DNA from: Bacteroidales bacterium
GTDB lineage: Bacteria; Bacteroidota; Bacteroidia; Bacteroidales; ML635J-15
Assembly: GCA_963676165.1 (NCBI GenBank)
Contig: OY781043.1
Location: forward strand, 2,122,793-2,186,792
Direction of reading: 5' to 3'
Length of the DNA stretch: 64,000 nt
Shown: piece by piece, positions 1 through 64,000 of the stretch
Layout: each line of letters begins with the position of its first letter
How positions within the stretch are numbered: position 1 is the first letter of the stretch
The notes under the pieces: generated by a model
What the model was told of the DNA's origin: nothing
The model's database searches: none
The model's input: only the letters and a program-made list of their open reading frames with translations
Made by a program: the position numbers and the translations under genes

Positions 1-3000
1 ATAATTTGTGAAGGGGCTAGTGCAAATCTATGTGCAACGGCAGAAGGCTCTGATGTTGCAGACGATGCATATAACTGGAGTCAAGATCCAAGTATTTTTG
101 ATGATGATTGCACTGTTCAGCCAGAAACTGAAACAACTTATTCAGTAACAGTAACAGATGTAAATGGCTGTACCGCTTCTGATGAGGTTATTGTTGACCC
201 TGCTTATCCATTACCACCTGTACCTGAGCCGTCAAACACGGGGCCATATTGTGCAGGTGAAACCATAGAGCTTTACACACCACAACATGAAGGCTTAACT
301 TATCGTTGGCATAGTTTCCCTTTTGAAATTAATAATGATGGAACTCCCGGGGATCAGTTTAACACATATTATTCCGAAGATAATTATGAAGTCACTATAG
401 AAAATGCCAGAAATCATTTCTGTTGTGCTGGTGACGTTTTTGATACGTATAACATGAATGGGCCATACACTGCATATGTGCAAAATGAATATGGTTGTAT
501 CAATTCAGCATCCACAGAAGTTGAAATATACCCTGAAGACCTAAGCTGTTTATCTATTGAAGTGTATAACGTAACCAACAATTCTACTGATAAATTTTGT
601 GCCGGAGATGACATAACAATAGACATTAACGGCAACTACCTTTCAAATTGTGCATTCGAGGAAGCAGAAATCACTGTCTCCGGACCAACGATAAATAACG
701 AACCGTATATCGGTGCACCTGTATCAGATTTTGTCATTGAAAATATTGGATCAGAGCATTCAGGCATTTACACAATCACCATATCTACAATGTGTTATGA
801 GATCACATTAGAAGATGAAATTGTAGTTAATGATCCAGATGTTACATTACAAAACGTATATGGATTTTGCGAGGGAGATGAAATACTAATCGAACCTGTC
901 ATTTCTAATAATATTGATTTGTTTAATTGGGAAGGCCCGGATTCTTTTGAAAGTACTAACCCATTATTAGAGATCGAAAATGTAACTCCCAATATAGAGG
1001 GAGAATACGAATTAATGGTTACAGATGTATTTGGCTGTACTGCTGCAGCAACAACCAATATTACTGTTTTTGACTACTCATATCAAGGGAATTTAACAAT
1101 CGATTCCAATTCACCAGTTTGTTATGGCGAAGACATTACACTTACTGCCGAGTCAAATTACAATGGTGTTATAGAATATAACTGGACTGACCCCAATGGG
1201 AACTTTCTTTCGAATGACGCTTCAATAATAATTTCAAATGCAACATATAACGACATCGGCAATTATACGGTAGAAATTCAATTTGACCCGATAGAAAACA
1301 ATCCTTGCGATGAACGGATTCAAAGCACATTGGTCATGGTGACAGATTGCGAAGAAACAATAAACATATCATGTAGTCAAATTCCGGTCACATGTCAAGA
1401 CCCATACAATGGGAAAATAGAGATTTCCATGAATAACGGAACACCTCCTTATAGCGCAGCTTTATATCGAAATGGGAATTTACTGAGTTTCACTGAAAAC
1501 TTAGAAGCCAACGAAAATCATACTATTGAGCTTCAAGGGGTAGAACCAAACAGCAGTCCAATCACAATTGTTGTGGAAGATAATGCGGGCAATAGTAGTT
1601 TCCATACCTTAACTGAAGGACTCAACTATGCATGGGATCATGTAATTACTCAAAATAATTTGTATTTCAACAATCAATATGAAGCCCAAATTTTATGTGT
1701 TGGCGACAACGAAAATCAGGGACTAGATTTTTATCAGAATTTCACGTTTGAGAATTGCACCATTTACACATCAACACATAATGTGACAGGATTAGATAAC
1801 ACAAAGTGGACATTAAACATGCCAAACACTTTGGAAATATTCAACACAACAATTAAAAGTGGCTGCCCCGATAAAATGTGGCAAGGAATCTATTCAGATG
1901 GCATTGCAGGTGAATTACAAAGTCCGGAGGACACAAAAATAATCATTGACAATTCAGCTATTTGTGACGCAATTAAAGCGGTTGACATATTTGGTGGGGG
2001 AACACAAACTGTTACAAATTCAGAATTTATCAATAATGTTCAAGATTTACTGTTTTATGACTCCCAAAACAACACAATTACAATTAATAATAATGGGTTT
2101 AAAACAAACTCACAATTAAATTATCAAGTTTTTTATCCCAAAGCCCATGTTGACTTATACAAAACCAGCAATATAATTTTTAATGGCAATGAATTTATCA
2201 ACAGTACACCATACTGCACAGAGCCTGAATTTCCTGTACACAAAAGAGGTACCGGCATAAAATCTTTAGCAAGTAGTTTTATTGTAACACCGGTCAATCA
2301 ACTAACGTGGACTCCTATTGGAACAAATTCAGAAAACCGTTTTGAGGGATTATTTTACGGCATTAAATCAGAGTATCATTGCACAACACCTCCTGCTATC
2401 TACTTCAATGAATTTGAGAATAATTTCAGAGGAATATATTTAGGAAATTCTCATGGTAGTCGTGTCCTTTTTAATGACATTTCCACAACACAAGAGAATA
2501 CATATTTTGATGAAGCCTTCGCAGAAAACATCAATGGATTAGAGGAAGTTGCAAGCTCCTACGGAATGTATGTTAATTCATGCCGCCAATTTAGCATAGA
2601 GGAAAACAGTTTTAAAAACGGTAATGTTGGTATTTATATGTATAATTCCGGAGAAGCTGCAGGACAGAAAATATATCGCAACACATTTGGAGATGAACCA
2701 CAAAGTGGAAACAATTTTAATATGAACTCCGCTGTTGTTGTATTAGGAAAGAATTCAGACTATGATATTAATGACCCATTTAGCGAAGGTTTAACCGGTC
2801 TCCAAACCCGCTGCAACAATTACACAGCAACCGAAAATGCCATTTCCGTTATAAATGGAAACATGAGGAAAAATCAGGGTGTTTATATGGGTGCAACCGA
2901 TAAACTCGCCGGGAATCAATTCCATGAAACATTTACCAATGGAATGGAATTTACAAGCCAGTTTACGTCAGAATTTGAAATGTACAACCTTGGAACATAC

Positions 3001-4350
3001 AAATATTTCCGTCATGATGAATTTGGAAGTGATGATAACGGGTTTTACCGAGAGTTGATAAATTATTCTGGGGTCATAGAATATCCTAATGATGGAGTTC
3101 CTTATTATGAAGATCTTTCATGTCCATCAAATTACGAAGAGACTCCAATTATTGAACCGGGAGAATTTATTGTGTTTATCGGTGAATTACAAAACAACTT
3201 ATCAAGTAAGGAATCTGAATACGCACAAATAGTTGACAAGGGAAATACAACTCAATTAAAATCAGCTGCAGAGTCAATGAATTCCCAAAACTTTTTTGCT
3301 GCATACTTGACTCTATGCAACAACGGCTATCTAAGTAACACAGTTTTTGATGCCATCTTAAACAATCAATCGGTTCCACAGGTTGTGACAACAGCCTTGC
3401 TACTTGCGAATTCTCCCTTACCGGAAGTTACACAGCAGAAAGTGCAGAAATCACGCCTTACAAATTGGCAGAAAATGCTTATTGCATATTATCAGCAAGG
3501 TATTAACAACAGAGAAAAATTAGAATTTGCAATGGCTGACATAAAGCAGGAAATTGCTACAATTGAATCTGATATGCTTATCAATTTTGCAAATAATGAT
3601 TCGACACCGGCATACAGAGAAAATGTAATGAATTATTTCAGTCAAAAAGCGGATGAAAACATTGAGAACTATATAAACCGTTTTAATCTTCACCTATTTG
3701 AAGAAGATTACAATAATGCGTTGATCATTTTGAACACATTACAAAACTATGCATCAAGCTTTAGTAATGACAGCATAACCCAAGAGATACAGCACTATTA
3801 CGATGTAAATAACATATTAATATCCGTATTAAAAGACAATCAATATAAGGAAACAAAATTAGAGAGTAATCTTGCATCTTTACGTCAATCTGCAAAAGCA
3901 TATTCACCCTGGTACTCAAACATTAGCAGATCGCTTTATGCATTGGCAACAGATTCAATTTTGTTGGAATATACCCCTATACCACATCCCGAAGTTTCAA
4001 CGAAGTTAGCCGTTTGCAAACCTGATTTAAACAGTATCTTTAGTCCTGAGATTAAACTTTACCCAAATCCGGTAAAAGAGCTATTGTTTGTGGAATATAA
4101 TTTTATTTCCATGTCAGAAACAGGAACTGATTTGTTGTTAAAAGAACTTGATTATGAAAAAACTAATACTTGTGAAAACGGAAACATTGTTGTATATTCG
4201 AACTCAGGACAGAAACTTGTTGACTTGGAATTAAGCCAAAGTCTTGGTGTTATTCGCATTAATTTTAAAGACTTCGCAGCAGGCAATTACATTGTGGAAG
4301 TGACCGATTGCTACGGGTTTACGAATAGTGCAAAAATTGTCAAGCAATAG
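1..4350 (+). CDS. Large T9SS type A cargo protein (Ig/PKD-like repeats, right-handed beta-helix region, helical region, CTD); 5' end lies upstream of the window
   Basis: Frame 1 is open from base 1 (IICEGASANLC...YSVTVTDVNGCTAS), so the ATG at 454 is internal. It has W-x-GP and VTDxxGC Ig repeats and Asn-rich beta-helix-like rungs. The C-terminus reads LYPNP...GNYIVEV...KIVKQ. Confidence 0.8.
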   Translation: MICEGASANLCATAEGSDVADDAYNWSQDPSIFDDDCTVQPETETTYSVTVTDVNGCTASDEVIVDPAYPLPPVPEPSNTGPYCAGETIELYTPQHEGLTYRWHSFPFEINNDGTPGDQFNTYYSEDNYEVTIENARNHFCCAGDVFDTYNMNGPYTAYVQNEYGCINSASTEVEIYPEDLSCLSIEVYNVTNNSTDKFCAGDDITIDINGNYLSNCAFEEAEITVSGPTINNEPYIGAPVSDFVIENIGSEHSGIYTITISTMCYEITLEDEIVVNDPDVTLQNVYGFCEGDEILIEPVISNNIDLFNWEGPDSFESTNPLLEIENVTPNIEGEYELMVTDVFGCTAAATTNITVFDYSYQGNLTIDSNSPVCYGEDITLTAESNYNGVIEYNWTDPNGNFLSNDASIIISNATYNDIGNYTVEIQFDPIENNPCDERIQSTLVMVTDCEETINISCSQIPVTCQDPYNGKIEISMNNGTPPYSAALYRNGNLLSFTENLEANENHTIELQGVEPNSSPITIVVEDNAGNSSFHTLTEGLNYAWDHVITQNNLYFNNQYEAQILCVGDNENQGLDFYQNFTFENCTIYTSTHNVTGLDNTKWTLNMPNTLEIFNTTIKSGCPDKMWQGIYSDGIAGELQSPEDTKIIIDNSAICDAIKAVDIFGGGTQTVTNSEFINNVQDLLFYDSQNNTITINNNGFKTNSQLNYQVFYPKAHVDLYKTSNIIFNGNEFINSTPYCTEPEFPVHKRGTGIKSLASSFIVTPVNQLTWTPIGTNSENRFEGLFYGIKSEYHCTTPPAIYFNEFENNFRGIYLGNSHGSRVLFNDISTTQENTYFDEAFAENINGLEEVASSYGMYVNSCRQFSIEENSFKNGNVGIYMYNSGEAAGQKIYRNTFGDEPQSGNNFNMNSAVVVLGKNSDYDINDPFSEGLTGLQTRCNNYTATENAISVINGNMRKNQGVYMGATDKLAGNQFHETFTNGMEFTSQFTSEFEMYNLGTYKYFRHDEFGSDDNGFYRELINYSGVIEYPNDGVPYYEDLSCPSNYEETPIIEPGEFIVFIGELQNNLSSKESEYAQIVDKGNTTQLKSAAESMNSQNFFAAYLTLCNNGYLSNTVFDAILNNQSVPQVVTTALLLANSPLPEVTQQKVQKSRLTNWQKMLIAYYQQGINNREKLEFAMADIKQEIATIESDMLINFANNDSTPAYRENVMNYFSQKADENIENYINRFNLHLFEEDYNNALIILNTLQNYASSFSNDSITQEIQHYYDVNNILISVLKDNQYKETKLESNLASLRQSAKAYSPWYSNISRSLYALATDSILLEYTPIPHPEVSTKLAVCKPDLNSIFSPEIKLYPNPVKELLFVEYNFISMSETGTDLLLKELDYEKTNTCENGNIVVYSNSGQKLVDLELSQSLGVIRINFKDFAAGNYIVEVTDCYGFTNSAKIVKQ

Positions 4351-4379
4351 AGATTGTATATGGTTTAAAGGAATTAATT

Positions 4380-6272
4380 ATGATGAAAAAATTATTGGTT
4401 ATAACTTTAGTTTTTATAAACATTACGACAATTAAAGCACAAGTTGTTTTCAATAAAATCATTGAAGATTCCATTGGTCATATCACAAATTCAGTTGTTG
4501 CTTTAGACTCCGGTTATGTATTTTTATCAGGCACAGGAAATGAATATGGTATACGCAGTTTAGGCTTAACTTATGTTAATGAGGTTGGCGATAAACAGTG
4601 GAAACATATATATGGCGATTCAGTGGTGGAATACTGGGATGGCTGGGGAGGCAATTATAAACGTTTAAATTCCTCTTCTTACCTTTCCGGTTCATTTGTT
4701 AATTCACCTGAGCAAAAACGTGGAATTCATATTACAAAATTCGATTCCTTGTTTAATATTGAATTCCAAAACATTGTATTATATGATTCAATTGATAAAA
4801 GAGCTTATGATACAAAATATTTTAGTGATAGTTGTTATTATATCACTGGGTCATATGATTGCGAAGATATTGAACAAGTAAAACTTATATTACTAAAAGT
4901 TGATAATTCAGGTAATTACTTATGGCATAAAATATTTGGAAATAATGCGATGGAATATGGAAGTCGTATCATTGAAACATCAGATGATAAAATATTAACT
5001 GCAGGTTCTACAATCATTACCAACATCTCTAACACCCGCTGGTACTTTCTCAAAACCGACACAGCGGGAAATACCATTTGGGAACAGACTTATGGGCGCA
5101 ACAATTACAACAATGGCAGAGTCAACGGCCTGATAGAAACGCAAGATTCAAATTATCTCGCCTGCGGGATATATCCTGCTGCCTCATACGGAAGCGAGAC
5201 CCTCTACGATGGCTGCCTGCGCAAAATAGATACTGCTGGTGACTTGTTGTGGGAAAAGCGCTACAAAAATTACTCGTGTCATCCTGATGGTGACAACATC
5301 ACTCGTAGCGGAACAATAAGCTCGATTAGCCAATTGTCAAATGGTGATTTTATTATTTTGGGTTCTTCGCAATGGTATTACACAATTTTGAGAGGTTTTC
5401 TAATGAGACTTGATTCGAAAGGTAATATCAAATGGCATCATTATTATTTTGCTGAGGATTACATTTCTACGTGGCAATATTTTTCAGATTTCAAAAGTAC
5501 AGGTGATGGTGGTTATATCATTGCAGGTTATGGAATTGATTACAGCAATTTGGGCTATGAAACAGAACAACAAGCATGGCTTGTAAAAACCGACAGTTTG
5601 GGAATGGACGGACTAAGCAACACAGAACCGGATGCACTTCAACTGGAAGTGGATTTTCCTTTAACAGCATGCAATAACGATACTATACAAATTTTCGTGA
5701 AAATTGCCGGTAAATCGGCACCCTACACACTTGAATTTAGTACGGGACAAGTTACAGATAGTATTTATTATCCAGCATGCTTTGTTCCTCAGGAAATTGG
5801 CTTAGACACACTTGAACTTGAATATCTTGGCACTCCATATTTAATAGATACCATTAGAGAAGCAACAATCACAAATCACGAATGGGGACATTGCATCGCT
5901 AAACCCGTAGATTTCTACACACCAGCAGATGCGGGCTATTTAAATCTATATGTCACATTGACAGATGCCTATGGAGAAAGTATTACATTAGCAGATGGAT
6001 TAATGATTACAGACTGTCCAACGACATTAACTGAAAACGAAAGCGCTTCTCACTTCAGCTTTTATCCCAATCCCGCAACCAACAAACTTCACTTAGAAAT
6101 CCCAAACCTAACACACCCCCAACAAGCCGAAATTTACGATGCTCAAGGCAAGCTTGTTTTTACACAAACCATAAATGCAAAAACCACTACCCTTGACATC
6201 AGCCATTTACAACCCGGCAGCTACATCCTCAAAATCGATGGCATCAGCCAGAGTTTTACGGTGGTGCGGTGA
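4380..6272 (+). CDS. Secreted T9SS type A cargo protein with beta-propeller-like repeats
   Basis: Signal peptide MKKLLVITLVF...AQ; repeated LKxDxxGxxxW blades; C-terminal FYPNP...PGSYILK CTD. Confidence 0.8.
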   Translation: MMKKLLVITLVFINITTIKAQVVFNKIIEDSIGHITNSVVALDSGYVFLSGTGNEYGIRSLGLTYVNEVGDKQWKHIYGDSVVEYWDGWGGNYKRLNSSSYLSGSFVNSPEQKRGIHITKFDSLFNIEFQNIVLYDSIDKRAYDTKYFSDSCYYITGSYDCEDIEQVKLILLKVDNSGNYLWHKIFGNNAMEYGSRIIETSDDKILTAGSTIITNISNTRWYFLKTDTAGNTIWEQTYGRNNYNNGRVNGLIETQDSNYLACGIYPAASYGSETLYDGCLRKIDTAGDLLWEKRYKNYSCHPDGDNITRSGTISSISQLSNGDFIILGSSQWYYTILRGFLMRLDSKGNIKWHHYYFAEDYISTWQYFSDFKSTGDGGYIIAGYGIDYSNLGYETEQQAWLVKTDSLGMDGLSNTEPDALQLEVDFPLTACNNDTIQIFVKIAGKSAPYTLEFSTGQVTDSIYYPACFVPQEIGLDTLELEYLGTPYLIDTIREATITNHEWGHCIAKPVDFYTPADAGYLNLYVTLTDAYGESITLADGLMITDCPTTLTENESASHFSFYPNPATNKLHLEIPNLTHPQQAEIYDAQGKLVFTQTINAKTTTLDISHLQPGSYILKIDGISQSFTVVR

Positions 6273-6480
6273 GGTCGATGGCTTTGTATCCGGTGGCTTC
6301 GGCTCCGTCACCTTACTGTACCACGCCAGGTGATTGAGCGCAGCGATGTGCTGAGCTGTGTCGTAGTGCCGAAATTACCGGCAATGAGCACACTAAGTCA
6401 AACCCCGAAGGGGTGACAACATTGTAACCACGGGTGTAGTGAGAAAACTTGTTTTCGAAACGAAACCCGGGGGCACACAA
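6273..6480. repeat. GC-rich intergenic cluster of short imperfect palindromes (REP-like)
   Basis: CCGGTGGCTTCGGC (6290-6303) pairs imperfectly with GCCGAAATTACCGG (6368-6381). The region also has GGTGATTGAGCGCAGC, GTGCTGAGCTGTGTCGTAG and ACCCCGAAGGGGT, and is clearly more GC-rich than its flanks. Confidence 0.55.
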
Positions 6481-6592
6481 ACACCCGAAAATCCTTTTGG
6501 CGGGATTTTTGCGGCGCAGCAAGAAAAAATCGTGACAAAAGCCGGACAGGCAATGACAAAAGTTGGAGAAAAATACGTACATTCGTACAAGC

Positions 6593-8509
6593 ATGAAAAC
6601 CAAACCTATGAAACTACAAATCGCCATATTTTCAACTTTTTTACTAATTTCAAGTGGATTACTTGCACAACCATTAACACCAACAGAAGCCAATATCCCT
6701 GTCAGAGATGGACAAACTTTAGCCGCAGACATTTACATTCCGCAACCCGAAACAGCCCGTCCAACAATATTGATTCAAACTCCGTACAATAAACTCTTTT
6801 ATCGCTACTCCCTACCATTAGGAATAGGCACAGAAGTTGACAACAGTCCGTATAACTTTGTAATTGTCGATTGGCGAGGGTTTTATGCATCGGCAGGAGC
6901 AGCAAGTACCGAGGCAGATCGAGGCGAAGACGGTTATGATATCATTGATTGGATAAAAGACCAAAGCTGGTCAAATGGAAAAATTGGAACATGGGGAGCT
7001 TCAGCATTGGGAAAAATTCAATTTCAAACAGCAAGAGAACAACATCCCAATCACATCTGCGCAGTTCCTCTCGTTGCCAGTCCGCAAATGCTATATCAAG
7101 AGTATTATCCCAATGGCGTTTACCGGGAAGAGTATGTTGAGCAACTTGATGCACTTGGATATGGCATGTCAACAATACTCGAAGCGCATCCATACTACGA
7201 CCCTACTTGGCAATACACAGAAAACGCAACATTCTACCCCGATGACATTCAAATTCCGATGTTAATGATTTGTGGCTGGTTTGATCATGACTCTGAGTTC
7301 AAATTTCAATACTTTCAGGATTTGCTTTCCAATTCTCCATCTACCATTGCAGAACAACACAAACTACTCATAGGACCCTGGGCACACGGTGGCTTTGGAC
7401 AAGCACAGGTTGGCAGCGAACAACAGGGCGAGCTCTTTTTCCCACAAGCAGAAGGATACAGCGATGAATATGCACTTGATTTTTTTGATTATTACCTTCT
7501 GAATGCCTACAATGGCTGGCCTGCAAATCCAAGCATAAAATTCTTTCAAATGGGAGAAATGGAATGGCGAAGCAGCGAATCCTGGCCACTACCCAGCACA
7601 ACTGAAACACTCTATTTCCAGGCAAATGGCAGCTTATCGAATCAAATGCCTGCTACAGACGATTCTTGCTCTAGCTTTTTATACGATCCTCGCGACCCTT
7701 CACCAACCATTGGAGGACCAACGCTTAGGCAAGATCTCTTGCAAGGACCCTATGATCAATCAACGGAAGTAGAAAGCCGCAATGACATTCTCATTTTTGA
7801 CACTCCAGGTCTCACAGAAAATTTTAGCATCAATGGAAACATTCATATGAATCTGTATGTTTCCAGCAATCGACCCGACACCGATTTTGCAGTGCGACTT
7901 TGCGATGTGTATCCCGATGGCAGAAGCATTTTGCTTTTGGATGGAATTTACAGAATGCGATTTCGGAATGGATTTACGCAGGCTGACGAAAGCTTCATGA
8001 CCGAAGGAGAAATTTATCCCATTGAAATCATCTTACCTGGCATAGCACATAGTTTTTTAACCAATCATAAATTACGCGTTGACTTTAGCTCATCCAATTA
8101 TCCACGATTTCATCGTAACATAAACAATGGAGACGCAATGTATAACTCCGGCGATACATTGACCGCATTAAATGCGATACATCACAATGCAGATCATCAT
8201 TCCTCCCTCCTGCTACCAATTAGCCAAAGTACAAGCACTTCAATGCTGGAAAATAATGCAATACAACTCGGAAATCCGTTCCCGAATCCAGCGACAAAAC
8301 AGCTTTTTGTTCCTTATCAATGTCCAAATGACATGTCTGTTTACATTCAAATCACAGATATCTCAGGCAGGATTGTGGAAATAAAAACACTAGCAAAAGG
8401 ACACTCCTTACTTGAATTGAATCTAGACACCTACACTCCCGGCATGTATCAAATTAAATTCACTTTCGGGAATAAACATGTTCAATCCATTAAATTTGTG
8501 AAACAATGA
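6593..8509 (+). CDS. CocE/NonD (peptidase S15-like) serine hydrolase with T9SS CTD
   Basis: Motifs RDGQTLAADIY, QTPY, DWRG, nucleophile elbow GTWGASALG, GWFD, GPWAH and SSSNYPRF; CTD FPNP...KFVKQ. ATG 6593 (or 6608) is preferred over TTG 6563. Confidence 0.9.
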   Translation: MKTKPMKLQIAIFSTFLLISSGLLAQPLTPTEANIPVRDGQTLAADIYIPQPETARPTILIQTPYNKLFYRYSLPLGIGTEVDNSPYNFVIVDWRGFYASAGAASTEADRGEDGYDIIDWIKDQSWSNGKIGTWGASALGKIQFQTAREQHPNHICAVPLVASPQMLYQEYYPNGVYREEYVEQLDALGYGMSTILEAHPYYDPTWQYTENATFYPDDIQIPMLMICGWFDHDSEFKFQYFQDLLSNSPSTIAEQHKLLIGPWAHGGFGQAQVGSEQQGELFFPQAEGYSDEYALDFFDYYLLNAYNGWPANPSIKFFQMGEMEWRSSESWPLPSTTETLYFQANGSLSNQMPATDDSCSSFLYDPRDPSPTIGGPTLRQDLLQGPYDQSTEVESRNDILIFDTPGLTENFSINGNIHMNLYVSSNRPDTDFAVRLCDVYPDGRSILLLDGIYRMRFRNGFTQADESFMTEGEIYPIEIILPGIAHSFLTNHKLRVDFSSSNYPRFHRNINNGDAMYNSGDTLTALNAIHHNADHHSSLLLPISQSTSTSMLENNAIQLGNPFPNPATKQLFVPYQCPNDMSVYIQITDISGRIVEIKTLAKGHSLLELNLDTYTPGMYQIKFTFGNKHVQSIKFVKQ

Positions 8510-8565
8510 AATTCAAATTAAATACTCTCCTTCTTATCATCGCAATTGGATTTTGTGGAAATTAA
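8506..8565 (+). pseudogene. 19-aa signal-peptide-only remnant coupled to the CocE stop codon
   Basis: ATGA overlap at 8506-8509; encodes MKFKLNTLLLIIAIGFCGN then stop. Confidence 0.45.
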
Positions 8566-8575
8566 AAAATGCAAC

Positions 8576-9340
8576 TCAAACTCTCACCCGAGTAAAAAAG
8601 CCCTTATTTTTTGGCAATAAAAGTCCAAAATGATAAAAATCCAGGGCAATAAAATCTTTGTCATGAGCAAGTTTTCGCCAGGCCTTGGTCATTCCTTTGG
8701 ACCAATGGATATCATCCAATAAAATCACGGCTTCCTCTGAAAGTCTGTTCTGAATATCATTCATCAAATCCAGGGTTTGTTGGTAGCGATGATCTCCATC
8801 CACATACACAAAATCCCAACTTGCTTCATTTTGCGCCAAAAAGGCTTTAAATGTTGTCGTATGCAAACTCACATTATCTGCAGAAAATGCATGCAGTACA
8901 TTGCTCGCTACTGCATGTGTTTCAGGACAAGCATCCACAGAATGAATCTGACTTTCAGGACAAGACAATGCCATACACAAAGTAGAGACTCCCAACGATG
9001 TTCCTAACTCCAAAATATGTTTAGGTTTCAGGAAGTACACCAATCTCGATAAAAAGACAGCATCGTCCTCATTCAAAACAGCATATTTTGCGATATCTGA
9101 CAATTTGCGGATATCCCCCATTTTTCGGGAGCCTGCCCCTTTGTCAACTACAGTAATTTCGGTTTCATCATAAAGCAGATCATCCATTACATCATCGTAT
9201 GCCAACATTGCATAACTTGTCCTGTCTGACTGAAGTGCAGACAATAAAACACCCAAATCATTGAGTTTAGGGATCGCATCATAAGGCTTGGAAAGCACTT
9301 TATGCTTCAAATATTCAAAGGCAGAATGCAATTGCTTCAT
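8576..9340 (-). CDS. Class I SAM-dependent methyltransferase (O-methyltransferase-like)
   Basis: Motifs ILELGTSLG, DFVYVDGDH and LDDIHWS. Confidence 0.85.
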   Translation of the reverse strand: MKQLHSAFEYLKHKVLSKPYDAIPKLNDLGVLLSALQSDRTSYAMLAYDDVMDDLLYDETEITVVDKGAGSRKMGDIRKLSDIAKYAVLNEDDAVFLSRLVYFLKPKHILELGTSLGVSTLCMALSCPESQIHSVDACPETHAVASNVLHAFSADNVSLHTTTFKAFLAQNEASWDFVYVDGDHRYQQTLDLMNDIQNRLSEEAVILLDDIHWSKGMTKAWRKLAHDKDFIALDFYHFGLLLPKNKGFFTRVRV

Positions 9341-9393
9341 GGAAATTAATGGTATTTTTGTATTTTAACATCAAATTTAGTGGAAAGAACCGA

Positions 9394-11502
9394 ATGAGCA
9401 AGCTTTTAGATTCAGAAATAAAATTTTTAAAGACAGTTGGTCCTAAACGGGCGGAACTTCTGAACGAAGAGCTTGACATATATTCGTGGGAAGATTTGCT
9501 AACTTATTTTCCATATCGCCATACTGACAGATCAAAATTTTACAAAATCAATGAGATAAATGCCAACATGCCCAGCATACAATTGGTTGGGAAAATCAGT
9601 CACATTCAAGAGATTCCTGGCAAGAGATTTCGGCGATTAACCGCTAAATTACTTGATGACACAGGACAAATTGAACTGGTTTGGTTTCGAGGCATAAAAA
9701 TGATGAAAGACATCATTAAACCCGGACAGAATTACGTTGTTTTCGGGAAAGCAAATTACGTTAAAAACAGTGGGTTAAGCATTGCCCATCCGGAAATAGA
9801 AACCGTTGAAAAGTGGAAGAAAAAACCTGCAACAGGACTCATGCCACATTACAACACAACGGAGACAATGAAAAAAAATGGGCTTCACAGTCGTGCAATT
9901 CAGAAACTTCAGGAAGTATTATTGCAATCCATTGAAAACAAAATCCCGGAAACGCTTCCTGAGTGGATGCTGAAGAAATACCATCTGGTCTCCAGAACCC
10001 AAGCCATTCGAGCCATTCATTTTCCTCAAAACTATGATGAACTAAGCAAGGCAGAATATCGGCTAAAGTTTGAAGAACTTTTTTACATCCAATTGGGAAT
10101 GCTCAAAACCCGCATCCACAGAAAAGCAACCACCCCTGGGCATATTTTCCCTGAAATTGGAGCATATTTCAACCATTTTTACCATAACCAATTACCATTT
10201 GAGCTGACAGAGGCACAAAAGCGGGTCATCCGTGAAATACGTCACGATATGGCAACAGGGAAACACATGAATCGATTGTTGCAAGGCGATGTTGGAAGTG
10301 GAAAAACATTGGTCGCTTTATTTTGTATGCTCATTGCCATAGACAATGGATTTCAAGCTAGCCTCATGGTTCCAACAGAAGTACTTGCCCAACAGCATTA
10401 TAAATCAATATGCAAATTTCTAGACGGTATGAGCGTCAGAGTTGAATTACTGACAGGCAGTACGAAACGGAAAGACAGAGTTCCTATTCATGAAGGGTTA
10501 CGGAATGGCGATGTCAATATTCTTATTGGAACACACGCTTTACTGGAGGATGAGGTTCAATTTCAGAACCTTGGAATCGCTATAATTGATGAACAGCACA
10601 GATTTGGCGTTGCACAACGTGCCCGATTATGGAACAAAGCGGAAATTCCACCTCACATCCTTGTTATGACAGCAACGCCAATACCACGAACTCTTGCCAT
10701 GACTGTTTATGGAGATTTGGATGTTTCTGTAATCGACGAGCTACCACCTGGACGTAAACCAATAAAAACCAGCCACGCAACAGATGCTCAACGACTGAGA
10801 GTCTTTAAGTTTATGAGAGATCAGATTGCTGCAGGCAGACAGATTTACGTGGTTTATCCTTTGATAAGCGAATCAGAAAACATGGACTTTAAAGACCTTG
10901 AAGATGGAGTTGAAAGCATGCTGAGAGCCTTTCCTCGTCCTGATTACCAGCTGGCTGTGGTCCATGGAAAGATGAAACCCGCAGACAAAGAACATGAAAT
11001 GCAGTTTTTCAAAGAAGGGAAAGCCCAAATCATGGTTGCTACCACAGTGATAGAAGTTGGTGTTGATGTGCCGAACGCATCGGTAATGATCATTGAATCG
11101 GCTGAACGTTTCGGATTAAGTCAAATGCACCAATTGCGTGGCAGAGTGGGACGTGGAGGCGATCAATCGTATTGTATCCTAATGACGAAACAACATTTGG
11201 GTGAAACGACAAAGCAGCGCATAGACATCATGTGTCGTACTAACGATGGATTTGAAATTGCAGAAGCGGATATGAAACTACGTGGCCCCGGTGATATTGA
11301 GGGGACACAACAAAGTGGACTTCCAATCAATTTAAAAATCGCCAGTTTAGGCAAAGACCAGCAGATTCTTCAATTTGTACGTAATATTGCCAATATGATT
11401 CTTGGCAGAGACCCTGAATTACAAGCAGATGCCAACACCATTTTAATCCATCGTCTTCGGGAACTTAACAAAAACAAATTGCAGTGGCGCATGATTTCGT
11501 AG
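9394..11502 (+). CDS. recG: ATP-dependent DNA helicase RecG
   Basis: Motifs RLLQGDVGSGKT, IIDEQHRFG, MTATPIPRT, HQLRGRVGRG and LRGPG. ATG 9394 is the likelier start than 9349. Confidence 0.97.
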   Translation: MSKLLDSEIKFLKTVGPKRAELLNEELDIYSWEDLLTYFPYRHTDRSKFYKINEINANMPSIQLVGKISHIQEIPGKRFRRLTAKLLDDTGQIELVWFRGIKMMKDIIKPGQNYVVFGKANYVKNSGLSIAHPEIETVEKWKKKPATGLMPHYNTTETMKKNGLHSRAIQKLQEVLLQSIENKIPETLPEWMLKKYHLVSRTQAIRAIHFPQNYDELSKAEYRLKFEELFYIQLGMLKTRIHRKATTPGHIFPEIGAYFNHFYHNQLPFELTEAQKRVIREIRHDMATGKHMNRLLQGDVGSGKTLVALFCMLIAIDNGFQASLMVPTEVLAQQHYKSICKFLDGMSVRVELLTGSTKRKDRVPIHEGLRNGDVNILIGTHALLEDEVQFQNLGIAIIDEQHRFGVAQRARLWNKAEIPPHILVMTATPIPRTLAMTVYGDLDVSVIDELPPGRKPIKTSHATDAQRLRVFKFMRDQIAAGRQIYVVYPLISESENMDFKDLEDGVESMLRAFPRPDYQLAVVHGKMKPADKEHEMQFFKEGKAQIMVATTVIEVGVDVPNASVMIIESAERFGLSQMHQLRGRVGRGGDQSYCILMTKQHLGETTKQRIDIMCRTNDGFEIAEADMKLRGPGDIEGTQQSGLPINLKIASLGKDQQILQFVRNIANMILGRDPELQADANTILIHRLRELNKNKLQWRMIS

Positions 11503-11512
11503 CTTTTGTCCT

Positions 11513-11544
11513 AAAAAAAAAGCTACCCTAAACTGAGTAGCTTT
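11513..11544. terminator. Intrinsic terminator between convergent recG and LRR genes
   Basis: AAAGCTAC-N10-GTAGCTTT stem with a long A-run on the left (U-tract for the minus-strand gene). Confidence 0.65.
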
Positions 11545-11585
11545 CACATCACATAATGCAATGATATTGATCAAAAAAACTAAAA

Positions 11586-14500
11586 CTATTCTTTCACGAT
11601 TCGTTTTATAAAGGTCTGATTGTCTTCAAAACAGAAACGCAGCATATAAACTCCAGCAGGAAGGTCTGACAAATCAAAAGAAAAATCCTGATTGCCATCA
11701 AAACGCACTAAAACCTGTCCAAATGCATTTAGCACTTCAATAGAAGCATCATGCTCAATCCCAACAATATTAACATTTCCTGAGGTTGGATTTGGATAAA
11801 CTGAAACTTTCTGCTCCATAAGGTTAGCTATTCCAACAGGAGACAAACTCACCATTTCCAACATATTTTCATCCACATGAATGACAGCAGACATGTCCTC
11901 ATATCCATTGGCTGAAATATAATAAGTGTACGTTCCCGCTGGAACATCTTCAAAGGTAACAAAGCCAGCATAATTTGTACTCAAAACAACGCCATCCATT
12001 TCAATTTCAGCATTTTCTAAAGGTAGAGATCCATCTGTTACGTAAAATTCGACATCATAAACCAATTCCAACTCCACTTGTATTATTTCATTTTGGCTTA
12101 AGTTAATGTCATCAGAAACCGTTGAATACCCATCAGAAGTTACCATATATTCATACAAGCCTGCTTCCAGTTCATTAAAAACTAACTGTCCATTGACATC
12201 ACTTTGATATGCATTCCCATTCAGATAAATTGTTGCTTCTGATATTGGATTAAGTCCATCAGTTACTTGAAATTCTAATTCATAAACTGGCACCATTTCT
12301 ACAGAAAGATCAACATCAGCATTTATCACAGTAACAAGCTCTTCAACTGTAGAATATCCATCCTTAGAAACAGAATAATTGTAAACTCCCTCTGATAATC
12401 CAGAAACAACAAGATTCCCACTTGCATTGGTTACAAAATTGTCACCATCAAAGATTACATTTGCACCCTCAATCGGATTTTGTCCATCAGTCACAGTAAA
12501 GTTTACAGCATATACTCTAGCCAACTGTATGTCCTGCTCTATGTCAACTGCAACCACACTTATTGTTGAGTTAAATGGAAGATATGACTCATCATTGACT
12601 GAAAAATCATATGTTCCGGAAACAACGTCCTGCACAAGGATATATCCACTTCCATTTGACAAATAATTACTACCGTCAAAGGTGACCTCAACACCAGTCA
12701 ATGCTGTTTCTCCATCAAACAGATTCAATCTCACATCATAAACGGAGGCATTGAGTACAACATTTTCAACTTGGTTAGCCCCAGACATAGTAATTGATTC
12801 AGAATTACTGTCAAAATTAAAAGCACTTACAGTGTAATTGTACTGATAATCTTCTACACTTTCAAAAGTCACTTCTCCAGCAGCATTTGTTTGCCTTGTA
12901 CCATAAGTTTCCAGACTCACAAATGCAGATTCAATTGGAGAGGTGCCATCACTAATTGTGAAAGTTAAACTATTTCCAATCGATGTAAGATTTGCGATAT
13001 AACCAATGTTCAGATTATTGGCAGTTGCACCTCCAGCATAAGTTGACGAATTAGTCCCTTGCCAGTGATTAAAGTTATACCCAGCCACATCAGGAGTTGG
13101 CAAAACAAAGTTTACAATAGAATTCAATGCAAATGCATACGTACCTATATATTGCAACTGGTCTGCTGAATTCAACGTTAAACTTGAAATACTATTCACA
13201 GCAAAAGCATAATCTCCAATCACTTTTAAAGCTGAAGCTGCATTCAGATTTACATCCGTCAACTGATTATTATGAAATGCATAATCGTCTATAACAGTTA
13301 AGGAGTACGCATTCACATCAAGCACTGCCAATAAATTGCTCGCAAAAGCCTCAACACCAATTTGCAACAAATCAGCATAAGCGCCGAGCGGCAGAGAGGT
13401 TATAACATTATCTTTAAATGCATAATCTCCAATAAGTTTTAACTCTGAATTAAAAAACACACGCTCAATATCTTTCCCTTCAAACACACCATGTGATGCT
13501 CCAGAATAGTAATCTCCATGAGCAATACCCCACACCGGTTGATTATCCAAAACATCAGGGAAAATTAAATATGTACGATCGACAGGAAAATCAACGTCAC
13601 AAGTTGTAATGTATCCATTTGACACAGTAACATCCTCATCTTTCAACACATAAACTGGCATAACATACTCTGTTTCGAAGTTGCTTATCGCATCTTCTGC
13701 AGAATAGGTATTATCATCCTCTCCTCTCCAAAAATACGGATTCATTCCTGGGTTAGCTGGCAAAAGGAATTGCTCTAAATCAGGATTATTTGAAAATGTC
13801 CAATAGCCAATTCGATAAAGGCTTTTACAAGAAGAAATATCCACACTCGAAATATTATTAAATGAAAATGCCTGTCCATCTATCACTTCCAAAGATGTTA
13901 ATGGAGAAAGATCAAGCTCACTGATGGAATTTTGATAAAAAGCACCACCCCCAATATATCTCAAGGATGTACATCCGGTAAAGTCAATGGAATTGAAATA
14001 ATTCATTTCAAATGCCATATTTCCGATTGTATCTAGTGACACACAATTATTGAGGTACAATTCACTTGTGGAACCATCAAAATTATGGAGAAAAGCATAA
14101 TTTCCAATTCGTGACAATGCAACGAAATCAGTAAAATCGATATGACCTAATTCATTGTATGAAAATGCATAATCATCAATTCCCTCCAAAGTTTCCTGAC
14201 AACCCAATTGTATTTCTGTAATCGCATTACTTTGAAAAGACATTTTTCCAAAACGCTGAAATTCTGCACAATGACTCATATCTATCATCTCTATGCTATT
14301 CCCTTTAAAAGCTCTATCACCAATAAATTGCATACTTGCCGGGAAATTAACTTCGGTTATTCCTTTCAACTCAAAAACACCTTCATCTATCATGTCTGCA
14401 ATTCCAATAACAGTTTGTCCCTGCAATGTTTCAGGAATAGTAATACTCGTTTCTTCATAATCATAAACAAACTCTAAAATCACACCATCCACAATTGTGA

Positions 14501-15329
14501 CATCCTGACTCTGAACAACATAAGTAACAGGCACCCAATACTCTGTATTAAAGTCAGTCACAAAATCACCACCTTCATATAGATTTCCATTATCATCTTC
14601 CCAGCCAAATTCATCATACTGCACATTAACAGGTAAACTGAATCCGGTAAGCTGATTATTATAAAATGCATATTGAGCAATATTCATTAAGGCTGAACAA
14701 GTACTCAGGTTAACTAATGACAACTGATTGGAAGAAAAAGCTCCACTTCCAATTTCTGTTAAAGACGTGCAAGCACTCAATGACAAGGATGAGATTTCAT
14801 TTCCGGAAAAAGCTGAGCCACCAATACGTTCAAGAGAAGTGCAATTGGATAAATCCACACTGCTTAGCCCCTCTCCTTCCTGAGTAAAAAATGCAGCTGA
14901 ACCAATTGACAGGAGATTCACATTACCACTCAAATCAATTTCAGTTAAATGATTGGAGTGAAATGCACCTATCCCTATAGTCTGCAAATTTTGGCATTGG
15001 CTAAAATCAACTGTTTCAATAACATTACCATAAAAAGCATATTCCCCAATATGCTGTAATCCTGCTGGCAATTCGACTTGTACAAGTCCCATATTTGCAA
15101 AGACACCATCATTCGTATAGTCATCAGCAAAACCAAGTACAACTTCTCCTGACAATTGATCGGGAATAATAAGATGAGTTTCCCCTCCAACATAAGAACA
15201 GGATTGAATAACACCATCTTCAATGATTACATCTGAATCTTGTAGTGTGTATTGAGCAAAACTTGTAAAACTCAATACAACACATAAAATCAGCACACTT
15301 AAACTTTGTAATTTCGCCTTGATTTTCAT
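11586..15329 (-). CDS. BspA-type (LRR_5) leucine-rich-repeat surface protein with Ig-like stalk repeats and T9SS CTD
   Basis: Many LxxIGxxAF repeats in three capped blocks; VTDGxNPIEGA stalk repeats; VYPNP...RIVKE CTD. Start moved to ATG 15329 because a -7 promoter element lies right next to the TTG at 15350. Confidence 0.9.
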   Translation of the reverse strand: MKIKAKLQSLSVLILCVVLSFTSFAQYTLQDSDVIIEDGVIQSCSYVGGETHLIIPDQLSGEVVLGFADDYTNDGVFANMGLVQVELPAGLQHIGEYAFYGNVIETVDFSQCQNLQTIGIGAFHSNHLTEIDLSGNVNLLSIGSAAFFTQEGEGLSSVDLSNCTSLERIGGSAFSGNEISSLSLSACTSLTEIGSGAFSSNQLSLVNLSTCSALMNIAQYAFYNNQLTGFSLPVNVQYDEFGWEDDNGNLYEGGDFVTDFNTEYWVPVTYVVQSQDVTIVDGVILEFVYDYEETSITIPETLQGQTVIGIADMIDEGVFELKGITEVNFPASMQFIGDRAFKGNSIEMIDMSHCAEFQRFGKMSFQSNAITEIQLGCQETLEGIDDYAFSYNELGHIDFTDFVALSRIGNYAFLHNFDGSTSELYLNNCVSLDTIGNMAFEMNYFNSIDFTGCTSLRYIGGGAFYQNSISELDLSPLTSLEVIDGQAFSFNNISSVDISSCKSLYRIGYWTFSNNPDLEQFLLPANPGMNPYFWRGEDDNTYSAEDAISNFETEYVMPVYVLKDEDVTVSNGYITTCDVDFPVDRTYLIFPDVLDNQPVWGIAHGDYYSGASHGVFEGKDIERVFFNSELKLIGDYAFKDNVITSLPLGAYADLLQIGVEAFASNLLAVLDVNAYSLTVIDDYAFHNNQLTDVNLNAASALKVIGDYAFAVNSISSLTLNSADQLQYIGTYAFALNSIVNFVLPTPDVAGYNFNHWQGTNSSTYAGGATANNLNIGYIANLTSIGNSLTFTISDGTSPIESAFVSLETYGTRQTNAAGEVTFESVEDYQYNYTVSAFNFDSNSESITMSGANQVENVVLNASVYDVRLNLFDGETALTGVEVTFDGSNYLSNGSGYILVQDVVSGTYDFSVNDESYLPFNSTISVVAVDIEQDIQLARVYAVNFTVTDGQNPIEGANVIFDGDNFVTNASGNLVVSGLSEGVYNYSVSKDGYSTVEELVTVINADVDLSVEMVPVYELEFQVTDGLNPISEATIYLNGNAYQSDVNGQLVFNELEAGLYEYMVTSDGYSTVSDDINLSQNEIIQVELELVYDVEFYVTDGSLPLENAEIEMDGVVLSTNYAGFVTFEDVPAGTYTYYISANGYEDMSAVIHVDENMLEMVSLSPVGIANLMEQKVSVYPNPTSGNVNIVGIEHDASIEVLNAFGQVLVRFDGNQDFSFDLSDLPAGVYMLRFCFEDNQTFIKRIVKE

Positions 15330-15352
15330 AATTTTAGTTTTAATGTTCAAAG

Positions 15353-15423
15353 CAAAAATAGAGGAGCATATAAGACTTCACAAGGCAAAACGAGTAAACG
15401 GCAGCCTTGGATGAGTAAACGGC
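15353..15423 (-). promoter_or_regulatory. Bacteroidota -7 element plus tandem direct-repeat operator (LytTR-like)
   Basis: TATTTTTG on the minus strand at 15353-15360; perfect GAGTAAACGGC repeats at 15392-15402 and 15413-15423 (21-bp period). Confidence 0.6.
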
Positions 15424-15734
15424 GGAAATAAAAAAATTGAATTATGATAGAAACTTTTCACGAGCAAATTTCATCAGAAAAAAGGACAAATATCGATCGT
15501 ACTCTGTGTAAACCTAACATTATTTTAAATTTGGCTTCAATTTCACATAACATGACGTTTATTTAAAAATGTCACACAAGAAGAAAACACCCTCAAACCT
15601 CACAACATATTGTTATTATGCTACTTAATCGCATTTAAAAAATTTAATAAAAATTAAATTGTCCTAATTTTGTCTTAACTGATCAAGCAATTTTCCTTTT
15701 ATATTGTGGGTGTAGATTAGGAAAGCTTTACACT

Positions 15735-18700
15735 ATGAAAATGAAATTAACATTTAGCTTGGCATTTTGCCTCATTGCCTCGATTGTATTTTCACAATCC
15801 CAAACCACATCCGAAAGGTTAAGAATTAACCACAGCGAAAATGGAGCTGTGAGAGGGAATAATAAATCACAGCGATCAAAAGTCACAATTGACACTGACA
15901 TATCAGATACTTTTGAAGCTGATGCCATTTTTGCAAGTCGAAAACCAGAAGAAGAACTAGTGGGGAAAAGAGACAGAACCTCAAAGCACTTTAAAAACCC
16001 TGACGGTTCTATTGAAGCATTTCTTTCTACCGGTTCTATTAACTATCAGGAGAACGGCAGGTGGCACACTATCGAGCTCACCATTACACCAAACAACACT
16101 GGAAAATTTGCAGAATTTGAATTTGCAAACACCAAAAATGCATTCAAATCATTTTATGGACAATCACCAGAAAATGGAATTAAAACCATTGTTGAAAATG
16201 AAGAAATTACTGAATGGCAAAACAAAAAAATTGAATTTTATGATGCAGATATGAACCTAATCAGTTCAATTCAATCAGAAAATTCAGAAATCCGTATTAA
16301 TCATGTAAAAGCAAGCTATCCAAATCTATTTCCATATACCGAAGCTCAAATTACCCAATTGCATGATGGCAGAAAAATTGATTATGAAATCAGCTCGGCA
16401 GAATTTGTTAATTTAATTCCTGAAAATGCTGTTTATATAGCGATCTCCGAAGATATTAGTTTACCCGCTGGCTGGACAGCCAAATATTATATTGACGAAC
16501 AAAATGAAAATCAGAAAGAAAGCCAACAGCGAATCAGTATTTTAACCAACAGAAAAGAAGAAATTCTGCAATACCAACCTCCTGTTTATTTTGAAAAAGA
16601 CAATCAAAGAGGAAAAGACGATCCAATTGGAGAATATATGATTGCTCAAAATGGGCAATTGCTTACCATTAAAACTCTAGTTGATGTAAATTGGATAAAA
16701 GATGAAGAGAGAAACTTTCCAATTGTGATTGATCCTACAGTAAGTATGTATCCGAATAATACGGCGAATTGGACTGGAGCTGTGGAAAATGATGGTTATG
16801 ATTTGTCTGATCAACATATTTACATTGGTAAAGATGGGAGTTATTGGATGGCTTCTTGGTCAAGATTCAACATGTCTTCTATCGATGATGATGCAATAGT
16901 TTCTTCTGTGTCTATCTCTACTGTTAGGGGGGCAGACAATAATTATAACTATTTAACTTGTCAAATGACAAGTGTTACCTTAGACCCTTTATTCAATTCT
17001 GGAACACAAGGTCTATATAATAATATCAATAATGGGACAGTTTTATTAACTACAAGCCAGTATGAAACAGGAACATCTACCTATAATAATAATTTAACAT
17101 CTATAGGTAATAATGATTTAATGTCTGCATTAAGTTCAGGAAGGGATTGGTATAGTGTAGGCTTTCGAACTAGTCTTGCTGCAGATAATAATTATGTAAT
17201 ATGTTATGGGCATAGTAGTGGGACAAATTCGCCAAAATTAACTATCACCTACACAACCCCATCCAATCCTCCAACCTGCACCACTCCAATTATGCCAGCG
17301 GATGGTTTCGGCTCACATTCCCCTGCCGACCCTCTTACATGGAATACTGTTGCAGGAGCCACCTCATACGATGTATATTTTGGGACAAGTTCTAACCCTC
17401 CATTGGTAACAAATGTAACGACAACAACTTATTCCCCATCGCTTGCAGACAACACCACATATTACTGGAAAGTAGTTCCTAAAAATGCATACGGAGAACC
17501 AACAGGCTGTGCCGTTTGGGAATTTACAACTGGCACAGGGCCACAATCAGGCGATTATAGAAGTCGTTACATGGATGGGGCTAATAGAATGTGGAGCATT
17601 GCTTCAAACTGGCAAATCTACAATGGTTCTGCTTGGGTAACTGCAAGCATTCCGCCAGATGGAAGTACTATCAATGTCTTAATAAGAGATAATAGCAAAA
17701 TGATCATTGATGGAGATTATGAAACAAATGAACTCAGGATTGAAGGTCTGTTGCAATTTTATTGGGGAGATGGTGCGACAAATAATACGGCGAAAACTTT
17801 CACAGTAAATGGTGATATTTTATTAACGGGTGACGCTGATTTTCAGACAAATGCTGCCTATGATGCAAATCGAAACTTTGTGCACCTTCTCATTGCCAAA
17901 AAGAACATCTACAACAATGCAAATTCTGATCACGGAATGCTACTCAACGATTACCCTGAGATAAGCTATTGGTCCTATGTACAGGTCAGATTTAAAGGCA
18001 GTGGCAATGCAGAATGGTCAGGTACTGGTGAAAATGACATTGGCGGATTATCCATACTAAAAGACAACCCAACCGATGTTGTTATCATTAAGCCAAATCA
18101 ACTTTTGGGTTGGGGCTCAACCAATCTCGATGGAAACGGATTTTTCATGTATGATGTGATCGACCACGTTGGAATACTAAAAATTGGAGGAACGTTCTCA
18201 ATGACAACTCGATTTGGTATCCAAAGTACAAATACATCTGCAGACGACACAAGACAATTTCCACAATTGTCGAGTGTAAATTCTGGTTCAGATTTCACAT
18301 TGCATATTGATAATCCAAACTTTGGCATCTCAGGATATAGCGCTGTCGAATGCTATGGAAACCTTCAAATTACTCAAGGCACCATGAATGTTGGTGACAA
18401 TATGGCTGATTATATCGAATTTGGAGATGGAGCATCCTTAACGATTGATGGTGGCGACCTCTCTTGTACTGGTGCAATTGCATACCTGGGAACAGGGACT
18501 TTCAACCTTAATTTAAGTGATGGCAGAATTCGTGCTGGATATCTCGGAAATTCAAACTCAAATATTGTTGGGTGGTTTGATATCCGCAACAATGCCAATG
18601 TTACAATTAGTGGAGGTGAGATTCACTTAATAAATGTGGAATACACGACAAGTTTGGACTTCCCTATGTACAATATGGCCGCTTCAAATGTGACAATAAC

Positions 18701-21008
18701 AGGTGGAGTTTTACAGATAGGCTCGGACGTTTCACCAGTTGGAACGAACACATACAGCATTGCAGGTCCAGCTCCTTCCATTGAACTATACTCAAATGGT
18801 TCAACTATTGCATCCAACGCCATTTTGTGGGATAACGTTCAATGCTACGGGAATCTTATTATTCCTGAATACTGTGGACTTTCTATTTACGACCAAGATC
18901 ACAGTGACACACCTTATACATTCTCAATTACCGGAAATATCAACCATGAAGGAGACCTCTATGCAGAAGTAGAAAATTCAAAAATCCTTTTTAATGGATC
19001 ATCTCTCCAAACTTTCCATACTACAGGTGCATACAGCGATGTTTCTGGAGAAGCAGGAATTTCTATTCTGGAAGTTGATAATTCTGCAGGGGTACAATTA
19101 ACAGGCCTCAGCACTGCAGTAACTAAAAACATGATTAAAACAAACGGAACTTTTCATATTGGAGACTGCTCACTGGGCTTATCAGGTATTGTCACTCGGA
19201 CAAATGGTTTCCTTGGAGGCAATAGCAATTCGGAATTATACATCACTGGTGACGGAACCCTTGGCAACTTGTTTTTCGATCCAAATTCAGACCAACTGAA
19301 TCTTCTGGAACTTGACAGACAAAACACAGGAATCATAAATCTTGCGACCGACCTCAATATTGCAGGCTCTATACATTTTATCAATGGTACATTATACACG
19401 TATCAGGATAATGACATCAATAACGAAAGCGACACCATATACTTAGCATCTGATGCTGAACTTATTGACGAAAGCAACAACTCCTATTTATACGGCGCAG
19501 TATCCATAAGCAATTCCACTTTCCCTCAAACAGAATTAAGCGGTCCTGAAACATTTGACACTGACATCCTAGTTCATGGAGCATCTGCAGCAACAACTGT
19601 ATGGTTTGCCCCTGACTCCAACGATCCAATAGCTCACGAAACGAGTGGTGGTTGCACGGGAGGACGTATTGGATACACAGGAAGCTGGAACAATTACTGG
19701 GGGAATTTTGTACGACTCCCAGAGACAGATTGCAGTACTTACGATCAGCTAAGCCTTACGTTTGACGTGTCTCACTCCTATTTCGCATCACAAACGGATG
19801 ATTGGATGCGCTTTTATATGTGGGCAGATGGTGGATATGAACACAATCTTGTCTCAGTAAAAATTGATGGCGTAGATGTAACATACGATTCAGGAATGAA
19901 TGGTAAAGGGTTTCAATATACCGAAAGCCGCGACTGTGCCTCTGTCGAAGTGATTTTTGACATTTCAGCAATTACTGACAAAACCAATATTTTACTGTAT
20001 TTGGAAGCATCTTGCAACTCCAATAATGGAAATGAATTTTATACCTATTTCGATAACATTTCTGTGAGTGGAATACAGACAGGAACAGTAAGTCCTGATT
20101 TTGGTAATGTATGGGCCATCATGAACAACCTAAATGAAGATCTCGGTGATATTACTGTAACCCGTATCACTGGAGCTGATGGTCAAATGAGCATTGCAGA
20201 TGTTACATCCATCGATTGCCATTGGGATATTCAAACAGAAAACCCACCAACCTCTCCTGTCAGTATGGATTTTAAATGGCTGGATTTATTTGATAATGGA
20301 TTATCAACATCTGGAATGATTGTTTACACATTACACGAGCCAAATCCTTGGGAAACCGTTGGAACAGAAACCACAGTATCTGGAAATCCACGTAGCATTT
20401 CTGCAGATGCAAGCCACTTTTCAAAATGGACAGTTGCAGTAAAAAACACAGTGCTACCTGTTGAATTACTTTATTTTGAGACATATTGCAAAGCTCAAAC
20501 CAAAACGTTTCAATGGGCAACTGCAAGTGAACATAATGCAGACTATTTCGAAATTTTAGAATCAGAAAACGGGAAAGAATACACATCCATTTTCAAAACT
20601 ACAGCAGCTGGATACTCTTCCACACAAACTGATTACTCATTTGAGATTACCAATGCTAAACAAAATGCATATTATCGACTTCTTCAAGTTGACTTTGACG
20701 GAACGGAATCAATCATAGCAGAAACTTATAATTCCTGCGAGGAATCCTTACCTGAACAGAGCTTCTCTGTCTATCCTAATCCATTTGATGGTCAAAACAT
20801 AAACATCCTAGCGCTGCGACAAGAAGAGAATGTGATTATCAACCTATTAGATTCAAGCGGAAGACTCATTCAGCAATTTGAAACACACCTTTTTGAAGGA
20901 AACAATTCCATACAACTTCCTGACTGTATGGATGTAGGAATGTATATTATGAACATTCAATCAAACACTCATAATCTAAACCAAAACATCCAAATTATTG
21001 TGCAATGA
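15735..21008 (+). CDS. 1757-aa multidomain T9SS type A cargo (WapA/Rhs-N-like domain, DNRLRE-like, FN3, beta-helix, lectin-like, CTD)
   Basis: Signal peptide; KRDRTSKHFKNPDGS...FPIVIDPT; PKLTITY; YDVYFGT...TYYWKVVPKN (FN3); LPVELLYF followed by VYPNPF CTD. Confidence 0.75.
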   Translation: MKMKLTFSLAFCLIASIVFSQSQTTSERLRINHSENGAVRGNNKSQRSKVTIDTDISDTFEADAIFASRKPEEELVGKRDRTSKHFKNPDGSIEAFLSTGSINYQENGRWHTIELTITPNNTGKFAEFEFANTKNAFKSFYGQSPENGIKTIVENEEITEWQNKKIEFYDADMNLISSIQSENSEIRINHVKASYPNLFPYTEAQITQLHDGRKIDYEISSAEFVNLIPENAVYIAISEDISLPAGWTAKYYIDEQNENQKESQQRISILTNRKEEILQYQPPVYFEKDNQRGKDDPIGEYMIAQNGQLLTIKTLVDVNWIKDEERNFPIVIDPTVSMYPNNTANWTGAVENDGYDLSDQHIYIGKDGSYWMASWSRFNMSSIDDDAIVSSVSISTVRGADNNYNYLTCQMTSVTLDPLFNSGTQGLYNNINNGTVLLTTSQYETGTSTYNNNLTSIGNNDLMSALSSGRDWYSVGFRTSLAADNNYVICYGHSSGTNSPKLTITYTTPSNPPTCTTPIMPADGFGSHSPADPLTWNTVAGATSYDVYFGTSSNPPLVTNVTTTTYSPSLADNTTYYWKVVPKNAYGEPTGCAVWEFTTGTGPQSGDYRSRYMDGANRMWSIASNWQIYNGSAWVTASIPPDGSTINVLIRDNSKMIIDGDYETNELRIEGLLQFYWGDGATNNTAKTFTVNGDILLTGDADFQTNAAYDANRNFVHLLIAKKNIYNNANSDHGMLLNDYPEISYWSYVQVRFKGSGNAEWSGTGENDIGGLSILKDNPTDVVIIKPNQLLGWGSTNLDGNGFFMYDVIDHVGILKIGGTFSMTTRFGIQSTNTSADDTRQFPQLSSVNSGSDFTLHIDNPNFGISGYSAVECYGNLQITQGTMNVGDNMADYIEFGDGASLTIDGGDLSCTGAIAYLGTGTFNLNLSDGRIRAGYLGNSNSNIVGWFDIRNNANVTISGGEIHLINVEYTTSLDFPMYNMAASNVTITGGVLQIGSDVSPVGTNTYSIAGPAPSIELYSNGSTIASNAILWDNVQCYGNLIIPEYCGLSIYDQDHSDTPYTFSITGNINHEGDLYAEVENSKILFNGSSLQTFHTTGAYSDVSGEAGISILEVDNSAGVQLTGLSTAVTKNMIKTNGTFHIGDCSLGLSGIVTRTNGFLGGNSNSELYITGDGTLGNLFFDPNSDQLNLLELDRQNTGIINLATDLNIAGSIHFINGTLYTYQDNDINNESDTIYLASDAELIDESNNSYLYGAVSISNSTFPQTELSGPETFDTDILVHGASAATTVWFAPDSNDPIAHETSGGCTGGRIGYTGSWNNYWGNFVRLPETDCSTYDQLSLTFDVSHSYFASQTDDWMRFYMWADGGYEHNLVSVKIDGVDVTYDSGMNGKGFQYTESRDCASVEVIFDISAITDKTNILLYLEASCNSNNGNEFYTYFDNISVSGIQTGTVSPDFGNVWAIMNNLNEDLGDITVTRITGADGQMSIADVTSIDCHWDIQTENPPTSPVSMDFKWLDLFDNGLSTSGMIVYTLHEPNPWETVGTETTVSGNPRSISADASHFSKWTVAVKNTVLPVELLYFETYCKAQTKTFQWATASEHNADYFEILESENGKEYTSIFKTTAAGYSSTQTDYSFEITNAKQNAYYRLLQVDFDGTESIIAETYNSCEESLPEQSFSVYPNPFDGQNINILALRQEENVIINLLDSSGRLIQQFETHLFEGNNSIQLPDCMDVGMYIMNIQSNTHNLNQNIQIIVQ

Positions 21009-23251
21009 TAAAACAGCTTTTCATATGGCTCCTATTTCTATGTCTTGCTTTCACAGGCACAGCACAAACCGTGCTATTTAGTGAGAATTTTGGAACATCT
21101 TTTCAAGACATCTATTCGGGAACTAATTGGGAATGCAAACATACTTCTGCATCATCATACAACACTAGCGGTGGAGTATGTGCTTCATCAGGAGATTATA
21201 ATTATTACCTGAGTGGATATGATGTTTATATTACAACAAAACAAATTACCCTTGGGGCTAGTGGAAATCAACTAAGTTTTGATTATTCATTTGATTACTA
21301 CTCATTTTCCAGTCCTGAAGTTCGAGTTCTAACAGGCTCCTGCGGAAACTCAGGCACAGACATTACCAGCGGCACATTAGTAAGCTCCATATGCGATAAT
21401 GTCTCTTTCAGTTTAGATACTTATGCCAACCAAACCATACGCCTTGTTTTTTATTCGAATACCGGCAGTGAGTCATTCTATTTTGACAATGTCATTGTAT
21501 CCACAGGCAACGGAGGTGGTGGAGGTACATCCACAGATGTAAAATGGGCAGATACTTTTGCAGATGGAGATACTGATCTTGATTTCACAGGAAACGATGG
21601 TGATGAGGATTGCTCTGGAGCAGTATGGAGCCTTGTTGATGGAGCCTCCATCTCAAATTCCGGATCAAATACTGTAAACCGTAATGAAACAGAAGCCTTT
21701 AACACAACAACTGATGACAATTCGGGCTATGCTGTTTTGCTTGATAAAAATGAATCACTGGAATCTCCTACGATAGATATCAGCGCCCAAGAAAGTTTTA
21801 AAATCAGCTACTACGCTATGAAACAAGGAGGATCAGCAAACTGGAACTCATGGACAAAACTCTACCTTGAGTACTGGGATGGTTCCGACTGGCAAACACT
21901 TCAAACAATTAAAAATTCTGCTACTGCAACAAGCTCAGAAAATGATTATTTCATCGAAAGTGGCTTTGGATACCATTGTTTTACTGTTTATAAAAGCAGC
22001 ACTAGCCCGGGAAATTACTACTATTCTTCAGGCAATCATGTGAATAGCGCATGTTTTCATAATGATTTTAAATTAAGATGGCGTCTTGATGAATTTATGA
22101 GCAGCGACTACCCTCAACTTTATATTGACAACATTACTTTCCGTGCGGATAATGATGGTGAATCTTGCATTCCTTGTGGTTTATCGTATTGGAATGGTCC
22201 GAATGCCACACATTATGGAAAAGACCCTGAAGCAACACCAACAAATCATGCACCTCGGGGTGTGGAAGTTGAAACAGACGAATTATTTAGCGGAATGAAA
22301 GGCACACCGGACTGGACAGGTCATTTTAACGATGGCAATACAGGAGGAAATGATTTATATGAAATCATGTGGGCAGTTGTATCGGAACAGAAAATATCCA
22401 CAACATACGCGAAAGTCAACTTCACCTACCCGGATGGCACATTACCACAAAATAAAACAATGAGTTTGGATGATGCATACACTGGTCCTGGATATTTGTA
22501 TTATTACAAAGAATTTGCAGATTGTGACGGCAGCTCGGCAGGTAGCTTCAATACCGGTTCTGGTATTATCTATCACTTCTATTTTCAGTACGGAAATGAC
22601 TTTAGACCTGTTTACACTCACCTGAATTCTTCAGGGATAGAAATGGGTGGTGGTGCAACAGATTTGTCAGAAGGAATGAATCCTGAAATTTGCAATTCAA
22701 CCTTACCAGTTAATTTACTCAATTTCGATATTGCATGCAAAAACAACCAATTGATGTTCAATTGGTCAACCGCAAATGAGAAAAATGCAGATTACTTTAT
22801 CATTTACGAAATCGATAAAAATCAGCACTCACAACAAATTGCACAAATCGACGCAGTAGGAAACACATGCTTCCAATCTGATTATCAATACATTCACGAG
22901 GCACAAAATCAAGATCTAAGCTATTACCAGCTCATTCAGGTTGACATCAATGGAGAAAGTCATGCCTATGACATTGCTGCAGCTCACTGCGATGATTTTG
23001 AAGACTTTCATTTAGAATTATACCCAAATCCAATAATAAACAATGAAATTATTTTGCATTCGGATCAAAATATTCCAAATATAAACATAGAATTATTAAC
23101 TTTACAAGGACAATGTATTGATTTATTTTCAATAAATCTGATACAAGGGATAAATAGAATTGAACCAAACAAACAATTAAAGGAAGGAACATATCTGATT
23201 TCTATTCGTGGAAATCAATTATGTAAGAATCTTAAATTAATGGTTAGGTAG
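21005..23251 (+). CDS. T9SS type A cargo protein with jelly-roll/adhesin-like domains
   Basis: ATGA overlap with the previous gene; signal peptide; FSENF...FYFDNV modules; LPVNLLNF followed by LYPNP CTD. Confidence 0.75.
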   Translation: MIKQLFIWLLFLCLAFTGTAQTVLFSENFGTSFQDIYSGTNWECKHTSASSYNTSGGVCASSGDYNYYLSGYDVYITTKQITLGASGNQLSFDYSFDYYSFSSPEVRVLTGSCGNSGTDITSGTLVSSICDNVSFSLDTYANQTIRLVFYSNTGSESFYFDNVIVSTGNGGGGGTSTDVKWADTFADGDTDLDFTGNDGDEDCSGAVWSLVDGASISNSGSNTVNRNETEAFNTTTDDNSGYAVLLDKNESLESPTIDISAQESFKISYYAMKQGGSANWNSWTKLYLEYWDGSDWQTLQTIKNSATATSSENDYFIESGFGYHCFTVYKSSTSPGNYYYSSGNHVNSACFHNDFKLRWRLDEFMSSDYPQLYIDNITFRADNDGESCIPCGLSYWNGPNATHYGKDPEATPTNHAPRGVEVETDELFSGMKGTPDWTGHFNDGNTGGNDLYEIMWAVVSEQKISTTYAKVNFTYPDGTLPQNKTMSLDDAYTGPGYLYYYKEFADCDGSSAGSFNTGSGIIYHFYFQYGNDFRPVYTHLNSSGIEMGGGATDLSEGMNPEICNSTLPVNLLNFDIACKNNQLMFNWSTANEKNADYFIIYEIDKNQHSQQIAQIDAVGNTCFQSDYQYIHEAQNQDLSYYQLIQVDINGESHAYDIAAAHCDDFEDFHLELYPNPIINNEIILHSDQNIPNINIELLTLQGQCIDLFSINLIQGINRIEPNKQLKEGTYLISIRGNQLCKNLKLMVR

Positions 23252-23264
23252 AGGGAAATAGCAT

Positions 23265-26200
23265 ATGAGACAAACAATGAAAATTTTACGATGGGGACTT
23301 TGGGCGGCATTACTGCTTAACACAACAAATCTTAACGCTCAGCTATTCTACAACAACGGCGCAAGTATTTATGCTTCAGAAGGCTCACTTATTTTTGTCG
23401 ATGGGATTGTCCAAAATCAAAGTGGGACAATTGATGTTGATGAAAATGCAGGAACGAATGGAGAATTCATCATCCAGGACAATTTCATTAACAACTCAAC
23501 TGCTGGAGGAAATGGATATTACAGAGTTTTAGGAGACTGGATAAACAACAACACTTTTAATGCAGGAACTGGCACAGTATTTCTCGAAGGTGGAAATCAA
23601 TTACTTGATGGCTCAGTATCAACCTCTTTTTACAATCTAACACTTGATGGCAGTGGTCTCAAAACACAAACAATCGATCAGTTTTGCACTGGCATTTTAG
23701 ATTTAAAAGACCTGGAACTTCAAAATGAAATCTATGGATTTTACGTACAAAATACTGACGTAAATGCAATTATACGCACAACTGGGTTTGTCTCTGCTTT
23801 GGATGGGGGTTTCCTTTCCAGACAAACAAATTCAACATTAAATTACCTATTTCCCGTAGGCTCAAGTGTTGGAACATTGCGTTATCGTCCCGTTAAATTA
23901 ACACCACAAAGTGCGAATGCTAACACCTATACCGTTCGAATGGCAAATGTATTAGCTACTACGGAAGGATACGACGTCAATGCCTTACCACCAAAAATCT
24001 GCGAAGTTAATCCCGATTTTTATCACCAAATTAACCGTACAATAGGGTCAGACGCTGCGGATATCAATATTTCCTATAATGAAACCGAAGATGGGTCTTG
24101 GGACGGTTTATCAAACTGGACAACTGCTCCGGATTTATGGGATATTATTCTGAGTACTGTTATTACCCCCGGAAGCCCGTTTAATGAGGCTTTTGTACCA
24201 AGCTGGAACACCTTTGTTGAATTGCCGTACATCCTTTATCGTGAACAAGCAGATGCTACAATTACTGCCCCTGGAGATTTCTGTGTTACTGATGCTGCCA
24301 TTAACCTAAATGCAGCTGATGCTGGCGGAACATGGACAGGTACAGGAATTACTGATGCCGCCAATGGAACCTTCGACCCTTCAACTGCTGGTAGTGGAAC
24401 ACATACAATTACCTATGATGTTGGCACAGGAACATGTGGAAATACAGATCAAATTACCATTAATGTCAACCCTATCCCTGATGCAACAATTACCGATCCC
24501 GGTAATTTCTGTGCAAATGATGCAGCCTTAAATCTCTCAGCAGCAACTTCTGGTGGAACTTGGTCAGGGAATGGAATAACTGATGCCATCAATGGAACAT
24601 TTGATCCTACAGTTGCAGGAACAGGAACTCACACCATAACTTATGATGTCAATCTTAGTGGTTGTAGCAATACTGACAACATTTCAATCATAGTCAATTC
24701 ATTGCCAAACACCCCAACCGTTTCAACAGATTGTTCTGGTGGTTCTGACGCTGGAATAATAGATGTCACAAGTCCAATTGGTGCAAATTACGAATACAGC
24801 ATTGATGGAACATACCAATTAAACACCAGCTTCGGCCCTTTATTGAATGGAAATTACACTGTCACAGTCATGGATATAAGCACAGGATGTACCGCCAGTA
24901 GTTCGGTCATTGCACTTAATTGTGGATGTGCGAACCCAACAAGCTTAAATCTTAGCTCAACAGCTGACAACACTTGTATCGAATCTACATATAGCCTTAA
25001 TGGCAATACGTTTGGAGGCAGTGCAACAGAAGTTAATCTGGCACACGATGGAAACGGTTCATTGAGTGCAACAAATTTTACAAGTTCACCTTTTAGCTTT
25101 ACTTACACACCTGATCCTGCTGATGCCGGCAACCTTATCACAATCACAGTGACAACAGATAATCCATTAGGAGCACCTTGTACCATCTCACAGGAAACCT
25201 TCTCATTGACAGTTCGAAACATTCCTAGCATTAGCTTGAACAGCAACTCGCCAGTATGCGAAGGAAGTGACCTCGAACTCACAGAAAACGGAGGAGCTGC
25301 TAACAATTGGAATTGGACTGGTCCAAATGCTTTTAGCTCAACCTTACAAAACCCTACTATTTCTGGAGCAACAAGCCTAGATGCAGGAAATTACTCACTA
25401 ACTATCAGTGACATTTATGGATGTACAGCAAGCGACAACTTGAATGTAACAATTAACCCAAGTCCATCGGCGAATGCGGGTGGAGATTTTGATATCTGTG
25501 AAGGAAATAATATAAATCTTACTGAAACTGGTGGTGATGCAAACAGTTGGAGCTGGATCGGTCCAGACGGATTTACATCATCAAATCAAAACCCGACAAT
25601 TTCAGCTGCGGGAAATACAAATGCAGGCACTTACACTGTAGAAATCTCTGACTTGAATGGATGTACAGCATCAGATAATGTCATCGTAGGTATTTATTCT
25701 GCACCTTCTGTCAATGCCGGTTCTGATTTTGACATTTGTGAAGGAAATGACATAAATCTTACTGAAACTGGTGGCGATGCAAATAGTTGGAATTGGACTG
25801 GCCCTGACGGATTTACTTCCTCAAATCAGAATCCAACAATTACAGCAACAGGAAGTACAAATGCAGGCACTTATACTGTAGAAATCTCAGACATAAATGG
25901 TTGTACTTCAACAGATGATGTGATCATAGGCATTAACCCTACCCCAACTGCCAATGCCGGCGCAGACATTGATGTATGTGAAGGAGAAAACATCAACTTA
26001 ACTGAAACCGGTGGTGATGCAATTAGCTGGTCCTGGACAGGTCCAAACACCTTTGGGTCATTAACTCAAAATCCAACCATTAATAATGCAAGTGCAAGTG
26101 AAAATGGCATATACTCTGTGGAAATTACAGACGCCTATGGATGCACTGCAACCGATGATGTTTTGGTCTCTGTCAACCCAGCACCCGATGCAACAATCAC

Positions 26201-28043
26201 TGACCCGGGAGATTTCTGCTCGACTGATGCTGCAATGAATCTCTCTGCAGCAACTTCCGGTGGTACGTGGACAGGTAGCGGTATCACAGATGCTGTCAAC
26301 GGAACATTTGATCCTACCTCTGCAAACATTGGAAACAATAGTATTACTTACGAAGTCAGCGTAGGAGGATGTACAAGTTCAGACAACATCAACATCGAAA
26401 TCTTTGATTCTCCTAACGCAACAATTACAGATCCGGGAACGCTTTGCTCTAATGATGCTGCAATCAATTTAACAGCTGTCACTACTGGGGGAACTTGGTC
26501 TGGTACAGGAATTACCGATGCTGCTAATGGAACTTTCGATCCTAGCACTGTAACTCCGGGAATTTACACCATCACCTACAACGTGGGTACAGGTTCATGC
26601 ACAGACTCTGATCAAATTGACATCACTGTCAACCCAAATCCAGATGCAACAATCACTGACCCGGGAGATTTCTGCTCGACTGATGCTGCAATGAATCTCT
26701 CTGCAGCAACTTCCGGTGGAACCTGGACAGGTAGCGGTATTACAGATGCTGTCAACGGAACATTCGATCCTGCCTCTGCAAACATTGGAAACAATAGTAT
26801 TACTTACGAAGTCAGCGTAGGAGGATGTACAAGTTCAGACAACATCAACATCGAAGTCTTTGAGACTCCTGATGCCAGTATCAACGAGGTAGGAATGGTT
26901 TGCATTAGCGATGCAGCGTTTAATCTTACAGCAGCAAGTAGTGGAGGAATATGGGCTGGAACGGGAATCACAGACAATAACAATGGAACATTTAACCCAT
27001 CTGTTGCTGGAACAGGAACTCACATCATAACTTATCAAATAAACAATGGAAGTTGTTCTGCATCAGATCAAATAAGCATTGAAGTCGTCGAAAATCCAGA
27101 TGCAAGTATTATTCCAGCTGGACCTTTCTGTCACAACGACTCCCCTATCAACTTATCTGCAGTAACACCTGGTGGAACATGGACAGGAATAGGAATTATT
27201 GATACCAACAGTGGTTTATTCGATCCATCTCAAGCACAGGTTGGAGAAAATATTATCACATACACGGTATCAATTGGCAGCTGCTCTGCATCAGGTCAGT
27301 TCACAGTTCAAGTCATTGATGGTGGAAATGCAAGCATCACTCCTGTCGGACCGTTCTGCGATGGAGATTTCACAGTTCAACTTGAAGCAGTAAATTATGG
27401 TGGCTTATGGTCAGGCAGCTATGTGGATGATCTTGGTGTTTTTGATGTTGCAACAGCAATTCCTGGAACCTATTCTATTGTTTACACACTTGACGGTTTA
27501 TGTGGTGACAGTGATACAACAAGCATTACAATTTTCCCATCCAACTTTGTTGTTGATTATCAATTTCAGAAACCAACCTGTTTTGGAGGTGACAATGCAT
27601 GGGTCGAATTTACTGTACTTGGAGGAACTCCACCATACACTTGGTCATGGGGAAATTTTACCTCTGACACATCTTACATTACAGGATTAGGCGCAGGTCA
27701 TTATCAATTCACAATTACGGATATCAATGGTTGCGAAACAAACATTGAAACTATTAGCATTTATGATGGAAGCAGGGATTGTTTACGTATCCCCAATGCA
27801 TTTACCCCGAATGATGATGGTGTAAATGATAGCTGGGTAATTGAAAACCTAATCTATTACCCTGATGCCGTTGTTCAAATCTTTAATCGATGGGGACAAA
27901 AATTATATGAAGGTGGTGCGTTTGATGATCCTTGGGATGGCACCTATAATGGTAACCCTGTGCCAACAGGCAATTACATTTACGTTTTAGTTCCTTATAA
28001 TGATTTACAAGACGAGGTTGGGATTGTCACTTTAGTACGATAA
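23265..28043 (+). CDS. T9SS type B (gliding motility-associated C-terminal domain) adhesin with tandem Ig-like repeats
   Basis: C-terminal IPNAFTPNDDGVNDSW...IFNRWG...WDGTYNG; many GGTWxGxGI...FDP and WTGPxxFxS repeats. Confidence 0.9.
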   Translation: MRQTMKILRWGLWAALLLNTTNLNAQLFYNNGASIYASEGSLIFVDGIVQNQSGTIDVDENAGTNGEFIIQDNFINNSTAGGNGYYRVLGDWINNNTFNAGTGTVFLEGGNQLLDGSVSTSFYNLTLDGSGLKTQTIDQFCTGILDLKDLELQNEIYGFYVQNTDVNAIIRTTGFVSALDGGFLSRQTNSTLNYLFPVGSSVGTLRYRPVKLTPQSANANTYTVRMANVLATTEGYDVNALPPKICEVNPDFYHQINRTIGSDAADINISYNETEDGSWDGLSNWTTAPDLWDIILSTVITPGSPFNEAFVPSWNTFVELPYILYREQADATITAPGDFCVTDAAINLNAADAGGTWTGTGITDAANGTFDPSTAGSGTHTITYDVGTGTCGNTDQITINVNPIPDATITDPGNFCANDAALNLSAATSGGTWSGNGITDAINGTFDPTVAGTGTHTITYDVNLSGCSNTDNISIIVNSLPNTPTVSTDCSGGSDAGIIDVTSPIGANYEYSIDGTYQLNTSFGPLLNGNYTVTVMDISTGCTASSSVIALNCGCANPTSLNLSSTADNTCIESTYSLNGNTFGGSATEVNLAHDGNGSLSATNFTSSPFSFTYTPDPADAGNLITITVTTDNPLGAPCTISQETFSLTVRNIPSISLNSNSPVCEGSDLELTENGGAANNWNWTGPNAFSSTLQNPTISGATSLDAGNYSLTISDIYGCTASDNLNVTINPSPSANAGGDFDICEGNNINLTETGGDANSWSWIGPDGFTSSNQNPTISAAGNTNAGTYTVEISDLNGCTASDNVIVGIYSAPSVNAGSDFDICEGNDINLTETGGDANSWNWTGPDGFTSSNQNPTITATGSTNAGTYTVEISDINGCTSTDDVIIGINPTPTANAGADIDVCEGENINLTETGGDAISWSWTGPNTFGSLTQNPTINNASASENGIYSVEITDAYGCTATDDVLVSVNPAPDATITDPGDFCSTDAAMNLSAATSGGTWTGSGITDAVNGTFDPTSANIGNNSITYEVSVGGCTSSDNINIEIFDSPNATITDPGTLCSNDAAINLTAVTTGGTWSGTGITDAANGTFDPSTVTPGIYTITYNVGTGSCTDSDQIDITVNPNPDATITDPGDFCSTDAAMNLSAATSGGTWTGSGITDAVNGTFDPASANIGNNSITYEVSVGGCTSSDNINIEVFETPDASINEVGMVCISDAAFNLTAASSGGIWAGTGITDNNNGTFNPSVAGTGTHIITYQINNGSCSASDQISIEVVENPDASIIPAGPFCHNDSPINLSAVTPGGTWTGIGIIDTNSGLFDPSQAQVGENIITYTVSIGSCSASGQFTVQVIDGGNASITPVGPFCDGDFTVQLEAVNYGGLWSGSYVDDLGVFDVATAIPGTYSIVYTLDGLCGDSDTTSITIFPSNFVVDYQFQKPTCFGGDNAWVEFTVLGGTPPYTWSWGNFTSDTSYITGLGAGHYQFTITDINGCETNIETISIYDGSRDCLRIPNAFTPNDDGVNDSWVIENLIYYPDAVVQIFNRWGQKLYEGGAFDDPWDGTYNGNPVPTGNYIYVLVPYNDLQDEVGIVTLVR
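26187..26855 (+). repeat. Near-identical intragenic duplication (about 213 nt, offset 456 nt)
   Basis: 26187-26399 and 26643-26855 match at DNA level with only a few substitutions. Confidence 0.9.
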
Positions 28044-28064
28044 AAAATAAATTAAAAATAATTA

Positions 28065-29678
28065 ATGAATAAGGTTATGAAGAAAATTGGAATTTTAAGT
28101 TTTGTGTTGTTGATGGTAAGCCAATTACCAGTTTTTGGACAGGATAATGTAGGAATAGGAACTACCACTCCACACAGTTCTGCTTTATTGGATTTAACTG
28201 CCACAGACAAAGGATTGTTAATCCCGAGAGTCACTTTAATTGCAATTGGAGATGGGACAAGCCCTGTGAATGGTCCTGAAACCGGACTCCTTGTTTACAA
28301 CTCAGGAGGGACATTAACTGCAGGATTTTATTATTGGGATGGCAGTCAGTGGGTCATGGTTGGAGCAGGAGGTGCATCGTGCAATACGCTGGATGAAGCA
28401 TACGATTGTGGTGGCGCAGGTGTTGGCAGAACTATTACTTCTGACAACGGAGCTGTCGAAATAACACTTCCCACAACTGGCACATCAAATTCAGCTTTGG
28501 ATGTATATTCTGACAAAAGTTTGACTTGGGCTATTGGTGCTGAAAACACTGCAACCGGTGTTGCTTTATTAGGCGACATCACAGGAACCAACAATGAATA
28601 CAATGCAGTTCAAGGATCTAGTTATAGTAATTACAACTCTGGTGGAGGAATTGGATCTGGAGGTATCGCAGGTTTTTATGAAGGCACAGGTGATGGTGTT
28701 GGAGTTTACGGACAAGTTGTGGATCCAGCATCATCTGGACAAGCTGGAATTTTTGGATTAAATTCCAGAACAGATGGCGGATATGGAGTTAACGGTCAGG
28801 GTTATGCTGGAATTGTTGGTGAAGCTGTTGTAGCAACATTGGATGGGTTTGGTGTTTATGGGACTTCAAATAACGGAATTGGGGTTCAAGGAGAAACTTA
28901 CGACATGTCATTGTATGGGGTTTCAGGATTAAATTATGCAAGCTATGAAACTGGTGACGGAATAGGTGTCATGGGAGATGGAAATACAGGAGTTTGGGGA
29001 CAAACTGTCGATGGAGCTGGTTATGGAGTTTACGGATTCAATGCAAGTGCAAGTACAACAGAAAACAATATTGGAACCGGAGGTGATGGCTGGGTTGGTG
29101 TGTATGGAGTAACAAATAATACTGCAACAGGATATGGAGTATATTCTGATGGCAATTTTGCATCTTCTGGTACAAAAGCCTTTATCATTGATCATCCAAC
29201 AGATCCTGACAATAAAATCCTTAAACATTACTGTATTGAATCTCCAGAAGTAATAAACCTATATAGAGGTAATGTCACACTAGACGAAAATGGAGAGGCC
29301 GTAATTACACTTCCGGAGTATTTTGAAAGCATTAATACAAATTTTTCGTATAACTTAACTCCAATTGGAGCACCTGTAAATCTTTATATAAAAAAGAAAA
29401 TCGAAAATGGTCAATTCACAATTGCAGGTGGAAATGCAAATATGGAAGTCTCATGGACTGTATATGCTGAAAGAAACGATAAGTTTATTCAATCCTATCC
29501 AGAATCCAAAGCAGTAGAAGTAAACAAAAAAGTACCAGGAAACTATATACGACCAGAACTATACAATAAACCTAAAAACAAATCAGTATTTCCTCAAAAA
29601 GAGAAACAAAAAACAATAAAAATTAAAGAAGAAAACCTTGGAAAAACTCGCAAACAAAAACCTCTAATTCGAAAATAA
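28065..29678 (+). CDS. Secreted Gly-rich fibre/tail-spike-like protein with no recognisable T9SS CTD
   Basis: Signal peptide; NVGIGTTTP...DKGLLIPRV N-domain; many GVxG repeats; C-terminal KAFIIDHP...LKHYCIESPE domain; Lys-rich tail. Confidence 0.6.
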   Translation: MNKVMKKIGILSFVLLMVSQLPVFGQDNVGIGTTTPHSSALLDLTATDKGLLIPRVTLIAIGDGTSPVNGPETGLLVYNSGGTLTAGFYYWDGSQWVMVGAGGASCNTLDEAYDCGGAGVGRTITSDNGAVEITLPTTGTSNSALDVYSDKSLTWAIGAENTATGVALLGDITGTNNEYNAVQGSSYSNYNSGGGIGSGGIAGFYEGTGDGVGVYGQVVDPASSGQAGIFGLNSRTDGGYGVNGQGYAGIVGEAVVATLDGFGVYGTSNNGIGVQGETYDMSLYGVSGLNYASYETGDGIGVMGDGNTGVWGQTVDGAGYGVYGFNASASTTENNIGTGGDGWVGVYGVTNNTATGYGVYSDGNFASSGTKAFIIDHPTDPDNKILKHYCIESPEVINLYRGNVTLDENGEAVITLPEYFESINTNFSYNLTPIGAPVNLYIKKKIENGQFTIAGGNANMEVSWTVYAERNDKFIQSYPESKAVEVNKKVPGNYIRPELYNKPKNKSVFPQKEKQKTIKIKEENLGKTRKQKPLIRK

Positions 29679-29707
29679 TTATTCATTTTCAGATAAATCC
29701 AATTTTC

Positions 29708-29741
29708 AAAAAAAGTGCCCTTTATTTTAGGGCACTTTTTG
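29708..29741 (+). terminator. Intrinsic terminator closing the surface-protein cluster
   Basis: AAAAAGTGCCCT-N7-AGGGCACTTTTT. Confidence 0.85.
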
Positions 29742-29978
29742 TAAATCCACTTTTTCTAATCCTGAAATAGCAATACACAATGCAAGTGCACAAACCATCC
29801 CAAAAAGCACATTGATAACGACAGCAACAATTTATAAAATCACAAATCCACACCTCACTATAGATAGAAATTACATCACAGCCTTATTGAATTTATATCT
29901 GACTTAACAATTAATTCAACTTATTTCCAAATTGCATGTTAAACTATTTGCTTATTTTTACTGTCAAAACAAAATACT

Positions 29979-31787
29979 ATGCACAAAACAACATTCATTA
30001 TTCTTGCTCTAATATTTGCTGGTAAGCTTTTCGCACAAGACATTATCTTGCTACACACTAACGATTTGCACTCCAAACTCAATGGATATTCCCCGGAACT
30101 GGAGTACACACCTCAACAAACCGGTGACGATATGACCGTTGGTGGTTTTGCTCGAATTGCAGGATACATCCAACAAATCAGAACAGAAAATCCAAATGAT
30201 ATTGTCCTTGCTGTTGACGCTGGAGATTTCCTAATGGGTTCCCTCTTTCATCCATTGGAAAAAAATACTGGCTTTCAATTGCGACTTATGAAAGAAATGG
30301 GCTACGATTATCTAACGCTCGGAAATCATGAATTCGACTACGGACCAGGAAGTCTTGCCCATACAATTAATAAAGCAAAAGAGAAAGGTGAAATTCCACA
30401 AATATTACTTACCAATGTCGAATTTGACAAGAAAGACAGTCGTGACGATGCATTAGAAGCACTTTTCAACGATGGAACCATAAAACACTATGCCATTGAA
30501 AACCAAAACAATGTAAGAATCGCATTTCTTGGTATTATCGGATATGATGCTGAGGAAGTTCAACCTTTTTTACCTCCGGTAGAAATTACGGATCCAATTA
30601 AAGCCGTAAAAAAAACATCCAAGGACCTTATTAAAAACGACATAGCAGATCTCGTCATTGTATTATCCCATTCAGGTGTAAAAAAAGAGGATGGTGAATG
30701 GCAAGGTGAAGATGTGGATATTGCAAAAAAAGCATCTCCATACATCCATGCAATCATCAGCGGACACACACATACAAAACTGGAAAAACCAATAATTGAA
30801 AAAGAAGTACCAATTGTTCAAACCGGAAGTGGTGGGAAAAACATTGGAAAACTTATTATCCAAAACAACAATGAGACATTCACATTAAAATCGCATGAAC
30901 TCATTCCTGTTAACGATGACATTCAGGCGATTATGACAATTCAAGATAAAATAGACAAGCAAAACGAGATGGTTCAGCGCGAACTTTTATCTCCATTGAA
31001 TATTCAATATGGAGATGCAGTTTGTGAAACCAGTTTCAATATGGAATGCCATGAAGAAGGTGATTTGCACACTTCAACTTTAGGCCCCTTATTGGCTGAT
31101 GCAATCCAGTATTACGTTACTGATGCTGGTTACAAATCTGATATGTCCCTCATTGCTGCCGGGGTGGTTAGAGATCAACTTAGAGCAGGAAAAAATGGAC
31201 AACAAAACATTGCAGATCTATTCCGTATTGTATCCCTTGGAGAAGGAGAAGACAATATTCCGGGTTATGCACTCGCTCAAGTTTATATCACTGGAAAAGA
31301 ACTCAAAAGTGTCCTTGAAGTTCTGTTAATGACACAAACTTCAAAACCTTCTACTCACTGTTTCTTTAGTGGAATACGTGTGGAAGCAAACATGGATGGA
31401 GGCTTTCTTAAGAGGGTTAAAAACATTGAATTGGGCAATGATATTGATGGATGGGAAACTCTTGACCACAGCAAAAAAAATGAGAAATTGTACGCCGTAA
31501 CTGCCAATGCTTACATGCTTACTTTTCTAAGTATGATAAAACAAAAGAGTTTTGGACTTGTCAACGTGAAACCCAAAGACATTAACGGAGAACCTATTGA
31601 AGATATGGTGAATCAATATTTGGATTTTGACAAAACACAAGATGGTGTACAAGAAGGAAAAGAATGGATAGCATTTTATCACTATGTTAGCAGTTTTCCT
31701 GACACCAATGGGAATGGAATTCCCGATATTCCTGAAATCCGCAAGAAAACTTTCAATCCCGTCAATTACATTGAACATGACAAATAA
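29979..31787 (+). CDS. Bifunctional metallophosphatase / 5'-nucleotidase (secreted)
   Basis: Motifs HTNDLH, DAGD, GNHEFD, LSHSG and SGHTH; 5'-nucleotidase-type C-terminal domain. Confidence 0.92.
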   Translation: MHKTTFIILALIFAGKLFAQDIILLHTNDLHSKLNGYSPELEYTPQQTGDDMTVGGFARIAGYIQQIRTENPNDIVLAVDAGDFLMGSLFHPLEKNTGFQLRLMKEMGYDYLTLGNHEFDYGPGSLAHTINKAKEKGEIPQILLTNVEFDKKDSRDDALEALFNDGTIKHYAIENQNNVRIAFLGIIGYDAEEVQPFLPPVEITDPIKAVKKTSKDLIKNDIADLVIVLSHSGVKKEDGEWQGEDVDIAKKASPYIHAIISGHTHTKLEKPIIEKEVPIVQTGSGGKNIGKLIIQNNNETFTLKSHELIPVNDDIQAIMTIQDKIDKQNEMVQRELLSPLNIQYGDAVCETSFNMECHEEGDLHTSTLGPLLADAIQYYVTDAGYKSDMSLIAAGVVRDQLRAGKNGQQNIADLFRIVSLGEGEDNIPGYALAQVYITGKELKSVLEVLLMTQTSKPSTHCFFSGIRVEANMDGGFLKRVKNIELGNDIDGWETLDHSKKNEKLYAVTANAYMLTFLSMIKQKSFGLVNVKPKDINGEPIEDMVNQYLDFDKTQDGVQEGKEWIAFYHYVSSFPDTNGNGIPDIPEIRKKTFNPVNYIEHDK

Positions 31788-31798
31788 ATAAACTGACA

Positions 31799-31832
31799 CC
31801 CCCAATATCTTTAAGAAATTGGGGTTTTCTTT
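31799..31832 (+). terminator. Probable intrinsic terminator
   Basis: CCCCAAT-N11-ATTGGGG followed by TTTTCTTT. Confidence 0.6.
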
Positions 31833-32044
31833 CTCTCCTTCTCTCCCACCTTTAAGCGTAGCGAAATCTGTCATAGCTTTCTAACATTCTATATTTCTAT
31901 CGCTTAAGATTTATCTTCACAAAAGAAGCTCACCCAGACTTAACTATACTCATTCTAAATTACCTCTTTTCGCTCTAAAAGGGACAAAAAGCAGCTTAAA
32001 TAAATCTTAAAACTTATACTTTTGTTCATTTAAAATTAGCTTAC

Positions 32045-32467
32045 ATGGCAGGTAAGGGACTAGTAGAACATAGTGGAATTGTTGCGAAAACAGAGGGTGA
32101 CAAAGTAACTGTTAAGATTCTTGCACAATCTGCTTGCATTTCTTGTAAACTCAACGGAGTATGTGGAGCTGACACACAGGAAAAACTTATCGAAGTTACG
32201 CATGTTAAAGACACTTATTCAATCGGTGAAAAGGTAGCAGTCATCATGACAGAAAAACTCGGCATGAAAGCCTTGTTTTATGGTTATTTAATGCCATTTA
32301 TTGTTGTACTCGTCACTTTACTGGTTGTCAATGCAGTAACAAATAATCAAGGATTAAGCGGACTAATTGCCGTTGGAAGTTTAGCTCCTTATTATCTGAT
32401 ATTATCGCTTTTTAAAGAAAAGCTAAAAAAATCTTTCGAATTTAACTTACACAAAAGTATGCAGTAA
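32045..32467 (+). CDS. rseC: SoxR-reducing system RseC/MucC family membrane protein
   Basis: SACxxCxxxxxC motif, two TM helices, first gene before rnfB; TACTTTTG -7 element at 32017-32024. Confidence 0.88.
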   Translation: MAGKGLVEHSGIVAKTEGDKVTVKILAQSACISCKLNGVCGADTQEKLIEVTHVKDTYSIGEKVAVIMTEKLGMKALFYGYLMPFIVVLVTLLVVNAVTNNQGLSGLIAVGSLAPYYLILSLFKEKLKKSFEFNLHKSMQ

Positions 32468-32468
32468 T

Positions 32469-33449
32469 ATGAACGATTTATCGATTGTACTTTTAACATT
32501 AGCAACACTCAGCGGATTAGGAGTTATCCTAGCGCTGATTTTGTATTTTGTTGCGCAAAAATTCAAGGTGGTTGAAGATCCTCGCATCGATGAGGTTGAA
32601 GAGCTTCTTCCCGGAGCAAATTGTGGAGGTTGCGGTTATCCCGGATGTCGTGGATTTGCTGAAGCCTGTGTCACTGCGGATAATCTTGATGCATTTTTCT
32701 GCCCTGTGGGTGGAAATGATCTCATGAAAGCAGTTGGTAAGGCTTTGGGTGCTGAAATCAGTGAAAAAGAGCCACAGGTTGCAGTTGTCAGATGTCAGGG
32801 AAGCCCTGACCATCGAAAAGAATTACGTGAATACGATGGACCAAAATCATGTACTATCGCTCATTCACTTTTTGGTGGAACAACCGATTGTGCTCACGGA
32901 TGTCTTGGTCAAGGAGATTGTGTTGAAGTGTGTACATTTGATGCCATTCACATGAATCCGGAAACCAACTTACCTGAAGTGGTTGAAGATGCTTGTACTG
33001 CATGCGGTGCTTGTGTTGATGCATGTCCTCGTGACATCATTGAACTTCGTAATGTCGGTAAAAAATCCCGTCGCATTTATGTTTCTTGCATTAACACTGA
33101 CAAAGGTGCTCCTGCGAAGAAAGCTTGTGATGTGGCATGTATTGGTTGTGGCAAATGTGTTAAGATTTGTCCTTTCGATGCAATTACGCTTGAAAACAAT
33201 GTCGCTTATATCGATTACGAAAAATGTAAGCTCTGTCGTAAGTGTGTTGCAGAATGCCCAACAAATGCAATTGTCGAATTGAATTTCCCTCCAAGGAAAC
33301 CCAAAGCAGATAAACCAGCAGCACCGAAAAAAGAAGCAGTAAAAGCGGAAGCCAAACCTGCTCCTGAAAAGGAAGCTCAGAAAGCTGAACAAGCAAAAGA
33401 AGAAGCTCCAAAAGCTGAAGAAAAGAACACAAATACTAATCAAGAATAA
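32469..33449 (+). CDS. rnfB: Rnf electron transport complex subunit B (polyferredoxin)
   Basis: LPGANCGGCGYPGC; multiple CxxCxxCxxxCP motifs; N-terminal TM helix. Confidence 0.95.
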   Translation: MNDLSIVLLTLATLSGLGVILALILYFVAQKFKVVEDPRIDEVEELLPGANCGGCGYPGCRGFAEACVTADNLDAFFCPVGGNDLMKAVGKALGAEISEKEPQVAVVRCQGSPDHRKELREYDGPKSCTIAHSLFGGTTDCAHGCLGQGDCVEVCTFDAIHMNPETNLPEVVEDACTACGACVDACPRDIIELRNVGKKSRRIYVSCINTDKGAPAKKACDVACIGCGKCVKICPFDAITLENNVAYIDYEKCKLCRKCVAECPTNAIVELNFPPRKPKADKPAAPKKEAVKAEAKPAPEKEAQKAEQAKEEAPKAEEKNTNTNQE

Positions 33450-33463
33450 TAGGAGGAAACAAC

Positions 33464-34795
33464 ATGTTGAAAACCTTTCCAAAAGGCGGAGTTCACCCAG
33501 CAGAAAACAAAATGGCTGCTGGCGCCGAAATTCAATCTTTGCCACTACCTAAACAGGTTGTCATCCCTCTCGCACAACATATTGGAGCTCCGGCTCAAGC
33601 TGTTGTTAAACGTGGAGACATTGTAAAAACAGGAACCCTCATTGCGAAAGCTGGAGGATTTGTTTCTGCTAACATTCACTCATCAGTTTCTGGTAAAGTG
33701 AAGAAAATTGACAATGTACTGGACAGCTCTGGATACAAAAAACCATCCATTATTATTGATGTTGATGGAGATGAATGGGAAGATGCAATCGATCGTGACC
33801 CTGCGTTGATGAAAGATATCTCTAAATCACCCGATGAAATCAGACAAAAAATCATGGACGCAGGTATCGTTGGTCTTGGAGGTGCAACCTTCCCTACTCA
33901 CGTAAAACTATCTGTTCCTGAAGGCAAATCCATTGAATATATTGTCATCAATGCAGTAGAATGTGAACCTTATCTTACCGCTGACCATCGTGTTATGCTT
34001 GAAAAAGCGCACGAAATCATGGTCGGAACCAGCTTACTCATGAAAGCTGCAGGCGTTGAGAAAGCAATTATCGGTATTGAAAACAACAAACCTGATGCCA
34101 TTGAACTTTTGGCAAAAGTTGCAAAAGAATATCAAGGCATTCAAGTTGACGCATTAAAAGTCCAATATCCACAAGGTGGTGAAAAGCAACTTATTAAAGC
34201 AGTCCTTGATCGCGAAGTTCCTAGCGGAGGACTTCCTTTAGATGTTGGCTGTGTTGTTCAAAACGTTGGAACTGCTATTGCTGTTTACGAAGCAGTACAG
34301 AAAAGCAAACCACTGATTGAACGCGTTGTCACTGTCACTGGAAAATCAGTAAAGAAACCTGTCAATCTAATGGCTCGTATTGGAACCTCTGCTGACATGC
34401 TCATCGAAGCTGCCGGCGGACTTCCTGAAGACACTGGTAAAGTTGTCAATGGTGGCCCTATGATGGGAAAAGCCATTTCTGACACCAATGTTCCTGTCAC
34501 AAAAGGCACAAGTGGAATTCTTATCTTTAACAAACAAGAAAGCAAACGTGCAAAAACATACAACTGTATCCGTTGCGCTCGTTGTACCTTCGTTTGTCCT
34601 CAAGGATTGGAGCCTTTCAACTTGAAAAATATCTCAGAAATCAGCGATTGGGAAAAACTCGAAAACGAACATGTTATGGATTGCATCGAATGTGGTTCAT
34701 GTTCTTATACATGTCCGGCAGGTGTCCCACTGCTCGATTATATCCGTTTAGGAAAATCAACTGTAAGTCAAATCATTCGCTCAAGAAAAAACTAA
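33464..34795 (+). CDS. rnfC: Rnf subunit C
   Basis: Motifs QHIGAP, GLGGATFPTHVK, ECEPYLTAD and GGPMMG; two Fe-S motifs. Confidence 0.96.
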   Translation: MLKTFPKGGVHPAENKMAAGAEIQSLPLPKQVVIPLAQHIGAPAQAVVKRGDIVKTGTLIAKAGGFVSANIHSSVSGKVKKIDNVLDSSGYKKPSIIIDVDGDEWEDAIDRDPALMKDISKSPDEIRQKIMDAGIVGLGGATFPTHVKLSVPEGKSIEYIVINAVECEPYLTADHRVMLEKAHEIMVGTSLLMKAAGVEKAIIGIENNKPDAIELLAKVAKEYQGIQVDALKVQYPQGGEKQLIKAVLDREVPSGGLPLDVGCVVQNVGTAIAVYEAVQKSKPLIERVVTVTGKSVKKPVNLMARIGTSADMLIEAAGGLPEDTGKVVNGGPMMGKAISDTNVPVTKGTSGILIFNKQESKRAKTYNCIRCARCTFVCPQGLEPFNLKNISEISDWEKLENEHVMDCIECGSCSYTCPAGVPLLDYIRLGKSTVSQIIRSRKN

Positions 34796-34799
34796 TATA

Positions 34800-35801
34800 A
34801 TGAATAAATTAAGCGTTTCATTATCCCCGCACGTCAAAGACAAAGACTCAGTACCAAAAATTATGTACTGGGTAATCATCGCTTTGATTCCTGCACTGTT
34901 GGTCTCTGTCTATTTTTTTGGACTTAGCGCCATTCGTGTACAAGCTATAGCCATTGTTTCAGCAATTTTCTTTGAATGGCTAATTCAAAAATTCTTCATT
35001 AAAGGAGGAAATACAATTCCTGATGGCTCTGCAGCTTTAACAGGCATGCTGTTGGCATTTAACGTGCCTGCAAATCTTCCTTGGTGGATTATTGTTATTG
35101 GCTCATTGGTTGCTATAGGCATTGGTAAAATGTCATTTGGTGGTCTTGGAAAGAACCCTTTCAACCCGGCGCTCGTTGGTCGTGTGTTTATGTTGATCTC
35201 TTTCCCTGTTCAAATGACAAGCTGGCCAAAAGTTAATGTCATGAATTTTGCTGGCGTTGATGCTGAAACTGGTGCAACTCCACTTGCAATCATGAAAGAG
35301 GGATTAGCAAACGGAGAAAAAGTCAGCGACATTATGAACTCCATGCCAACCACACTTGTGGACATGATGACTGGTAATATGGGTGGTTCTCTCGGTGAAA
35401 TTTCCGCCATTGCACTTATCCTTGGTGGTATCATTTTGTTAGTTAAGAAAGTGATTTCCATTGAAATTCCAGCATCCATATTATTAACCATTGCTGCTTT
35501 CACAGGAATTTTAAACCTCATCAATCCGGAAGCATTTGCCGGTCCAGCTTTCCATCTCCTTGGTGGTGGTGTCATGCTCGGTGCAATTTATATGGCAACA
35601 GATATGGTAACTTCTCCTATGTCGAAAAAAGGCATGTGGATTTACGGTATCGGAATTGGCGTAATTACTGTGCTTATTCGTGTTTGGGGTGCATATCCAG
35701 AAGGTATTTCATTCGCTATTCTTATTATGAATGCATTTGTGCCTCTCATTAACAATAGTATGAAACCAAAACTTTTTGGTGCAGTGAAAGAAAAAAAATA
35801 G
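34800..35801 (+). CDS. rnfD: Rnf subunit D
   Basis: FGGLGKNPFNPA, FMN site TGATPL, MATDMVTSP, YPEG. Confidence 0.96.
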   Translation: MNKLSVSLSPHVKDKDSVPKIMYWVIIALIPALLVSVYFFGLSAIRVQAIAIVSAIFFEWLIQKFFIKGGNTIPDGSAALTGMLLAFNVPANLPWWIIVIGSLVAIGIGKMSFGGLGKNPFNPALVGRVFMLISFPVQMTSWPKVNVMNFAGVDAETGATPLAIMKEGLANGEKVSDIMNSMPTTLVDMMTGNMGGSLGEISAIALILGGIILLVKKVISIEIPASILLTIAAFTGILNLINPEAFAGPAFHLLGGGVMLGAIYMATDMVTSPMSKKGMWIYGIGIGVITVLIRVWGAYPEGISFAILIMNAFVPLINNSMKPKLFGAVKEKK

Positions 35802-35821
35802 AAATTTTTAAGTTATAAGAT

Positions 35822-36409
35822 ATGGCTAAAAAAGAATCAACAATTGTAAATATGGTATTGACACTCCTTGTCATTACTGCCGTCGCTAGCGTTGCACTTG
35901 GCTTCGTTTACAATGCAACCAAAGGACCAATTGCGGAATCAAAACAAGCAAAATTGGAAGCTGCGATATCTGTTGTGCTCCCTGAATTTGATAAATTGGA
36001 TGAAGAACTGCTCGTCAAACCACAAGATGGCGCTGATGATTTAAGTTTCTATCATGCATACAAAGAAGAAGAATATGTTGGAACAGCAGTAAAAACATAC
36101 ACAGACAAAGGGTTTAGCGGTCGATTTTGGATTATGATAGGATTTTTACCTGATGGTACCATTTTTAACACTGCAGTTTTGGAACATAAAGAAACCCCGG
36201 GATTGGGAGATAAAATGGATGTAGCAAAAAGTGATTTTTCTGTCCAATTCAAAGAACAAAATCCTCAATCATTCAAACTTTCTGTCACTAAAGACGGTGG
36301 AGATGTACAAGCAATTACAGCGGCAACCATTTCATCACGTGCTTTTTGTGATGCAACACAAAGAGCTTATGATGCATTTATGAACAATAAAAAGGAAGGA
36401 GTTCAATAA
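35822..36409 (+). CDS. rnfG: Rnf subunit G
   Basis: HKETPGLG; FMN site TAATISS. Confidence 0.95.
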
Positions 36410-36987
36410 TGAATCAACTAAAAAACTTCACAAAAGGGTTTATTAAAGAAAATCCAGTTTTTGTCCTTCTGCTTGGGATGTGTCCAACTTTGGGTGTAAC
36501 CACATCAGCAATTAACGGACTCGGTATGGGACTAGCGACAACATTTGTACTAGTCATGTCAAACCTTGTAATTTCACTGATAAAATCTGTAATTCCGGAT
36601 AAGGTAAGAATCCCATCTTTCATTGTTATCATTGCTTCGTTTGTAACCATTGTTGACTTAGCAATGAATGCTTATGTTCCGGCTTTACATGCACAATTAG
36701 GATTGTTTATTCCTTTGATTGTTGTGAACTGTATCGTTCTCGGACGTGCGGAAGCATTCGCATCTAAAAATAACATTGGATCTTCCATCATTGATGGATT
36801 AGGAATGGGACTTGGGTTTGCATTTGCACTTACCATTCTTGGTGGCTTGCGCGAAATTCTGGGTTCACTTTCCATTTTCGGATTCAAATTCGCTGAAGGT
36901 GACGGAATGTTGGTATTTGTCCTTGCTCCGGGAGCTTTCCTTGGCTTGGCTTACCTCATTGCATTAACAAACAAAATCAAAAAGTAA
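36409..36987 (+). CDS. rnfE: Rnf subunit E
   Basis: ENPVF..LGMCP; [15 protein letters not shown]. Confidence 0.95.
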
Positions 36988-37006
36988 CAAATAAAACATT
37001 TTTGCT

Positions 37007-37579
37007 ATGCAATATATATTAATCATTATTAGCGCAATATTTGTCAATAATATTATTCTTGCTCAGTTTTTAGGAATCTGCCCTTTTCTTGGCGTCTCTT
37101 CAAAAGTAAAAACTGCAGCCGGCATGAGTGGTGCTGTTTTGTTTGTCATGACAATTGCAACCATTATTACTTGGCTTATTCAAACCTACGTCCTTGAAAG
37201 ATTTGGTCTTCAATACATGCAAACCATTGCCTTTATTTTGATCATCGCTTCTCTCGTTCAAATGGTTGAAATTATTCTTAAGAAAATCAGCCCATCCTTG
37301 TATCAAGCACTTGGAGTTTTCCTCCCTTTGATTACAACCAACTGTGCTATTCTTGGTGTTGCTTTACTTACCATTCAAAAAGATTATGATCTATTGCAAT
37401 CAGTATTCTTTGCAATTGGGAATGCAGGTGGTTTCGCCTTAGCACTTATTCTTTTTGCCGGTATCCGCGAACACCTCGATCTCGTTCAAGTCCCAAAAGG
37501 CATGCGTGGCATTCCTGCAGCTCTCGTAGTTGCTGGTATCCTTGCTCTCGCATTCATGGGATTCGCTGGCCTCGTTTAA
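37007..37579 (+). CDS. rnfA: Rnf subunit A
   Basis: [11 protein letters not shown]; [12 protein letters not shown]. Confidence 0.95.
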
Positions 37580-37598
37580 AAAAATTACATCAACATAT

Positions 37599-37634
37599 AA
37601 AACTGCCTTTTCACTTTGTGGGAAGGCAGTTTTT
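37599..37634 (+). terminator. rnf operon intrinsic terminator
   Basis: AAAACTGCCTT...AAGGCAGTTTTT. Confidence 0.85.
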
Positions 37635-37831
37635 GGTTTGGGGGATGTAAATAACATAGCCTAAAACCGCTCACAAACACTCTTGTAAATATTTCCGGCA
37701 AATTATTTATACTAACATTGGTTTTAAGGAAATTATTTCATAAATTGAACTCTGATTTATACAAATCAAGCAACTTAACGAATTGCAAAAAGAAATAAGC
37801 CTGTAATCCCCGCATTGCAAGTGTTCTAAAC

Positions 37832-37906
37832 AAAAAAAGCGACTATCGCCGCTTTAAATGTTTTCACAACGGAATAATCCTTATTGCGATTTGCTTTCAA
37901 AATGTA
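37832..37906 (-). ncRNA. tracrRNA of the type II-C system
   Basis: Minus strand reads TACATTTTGAAAGCAAATCGCAAT-AAGGATTATTCCGTTGTGAAAACATTT-AAAGCGGCGATAGTCGCTTTTTTT. The anti-repeat (37883-37906) matches 20 of the first 24 nt of the repeat, with two differences giving G.U pairs. It ends in a hairpin plus U-tract. Confidence 0.9.
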
Positions 37907-37909
37907 GTT

Positions 37910-37939
37910 CAAAGATAAAGAAAATATTTAAAACAACAA
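37910..37939 (-). promoter_or_regulatory. tracrRNA promoter (Bacteroidota -33/-7)
   Basis: TTG (37939-37937)-N19-TATCTTTG (37917-37910) on the minus strand, just upstream of the anti-repeat. Confidence 0.75.
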
Positions 37940-37942
37940 GAT

Positions 37943-40900
37943 ATGAGCAAAAAAATATTAGGACTCGACTTAGGAACCAACAGCATTGGTTGGGCGTTGG
38001 TTGATCAAGATTTCGAAAACAAAAATGGAAATATTGACGGGCTGGGGAGTAGAATTATCCCGATGAGTCAGGATATCCTTGGCAATTTTGATGCCGGACA
38101 ATCTCACTCACAAACTGCTGACAGAACAAGCTACAGGGGCATTCGCAGATTGTACCAAAGAAATAATTTAAGACGAGAAAGATTGCATAGAGTATTAAAT
38201 ATCTTAGGTTTTTTACCAGAACATTATGCAGACAATATTGACTTTAACAACAAATTGGGACAATTTAAACCAAATACCGAGGTCAAATTAAATTATTGTA
38301 AAAATTCAGATGGTAAATATGAGTTTATTTTCAAAAACTCATTTTACGAAATGATGAATGAATTTAAACAAAAGCAACCAGAGCTATTCTACACGAACAA
38401 CAAAGGAGTTGAAACAAAAATACCATATGACTGGACAATCTATTATTTAAGAAAAAAAGCATTAACAAACAGAATTACCAAAGAGGAGTTGGCTTGGCTA
38501 ATATTGAACTTCAATCAAAAGCGTGGATATTATCAACTAAGAGGAGAAGATATTGAAGAGGATAAAAACAAACAATTCGTTCAATTAAAGGTAAAAGAAC
38601 TAGTTGACACAGGCGGTGAAGTTAAAGGCAAAAAACTATATGATGTTATTTTTGAAAATGGTTGGAAATATGATCGTCAAATTGTTAAAACAGAAGATTG
38701 GATAGACCGCACAAAGGAATTTATTGTTACAATTTCAACATTAAAAACTGGAGAACTAAAATATTCTTACAAAGCTGTTGATTCTGAAAAGGATTGGATT
38801 GCAATAAAAACAAAAACAGAACAAGACATTGAAAAATCTGACAAAACTGTAGGACAATATATATACGACACATTACTGGATAATCCAACTCAAAAAATAA
38901 GAGGAAGTTTAGTAAAAACTATTGAACGCAAGTTTTATAAAGAAGAATTTAAACAAATACTTACAAAACAAATTGAATTACAACCCGACTTATTTACGGA
39001 CGAAAAATATCTAAAATGTGTTGAAGAGTTATATCCAAGAAATGAAGCACACCAGAACAGTATTAAACAACTTGGTTTTTTGTATTTATTCATGGATGAC
39101 ATTATTTTTTATCAACGTCCATTAAAGAGTCAAAAATCTAACATTTCAGGTTGTCAGTTAGAATTTCGCAAATACAAACGAAAAAACAGCGAAACAGGGA
39201 TTGAAGAGACAATCAAGGAACCAATAAAAGCGATTTCAAAATCGCATCCTCTCTTTCAAGAATTCAGGACTTGGCAATGGATACAAAACCTGCGCATTTA
39301 TGACACTACAGGATTAATGTCAGACATAACAAAAGAGCTCCTAAAGCATGAAAACGATTGGGTTGAACTATTTGAGTTTTTACAATCTAAAAAAGAAGTT
39401 GAACAGAAACATATAATCAAATACTTTATTGATAAGAAACTAATTGACAAAGCAAATAAAGAAAATTACCGTTGGAATTATGTTGAAGATAAAAAATATC
39501 CATTTGCTGAAACTCATTCACAATTTATAAATCGTTTAAAAAAGATACCAGGCATCAATAATCCTGAGCTTTTTCTCTCAGAAAAAACATTAGTAGGCAG
39601 TTCAGAAAATGGACAATACATTTCAAGAGAAGAACAATTATGGCACATTATTTATTCAATTTCTGATTTAAACGACTACATATCTGCCCTTGGAAAATTT
39701 GCATTAAAACATAATATAAGTAAAGAGAATTTCATAGAAAGTTTCAAAAAATTCCCTCCATTTAACAGTGATTATGCAAGCTACTCAAAAAAAGCGCTGA
39801 ATAAGTTAGTGCCACTAATGCGAATGGGAAAATACTGGAATGAAAATTTAATTAACTCGTTAGTTATAGAAAGAGCAAATTCAATTATGGAAAGAGTTAA
39901 TGCTTTGAACGTGAAGGAAGATTATTCCGAAAAAGATCTAAAGAACGCTCTTTCCCAAGTATGTGATGATGACATCAACAAACAACTTGTTAAAAGTTTC
40001 ATTCCATTTAAAGGCAAAACGCCAACAAAAGGTTTAAATACTTACCAGGCAACTTATTTGGTTTATAGAAGACATTCGGAAACAGGGGACATTCAAAAAT
40101 GGACAACTCCTGCAGACATTGACATCTTTTTAAAGAATTTCAAACAACATTCATTAAGAAATCCAATTGTAGAGCAAGTGGTAACAGAAACACTACGTGT
40201 AGTTAAAGATATTTGGAATTTTTATGGAAAAGGGGAAAAAGGATTTTTCAATGAAATACATGTTGAACTTGGCAGAGAAATGAAAAACCCTGCAGATAAG
40301 CGTAAAAGATTATCGCAAAAAAACTCGGAAAACGAAAATACAAATCACCGGATTAAAGAGTTGTTAAAGGAATTAATGGAGGATAATTCAGTTGAAGGAA
40401 ATGTCAAATCATATTCTCCAAGTCAACAAGAACTATTGAAAATATATGAAGAAGGTATCTTTCAAAACCCAAACGCTAAATATGAAAAAATTAGTGAGGA
40501 TGAAATAGCCAAAATTCGAAAAAACAGTACCCCATCACCAAAAGATATTCAACGCTACCGACTCTGGCTTGAGCAAGGTTATATATCACCATATACCGGA
40601 AAATTGATTGGATTAAGTGACTTATTCACTGAAAAATACCAAATTGAGCACATCATACCTCAATCAAGATATTTTGATAATTCACTGAGCAATAAGGTCA
40701 TATGTGAAAGTGATGTAAATCAAGACAAAGGCAATAAAACTGCTTATGAATATTTAAAAAACAACAATGGTAGTATCATAAACGGGCACAAACTGTTTTC
40801 ACTTGAAGAATACGAAACACATGTAAACAAATATTTCAAAAATAACGACCAAAAACGTAAAAACCTTTTAAGCGAAGATATCCCTGAAGGGTTTATTAAT

Positions 40901-42472
40901 CGGCAAATGAATGACAGTCGGTATATTAGTAGGTTGGTTAAAGGCTTATTGAGCAATATCGTACGTCAAGATGGTGAGCAAGAAGCTACTTCAAAGCATT
41001 TATTACCTGTAACTGGTGCTGTAACATCAAAATTGAAAAATGACTGGGGTTTAAATGACAAATGGAACGAAATTATTGCACCACGTTTTAAGCGATTAAA
41101 CGAAATAACTAAAACAAATAATTTCGGCTTTTGGGATAATGATATAAATGCATTTCGCATTCAAGTGCCCGATGAAATTAGTAAAGGCTTTAACAAAAAA
41201 CGCATCGACCATAGACACCATGCGCTTGATGCGTTAGTCATAGCATGTACAACACGAGACCACACGCATTATTTAAGTGCTTTAAATGCCGAACACGAAA
41301 ACTATAGTCTAAAGGATAAGTTGTTAGTTAAAAACAAACAAGGTGATTTTACAAAGCACTTTCAAATGCCATGGAATGGATTTGCAACAGATGCAAAGAA
41401 TGAATTAGAAAAAACCATCATCAGCTTTAAACAAAACACAAGAGTAATTAATAAAACCAATAATAAATTTTGGAGTTACAAAGATGAAAATGGCAATCTA
41501 AACATTGGTAAAGATGGAAAACAAAAAAAGAAATTACGAAAACAAACCAAAGGTGATAATTGGGCTATACGTAAGGCACTACATAAAGAAACTGTTTCTG
41601 GCGTCTATAATATAGATACACCAAAAGGGAAAATTGCCACATCAGTGCGCACTTCTCTTGCTGATATAAAGAACGAAAAGCATTTGGACAAAATTACTGA
41701 TCAAAGAATTAAGGAAGTTATTTTACCAAATCATTTAAAGAAATACTTGGATGAGAAAGGAAAACCAAAATTTGATGTTGCTTTTAGTCCGGAAGGTATA
41801 GAAGATTTAAACAAAAATATTATTGAGCTTAATAATGGCAAAAAGCATCAACCTATCCGTAAAGTTAAAATGTACGAAGTTGGTAGTAAGTTTTCCGTTT
41901 CCGAAGAAATAAACTCCGCAAAAAGTAAAAAGTATGTTGAAGCGGCTAAAGGCACAAACCTTTTCTTTGCAATTTATTGGGATGAAAAAAAGCAAAAACG
42001 GAATTACGACACTGTTCCATTAAATGAAGTCATAGCTCACCAAAAAGAGGTTGCAATTTTACCTAAAGAAGAAAGAACTCCGATTCAAGCTAAACCAGAG
42101 AAAGGAAAATTTCTATTTACCCTCTCTCCAAACGACCTAGTTTATGTCCCAACCGATGAGGAAATGGAATACCCTCACAATGTTGACTTTAATAACTTTA
42201 GCAAAGAACAAGTAAACCGATTATATAAATTCACAGATTCAAGTGACACAACAGGGAATTTTATACCCCTCTGTATCGCTAATCTAATTTTCAATCTAAA
42301 TAAAAAAGAACAAGAAAAACAAAATACTAGTTACATTATTCAAAATGAATTTGGTCTTGGAAGTCCACAATCAAAAAATCAAAAATCGTTAGATGAAATT
42401 ATGATAAAAGAAAGATGCTGGAAAATCAAAACAGATCGACTTGGAAACATTATTGATGTGATCAAAGGATAA
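37943..42472 (+). CDS. cas9: Type II-C Cas9 (large Bacteroidota type, 1509 aa)
   Basis: RuvC-I GLDLGTNSIG, Arg-rich bridge helix, RuvC-II HVELGRE, HNH YQIEHIIPQSRYFDNSLSNKV...NQDKGN, RuvC-III HRHHALDA. No csn2 or cas4 in the locus. Confidence 0.98.
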   Translation: MSKKILGLDLGTNSIGWALVDQDFENKNGNIDGLGSRIIPMSQDILGNFDAGQSHSQTADRTSYRGIRRLYQRNNLRRERLHRVLNILGFLPEHYADNIDFNNKLGQFKPNTEVKLNYCKNSDGKYEFIFKNSFYEMMNEFKQKQPELFYTNNKGVETKIPYDWTIYYLRKKALTNRITKEELAWLILNFNQKRGYYQLRGEDIEEDKNKQFVQLKVKELVDTGGEVKGKKLYDVIFENGWKYDRQIVKTEDWIDRTKEFIVTISTLKTGELKYSYKAVDSEKDWIAIKTKTEQDIEKSDKTVGQYIYDTLLDNPTQKIRGSLVKTIERKFYKEEFKQILTKQIELQPDLFTDEKYLKCVEELYPRNEAHQNSIKQLGFLYLFMDDIIFYQRPLKSQKSNISGCQLEFRKYKRKNSETGIEETIKEPIKAISKSHPLFQEFRTWQWIQNLRIYDTTGLMSDITKELLKHENDWVELFEFLQSKKEVEQKHIIKYFIDKKLIDKANKENYRWNYVEDKKYPFAETHSQFINRLKKIPGINNPELFLSEKTLVGSSENGQYISREEQLWHIIYSISDLNDYISALGKFALKHNISKENFIESFKKFPPFNSDYASYSKKALNKLVPLMRMGKYWNENLINSLVIERANSIMERVNALNVKEDYSEKDLKNALSQVCDDDINKQLVKSFIPFKGKTPTKGLNTYQATYLVYRRHSETGDIQKWTTPADIDIFLKNFKQHSLRNPIVEQVVTETLRVVKDIWNFYGKGEKGFFNEIHVELGREMKNPADKRKRLSQKNSENENTNHRIKELLKELMEDNSVEGNVKSYSPSQQELLKIYEEGIFQNPNAKYEKISEDEIAKIRKNSTPSPKDIQRYRLWLEQGYISPYTGKLIGLSDLFTEKYQIEHIIPQSRYFDNSLSNKVICESDVNQDKGNKTAYEYLKNNNGSIINGHKLFSLEEYETHVNKYFKNNDQKRKNLLSEDIPEGFINRQMNDSRYISRLVKGLLSNIVRQDGEQEATSKHLLPVTGAVTSKLKNDWGLNDKWNEIIAPRFKRLNEITKTNNFGFWDNDINAFRIQVPDEISKGFNKKRIDHRHHALDALVIACTTRDHTHYLSALNAEHENYSLKDKLLVKNKQGDFTKHFQMPWNGFATDAKNELEKTIISFKQNTRVINKTNNKFWSYKDENGNLNIGKDGKQKKKLRKQTKGDNWAIRKALHKETVSGVYNIDTPKGKIATSVRTSLADIKNEKHLDKITDQRIKEVILPNHLKKYLDEKGKPKFDVAFSPEGIEDLNKNIIELNNGKKHQPIRKVKMYEVGSKFSVSEEINSAKSKKYVEAAKGTNLFFAIYWDEKKQKRNYDTVPLNEVIAHQKEVAILPKEERTPIQAKPEKGKFLFTLSPNDLVYVPTDEEMEYPHNVDFNNFSKEQVNRLYKFTDSSDTTGNFIPLCIANLIFNLNKKEQEKQNTSYIIQNEFGLGSPQSKNQKSLDEIMIKERCWKIKTDRLGNIIDVIKG

Positions 42473-42488
42473 TACAGAGTTGTTTAAG

Positions 42489-43148
42489 ATGCATTTCAAA
42501 GAAGGACATATCTTTCACATTTACAATCAAGGGAATAATCGTCAGCTGATTTTCTTTGGGCGGGAGAATTATTTCTTCTTTTTGGATAAAATAGGTGAAC
42601 ATGTTTTCCCTTTCGGTGATATTTTTGCTTATTGCCTGATGCCGAACCACTTTCATATCATGATGCAAGTAAATTCAGTGGTTTTGGATGGTGAAACATT
42701 AGTTGAGGGAGCGACTGCCTTTACTCGGAGCGCGACTCAGAGTCGCACTTCGAGTAAAGGTAGCAGGGAAAGACGCAACCCCAAAATCACGAATTTAAAC
42801 AAGGAAATCGGAATAATGCTGGCTTCCTACACCAGGGCAATCAATAAACAAAATGGCTGGTCGGGATCTTTATTTCGACAGAAAACCAAAGCAGAATGCC
42901 TTACCGAGATCAGCGACATTACACCTTCTTTTTACAATACGGATTCAGGCACAAGAATTCATCTTCCGAATCCAAAGTCAAATTATCCTCAGAACTGCTT
43001 TGATTACATTCACAACAATCCAGTTAAAGCAGGTTTGGTAAGAAAACCTGAGGATTGGGAATTTTCATCTTACCTCAATTATTATGAAAATACGGAAAAT
43101 TCATTGATCAACCAATATGCGGCAAGAAATGCTGGCCTTCGATATTAA
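42489..43148 (+). CDS. REP-associated tyrosine transposase (RAYT; HUH/Y1, IS200/IS605 superfamily) between cas9 and cas1
   Basis: FHIYNQGNNRQ.IF, AYCLMPNHFH (HUH), SGSLF and YIHNNPVKAG...W.FSSY (catalytic Tyr region); intact ORF. ATG 42489, or alternative TTG 42480. Confidence 0.9.
   Translation: MHFKEGHIFHIYNQGNNRQLIFFGRENYFFFLDKIGEHVFPFGDIFAYCLMPNHFHIMMQVNSVVLDGETLVEGATAFTRSATQSRTSSKGSRERRNPKITNLNKEIGIMLASYTRAINKQNGWSGSLFRQKTKAECLTEISDITPSFYNTDSGTRIHLPNPKSNYPQNCFDYIHNNPVKAGLVRKPEDWEFSSYLNYYENTENSLINQYAARNAGLRY
42715..42763. repeat. 49-bp REP-like imperfect palindrome inside the RAYT coding sequence
   Basis: CTGCCTTTACTCGGAGCGCGACTC-A-GAGTCGCACTTCGAGTAAAGGTAG; 21 of 24 arm positions are complementary. 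Confidence 0.85.
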
Positions 43149-43202
43149 TTATTGTCACTCGAATTAAATTTCAAAAGCATCATAAACTAAAATATTCGCA
43201 TT

Positions 43203-44436
<1,234 letters not shown>

Positions 44437-44473
44437 ACAATAAATTTTAGACTCGTGCAAAACCATAATAAAA

Positions 44474-44506
44474 AGAAAAAACCGATGACTGAACATCGGT
44501 TTTTCT
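44474..44506. terminator. Bidirectional hairpin between the cas operon (+) and the array transcript (-)
   Basis: AAAAACCGATG-ACTGAA-CATCGGTTTTT. Confidence 0.7.
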
Positions 44507-44558
44507 CATTCTGATACTTTCTTTAACACAATGAATTACAAACAATTATTCATCATAC

Positions 44559-46570
44559 GTTGTAATTCAATACGTCAAAGATACAAATTGAAAGCAAATC
44601 ACAACTGATAAGGCATATATTAGAAATTTGAGTATGTTGTAATTCAATACGTCAAAGATACAAATTGAAAGCAAATCACAACAAAACTTGTAGCGAAAAC
44701 TGCCAATAAAATGTTGTAATTCAATACGTCAAAGATACAAATTGAAAGCAAATCACAACTGCATCTTCAATACTTTCGCATTGCCAATCCGTTGTAATTC
44801 AATACGTCAAAGATACAAATTGAAAGCAAATCACAACATTATACTGAATTTTTTAAAAATCTCTTAGTTGTAATTCAATACGTCAAAGATACAAATTGAA
44901 AGCAAATCACAACTACTGATTTTTCTGATTTTACTTCTTTTTGTTGTAATTCAATACGTCAAAGATACAAATTGAAAGCAAATCACAACTCTCCACTATC
45001 TAAATCATCCAATGTACCTGTTGTAATTCAATACGTCAAAGATACAAATTGAAAGCAAATCACAACGGTATTGGTTGCATCCAGTTAAGTAAAAGCGTTG
45101 TAATTCAATACGTCAAAGATACAAATTGAAAGCAAATCACAACATTGGGAGCGCATTGTATTTTGTTTGATAAGTTGTAATTCAATACGTCAAAGATACA
45201 AATTGAAAGCAAATCACAACAGATAGTTGCCATTTTCTTCTTGTTCTCGTGTTGTAATTCAATACGTCAAAGATACAAATTGAAAGCAAATCACAACCTA
45301 AAAGCTTGTTTTTTTCATTTTGATAGAGTTGTAATTCAATACGTCAAAGATACAAATTGAAAGCAAATCACAACTAGAGATCATACACGGCTTTAAATGA
45401 TTCGTTGTAATTCAATACGTCAAAGATACAAATTGAAAGCAAATCACAACATGAAAGTCATATGGTAAAAAATCCAATTGGTTGTAATTCAATACGTCAA
45501 AGATACAAATTGAAAGCAAATCACAACTAACACCTCTGTATCTCTTTCCATATGGAAGTTGTAATTCAATACGTCAAAGATACAAATTGAAAGCAAATCA
45601 CAACAAATAAATGAGCTTCTCGCACTCCAGATTGGTTGTAATTCAATACGTCAAAGATACAAATTGAAAGCAAATCACAACATAATATCCATTTGTAAAT
45701 ACATACGTATTGTTGTAATTCAATACGTCAAAGATACAAATTGAAAGCAAATCACAACTAACACCTCTGTATCTCTTTCCATATGGAAGTTGTAATTCAA
45801 TACGTCAAAGATACAAATTGAAAGCAAATCACAACAAATAAATGAGCTTCTCGCACTCCAGATTGGTTGTAATTCAATACGTCAAAGATACAAATTGAAA
45901 GCAAATCACAACGATCTTTCTAATGTCTTGTAACCTGGTATTGTTGTAATTCAATACGTCAAAGATACAAATTGAAAGCAAATCACAACAACATTTAATT
46001 AATTACTACATGACAAATAGTTGTAATTCAATACGTCAAAGATACAAATTGAAAGCAAATCACAACCTTCTGTGCTTAATTCAAATTTTGTGCTTCGTTG
46101 TAATTCAATACGTCAAAGATACAAATTGAAAGCAAATCACAACTGCATCTTCAATACTTTCGCATTGCCAATCCGTTGTAATTCAATACGTCAAAGATAC
46201 AAATTGAAAGCAAATCACAACATTATACTGAATTTTTTAAAAATCTCTTAGTTGTAATTCAATACGTCAAAGATACAAATTGAAAGCAAATCACAACTAC
46301 TGATTTTTCTGATTTTACTTCTTTTTGTTGTAATTCAATACGTCAAAGATACAAATTGAAAGCAAATCACAACTGAGACGTCCTGTCGGAGCCATTGTAA
46401 AAGTTGTAATTCAATACGTCAAAGATACAAATTGAAAGCAAATCACAACCCGGAATCTTTCCTGATAATTTCAATATGGGTTGTAATTCAATACATCAAA
46501 CCTGCCAGCCTACTAAAAAATAATATGGCAGGCTGGGATACATTTTGAAAGCGACGTAGGAGATTCACGA
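44559..46570 (-). CRISPR. CRISPR array: 25 identical 47-nt repeats, 25 spacers of 29-31 nt (20 unique), and one disrupted terminal repeat
   Basis: Plus-strand repeat GTTGTAATTCAATACGTCAAAGATACAAATTGAAAGCAAATCACAAC; first copy 44559-44605, last intact copy 46403-46449, broken copy from 46480. Minus-strand transcription is inferred from tracrRNA complementarity. Confidence 0.98.
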
Positions 46571-46714
46571 ATTCCTTTAAAAATAAACACTCAATGAGTA
46601 AAGCAAATCATCCTTCGACCAAAGATACGATAATTCAGGTTGATTCCCCCATCCTTTTGATAAACACTAAAAATTATGTATCTTTAAGCAAAGACAACGA
46701 AAAAAATAAAACCA

Positions 46715-47977
46715 ATGTCCGAAGACCTCCTACAATTCATCTGGAAACAACAAGCATACACCAATGTCTGTAAAACAATTTCTGGGAAAGCGTTTGAAGT
46801 CATTCATCCTGGTGAACATAATATGGATGCTGGTCCTGACTTTTTTAATGCACGCATTAAAATCGATGGAACAATTTGGGCGGGCAATGTTGAAATTCAC
46901 ACCAAAACCAGCGAATGGAATAATCACAAACACCAAAACGATCCAGCCTATAATAATGTGATTTTGCATGTTGTTGCAGAAAACGACAAAGTCATTAGCA
47001 CTCAAGATGGACGTGAACCCGAAACTTGGGTTATGGATTTTCCAGATGCATATAGCAATGCATGGATAGATTTATTGCAAAGCTTAAGATGGATACCTTG
47101 CGAACACCTCATTCACACCATTCGCCCTTTGGATATTTTAATGTGGATGCAACGTTTGGCAGTGGAAAGATTAGAGTATAAAGCCAAAGACATACAAAAT
47201 GAGCTTATGCCTGACAATCCAGATATGGACACCATGTTTTTTCGCACACTTACCCGTTATTTTGGCTTTAATACCAATCAAATTCCTTTCGACATGCTTG
47301 GAAAAAGCTTAAAATGGCAACAAATTGCAAAACACAGAAGCAACTTAACTCAAATTGAGGCCTTACTTTTCGGGCAAGCAGGATTTCTTGCTGGCGAATT
47401 GAAAGACAGCTATTTCATGAGCTTAAAACGCGAATACAAATTACTAAAAACGAAATTTAATCTTCAACCAATTGATGCCCAGCTATGGAAATTCTCACGC
47501 ATGCGACCAGGCAATTTTCCATCCATTCGAATTGCCCAATTAGCAATGCTACTCCATCAAAACGAGCGATTTTTCTCAAAAATTCTTGAAAGCAATAGCC
47601 TACCACATTTAGAAGCACTTTTTAATACCGAAGTTTCTGATTATTGGAAATCGCATTATCGATTTGGAGAAGAAAGTAAAACACAGAAAAAACGCTTAGG
47701 CAAATCGTCCAGAGAAACACTTTTAATCAATGCCATTATACCTATGCTCTTTTTATATGGCGACATAAAAAAGGATCAAATCTTAAAAGACAAAGCCATT
47801 CATTTTCTGGAAGATATAAAAGCAGAAAACAACAGCATCATTCGCAAATGGGCAGACCTTGGAATTGAAGCCGAAAACGCAATGGAAACCCAATCCCTCA
47901 TTCATTTAAAAAAGCATTATTGCAATCCAAAAAAGTGCTTAAACTGTCAAATAGGACAAATCCTTGTTCTCAGCTAA
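46715..47977 (+). CDS. DUF2851 family protein
   Basis: MSEDLLQFIW, GPDFFNARI, WAGNVEIH, VILHVV, RMRPGNFP, terminal CLNCQIG. Confidence 0.9.
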   Translation: MSEDLLQFIWKQQAYTNVCKTISGKAFEVIHPGEHNMDAGPDFFNARIKIDGTIWAGNVEIHTKTSEWNNHKHQNDPAYNNVILHVVAENDKVISTQDGREPETWVMDFPDAYSNAWIDLLQSLRWIPCEHLIHTIRPLDILMWMQRLAVERLEYKAKDIQNELMPDNPDMDTMFFRTLTRYFGFNTNQIPFDMLGKSLKWQQIAKHRSNLTQIEALLFGQAGFLAGELKDSYFMSLKREYKLLKTKFNLQPIDAQLWKFSRMRPGNFPSIRIAQLAMLLHQNERFFSKILESNSLPHLEALFNTEVSDYWKSHYRFGEESKTQKKRLGKSSRETLLINAIIPMLFLYGDIKKDQILKDKAIHFLEDIKAENNSIIRKWADLGIEAENAMETQSLIHLKKHYCNPKKCLNCQIGQILVLS

Positions 47978-48042
47978 ATTTTCTTGCACCGCTTTCGCTT
48001 TCAAAAAAATGTTTAACTTGCAATCAGTGAAAAAACGTTGTT

Positions 48043-49089
48043 ATGAATCAACTTCACAAGTCAGAAAAATTTATTGCAGATAACATTCAGGGCATGCTCA
48101 TGGCTTTTGGAATCCTGATTGTCATTACGATTATCGGAATCATTGGCTACATTCTTATCGAAGATTACAGCTTAATTGATGCGATCTACATGACCATCAT
48201 CACAGTTGCAACTGTTGGTTTCCGTGAAGTTGCTCCACTTTCTGCAGAAGGGAAAGTTTTCACCGTGATTATCATTGTCATGAGTTTTGGAGTTTTTGCT
48301 TATGTGTTATCCAATTTCACTCGATTCATTGTCAACGGAATTTTGAAAAATTACTTTAAATACAATAAAATGAAAAAGCGTATCAACTCTCTTTCTCAGC
48401 ACGTCATTGTTGTGGGATATGGCAGAAATGGCAAGCAAACCATTGAAGAGCTGACAGCTCACGGAGAACAAGTTGTCCTCATTGAAAATCGTGATGATGT
48501 CATTGAAATTGTGGAAGCTGATACCGACTACCTTTTCATTCAAGGAGATGCCACTCAAGATGAGATTTTAAAACTTGCAGGAATTGACAGAGCCAAAGCA
48601 CTCATCTCCTCCCTCCCAGTTGATGCAGACAATTTATTTGTTGTGCTTTCGGCAAGAGGAATTAACGATAAAATTAAAATCATTAGTCGTGCACAAGAAG
48701 AAAATGCCGACCTTAAGCTTAAACGTGCTGGAGCAGACAATGTCATTATGCCAGCAAAAACAGGAGGTCAACGCATGGCAAAACTCGTAGCACAACCCGA
48801 TGTCGTTGAATTTCTTGATCATGTTTTGCTCCAAAAAGTGGATGAGACCAGCATAGAGGAAGTTTCGTGTAAAGACTTATACTGCGGTTACGATAAAAAG
48901 ACAATTCGCGAACTGAATATCCGACAAGACAGTGGAGTCAATATTATTGGCATCCGTCGTGCTGATGGCAGCTACATTGTCAACCCAAAACCAGAAATCA
49001 CCCTAAACTGTGAAGATCGCATTTTTGTCCTAGGAGAAAAGAAACAAATTGAAATGCTCAAAAAGATTATCTGTCAGAAAGCAGACTAA
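48043..49089 (+). CDS. Potassium channel protein with TrkA-N/TrkA-C (RCK) domains
   Basis: Selectivity filter TVATVGF; VVGYGRNG; GDAT; RCK-C domain. Confidence 0.92.
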   Translation: MNQLHKSEKFIADNIQGMLMAFGILIVITIIGIIGYILIEDYSLIDAIYMTIITVATVGFREVAPLSAEGKVFTVIIIVMSFGVFAYVLSNFTRFIVNGILKNYFKYNKMKKRINSLSQHVIVVGYGRNGKQTIEELTAHGEQVVLIENRDDVIEIVEADTDYLFIQGDATQDEILKLAGIDRAKALISSLPVDADNLFVVLSARGINDKIKIISRAQEENADLKLKRAGADNVIMPAKTGGQRMAKLVAQPDVVEFLDHVLLQKVDETSIEEVSCKDLYCGYDKKTIRELNIRQDSGVNIIGIRRADGSYIVNPKPEITLNCEDRIFVLGEKKQIEMLKKIICQKAD

Positions 49090-49212
49090 GTCCAAACAAC
49101 TCAAGTCGTACACATTTGTTTATATTCTGTTGAGAATATCTGTCATTTACTGAGACATTCTTTGGGATATTCTGTTACTTTTGTAAACTCAAACATCTAA
49201 GAATTGAAAACA

Positions 49213-50058
49213 ATGGCTGATATTGAACGTTTGGAAAAAATCGCCTCGCAAGTAAGACGAGATATCGTAAGAATGGTACATGCTCAAAACTCCGGTCATC
49301 CCGGTGGCAGCCTTGGTTGTACCGATTATTTGGTAGCACTGTATTTTGAGTGCATGAAACACAATCCTGAAGCTTTCAGCATGGAAGCACATAACGAAGA
49401 CATGTTTTTCCTTTCCAATGGACACATTTCTCCATTATGGTACTCAGTGCTTGCTCGTAGCGGATATTTTCCAACCAAAGAATTGTCAACTTTCCGCATG
49501 ATTGACTCTCGTTTGCAAGGTCACCCAACAACACATGAAGGACTTCCTGGCATTCGCATTGCCTCAGGTTCTTTAGGACAAGGTTTGTCTGTTGCTGCAG
49601 GAGCTGCACTCGCAAAAAAAATGAATAATGACCCACAATTTATTTTCTCACTACACGGCGATGGTGAATTGCAAGAAGGACAAATTTGGGAAGCTGCACT
49701 TTACGCTGCTGCAAATAAACTTGACAATTTAATTTCTGCAATTGACTATAATGGCAAGCAAATTGATGGTCCTGTTGATGAAGTTCTATCATTAGGCAAC
49801 CTGAAAGCAAAATGGGAAAGCTTTGGATGGGATGTCATCGAAGCAGAAGGAAATAAGATGTCAGAAATCGTGAATGCACTGAAAGAAGCAAAATCACGTA
49901 CAGGAAAAGGAAAACCTGTAATGATTCTCATGAAAACTGAAATGGGCGCAGGTGTTGACTTTATGATGGGAACTCACAAATGGCATGGTGTAGCACCTAA
50001 CGATGAACAATTGGAAGCTGCACTCAACCAACTGGAAGAAACCATTGGAGATTATTAA
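49213..50058 (+). CDS. Transketolase, N-terminal (TPP-binding) subunit
   Basis: SGHPGGSL, LSNGH, LQGHP, GSLGQG, GDGELQEG. ATG at 49213; TACTTTTG at 49176-49183. Confidence 0.95.
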   Translation: MADIERLEKIASQVRRDIVRMVHAQNSGHPGGSLGCTDYLVALYFECMKHNPEAFSMEAHNEDMFFLSNGHISPLWYSVLARSGYFPTKELSTFRMIDSRLQGHPTTHEGLPGIRIASGSLGQGLSVAAGAALAKKMNNDPQFIFSLHGDGELQEGQIWEAALYAAANKLDNLISAIDYNGKQIDGPVDEVLSLGNLKAKWESFGWDVIEAEGNKMSEIVNALKEAKSRTGKGKPVMILMKTEMGAGVDFMMGTHKWHGVAPNDEQLEAALNQLEETIGDY

Positions 50059-51494
50059 TGAATAGTATCCGTCACATATGTATTTTTGCAGGACTCTTTA
50101 TCCTGACAAGCCTCAATGCAATCGCACAGGAGTTCAACCCCAACGATAGCCTAATTATTGACACCGAAAATGTCGAGGAAATTAAGCATGCAGACAAACC
50201 AATGACACGCATTCTCTTTATTTTCGACTCGTCACAAAGCATGCTAGGACGATGGGATGGCAGACGAAAAATTGATGTCGCCAGAGAGCTTATGTCAGAA
50301 TTATTGGATTCCCTCGCTACCATTGACGATATTGAAATCGGACTGCGTGTGTACGGACATCAAAAACCAGTGCCTCCTCAGGATTGTAGCGACACAAAAC
50401 TCGAAGTTCCTTTTGAACCTGACAATATTGATGAAATCAAATATGTACTTGAAGGACTTGTAGCACGTGGTACCACTCCTATTGCCCGATCTCTTGAAGA
50501 AGGAGCATACGATTTCCCCGACGATGACTTTAGCCGGAACATCATCATAATGATTACCGACGGTGTCGAAGCATGCGATGGCGACCCTTGTGCTGTTTCT
50601 CTCGCATTGCAAAGTCGAGGAGTCATCCTTAAACCTTTCATTATTGGATTAGGGTTGGATGTTGAGTTTAAAGATGTGTTTGAATGTGTCGGTTTTTATT
50701 TTGATGCGACCAATAGTCGGGAATTTAGACATGCGCTGAGAGCTGTGATGGATCAGGTGCTGAATTTCACTTCAGCGCAAGTGAATTTACTTGACACAGA
50801 AGGTAATCCAACCGAAACCAATGCTGTCATGACTTTCCACGATCATCTTTCCGGGGACATTCGATACAATTACATGCACTCCATCAATGAGCAAGGACAA
50901 CCTGATACTGTCCTTTTGGATATCATGACAAAATACGACTTGGTAGTGCATACAATTCCTCCTGTCCGTAAAGATAGCATTGTGCTAAATCCAGGAATTC
51001 ACAACATTATTTCACTGCCAGCACCACAAGGGTATTTGCGTGTTGAAATACCCGGAGGAAATGCCAGAGATAGCATGGTTGAATGCATCGTTCGTCAAGC
51101 AGGAAATCCATCCACGCTTAACGTTCAGCACATTCATCAAACAGGAAAATATATCACAGGAAATTACGATGTCGAGGTTTTGACAATTCCTCGCAAGGTC
51201 TTTACGGATGTAAACATCAAGCAAAGCTACATCAACAAAATACAGATTCCACAACCTGGTGAAGTCATCATTCATTTTGATGAAAGCATTGTCGGATCGA
51301 TTTTACACGAAAGTGGCGATAAGCTAGAAGTAGTTTACACCTTAAATCCCTACAAAAAAGACTATTCAATTCGCTTGTTACCAGGAAGATATCGCTTGGT
51401 TTATCGAAGCGCAAGAGAAAGAAAAACAAAATACACCGTAGAAAAACGGTTTAATGTATATTCAGGAAAACGTTTTGAAATTAAAACAAAGTAA
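50058..51494 (+). CDS. Secreted von Willebrand factor A domain protein
   Basis: Signal peptide; MIDAS DSSQSM, GTTPIA and ITDG; TAATG overlap with the transketolase N gene. Confidence 0.88.
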
Positions 51495-51496
51495 GC

Positions 51497-52450
51497 ATGA
51501 AAGCATTTGAAGTTCAAAATCATAAAGACACACGTTCCGGATTTGGAGCAGGACTGGAAGAATTGGGAAAAACCAATGATAAAGTAGTTGCACTCTGTGC
51601 GGATCTGACTGGTTCATTAAAAATGAATGCCTTTGCAGACAATCATCCAGAGCGTTTTGTTCAAACTGGTATTGCTGAAGCTAACATGATTGGTTTGGCT
51701 GCAGGACTTGCAACAGCTGGAAAAATTCCATTTGCTGGGACATTCGCCAACTTTGCTACTGGACGAGTGTATGATCAAATCCGTCAATCCGTAGCGTATT
51801 CCAACAAGAATGTAAAAATTTGTGCTTCTCATGCAGGGCTAACTCTTGGTGAAGACGGCGCAACACACCAAATTCTTGAGGACATTGGACTGATGAAAAT
51901 GCTGCCTGGAATGACTGTAATTAATCCTTGTGATTACAACCAAACAAAAGCAGTAACCATCGCAATTGCCAACCACGAAGGTCCTGTATATCTCCGTTTT
52001 GGACGTCCAAAAGTACCAAACTTCACACCTGAAGATCAACATTTTGTTATTGGCGAAGCAGTTCAACTCAACGAAGGCAGCGATCTTACAATTATTGCTA
52101 CAGGTCATTTAGTATGGAAAGCCATTGAAGCAAGTCAAAAATTGGAAGAAAATGGAATTTCTGTTGACTTAATAAATATTCACACAATTAAACCTTTGGA
52201 CAAAGAAGCCATCTTACAATCAGTGAGTAAAACAGGCGCTGTAGTTACAGCTGAAGAACACATGATGAATGGAGGCCTTGGAGATTCTGTCGCTCAGTTA
52301 CTTGCACACTATCTGCCTTGTCCAATTGAAATGGTTGCCGTAGATGACAGTTTTGGTGAAAGCGGAAAACCAGAAGCATTGATGACAAAATACGGCTTGG
52401 ATACTCCAGACATCATTGAAGCTGCGGAACGTGCTATGGCGCGCAAATAA
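51497..52450 (+). CDS. Transketolase, C-terminal subunit
   Basis: [29 protein letters not shown]. Confidence 0.95.
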
Positions 52451-52456
52451 GGCTGA

Positions 52457-53005
52457 ATGAACGAACATCTTGACGATCAGGAAATATTAAAAATTTTCAG
52501 GACAGACAATCCTGATTATGCATTTAATCTGTTGGTAAAAAAATACCAAGAACGGTTGTATGCTTCCATACGCAAAATCCTGATTCAACATGATGACACC
52601 GATGATGTCCTTCAAGAATCACTTATTAAAATTTATCAAAATCTGAATACGTTTAGAGAAGACTCCAAGCTTTTCTCTTGGATGTATCGTATTGCTGTCA
52701 ATGAAGCACTCGGACATATCCGTAAACAAAAACGTCGGTACGTTTTCTCCAGCTTTTCGTATGAAGATAGCTTAATACAATCTCTACACTCCGACACATT
52801 TTTTGAAGGAGATGAGATTCAAAAAAAGCTTCAAGAAGCAATTTTAAAGCTACCTCAAAAGCAACGTTTGGTTTTTAATATGAAATATTACGACGATCTA
52901 AAATATGATGAAATATCGGAAATATTGAAAACCAGCAAAGGGGCTTTAAAAGCTTCATATCACCACGCCGTGAAAAAAATTGAAAAATATTTGAATGAGA
53001 ATTAA
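52457..53005 (+). CDS. ECF sigma-70 factor
   Basis: Region 2 DDVLQE...FSWMYRIAVN; region 4 LPQKQRLVF...YDEISEIL. Confidence 0.93.
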   Translation: MNEHLDDQEILKIFRTDNPDYAFNLLVKKYQERLYASIRKILIQHDDTDDVLQESLIKIYQNLNTFREDSKLFSWMYRIAVNEALGHIRKQKRRYVFSSFSYEDSLIQSLHSDTFFEGDEIQKKLQEAILKLPQKQRLVFNMKYYDDLKYDEISEILKTSKGALKASYHHAVKKIEKYLNEN

Positions 53006-53036
53006 ACGAAAAGTATATTTTAGCATCTAATTAATA

Positions 53037-53453
53037 ATGAAACGCTTAAACGACATACCGAAAGAAGATAATTTCAAAGCTCCTGATGGATATTTTGATA
53101 CACTTCCTGATAAGCTAAGAGAAAGCATTGAACATCGGAAACAGGCTGATGTAAAACCAAGCTTTTTTACAGTACTCAAGCCTTATTTGTATTTTGCCGG
53201 CTTCTTTGTTGCTCTCGCAATGATAATTAAATTAGGGCTTAATACATTTACTGGAGACTATCACAATCAAACAATTCTGGCTGAAGAAACCACAATTGAT
53301 GATTCCGAATACTTTGAATATGAATTGATTTCTGAGGAGCTCATTTACCAAGAGCTAGAAACAGAGGAAATTCAAACAACTGAAATCCCTGAGGAAACAA
53401 TGATTGCATATCTTACTCAGGATGAATTTACTGAAATCTTGTATTACGAATAA
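53037..53453 (+). CDS. Putative anti-sigma factor (single TM)
   Basis: FKAPDGYF motif, one TM helix and an acidic tail; directly after the ECF sigma gene. Confidence 0.6.
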   Translation: MKRLNDIPKEDNFKAPDGYFDTLPDKLRESIEHRKQADVKPSFFTVLKPYLYFAGFFVALAMIIKLGLNTFTGDYHNQTILAEETTIDDSEYFEYELISEELIYQELETEEIQTTEIPEETMIAYLTQDEFTEILYYE

Positions 53454-53458
53454 AACTG

Positions 53459-53956
53459 ATGATTATGAAACGATTAATAATAGTACTATTTGCCATTCTT
53501 CCAATTTTAAGCTTTGCACAACGCGGTCAAGGTCATGGACAAGGCAGAATGGAAAAAATTTCACACGAAGAAATGCGTGCTGAAAAAGTAGCGTACTTAA
53601 CCACTCAAATGGATTTAAGCATAGATGAAGCGCAAAAATTCTGGCCCATCTACAACAGCTATCAAAAAGAATTAGAAGCGTTGATCACTGAAATGCATGA
53701 AATCATGGATTACATCAGAGACAATAAATCAAAAATTTCAGACTCTGACTTGGAAACAAAAATTGATAGGCTGATTGCAATCGATGAAGAAAAAGCAGAA
53801 ATTACGTCGAAATACCATGTAATGTTCAAGAAAGTACTTAGCATTAAGAAAATTGCGATGCTTTATGAAGCAGAACATGGATTCAAAAAACACCTACTTG
53901 AAAAATACCGCCAAAAAGGAAGAGGTAATATGCCCCCTCCTGACATGCACGAGTAA
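53459..53956 (+). CDS. Periplasmic helical protein (Spy/CpxP-like partner of the ECF system)
   Basis: Signal peptide; KVAYLT..MDLS.DEAQKFWPIY. Confidence 0.65.
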   Translation: MIMKRLIIVLFAILPILSFAQRGQGHGQGRMEKISHEEMRAEKVAYLTTQMDLSIDEAQKFWPIYNSYQKELEALITEMHEIMDYIRDNKSKISDSDLETKIDRLIAIDEEKAEITSKYHVMFKKVLSIKKIAMLYEAEHGFKKHLLEKYRQKGRGNMPPPDMHE

Positions 53957-53974
53957 CAGGTGTCAGGAGTTAGG
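53957..53974 (+). repeat. Short heptamer array (YAGGWGT), left copy
   Basis: CAGGTGT-CAGGAGT-TAGG immediately after the stop at 53956. Confidence 0.6.
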
Positions 53975-53983
53975 TTTTACATT

Positions 53984-55606
53984 TTAAAAACCCAATCCGA
54001 ACCACTGCCAATATTGATCTTCAAGTTGTTTCCAGCGGTATTTTGTTTGACCGGTAAAATCGCGAGTATAATCATTCAAAAGCTCCTGAGCTGCTTCTTT
54101 ATTTCCATTCTCCAGCAATTCCATCACTTGCTTTTCAATTTCAGCAGTTTCACGACTTGCTTTTGCTTCAAAATAAGCAACTTCTTCCATCATACCGCCT
54201 TTGGTTGACTGCCATTGCAGAGTAGCTAATTTATTGGCTTTACGATAATTCCAAATGGTAGCATCTTCACGGTATTGTTTCTGTCCACAATACATAAAAC
54301 TTTCAGGCAATTCAGTTACGCCGGCAAAAATTGGAATACGTGGGCTTTGCGCAGGATTATCGAATGAAAACCACACCAAACCACCAACTTCATCCGGCAA
54401 CCAGTCTCTTAACTGAATAATGTGAGAATATGAACACCATGAAACAGCCACTGTACGTTGAAATTCGACAACATCTTCTGAAAGTGCATTGTACAATTTT
54501 CTTTCATTGCGCATAGCCCAAGGATGTGCAATTCGAGATTTTACAGTATCTACACCTATCTCCTCACCATTCTCATCAAACTTTTTCTCCGTCACAAGCA
54601 GATTTTGTGTCATATCATATTCTGTATCTTCATAGGTTTCACGATACAATGCAATCACGTCATGTACAGAAACTTGTTTATCTGGTTTAACGGAAAAAGG
54701 AAGTTCATCAGCATCAAATTTCAAATTTTCAGATGGTGCCAATGTATTCAGTATGAAGTATTCACGAATTTTGAATGGTTTGTCCACACCACCATAAGCT
54801 TTCCAGAATTTGAATTCACTTTCACCATCCCAAAGCTCCAGTTTTTTGGCAACCTTCATCACATTTTTCGAAGCCATGAAATAATCAGGATTATCTAAAT
54901 CCAAAGTTCCAATACGAGAAATATTTGCTGACACACCAACATGATCATCAGGAATACGCTGAGCAGCCCAAACACCACCAACTTTCTTTGGACCTTCTCC
55001 GAAAATCTCCATTTGCCATACTTCATTTTTATCTGCGATGGTAATGCATTCACCCCAATCTCCGTATCCGTATTTTTCAATCAAGTCAGAAATTAGAAGA
55101 ATTGCCTCACGGGCTGTTGTACAACGCTGCAAAGCGACACGTTGCAATTCCTCAATATGAAACCAACCTTCATCATTCACCAGCTCTTTCGGACCAACAA
55201 TGGTAGTTTCACCCATAGCCAACTGCTTTTCATTTAAACATGGATAAGCAGTATTCAAATAAGCATAAACATGTTCTGCTTGAGGGATTTCCCCAGCAAT
55301 TTCAACACCACGCATGTCCCAAGGAGTTTCTGTTTTCAAACGATATTTATAAATTTTATCCGTGGTATCATTCTCAAAAGTTTGAGACTTTTCCATCTGC
55401 AACCATGTACGGTATCTCCCATCGCAAGTATGACTAGTAATTACAGAGCCATCTGTAGATGCTTTTTTTCCAACCATTATGCTGGTACAACTCTCCCCGA
55501 AATACGGATCATTTATCTGATCGTAAATGCGTTGTGCATTGCCTGACATTGTAAATCCAAGCACTAAAAATGTCGAAAATAAAATGTTTCGTATCATATC
55601 ACTCAT
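53984..55606 (-). CDS. Peptidase C69 family dipeptidase (Ntn hydrolase), secreted
   Basis: Signal peptide from ATG 55606 or 55597; nucleophile CTSIMVGKKAS.DGS; LNEKQLAMGETT; TAREAI. Confidence 0.9.
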   Translation of the reverse strand: MSDMIRNILFSTFLVLGFTMSGNAQRIYDQINDPYFGESCTSIMVGKKASTDGSVITSHTCDGRYRTWLQMEKSQTFENDTTDKIYKYRLKTETPWDMRGVEIAGEIPQAEHVYAYLNTAYPCLNEKQLAMGETTIVGPKELVNDEGWFHIEELQRVALQRCTTAREAILLISDLIEKYGYGDWGECITIADKNEVWQMEIFGEGPKKVGGVWAAQRIPDDHVGVSANISRIGTLDLDNPDYFMASKNVMKVAKKLELWDGESEFKFWKAYGGVDKPFKIREYFILNTLAPSENLKFDADELPFSVKPDKQVSVHDVIALYRETYEDTEYDMTQNLLVTEKKFDENGEEIGVDTVKSRIAHPWAMRNERKLYNALSEDVVEFQRTVAVSWCSYSHIIQLRDWLPDEVGGLVWFSFDNPAQSPRIPIFAGVTELPESFMYCGQKQYREDATIWNYRKANKLATLQWQSTKGGMMEEVAYFEAKASRETAEIEKQVMELLENGNKEAAQELLNDYTRDFTGQTKYRWKQLEDQYWQWFGLGF

Positions 55607-55749
55607 TTTCAATTCGAACGTAAAATACAATTTATTTGCGATGCAATCAAATGGATTTGTCATGACTTCTGCGTAATTTCGTAGTTGCGTAGACACATGG
55701 TTGCGACACAACACCGTTTCCTGCCCAATCCCCTTACTTCCAGCAAACT

Positions 55750-55791
55750 CCTAACACCTGACACCTAACACCTGACTCCTGTCCCCTGTCA
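55750..55791 (-). repeat. Heptamer tandem array (6 units), inverted relative to 53957-53974
   Basis: CCTAACA CCTGACA CCTAACA CCTGACT CCTGTCC CCTGTCA, overlapping the rluD stop. Confidence 0.8.
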
Positions 55792-56853
55792 CTCCTCTAT
55801 CTCTCGATTCGAAACATAAGCACGCCACTTCTCAATGGCTTGAGTCATATCCTCAGGAATTTCAGAATTAAACATCATCATTTCACCTGTTACCGGGTGT
55901 TTAAACCCTAATTCTTTTGCATGCAAGGCTTGACGCGGCAAAATATTAAAACAATTTTGAACAAACTGCTTGTATTTTGTAAAGACAGTTCCTCGAAGCA
56001 CCTTATCGCCACCATAGGTTGCATCATTGAATAAGGGATGTCCTATGTATTGAAAGTGCACTCGAATTTGATGAGTACGACCAGTTTCTAATTGGCATTC
56101 TACTAAATTGACATAGCCCAACTCTTCAATCACCTTATAATGGGTTACTGCATGCTTTCCGTAATCGCCTTCAGGGAAAACATACATGAGTTTACGATTT
56201 TTCAGACTACGTCCTACATTACCTGTGATGGTACCTTCAGGTGGATTTGGCATACCCCAAACCATAGCGATATATTTTCGGCGAGATGTCTTATCAAAAA
56301 ATTGCTTAGACAAATGAGTAAGTGCATGTTCTGTTTTTGCGACAACCAACAAGCCGCTGGTATCTTTATCGATACGATGCACGAGCCCTGGTCTATCGTT
56401 AACTCCCTCGAACAAAGGCAAATGTTGAAAACGATACATAAGCGCATTCAACAGTGTTCCGGTATAATGTCCGTATGAAGGATGCACAACCATACCTGCA
56501 GGCTTATTGACAACAATGAGACTTTCATCTTCATACACAACCTCAATTGGAATGTCTTCAGGAATAAGTTCAATTTCCCGTTTTGGATAATCTAAGCGAA
56601 CACTAACCTCATCTCCGGGTTTTACTTTGTAATTGGATTTCTTTGGTTCTCCATTGACATAAATATTTCCAGCATCGGCTGCAACCTGAATTTTATTTCG
56701 TGAGGCATTTTGCAGCCTATCCACAAGAAATTTGTCCAGTCTCAATACTTTTTGACCTGGGTCTGCAATAATTCTGTGATGTTCGTACCCATTCTCCCTT
56801 TCTTCACGTTCTTCATCGTCAAATATCTCGTCTGATTCCAGATAGTCTGTCAT
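55789..56853 (-). CDS. rluD: RluA family pseudouridine synthase (RluD-like)
   Basis: S4 domain RLDKFL, NKPAGMVVHP, HRIDKDTSG, LETGRTHQIRVH, RQALHA. Confidence 0.93.
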   Translation of the reverse strand: MTDYLESDEIFDDEEREERENGYEHHRIIADPGQKVLRLDKFLVDRLQNASRNKIQVAADAGNIYVNGEPKKSNYKVKPGDEVSVRLDYPKREIELIPEDIPIEVVYEDESLIVVNKPAGMVVHPSYGHYTGTLLNALMYRFQHLPLFEGVNDRPGLVHRIDKDTSGLLVVAKTEHALTHLSKQFFDKTSRRKYIAMVWGMPNPPEGTITGNVGRSLKNRKLMYVFPEGDYGKHAVTHYKVIEELGYVNLVECQLETGRTHQIRVHFQYIGHPLFNDATYGGDKVLRGTVFTKYKQFVQNCFNILPRQALHAKELGFKHPVTGEMMMFNSEIPEDMTQAIEKWRAYVSNREIEE

Positions 56854-56856
56854 TGT

Positions 56857-58701
56857 TTATTTTCTTATCAGTAATTTCTGTTTACCCACCATTGCATCAT
56901 CCTTATAAAACAGCAGAAAATACAAGCCTTCAGAATAAGATGACACATTATAACTTTCTTTTGCATTACTTTGATACACCAAATGACCAGTTGCGCTTAC
57001 AATCTGTAATCGATCATAATTATTTGGGGTATCAATGTAAATTTGGCTGCTTGCCGGATTCGGATACACATCAAAATCGGTCAATCTAACTTCCTCTTCA
57101 GGGACACTTAAATATGGAGTTTCACTAAAGACAGGACGTACCATGAGAGCCCCTTCAAAACTAATTTCTTCCCAAGTACCAAACACGTTGTAATGTATTT
57201 TTTCGCTGGCATTTCGATTCAAATCGAATCCAACATTAAGCATATCATCTGTTGTTTTTGTCCAGCCAATATGGAAAGTCTCACTCACATACACAGGTGT
57301 ATCCAACGCGTAGTAAGTATATTGAAATAAACTGTCTTTAAACTCAGGGCGCACACCAATTTGATAAGAGAGGGTATCACCAGGCACACCATCGTCATCA
57401 TCCCACACCATAAGATAAAAATAATGCTGGTTTTCATCATTCAACACACGGTTGAAATAGATATTCACACCACGCAAAGTGTCTCCAACCAATGGTGCAA
57501 ACTCATATGACACTGAGGCTGAACTTGTTCCAACGCCACCAATACCATAACCAACTTCGGGACTGCCATCATCATAAGCATAATAGTTGCTAAAGTTTTG
57601 ATGGTAATACACGGTATCATTCCAGCGGAAAAGCAAACGATCTGCTTCATCATCGGTACTGATATAACCTTTGATTAAAAAGCGTGCAGAATCTGTTAAA
57701 TCAGAATCAAATTCATACGGTACTGCTTTTGCATAACGAAGCGTTTCAAACTCAATAATGTTTTCACTATCATCATTATCAGAAATACCAACACCACTAC
57801 CCCATTCATCAATAATTTCAAATTGGCGGTTAACAGCTTGTCCATTTTCACCATTACTACGGTAAATATACACCAAACTATCGGAAGTAACTTGCTTTGC
57901 GAGGTAATGCTTCCAAGGAACAGACTCAAATCCAGTCAGCAGCGATGAAAAATTATACATCATGGCGATATCATTGATAATAGTATCATTCACGCTGCGC
58001 TCGGTATCCAACCACACATAATCCACATTCCAGATGTCATTATTTGAGTTAAATGATGGTTCCTGAGCATTTACCACATTCGAAGCGTAGTTTACAAAAC
58101 GAAATTGAAATCCTTTTTTCAAAAGATAATCCTCTCTGATAGGAATTAGCTCATAATGGAATGCTGTGTCAGAGACTCCACCTTCCATGCTCCAAACTGA
58201 GTGCCAAGTAGTATCAGGAGAATTAAACATTAGGACTAAAGAGTCTTGTTCTTCAGGTTTTTTAGCATTGCCGCCTCGTTGCCAAGCAAAGCTCAGAATA
58301 ATAGAGTCAGAAGCAGGATATTCAAGATTTATAGGACGTGAAGTCAGCATTTCTGACAACTCCCCACCTGTTGAGAGCGAACGAATTTGTCCTATGGAAT
58401 CTGCCATATCAAGGCTTGCAACGCCATAAGAAATTGGGTCCATTGCCCAAGTGCTGTTCACATAAGCATCATATCCTATCCAACGCTCTTGGTCAGGATA
58501 AACGTTTATCACAGCAAAATCATCAAAAAAAGGCAATTCCAGTGTATCGTTTGTCGATTTTGTAATGGAGAAAATTCCAGGCTGAGATTTAACGATCTGT
58601 TCCAAGATTGGATTTCCTTCGAGTTCAATTAGGCGTTCCTGTGCATAAGTCTGCAAAGAAAAACCTAAAACGACAATGCATAGAAGTTTTTTAATCATCA
58701 T
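56857..58701 (-). CDS. T9SS type A cargo protein
   Basis: Signal peptide; LPFFDDF; YYAYDDGSPE; GALMVRPVF; VYPNP CTD. Confidence 0.85.
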   Translation of the reverse strand: MMIKKLLCIVVLGFSLQTYAQERLIELEGNPILEQIVKSQPGIFSITKSTNDTLELPFFDDFAVINVYPDQERWIGYDAYVNSTWAMDPISYGVASLDMADSIGQIRSLSTGGELSEMLTSRPINLEYPASDSIILSFAWQRGGNAKKPEEQDSLVLMFNSPDTTWHSVWSMEGGVSDTAFHYELIPIREDYLLKKGFQFRFVNYASNVVNAQEPSFNSNNDIWNVDYVWLDTERSVNDTIINDIAMMYNFSSLLTGFESVPWKHYLAKQVTSDSLVYIYRSNGENGQAVNRQFEIIDEWGSGVGISDNDDSENIIEFETLRYAKAVPYEFDSDLTDSARFLIKGYISTDDEADRLLFRWNDTVYYHQNFSNYYAYDDGSPEVGYGIGGVGTSSASVSYEFAPLVGDTLRGVNIYFNRVLNDENQHYFYLMVWDDDDGVPGDTLSYQIGVRPEFKDSLFQYTYYALDTPVYVSETFHIGWTKTTDDMLNVGFDLNRNASEKIHYNVFGTWEEISFEGALMVRPVFSETPYLSVPEEEVRLTDFDVYPNPASSQIYIDTPNNYDRLQIVSATGHLVYQSNAKESYNVSSYSEGLYFLLFYKDDAMVGKQKLLIRK

Positions 58702-59560
58702 TATTCAGATTTTCAGGCAAAGTATCGATATCTCGATACAATGAATCAATTAACACAGAATCTGGCACATAATTAGGAATCAGGGAAGTATCACTACTCA
58801 ACCATAAATCCACAGATGCACCAAGATTCATATTCTTCACTGTATCAAACGCAGGATACTGCTTATATATTTTAGCCATAGCAGAATCTTCTGCAGATTT
58901 TACTGCTTCATCATAAATCACAGCTCCTACATTGAGGAATTTTTCATTCAGCAAACTGGTAGCAGCATTAACGGAAAGCCCTTCAACATTAGGGACAAAG
59001 GTTTTATCATCGCTCAAACCTTGGCCTAAAACTAAATCCAATGTTGTTCCTTTGAGCAATTCATCACCAGGATTTACTAAATTTCCATTCGCTTTAATTC
59101 TCAAAACCACATTTATCCCAATGTCTGGGATGTACTCAAGCTTACCTATCTCAAAACCGTATGCTTCAAGTGTAGATTTTGCCCTCCTTAATGAAATGTC
59201 TTTCACATTTGGCAAGCTTACCATTTCAGGCATTTCAGAATTTTTTACTAAGTAAATTGTCCGACCTTCTTTCACATGAAATTCTGCCCTCGGATATTGC
59301 TCTGCAATCGCTCCTAGCGCAACTTGATCAGAAAACACAGAATCAACAATCATATATTTTAATTCTTGCTGATTGAGCAAATCCCTCACCTCAGACTCTT
59401 GCAAGCCAATAAGATCCGGAACTGTACATGACTTCCCATGATCTGTATAAACCTTAAGAAACTGTGTCACTCCAAGGAATATCACAACAGATACCAAAAT
59501 AGCAATCAAGAAGTTCACAAGGAACAGACGACTGATTATAAATCTAAAAAATCCTTTCAT
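58691..59560 (-). CDS. PASTA domain membrane protein (3 PASTA repeats)
   Basis: N-terminal TM helix; VPDLIG, LPNVKD and VPNVEG repeats with QYP motifs. Confidence 0.9.
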   Translation of the reverse strand: MKGFFRFIISRLFLVNFLIAILVSVVIFLGVTQFLKVYTDHGKSCTVPDLIGLQESEVRDLLNQQELKYMIVDSVFSDQVALGAIAEQYPRAEFHVKEGRTIYLVKNSEMPEMVSLPNVKDISLRRAKSTLEAYGFEIGKLEYIPDIGINVVLRIKANGNLVNPGDELLKGTTLDLVLGQGLSDDKTFVPNVEGLSVNAATSLLNEKFLNVGAVIYDEAVKSAEDSAMAKIYKQYPAFDTVKNMNLGASVDLWLSSDTSLIPNYVPDSVLIDSLYRDIDTLPENLNNDD

Positions 59561-59709
59561 GTATCGAAATATTTACCAATTTGTAAAAATAACAAATCCT
59601 GACTAATGACAAGTGTTTATGATCGGAAATCCGAATTCTTTTTCAATCAAAACGATTTAGTTTTTGACTTTCTTATCGCTTTTACTAAATTTGGGATAAA
59701 AAGATAATT

Positions 59710-60357
59710 ATGAAAAAGAAAGTAGCACTTATTCTCGCCGGTAGCGGTGTTTATGACGGATCTGAGATACATGAAGCAACAATGGCAATGTATGCCCTTG
59801 CAAAAAATGAATTGGATTATATGTGTTTTGCACCTGACATTCCACAAGCCCATGTCATTAATCATTTGACGGGGGAAGAAATGAAGGAAACCCGCAATGT
59901 TCTCATTGAATCTGCACGACTTGCAAGAGGAGAAGTTAAAAACATCACTGTCCTACAAGCAGATGAGTATGATGCCATTTTGTTTCCAGGAGGATTTGGA
60001 GCTGCCAAAAACTTATCTGACTTTGCATTTAAAGGAGATGGCATGACAGTTCATCCTGAAGTAGAGCGTGTTATTAAAGACTTTCACGCAAAGCAAAAAC
60101 CCATAGGAGCTTTGTGCATAGCACCAACTATTATTGCTAAAGTTTTGGGCGCAAAAGTCACCATTGGCAAAGACCCTGAAACAGCACAAGCAATTATCAA
60201 TATGGGAGGTGTACACGAAGAAAAATCTGCAACAGACATTAGCATTGACGAAACCAACAAAATCGTCACCAATCCATGCTATATGATGGCAAGTAGCGTG
60301 TATGAAATTGGCGAAGGCGCCGAAGCATGTATTGAGGCTCTGAAAGGAATGATGTAA
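59710..60357 (+). CDS. elbB: ElbB/ES1 family glyoxalase (DJ-1/PfpI superfamily)
   Basis: GVYDGSEIHE, ESARLARG, PGGFGAAKNL, LCIAP; TAAATTTG -7 element upstream. Confidence 0.92.
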   Translation: MKKKVALILAGSGVYDGSEIHEATMAMYALAKNELDYMCFAPDIPQAHVINHLTGEEMKETRNVLIESARLARGEVKNITVLQADEYDAILFPGGFGAAKNLSDFAFKGDGMTVHPEVERVIKDFHAKQKPIGALCIAPTIIAKVLGAKVTIGKDPETAQAIINMGGVHEEKSATDISIDETNKIVTNPCYMMASSVYEIGEGAEACIEALKGMM

Positions 60358-60379
60358 CACACTTTACAACAAATATTTA

Positions 60380-60420
60380 GCAGCTGCTTTAATTCATATA
60401 TAAGCAGCTGTTTTCTTTTT
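60380..60420 (+). terminator. Intrinsic terminator after elbB
   Basis: CAGCTGCTT...AAGCAGCTG followed by a T-rich run. Confidence 0.7.
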
Positions 60421-60648
60421 TACATTTCTATTAAATTGAAAATTTTATCAGCAAAACACGAACAAAAAACCGACAAACTTTACATATAATCATTTTGTCT
60501 TTTTGTAGATATTTCAATTAAATTAACGCTTCATTTTTTGTCATTTTAAACATTTTGTGTATTTTGGAGGTTTTGGTACTGAATGTAATTTTTCACGTCC
60601 ATTTTGGACAATTTAAATAATGTTTCATTAAAAACTTAAAATCATTTT

Positions 60649-61092
60649 ATGTTAGAAATCAAAAAGATTGAAAAAGAAGCTGATTTTACAAATATCAGCA
60701 GAGACGAATTCATTGATTTTCTATTTACCCATCTCGACCTTTTTGGTGACCCTAAAGCAGACATTAACAAATGTCTTGACTATGCTTTTTCCGACAATTC
60801 ATCTGAAGGAGGATTTGCGCTTGCTGCATTTTATGAAAGTAAATTAGTTGGTGCTTTAATCATGAACAGAACAGGAATGAAAGGATATATTCCAGAAAAC
60901 ATCCTAGTTTATGTTGCTGTAGATGCACAGTATCGCGGCAAAGGATTTGGTGGACAAATTGTCAAAGAATCGTTTAAACATGCAGATGGCAATGTCAAAC
61001 TTCATGTCGAGTATGACAATCCTGCAAAGCGACTATATGAGCGACTGGGCTTTAAATCCAAATATGCAGAAATGCGTTACGATAACAACTAA
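60649..61092 (+). CDS. GNAT family N-acetyltransferase
   Basis: VAVDAQYRGKGFG; NPAKRLYERLGF. Confidence 0.92.
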   Translation: MLEIKKIEKEADFTNISRDEFIDFLFTHLDLFGDPKADINKCLDYAFSDNSSEGGFALAAFYESKLVGALIMNRTGMKGYIPENILVYVAVDAQYRGKGFGGQIVKESFKHADGNVKLHVEYDNPAKRLYERLGFKSKYAEMRYDNN

Positions 61093-61104
61093 ATACTAGT
61101 TTTC

Positions 61105-61140
61105 AAGAGTTGTCGCAACAGTACGGCAACTCTTTTTCTT
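61105..61140 (+). terminator. Terminator-like hairpin between GNAT and racemase genes
   Basis: AAGAGTTGTCG-N8-CGGCAACTCTT followed by TTTCTT. Confidence 0.65.
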
Positions 61141-61164
61141 TATCGTTAACTTAAAAAACATATT

Positions 61165-62262
61165 ATGGCAGAACTAAGAATAAATATGGGAGAAATCCGC
61201 AACAACATTAAAAAATTAAACACCTATTTATCTGAAAACAATATCCAATGGAGTCTGATTACCAAAGTATTTAGTGGGGACAAAGATTTCATGAAACAAA
61301 TCCTCACTCCAGACATCATTAAAGGCATACATTCCGTAGGAGACAGCCGCCTCTCTAGCTTAAAACGCTTAAAAGAGCTGAATCCTGAATTAATCACCAT
61401 ATACATAAAACCTCCTGCACAGGCCTATGTTGATGATGTAGTGAAGTATGCAGACATATCACTTAATTCATCGTATCGTACTATTGTTTCGCTAAATGAA
61501 GCTGCAAAAAAACAAAATAAAATTCACAAAGTTATCATCATGGTTGAGCTTGGAGAACTCCGCGAGGGCGTTAACCGAGATGATTTGTTTAAATTCTACG
61601 AAAAGGTATTTAAACTTTCTAATATCGAAGCAGTTGGTTTAGGAAGTAATTTAGGTTGCATGTATGGAGTAGAACCCACTTACGACAAACTGCTTCAACT
61701 CCATCTTTACAAAGAACTAATCGAAGCAAAACACGGGTCAAAACTGCCATTAACTTCGGGTGGAAGCTCAATTACCCTACCACTTGTTGAAAATGGAATC
61801 GTCCCCAAAGATATTAATCATTTCCGTATTGGTGAAGCTGCTTTTTTTGGAACAAGTCCTTACGATAATGAACAGTTTTTAAACTTATGTACTGACACAT
61901 TCAACTTCTATGCACAGATTATTGAGTTACACGAAAAGGACATTGTGCCTGACGGTGTAATTAACGATGCCAGCATTGGCCACTCAGCGGAATTTGGCGA
62001 CGAAGATTTGGGGAAAACCACCTATAAAGCAATCCTTGATTTTGGCTTGATAGATGTTGATCAGGAAGGACTTGAGGTTAAGGACAAGGACATTAGTTTT
62101 GTTGGTATCACCTCGGACATGACAGTGATAGATTTAGGCGACAATCGAGACAAAAACGGCAAACCAAAATACAGAGTTGGGGATATGATTTGCATGAACC
62201 CTAGTTACCTTGCTGTTGCAAGATTATTAAATTCAGGATTTATTGAAAAAAAATTCATTTAA
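61165..62262 (+). CDS. PLP-dependent alanine/ornithine racemase-like protein (fold type III)
   Basis: PLP Lys in ITKVF; GDSR, ELGELREG, SGGSS, HFRIGEA, TSDM. Confidence 0.85.
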   Translation: MAELRINMGEIRNNIKKLNTYLSENNIQWSLITKVFSGDKDFMKQILTPDIIKGIHSVGDSRLSSLKRLKELNPELITIYIKPPAQAYVDDVVKYADISLNSSYRTIVSLNEAAKKQNKIHKVIIMVELGELREGVNRDDLFKFYEKVFKLSNIEAVGLGSNLGCMYGVEPTYDKLLQLHLYKELIEAKHGSKLPLTSGGSSITLPLVENGIVPKDINHFRIGEAAFFGTSPYDNEQFLNLCTDTFNFYAQIIELHEKDIVPDGVINDASIGHSAEFGDEDLGKTTYKAILDFGLIDVDQEGLEVKDKDISFVGITSDMTVIDLGDNRDKNGKPKYRVGDMICMNPSYLAVARLLNSGFIEKKFI

Positions 62263-62301
62263 TCCATGTCACAGCTCACAAACATTTTAAGAAAAGATAA
62301 A

Positions 62302-62351
62302 GCAGACTTTCATCCGATTTTCCTTTTGATTTAAATCGGATGAAAATCTGC
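62302..62351. terminator. Long inverted repeat after the racemase gene (terminator or RNA stabiliser)
   Basis: GCAGACTTTCATCCGATTT-N12-AAATCGGATGAAAATCTGC; 19-bp arms with one mismatch. Confidence 0.55.
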
Positions 62352-62457
62352 CGTTTTAACCTTTCTATTAACAATCCAGAGCTCTCAAATTAAGACATTC
62401 TTAGTCTGAACGGATTACAAATCATTCGTAACATGGAAAACAAATTGGGATAGTACC

Positions 62458-62659
62458 GAGGGCAAACTCACACTTTTTTACCAAGAACTTTGAGTAGGTA
62501 ATTTTGATCGTATGCTGCTTTCAACCTTTTTCCTTTAATACCTTGTTTTTCAGATGTTTCAATTTTGAGCAGGTTTAAAGCAATCTTGCTGAGTATTGAA
62601 AAATTTTTGAAAGCATTCCCTGTCCTCTTTCTGGAAGCATCTTCGGAGAAAGCAACATC
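62458..62659 (-). pseudogene. ISAs1-family transposase 3' fragment with probable element end
   Basis: Minus strand translates DVAFSEDASRKRTGNAFKNFSILSKIALNLLK...GIKGKRLKAAYDQNYLLKVLGKKV then stop. AGGGCAA end-like motif at 62459-62465. Not in the ORF track. Confidence 0.85.
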
Positions 62660-62661
62660 TT

Positions 62662-63774
62662 ATACCAATTTAATTTGTTAATGAGCTTTAAAAGCGTTAT
62701 CTTAGAAGCATGTCATTTAAAAGTAGAATACATGTAAAAGAAAATCTTGGATTTTTACGTAAAAAAATCAAAGCGACAAAGGACAGTTATGTTTCACAGC
62801 GAATTAGGAGCCTGATGATTCTAAAGGAAAACCCATGCAAAAGACAATCAGATATTGCTGATGAGCTCTGTATCGGCTATTCCACGTTAAAGCGGTGGTA
62901 TAAAAGTATAGAGAAGAAGGTTTTGAAAAATTCATTCAGCGACCAAAGATTGGGGGCAGCAAAAGTAATATCCCGGCGCATATACATTTGGCATTAGAGA
63001 AAAAACTCCACTCCGGAACCAATCCATTGTTAGGGTATTGGCAAGCCGTTGAATGGGTAGAGTAGATATCAAATATCATACACTACGGCAATATTTACGA
63101 ACTAATTTCAAGACAAAACTGAAATCACCACGTAAATCCCATTACAAAAAAGATGAACAGGCTATTGAAGCCTTTTTAAAAACTCCCGGAGACATTCAAT
63201 CAGATTAGAACAAGTTTAAATAAAAATAAATACAAGTCGGTCAATCTTTACTTTCAGGATGAGAGTAGGTTTGGGCTAATGACCCACGTGGGAAAATGTT
63301 TAACAGCAAGAGGAATAAAACCAATCGCTACCTACCGGCATGCATTTCAGAATACATACTTATATGGTGCCTTTTCTCCAATTGACGGGGATTCATTTGT
63401 TTTTGATATCCCTTGTGTTAGTAGTGAGGCTTTTTACAAATACATTTTAGCATTATCAGGCCACAGGTCAAATGAATTTAAGATAGAGGTCATTGACAAC
63501 GCCGGCTTTCATTCATTACAAAAATACAAGCTCCCCGAAAACATATGCTTTATAAGAATCCCTCCATACTCGCCGGAATTAAATCCTTGCGAAAAAATAT
63601 GGGCATACATTAAACAGCACTTTAAAAATATCGCATTCGGTTCAATACAACAGGTCAGTGATTGGTTGGAAGACTTTATTTGCCATTCAATGAATTAACA
63701 AATTGTCATGTCAATAACTCACGATGAGAAATATGTTAATAATTTTAAGGCTCATGTTCAGGTTTAATTGGTAT
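62662..63774 (+). mobile_element. IS630-family insertion sequence, degenerate
   Basis: Terminal IRs ATACCAATTTAATTTG / CAGGTTTAATTGGTAT followed by TA. HTH ORF from 62710 with extra frameshifts; slippery TTTTTAAAAA near 63173; DDE motifs QDESRFG, IDNAGFH and SPELNPCE; early stop at 63698. Confidence 0.9.
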
Positions 63775-63874
63775 TACATCCTATTTATCTGGATGATATT
63801 CACATTGAAAATTTTTTGTCATGTACTTAGATCCTCCTTAAACAATTTTGAAGCAGAAATTGACTTTGACTTAT

Positions 63875-64000
63875 ATGTTTGTTGACCCACTTGCAGATGC
63901 TCGCAGCCGGGTGTCACCATACAGCTACGTGCAAAACAGTCCGGTAATGAGGGTAGATCCGAGTGGGGCACTGGATGATGATAGTGATGACCGTAATTGT
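63875..64000 (+). CDS. Start of an orphan Rhs C-terminal (polymorphic toxin) module; runs off the window
   Basis: MFVDPLADARSRVSPYSYVQNSPVMRVDPSGALDDDSDDRNC matches the end of the Rhs core (VDPLA...SPY.Y..N.P....DPxG). Confidence 0.75.
   Translation, partial: MFVDPLADARSRVSPYSYVQNSPVMRVDPSGALDDDSDDRNC

Follow-up and report, generated by a model that had tools for sequence, protein, structure and literature searches.

Architecture of the Locus

The window, that is, the whole 64-kb stretch of DNA analysed here, from the genome designated G000, harbours a type II-C CRISPR-Cas locus in which cas9, a gene for a RAYT-like HUH/Y1 protein, cas1, cas2, and the CRISPR array lie on one common strand (Table 1). 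The subtype is given by the presence of cas9, cas1, cas2, the array, and an anti-repeat, and by the absence of csn2 and cas4. Cas9 is a putative nuclease by its family-level matches to RuvC_III and HNH_4. Upstream of cas9, a short segment aligns locally with the CRISPR repeat and is predicted to be the anti-repeat of a tracrRNA, with a terminator-like hairpin at 37855–37836 on the same minus strand. The array of the window contains two duplicated blocks of spacers, with spacers 3–5 recurring as 21–23, and spacers 13–14 as 16–17. Folded as single-stranded DNA, its repeat forms only a weak structure (dG −3.3, z −1.38), unlike the REP hairpins described below.

Table 1. Features of the type II-C locus, in positions of the window.
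Feature	Position	Strand	Basis or remark
Candidate tracrRNA anti-repeat upstream of cas9	37884..37906	−	local alignment to the repeat, 20/23 matches
cas9, type II-C, 1509 aa	37943..42472	+	Pfam RuvC_III 2.2e-54, HNH_4 6.1e-22, Cas9-BH 2e-11; NCBIfam TIGR01865 6.2e-127
Spacer from cas9 stop to RAYT ATG, 16 nt	42473..42488	+	sequence
RAYT-like HUH/Y1 gene, 219 aa plus stop	42489..43148	+	sequence, profiles, AF2 model
HUH motif N53-H54-F55-H56	42645..42656	+	sequence and homologue alignment
In-frame REP-type hairpin within the RAYT ORF, 22-bp stem, core GCGACT-CAGA-GTCGC	42715..42763		ssDNA fold
Catalytic Tyr motif Y173-I-H-N-N-P178	43005..43022	+	sequence and homologue alignment
Spacer from RAYT to cas1 ATG, 54 nt	43149..43202	+	without hairpin, without terminator
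cas1, type II, 304 aa	43203..44117	+	NCBIfam TIGR03639 cas1_NMENI 1.9e-90; Pfam Cas_Cas1
cas2, 112 aa	44098..44436	+	Pfam CRISPR_Cas2 1.1e-19; TIGR01573
CRISPR array, 25 identical 47-nt repeats, spacers 29–31 nt	44559..46449	+	repeat search
Single degenerate repeat past the array	starts 46480	+	repeat search

A terminator scan found no terminator-like site on the plus strand of the segment 42473–43202. Since the intergenic spacing is short and a terminator is absent, the RAYT gene is probably co-transcribed within a cas9-RAYT-cas1-cas2 operon. The gene order, the common strand, the two gaps, and the missing terminator had been reported in an initial annotation of this DNA, and sequence and scan bear them out. 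The start given there, 42473, is the first base past the cas9 stop codon, the gene itself starting at 42489. As an alternative start codon, the in-frame TTG further upstream (42480) finds no support in the alignment of homologues.

The Protein Encoded between cas9 and cas1

RAYTs are widespread, single-copy "domesticated transposases" whose chemistry is known and whose cellular role has been elusive since their discovery. HUH/Y1 enzymes such as the TnpA-REP of E. coli and the transposase of IS608 bind a hairpin of single-stranded DNA, and cut and rejoin the strand alongside it via a covalent 5'-phosphotyrosine link. The product of the open reading frame at 42489–43148 is a REP-associated tyrosine transposase (RAYT/TnpA-REP) that is intact and shows the published features of subclass 2.4. 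The HUH (NHFH) and YIxxNP motifs, rightly described as intact in the initial annotation, are conserved in homologues: among 63 aligned sequences N53, H54, and F55 are invariant and H56 is conserved in at least 90%, and Y173, I174, and N177 of the tyrosine motif are likewise invariant.

The protein matches the NCBIfam model NF047646 (REP_Tyr_transpos) with 1.7e-13 and 50.6 bits, under the cutoff of 80 bits, and in-frame insertions break this match into two stretches. A Pfam match, including one to PF01797 (Y1_Tnp), was not obtained even at E=10, and PADLOC returned no match for either RAYT type. The AF2 model (pLDDT 85.4, pTM 0.82) comprises two insertions of low confidence, at residues 76–84 (pLDDT < 50) and 147–155. 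A Foldseek search with this model gave the E. coli TnpA-REP chain 4er8_A as the best hit (E=3e-6), followed by TnpA chains of IS608, ISDra2, and IS200. The same chain is the sole sequence match in the PDB (E=0.015); the HUH and Tyr helices of the two proteins align, the tyrosine motif falling on the Tyr helix of 4er8, although the identity in the structural alignment amounts to 13% and the two insertions set the protein from the window apart.

The 3.94-Mb genome G000 carries one copy of this RAYT plus two paralogues at 23–27% identity, that is, a low copy number. The gene is under purifying selection, as a dN/dS comparison of the kind suggested in the initial annotation brought out: the ratio is 0.12, 0.15, and 0.26 for three pairs with dS < 0.7, among them tandem copies within a single locus, pairs with dS > 1 being saturated and left out.

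REP Hairpins in and around the Gene

The RAYT gene holds a REP-type hairpin in frame (ORF nucleotides 227–275), in the part that encodes a disordered linker past the HUH strand. Its folding energy as single-stranded DNA is −19.1 kcal/mol on the plus and −18.5 kcal/mol on the minus strand, corresponding to z values of −4.94 and −5.40, and none of 200 shuffled sequences reached an equal value. The initial annotation overlooked this intragenic hairpin. It had stated that flanking REP hairpins and IS ends are missing, and this is correct because the two flanks of the ORF show no more folding than shuffled sequences do (z +0.56 to +0.97). The hairpin core has three matches in the G000 genome, of which the one at 42715–42763 alone is strong, the other two being weak; the locus of the window thus offers one intragenic hairpin, no flanking hairpin, and no strong dispersed copies.

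Among homologues of the same clade, termed clade A, a hairpin occupies the equivalent intragenic site in 46 of 67 genes, i.e., in 23 of 28 cas1-adjacent and in 23 of 39 stand-alone copies. At least one flanking REP hairpin accompanies 18 of the 28 cas1-adjacent genes, compared with 25 of the 39 stand-alone ones, and in embedded copies the flanking hairpins match the intragenic one in type. The RAYTs of the window and of a second genome, G009, have lost all flanking hairpins, and both genes are still intact. In genome G318, 19 copies of the hairpin are scattered as a family; in G387, G200, and G241 the hairpins are restricted to the CRISPR locus. At locus L218 the slot contains a hairpin on its own. 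Three RAYT lineages carry differing hairpins (GGGGTGACT.., TTCCAAAGTT.., and GGGGCGGGTTC..).

An AT-rich palindrome, unlike the GC-rich REP type, is dispersed in G000 (26 approximate copies, 13 exact ones). Within the genus it is almost restricted to G000, with one copy each in G009 and G005, and none of the three Y1 genes of G000 has a copy nearby.

Distribution within the Order

The initial annotation had suggested a survey for Y1 genes between cas9 and cas1 in other genomes. In 401 genomes of the order (G000 included), 141 of which have a type II cas1 match, the arrangement proved recurrent: a Y1 gene lies beside cas1 in at least 39 of these 141 genomes (at least 28%). In 26 genomes, G000 among them, the gene immediately before cas1 is of clade A. 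A second lineage, B, with 27–39% identity to the protein of the window, takes this position in seven genomes and lies between cas1 and cas2 in one more. In 52 further loci without a listed RAYT hit, the slot contained three more RAYT-like genes and two genes of a third lineage, C. All cas1-adjacent Y1 genes are co-oriented with cas1. Extra genes, where present, separate the RAYT from cas9 but in no case from cas1. In four loci (L087, L088, L090, and L176) the lineage-B gene overlaps the cas1 start by 4–7 nt, so that it may sometimes be translationally coupled to cas1. As it recurs in over a quarter of the related type II-C loci, the RAYT between cas9 and cas1 is a recurrent, lineage-wide feature of type II-C loci of the Bacteroidales. 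The association was seen in records of Bacteroidales type only, among them those of the cultured carriers Marinilabilia salmonicolor MSL42 and Carboxylicivirga caseinilyticus A049. A search among longer proteins yielded no Cas-RAYT fusion; 15 of the 16 longer hits represent fusions to a PIF1 helicase.

Regarding the genomic setting of clade A, 28 of its 71 entries are adjacent to cas1, against a chance expectation of roughly one gene in several thousand, and 39 of the 71 lie outside cas loci, in heterogeneous housekeeping neighbourhoods. Clade A is accordingly not a group of accessory genes that keeps mainly to CRISPR loci. The frequency of cas1 is alike in genomes with stand-alone copies (10 of 28) and in non-carriers (103 of 345). 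As to recurrence, the view of a CRISPR-associated, embedded RAYT holds, but a match to type II cas1 was not obtained in 18 of the 56 genomes that carry clade A, and REP hairpins are retained by most embedded copies. In canonical relatives cas9 abuts cas1 or unrelated genes occupy the slot, an outcome that the initial annotation would have counted against a functional association. In the family to which the window belongs, 8 of the 12 cas1 genomes have the RAYT in place. The unrelated occupants comprise ATPase_2, DUF6036/DUF2204 nucleotidyltransferases, PRiA4_ORF3, RhuM, Bro-N, HNH-like genes, and an IS3 copy.

Linkage to cas1-cas2 and Phylogeny

Within the locus, the RAYT goes with the adaptation genes cas1-cas2, not with cas9. 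This can be seen from a comparison of G000 with G009, the cas9 genes of which are unrelated (≈ 40% DNA identity, 26–34% protein identity) whereas the RAYT (70–80%, in its 5' part), cas1 (66–83%), cas2 (82–89%), and the repeat are conserved. On its 3' side the exchanged segment ends at the 16-nt spacer in front of the RAYT, where the DNA identity rises from ≈ 40% to 73–80%. The Cas9 proteins that neighbour RAYTs range from 1239 to 1833 amino acids, and score between 39 and 1867 bits against the Cas9 of the window. On the Cas1 tree the presence of a Y1 gene is clustered, requiring 22 changes compared with a mean of 32.6 after shuffling (lowest of 300 shuffles, 25). A Cas1 clade near the protein of the window contains both A-type and B-type RAYTs, one lineage having thus taken over the slot from another.

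The RAYT tree tracks host taxonomy, not Cas1 or Cas9. It interleaves cas-embedded and stand-alone copies (20 changes, shuffled mean 22.4), at least eight changes of context being forced by well-supported branches. Such a pattern agrees with movement of the gene inside its hosts, not with joint transfer together with cas1. The RAYT of the window groups with stand-alone copies of the same genus (support 99). The initial annotation had reckoned with nearest homologues in non-CRISPR surroundings as an argument against its proposal; apart from the copy in G009, which is embedded, the nearest ones are indeed these stand-alone copies outside CRISPR loci. As to congruence of the RAYT, Cas9, and Cas1 trees, also raised there, distance correlation across 23 loci gave no sign of co-evolution (Mantel test; RAYT and Cas1, r=0.11, p=0.18; RAYT and Cas9, r=−0.21; Cas1 and Cas9, r=0.02; none significant), a test without discriminating power at these divergences. 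Likewise, the proposed tie to the descent of Cas9 from IscB and IS200-type elements found no support, the RAYT staying with cas1-cas2 under a cas9 swap and the association being seen in Bacteroidales-type records only.

Comparison with Known Systems

According to Quentin 2018 (bioRxiv 10.1101/279083), the hallmark of TnpA-REP subclass 2.4, equated there with group 4 of the RAYTs in Bertels et al. 2017, is a variable insertion between β3, which bears the HUH motif, and αC, with an in-frame REP within it. As far as these published features go, rather than the profiles of the authors, the RAYT of the window is alike in its HUH motif, single tyrosine, low copy number, β3-αC insertion, and in-frame REP; most of its relatives share the flanking REP hairpins, and the distribution over Bacteroidota with some cyanobacterial hits agrees as well. 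Unlike the members described there, the copy in the window has neither flanking REP nor dispersed hairpin copies. The term CRISPR does not occur in the text of Quentin 2018 (10.1101/279083), and a location between cas9 and cas1 is not described there.

A precedent for an accessory gene within type II-C loci is PcrIIC1 (Zhang et al. 2024, Nature), which, in the account given by citing papers, is a PIN-domain protein that binds a C-terminal helix of Cas9 and enhances Cas9 immunity. Judged by that account the gene of the window differs in that it has an HUH/Y1 fold, has no PDB matches but TnpA proteins, and stays with cas1, not with cas9. A "Y1 TPase" is listed among putative CRISPR auxiliary genes in Fig. 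6D of Altae-Tran et al. 2023 (PMC10910872), likewise a Y1 HUH enzyme flagged as CRISPR-linked; however, it carries the supplementary label "Y1 TPase type III", which therefore links it to another CRISPR type, and with a span of ≈ 1 kb it is a larger gene. None of the full-text literature searched describes a type II locus that contains a RAYT; the list of associated genes in Zhang 2024 lies outside that search and may contain one.

Two mobile elements were considered and rejected. The protein shares the HUH/Y1 superfamily with the TnpA of IS200/IS605 insertion sequences, yet the locus shows no flanking structure, no subterminal ends, a single copy, and no tnpB- or iscB-like ORF beside the RAYT. 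CRISPR-associated transposons share with the locus the theme of a transposase within CRISPR surroundings; the known Tn7-like and Mu-like ones combine DDE transposases with nuclease-deficient effectors, as stated in Altae-Tran 2023 (PMC10910872), whereas here Cas9 matches RuvC_III and HNH_4, cas1-cas2 are present, and element ends are absent.

Possible Role of the RAYT in the Locus

The reading that we tentatively prefer, at a probability somewhat short of even, is that selection has kept a REP-RAYT unit in the operon, on its adaptation side. Type II-C systems have no accessory adaptation proteins such as those found in II-A and II-B. REP-RAYT units would have been repeatedly recruited and kept directly 5' of cas1 because, as we propose, co-expression with Cas1-Cas2 is advantageous, the RAYT carrying its presumed cognate hairpin in frame within its own gene. 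The likeliest benefit would be that of an ssDNA nuclease supplying or trimming DNA for spacer acquisition, in a subtype without Cas4 and Csn2; as a second possibility, the REP hairpins might tune the expression of cas1-cas2 relative to cas9. A more far-reaching version appears rather unlikely to us, namely that RAYTs are true adaptation accessory enzymes of type II-C in the Bacteroidales, with at least three independent recruitments before cas1, which would make DNA for Cas1-Cas2, single-stranded or in hairpin form, or trim it, in place of Cas4 or Csn2, or else that the REP-RAYT unit homes site-specifically to the 5' end of cas1.

Selective retention must be weighed against a passenger with a preference for this site, i.e., a selfish or host-domesticated REP-RAYT unit with a CRISPR-independent job, which time and again inserts into, or is more readily tolerated in, the variable slot 5' of cas1, is transcribed by read-through, and does nothing for immunity. 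Such a passenger is the chief rival, if somewhat less probable. It would account for the stand-alone copies of clade A in housekeeping contexts, for its presence in genomes where type II cas1 gave no match, for a RAYT tree that follows host taxa with many switches of context, and for the missing co-evolution signal with Cas1 or Cas9; it would also agree with embedded copies that retain flanking hairpins of the intragenic type, with the dispersed family in G318, and with a slot open to many unrelated genes as well as to an IS3 copy. However, three RAYT lineages with different hairpins occupy the same position, and a passenger therefore needs targeting that is independent of the hairpin sequence. 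Genomes contain one or two copies, the paralogues are old (dS 0.27–0.65), and there is therefore no sign of active transposition; the start/stop overlaps of lineage B with cas1 indicate long residence and integration into the operon. In G387, G200, and G241, hairpins found at the CRISPR locus only leave no dispersed REP population to maintain, and the copies of the window and of G009 have stayed intact despite the loss of all flanking hairpins.

Two further proposals place the enzyme at other steps. That RAYT and REP hairpins act on the DNA of the CRISPR locus itself by recombination, e.g., in exchanging cas9 cassettes in situ or in rearranging repeats and spacers, is suggested by the 3' boundary of the G000/G009 cas9 swap, exactly at the cas9/RAYT junction, and by the two duplicated spacer blocks in the array of the window; furthermore, shuffling of cas9 in situ with conserved cas1 is documented in Flavobacteriales (Makarova 2025, Extended Data Fig. 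9). In the accessible part of Makarova 2025, though, this shuffling is described without mention of a RAYT. Moreover, 22 of the 26 arrays of RAYT-bearing loci have no duplicated spacers and the other four have one to five, the comparison with RAYT-less loci comprising three arrays, and the CRISPR repeat lacks the strong single-stranded fold of REP hairpins, which together make recombination at the locus very improbable. The idea put forward in the initial annotation, a CRISPR-associated ssDNA transposase that partners Cas9 in interference by cutting or transferring the displaced strand of the R-loop, draws on the position next to cas9 and, beyond that, on the general need of HUH enzymes for single-stranded DNA. 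It is scarcely tenable given that the RAYT was kept when cas9 was replaced by one of 26–34% identity, that the neighbouring Cas9 proteins vary widely in length and score, that the RAYT-Cas9 distance correlation is negative, that other genes intervene between cas9 and RAYT in several loci, and that Cas9 matches RuvC and HNH families beside cas1-cas2 and an array, unlike known CRISPR-associated transposons.

Significance

If the RAYT is selected for in its position before cas1, the locus would provide a concrete, testable setting for RAYT function, together with a possible adaptation or regulatory factor for Cas9 systems. As a site-preferring passenger it would instead represent a rare REP-RAYT unit with a defined genomic address, with a bearing on how RAYTs move. 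Should either the adaptation-accessory or the homing reading be true, the cas9-RAYT-cas1 arrangement of the Bacteroidales would be the first defined functional context for RAYTs.

The CRISPR Locus and Its Embedded Transposase

The 219-residue product of the gene between cas9 and cas1 has no match in Pfam, even at E = 10, and the NCBIfam model for REP-associated tyrosine transposases (RAYT, TnpA-REP) aligns with it in two pieces at 1.7e-13 and 50.6 bits (cutoff 80). The sole sequence match in the PDB is TnpA-REP from E. coli (entry 4ER8), across the tyrosine helix. The AlphaFold2 model (63 homologues, pLDDT 85.4, pTM 0.82) has 4er8_A as its top structural match (E = 3e-6), followed by the transposases of IS608, ISDra2 and IS200. 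The HUH and tyrosine motifs, described as intact in the initial annotation, hold up in the alignments: HUH and Y-I-H-x-N-P are kept in nearly all aligned full-length homologues, with the key residues invariant across the 63-row alignment. Because of the structural match and the conserved motifs, sequence and predicted fold identify the gene as an intact RAYT-like HUH/Y1 enzyme. The window's genome (G000) holds one copy, plus two paralogues at 23-27% identity.

Features of the CRISPR locus, in window positions
Feature	Position or length	Strand	Basis or content
Repeat-like sequence 5' of cas9, candidate tracrRNA anti-repeat	37884-37906	minus	likeness to repeat
cas9	37943-42472	+	Pfam and NCBIfam
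cas9-RAYT gap	16 nt, 5' of ATG at 42489		sequence
RAYT ORF, ATG start	42489-43148	+	219 aa
Intragenic hairpin	42715-42763		22-bp stem
RAYT-cas1 gap	54 nt		sequence
cas1, type II	43203-44117	+	TIGR03639, 1.9e-90
cas2	44098-44436	+	Pfam and NCBIfam
CRISPR array	44559-46449		25 identical 47-nt repeats, plus 1 degenerate copy

The gene order cas9-RAYT-cas1-cas2 and the two spacings were reproduced from the sequence. No terminator-like site occurs on the plus strand from the cas9 stop to the cas1 start, and both flanks of the RAYT ORF fold no better than shuffled sequence, in keeping with the earlier claims of no terminator and no flanking REP hairpins. A terminator-like hairpin lies just past the repeat-like sequence upstream of cas9, the pattern expected of a tracrRNA. 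Within the array (44606-46402), spacers 3-5 appear again as 21-23 and spacers 13-14 as 16-17; elsewhere, duplicated spacers (1-2 per array) were seen in three of the RAYT-bearing arrays found, the remaining ones having none. A second array, with 75 copies of a ~30-nt repeat at a ~65-nt period, lies outside the window (G000:C1, about 3126847-3131700).

Recurrence Beside cas1

The survey comprised 401 genomes of the order, G000 included, of which 56 carry the RAYT clade of the window (clade A) and 141 have a type II cas1 match. Clade A stands directly 5' of cas1 in 26 genomes and 27 loci, one genome contributing a pair of loci, of which one has RAYTs in tandem; it lies 5' of cas9 in one genome, and after cas9 at a contig end in one. 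The divergent lineage B (27-39% identity) was found 5' of cas1 in 7 genomes and between cas1 and cas2 in one, and it occupies the same slot, the cas9-cas1 interval, in 5 further genomes of the window's own family. A further 52 cas1 loci with no listed RAYT hit were mapped from the top of the match table, and hence form a non-random sample: cas9 abuts cas1 (gap -32 to 103 nt) in 34, the gap measures 0.45-1.05 kb in 8, no cas9 occurs within about 2.4 kb in 7, and another RAYT-like gene is present in 3. Two gap ORFs among these loci constitute lineage C, based on Pfam Y1_Tnp (one ORF) and NCBIfam REP_Tyr_transpos (66.6 and 58.8 bits). The survey of Y1 genes between cas9 and cas1 that the initial annotation had proposed thus reveals no one-off, with a Y1 gene beside cas1 in at least 39 of the 141 cas1-bearing genomes, a lower bound that could be raised by 53 cas1 loci beyond those mapped and by 132 lineage-search matches beyond those listed. 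In the window's family, 8 of 12 cas1-bearing genomes have the arrangement.

Related loci in public records come from Bacteroidales, Lentimicrobiaceae, Rikenellaceae, Prolixibacteraceae and Marinilabilia. In a scan across GTDB, 13 of the best 78 loci have a cas context, all in Bacteroidales-type records, with none in the rows from Chitinophagales, Cytophagales, Saprospiraceae, Balneolaceae and Flavobacteriaceae. Single genomes show variations: a RAYT-like gene between cas1 and cas2 (G254:C313, L183), two tandem RAYTs before cas1 with a third copy in the genome's second II-C locus (G282, L027:3852-5200), and a second copy 3' of the array (G394, L044). The 153-aa "truncated" RAYT of genome G016 was rejected as a case of decay; the X runs in the translations of L016 and L047 stem from masked (N) bases.

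Linkage to cas1-cas2

All Y1 genes beside cas1 are co-oriented with it, and in the mapped cas1-adjacent loci no gene separates the RAYT from cas1. Intervening genes occur between cas9 and the RAYT in five loci (L026, L028, L036, L042, L090), and in L087, L088, L090 and L176 a lineage-B RAYT extends over the start codon of cas1. Genome G009, of the same genus as G000, has the same arrangement with an unrelated cas9 (L015:234-4484), the two cas9 genes sharing 26-34% protein and about 40% DNA identity. The 5' part of the RAYT is 70-80% identical in DNA, cas1 66-83% (87.5% in protein) and cas2 82-89% (97% in protein), and the 47-nt repeats are nearly identical. These sequences indicate that cas9 was replaced in situ within one genus and, because cas9 diverged while RAYT, cas1, cas2 and repeat were conserved, that the exchange boundary is the cas9/RAYT junction, at the cas9 stop. 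Makarova et al. 2025 reported in-situ replacement of cas9 in Flavobacteriales. Mapped onto a 97-locus Cas1 tree, the presence of Y1 genes requires 22 changes, compared with a shuffled mean of 32.6 and a lowest value of 25 in 300 shuffles, a clustering inflated by kinship. The Cas1 clade nearest that of the window contains both A-type and B-type RAYTs.

The slot is a variable accessory site (L026, L036, L042, L090, L183-L185, L194, L197, L201, L204, L206, L214, L225, L227). Several kinds of gene recur in it: ATPase_2/AAA_14 ATPases, DUF6036/DUF2204 nucleotidyltransferases, small proteins of a family whose N-terminal domain is common to PRiA4_ORF3-like proteins, and a zinc-finger-like protein rich in Cys. 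A RhuM gene, a Bro-N gene and an HNH-like gene were each seen once, and L028 contains an IS3-type transposase.

REP Hairpins

The hairpin inside the RAYT gene, overlooked in the initial annotation, codes for the linker that follows the HUH strand, a part of the model with low confidence. Its folding energy in single-stranded form is -19.1 kcal/mol (z -4.94), a value that none of 200 shuffles equalled, and the 3.94-Mb genome has no other strong copy. At the equivalent position, 23 of 28 cas1-adjacent and 23 of 39 stand-alone homologues carry a GC-rich hairpin; the hairpin sequence varies between lineages and, within one locus, matches that of the gene-flanking hairpins, which 18 of 28 embedded and 25 of 39 stand-alone RAYTs retain. 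Subclass 2.4 of TnpA-REP, said to be equivalent to RAYT group 4, was described by Quentin et al. 2018 (bioRxiv 10.1101/279083) as abundant in Bacteroidetes and Cyanobacteria, with a variable insertion separating beta3 from alphaC, and with REP insertions in frame inside the gene; the window's RAYT shares this published hallmark. The word CRISPR is absent from the text of that study.

Genome G318 has its RAYT hairpin as a family of 19 scattered copies, of which the CRISPR locus accounts for 4; G387, G200 and G241 have the hairpin in the CRISPR locus alone, and G000 has none of that type. In G200 a REP hairpin of the RAYT's type lies between cas1 and cas2 (C40:25468-25488). In G308 a lone REP-type GC-rich hairpin (L218:2102-2136) opens a RAYT-less cas9-cas1 gap of 523 nt and may be the remnant of a lost REP-RAYT unit. 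An AT-rich palindrome of ~50 nt (arms GCTTTTGGCATGAATTTTTGC / GCAAAAATCATGTCCAAAAGC), unlike the GC-rich REP type, is dispersed in intergenic regions of G000, with 26 sites on contig C1 (e.g. 333100-333146, 2082930-2082975) and none in the window; it is all but absent from the rest of the genus.

Occurrence Outside CRISPR Loci

Among the 71 sampled clade-A rows, 39 lie amid unrelated housekeeping genes (tRNA synthetases, metabolic enzymes, transporters), and 18 of the 56 carrier genomes lack a type II cas1 match. The frequency of cas1 is about equal in stand-alone carriers (10/28) and non-carriers (103/345). Embedded and stand-alone copies interleave on the RAYT tree (20 changes, of which starred branches force at least 8; shuffled mean 22.4). 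The window's copy groups with that of G009 and then with three stand-alone copies of the same genus (99*), and in two further cases an embedded copy has as its partner a stand-alone copy from the same host family. Congruence with the Cas proteins, suggested earlier as a check, did not emerge, the distance correlations being null (Cas1, r = 0.11, p = 0.18; Cas9, r = -0.21) in a test of little power here, because Cas1 and Cas9 are likewise uncorrelated (r = 0.02).

The dN/dS ratios are 0.12 and 0.15 for the three RAYT copies of G282 (dS 0.27 and 0.41) and 0.26 for the two of G394 (dS 0.65), the remaining pairs being saturated. With old paralogues and few copies per genome, nothing points to active transposition. 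Of 16 longer matches, 15 are fusions in which the RAYT is joined to a PIF1-like helicase that also carries HRDC and HTH_40 domains, the only type of fusion found; in Flavobacteriaceae-type records (L122:726-3821; P0121-P0135) the RAYT part has 43-50% identity and the whole fusion protein measures about 1030 aa, an HUH-plus-helicase architecture reminiscent of rolling-circle Rep-helicase proteins.

Interpretation

The RAYT family and its intragenic REP are already known, as are accessory genes in II-C loci, e.g. PcrIIC1, a PIN-domain partner of Cas9. A "Y1 TPase" was flagged by Altae-Tran et al. 2023 (PMC10910872), where the supplement label is type III. A full-text literature search returned no description of a RAYT in a type II locus; Zhang et al. 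2024, the likeliest source, lay outside that search.

With 28 of 71 clade-A copies adjacent to cas1, and three divergent lineages with different hairpins at one site, either selection for position or targeted insertion is needed. That the RAYT is a passenger with a site preference is possible, if somewhat doubtful; it accounts better for the host-tracking RAYT tree, for the REP hairpins kept by embedded copies and for the CRISPR-free copies, but targeted insertion would have to ignore hairpin sequence. For this reason, and because some RAYTs are now translationally coupled to cas1 and the copies of the window and G009 are intact despite the loss of all flanking hairpins, selection for the position beside cas1 is tentatively favoured. 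A role in recombination of the locus is a weak lead and very improbable, and cooperation with Cas9 on R-loops, which finds no support in the data, is very improbable too. If selection for position applies, the RAYT might act as a single-strand nuclease for Cas1-Cas2, this subtype having neither Cas4 nor Csn2, or the REP hairpins might decouple the expression of cas1-cas2 from that of cas9.
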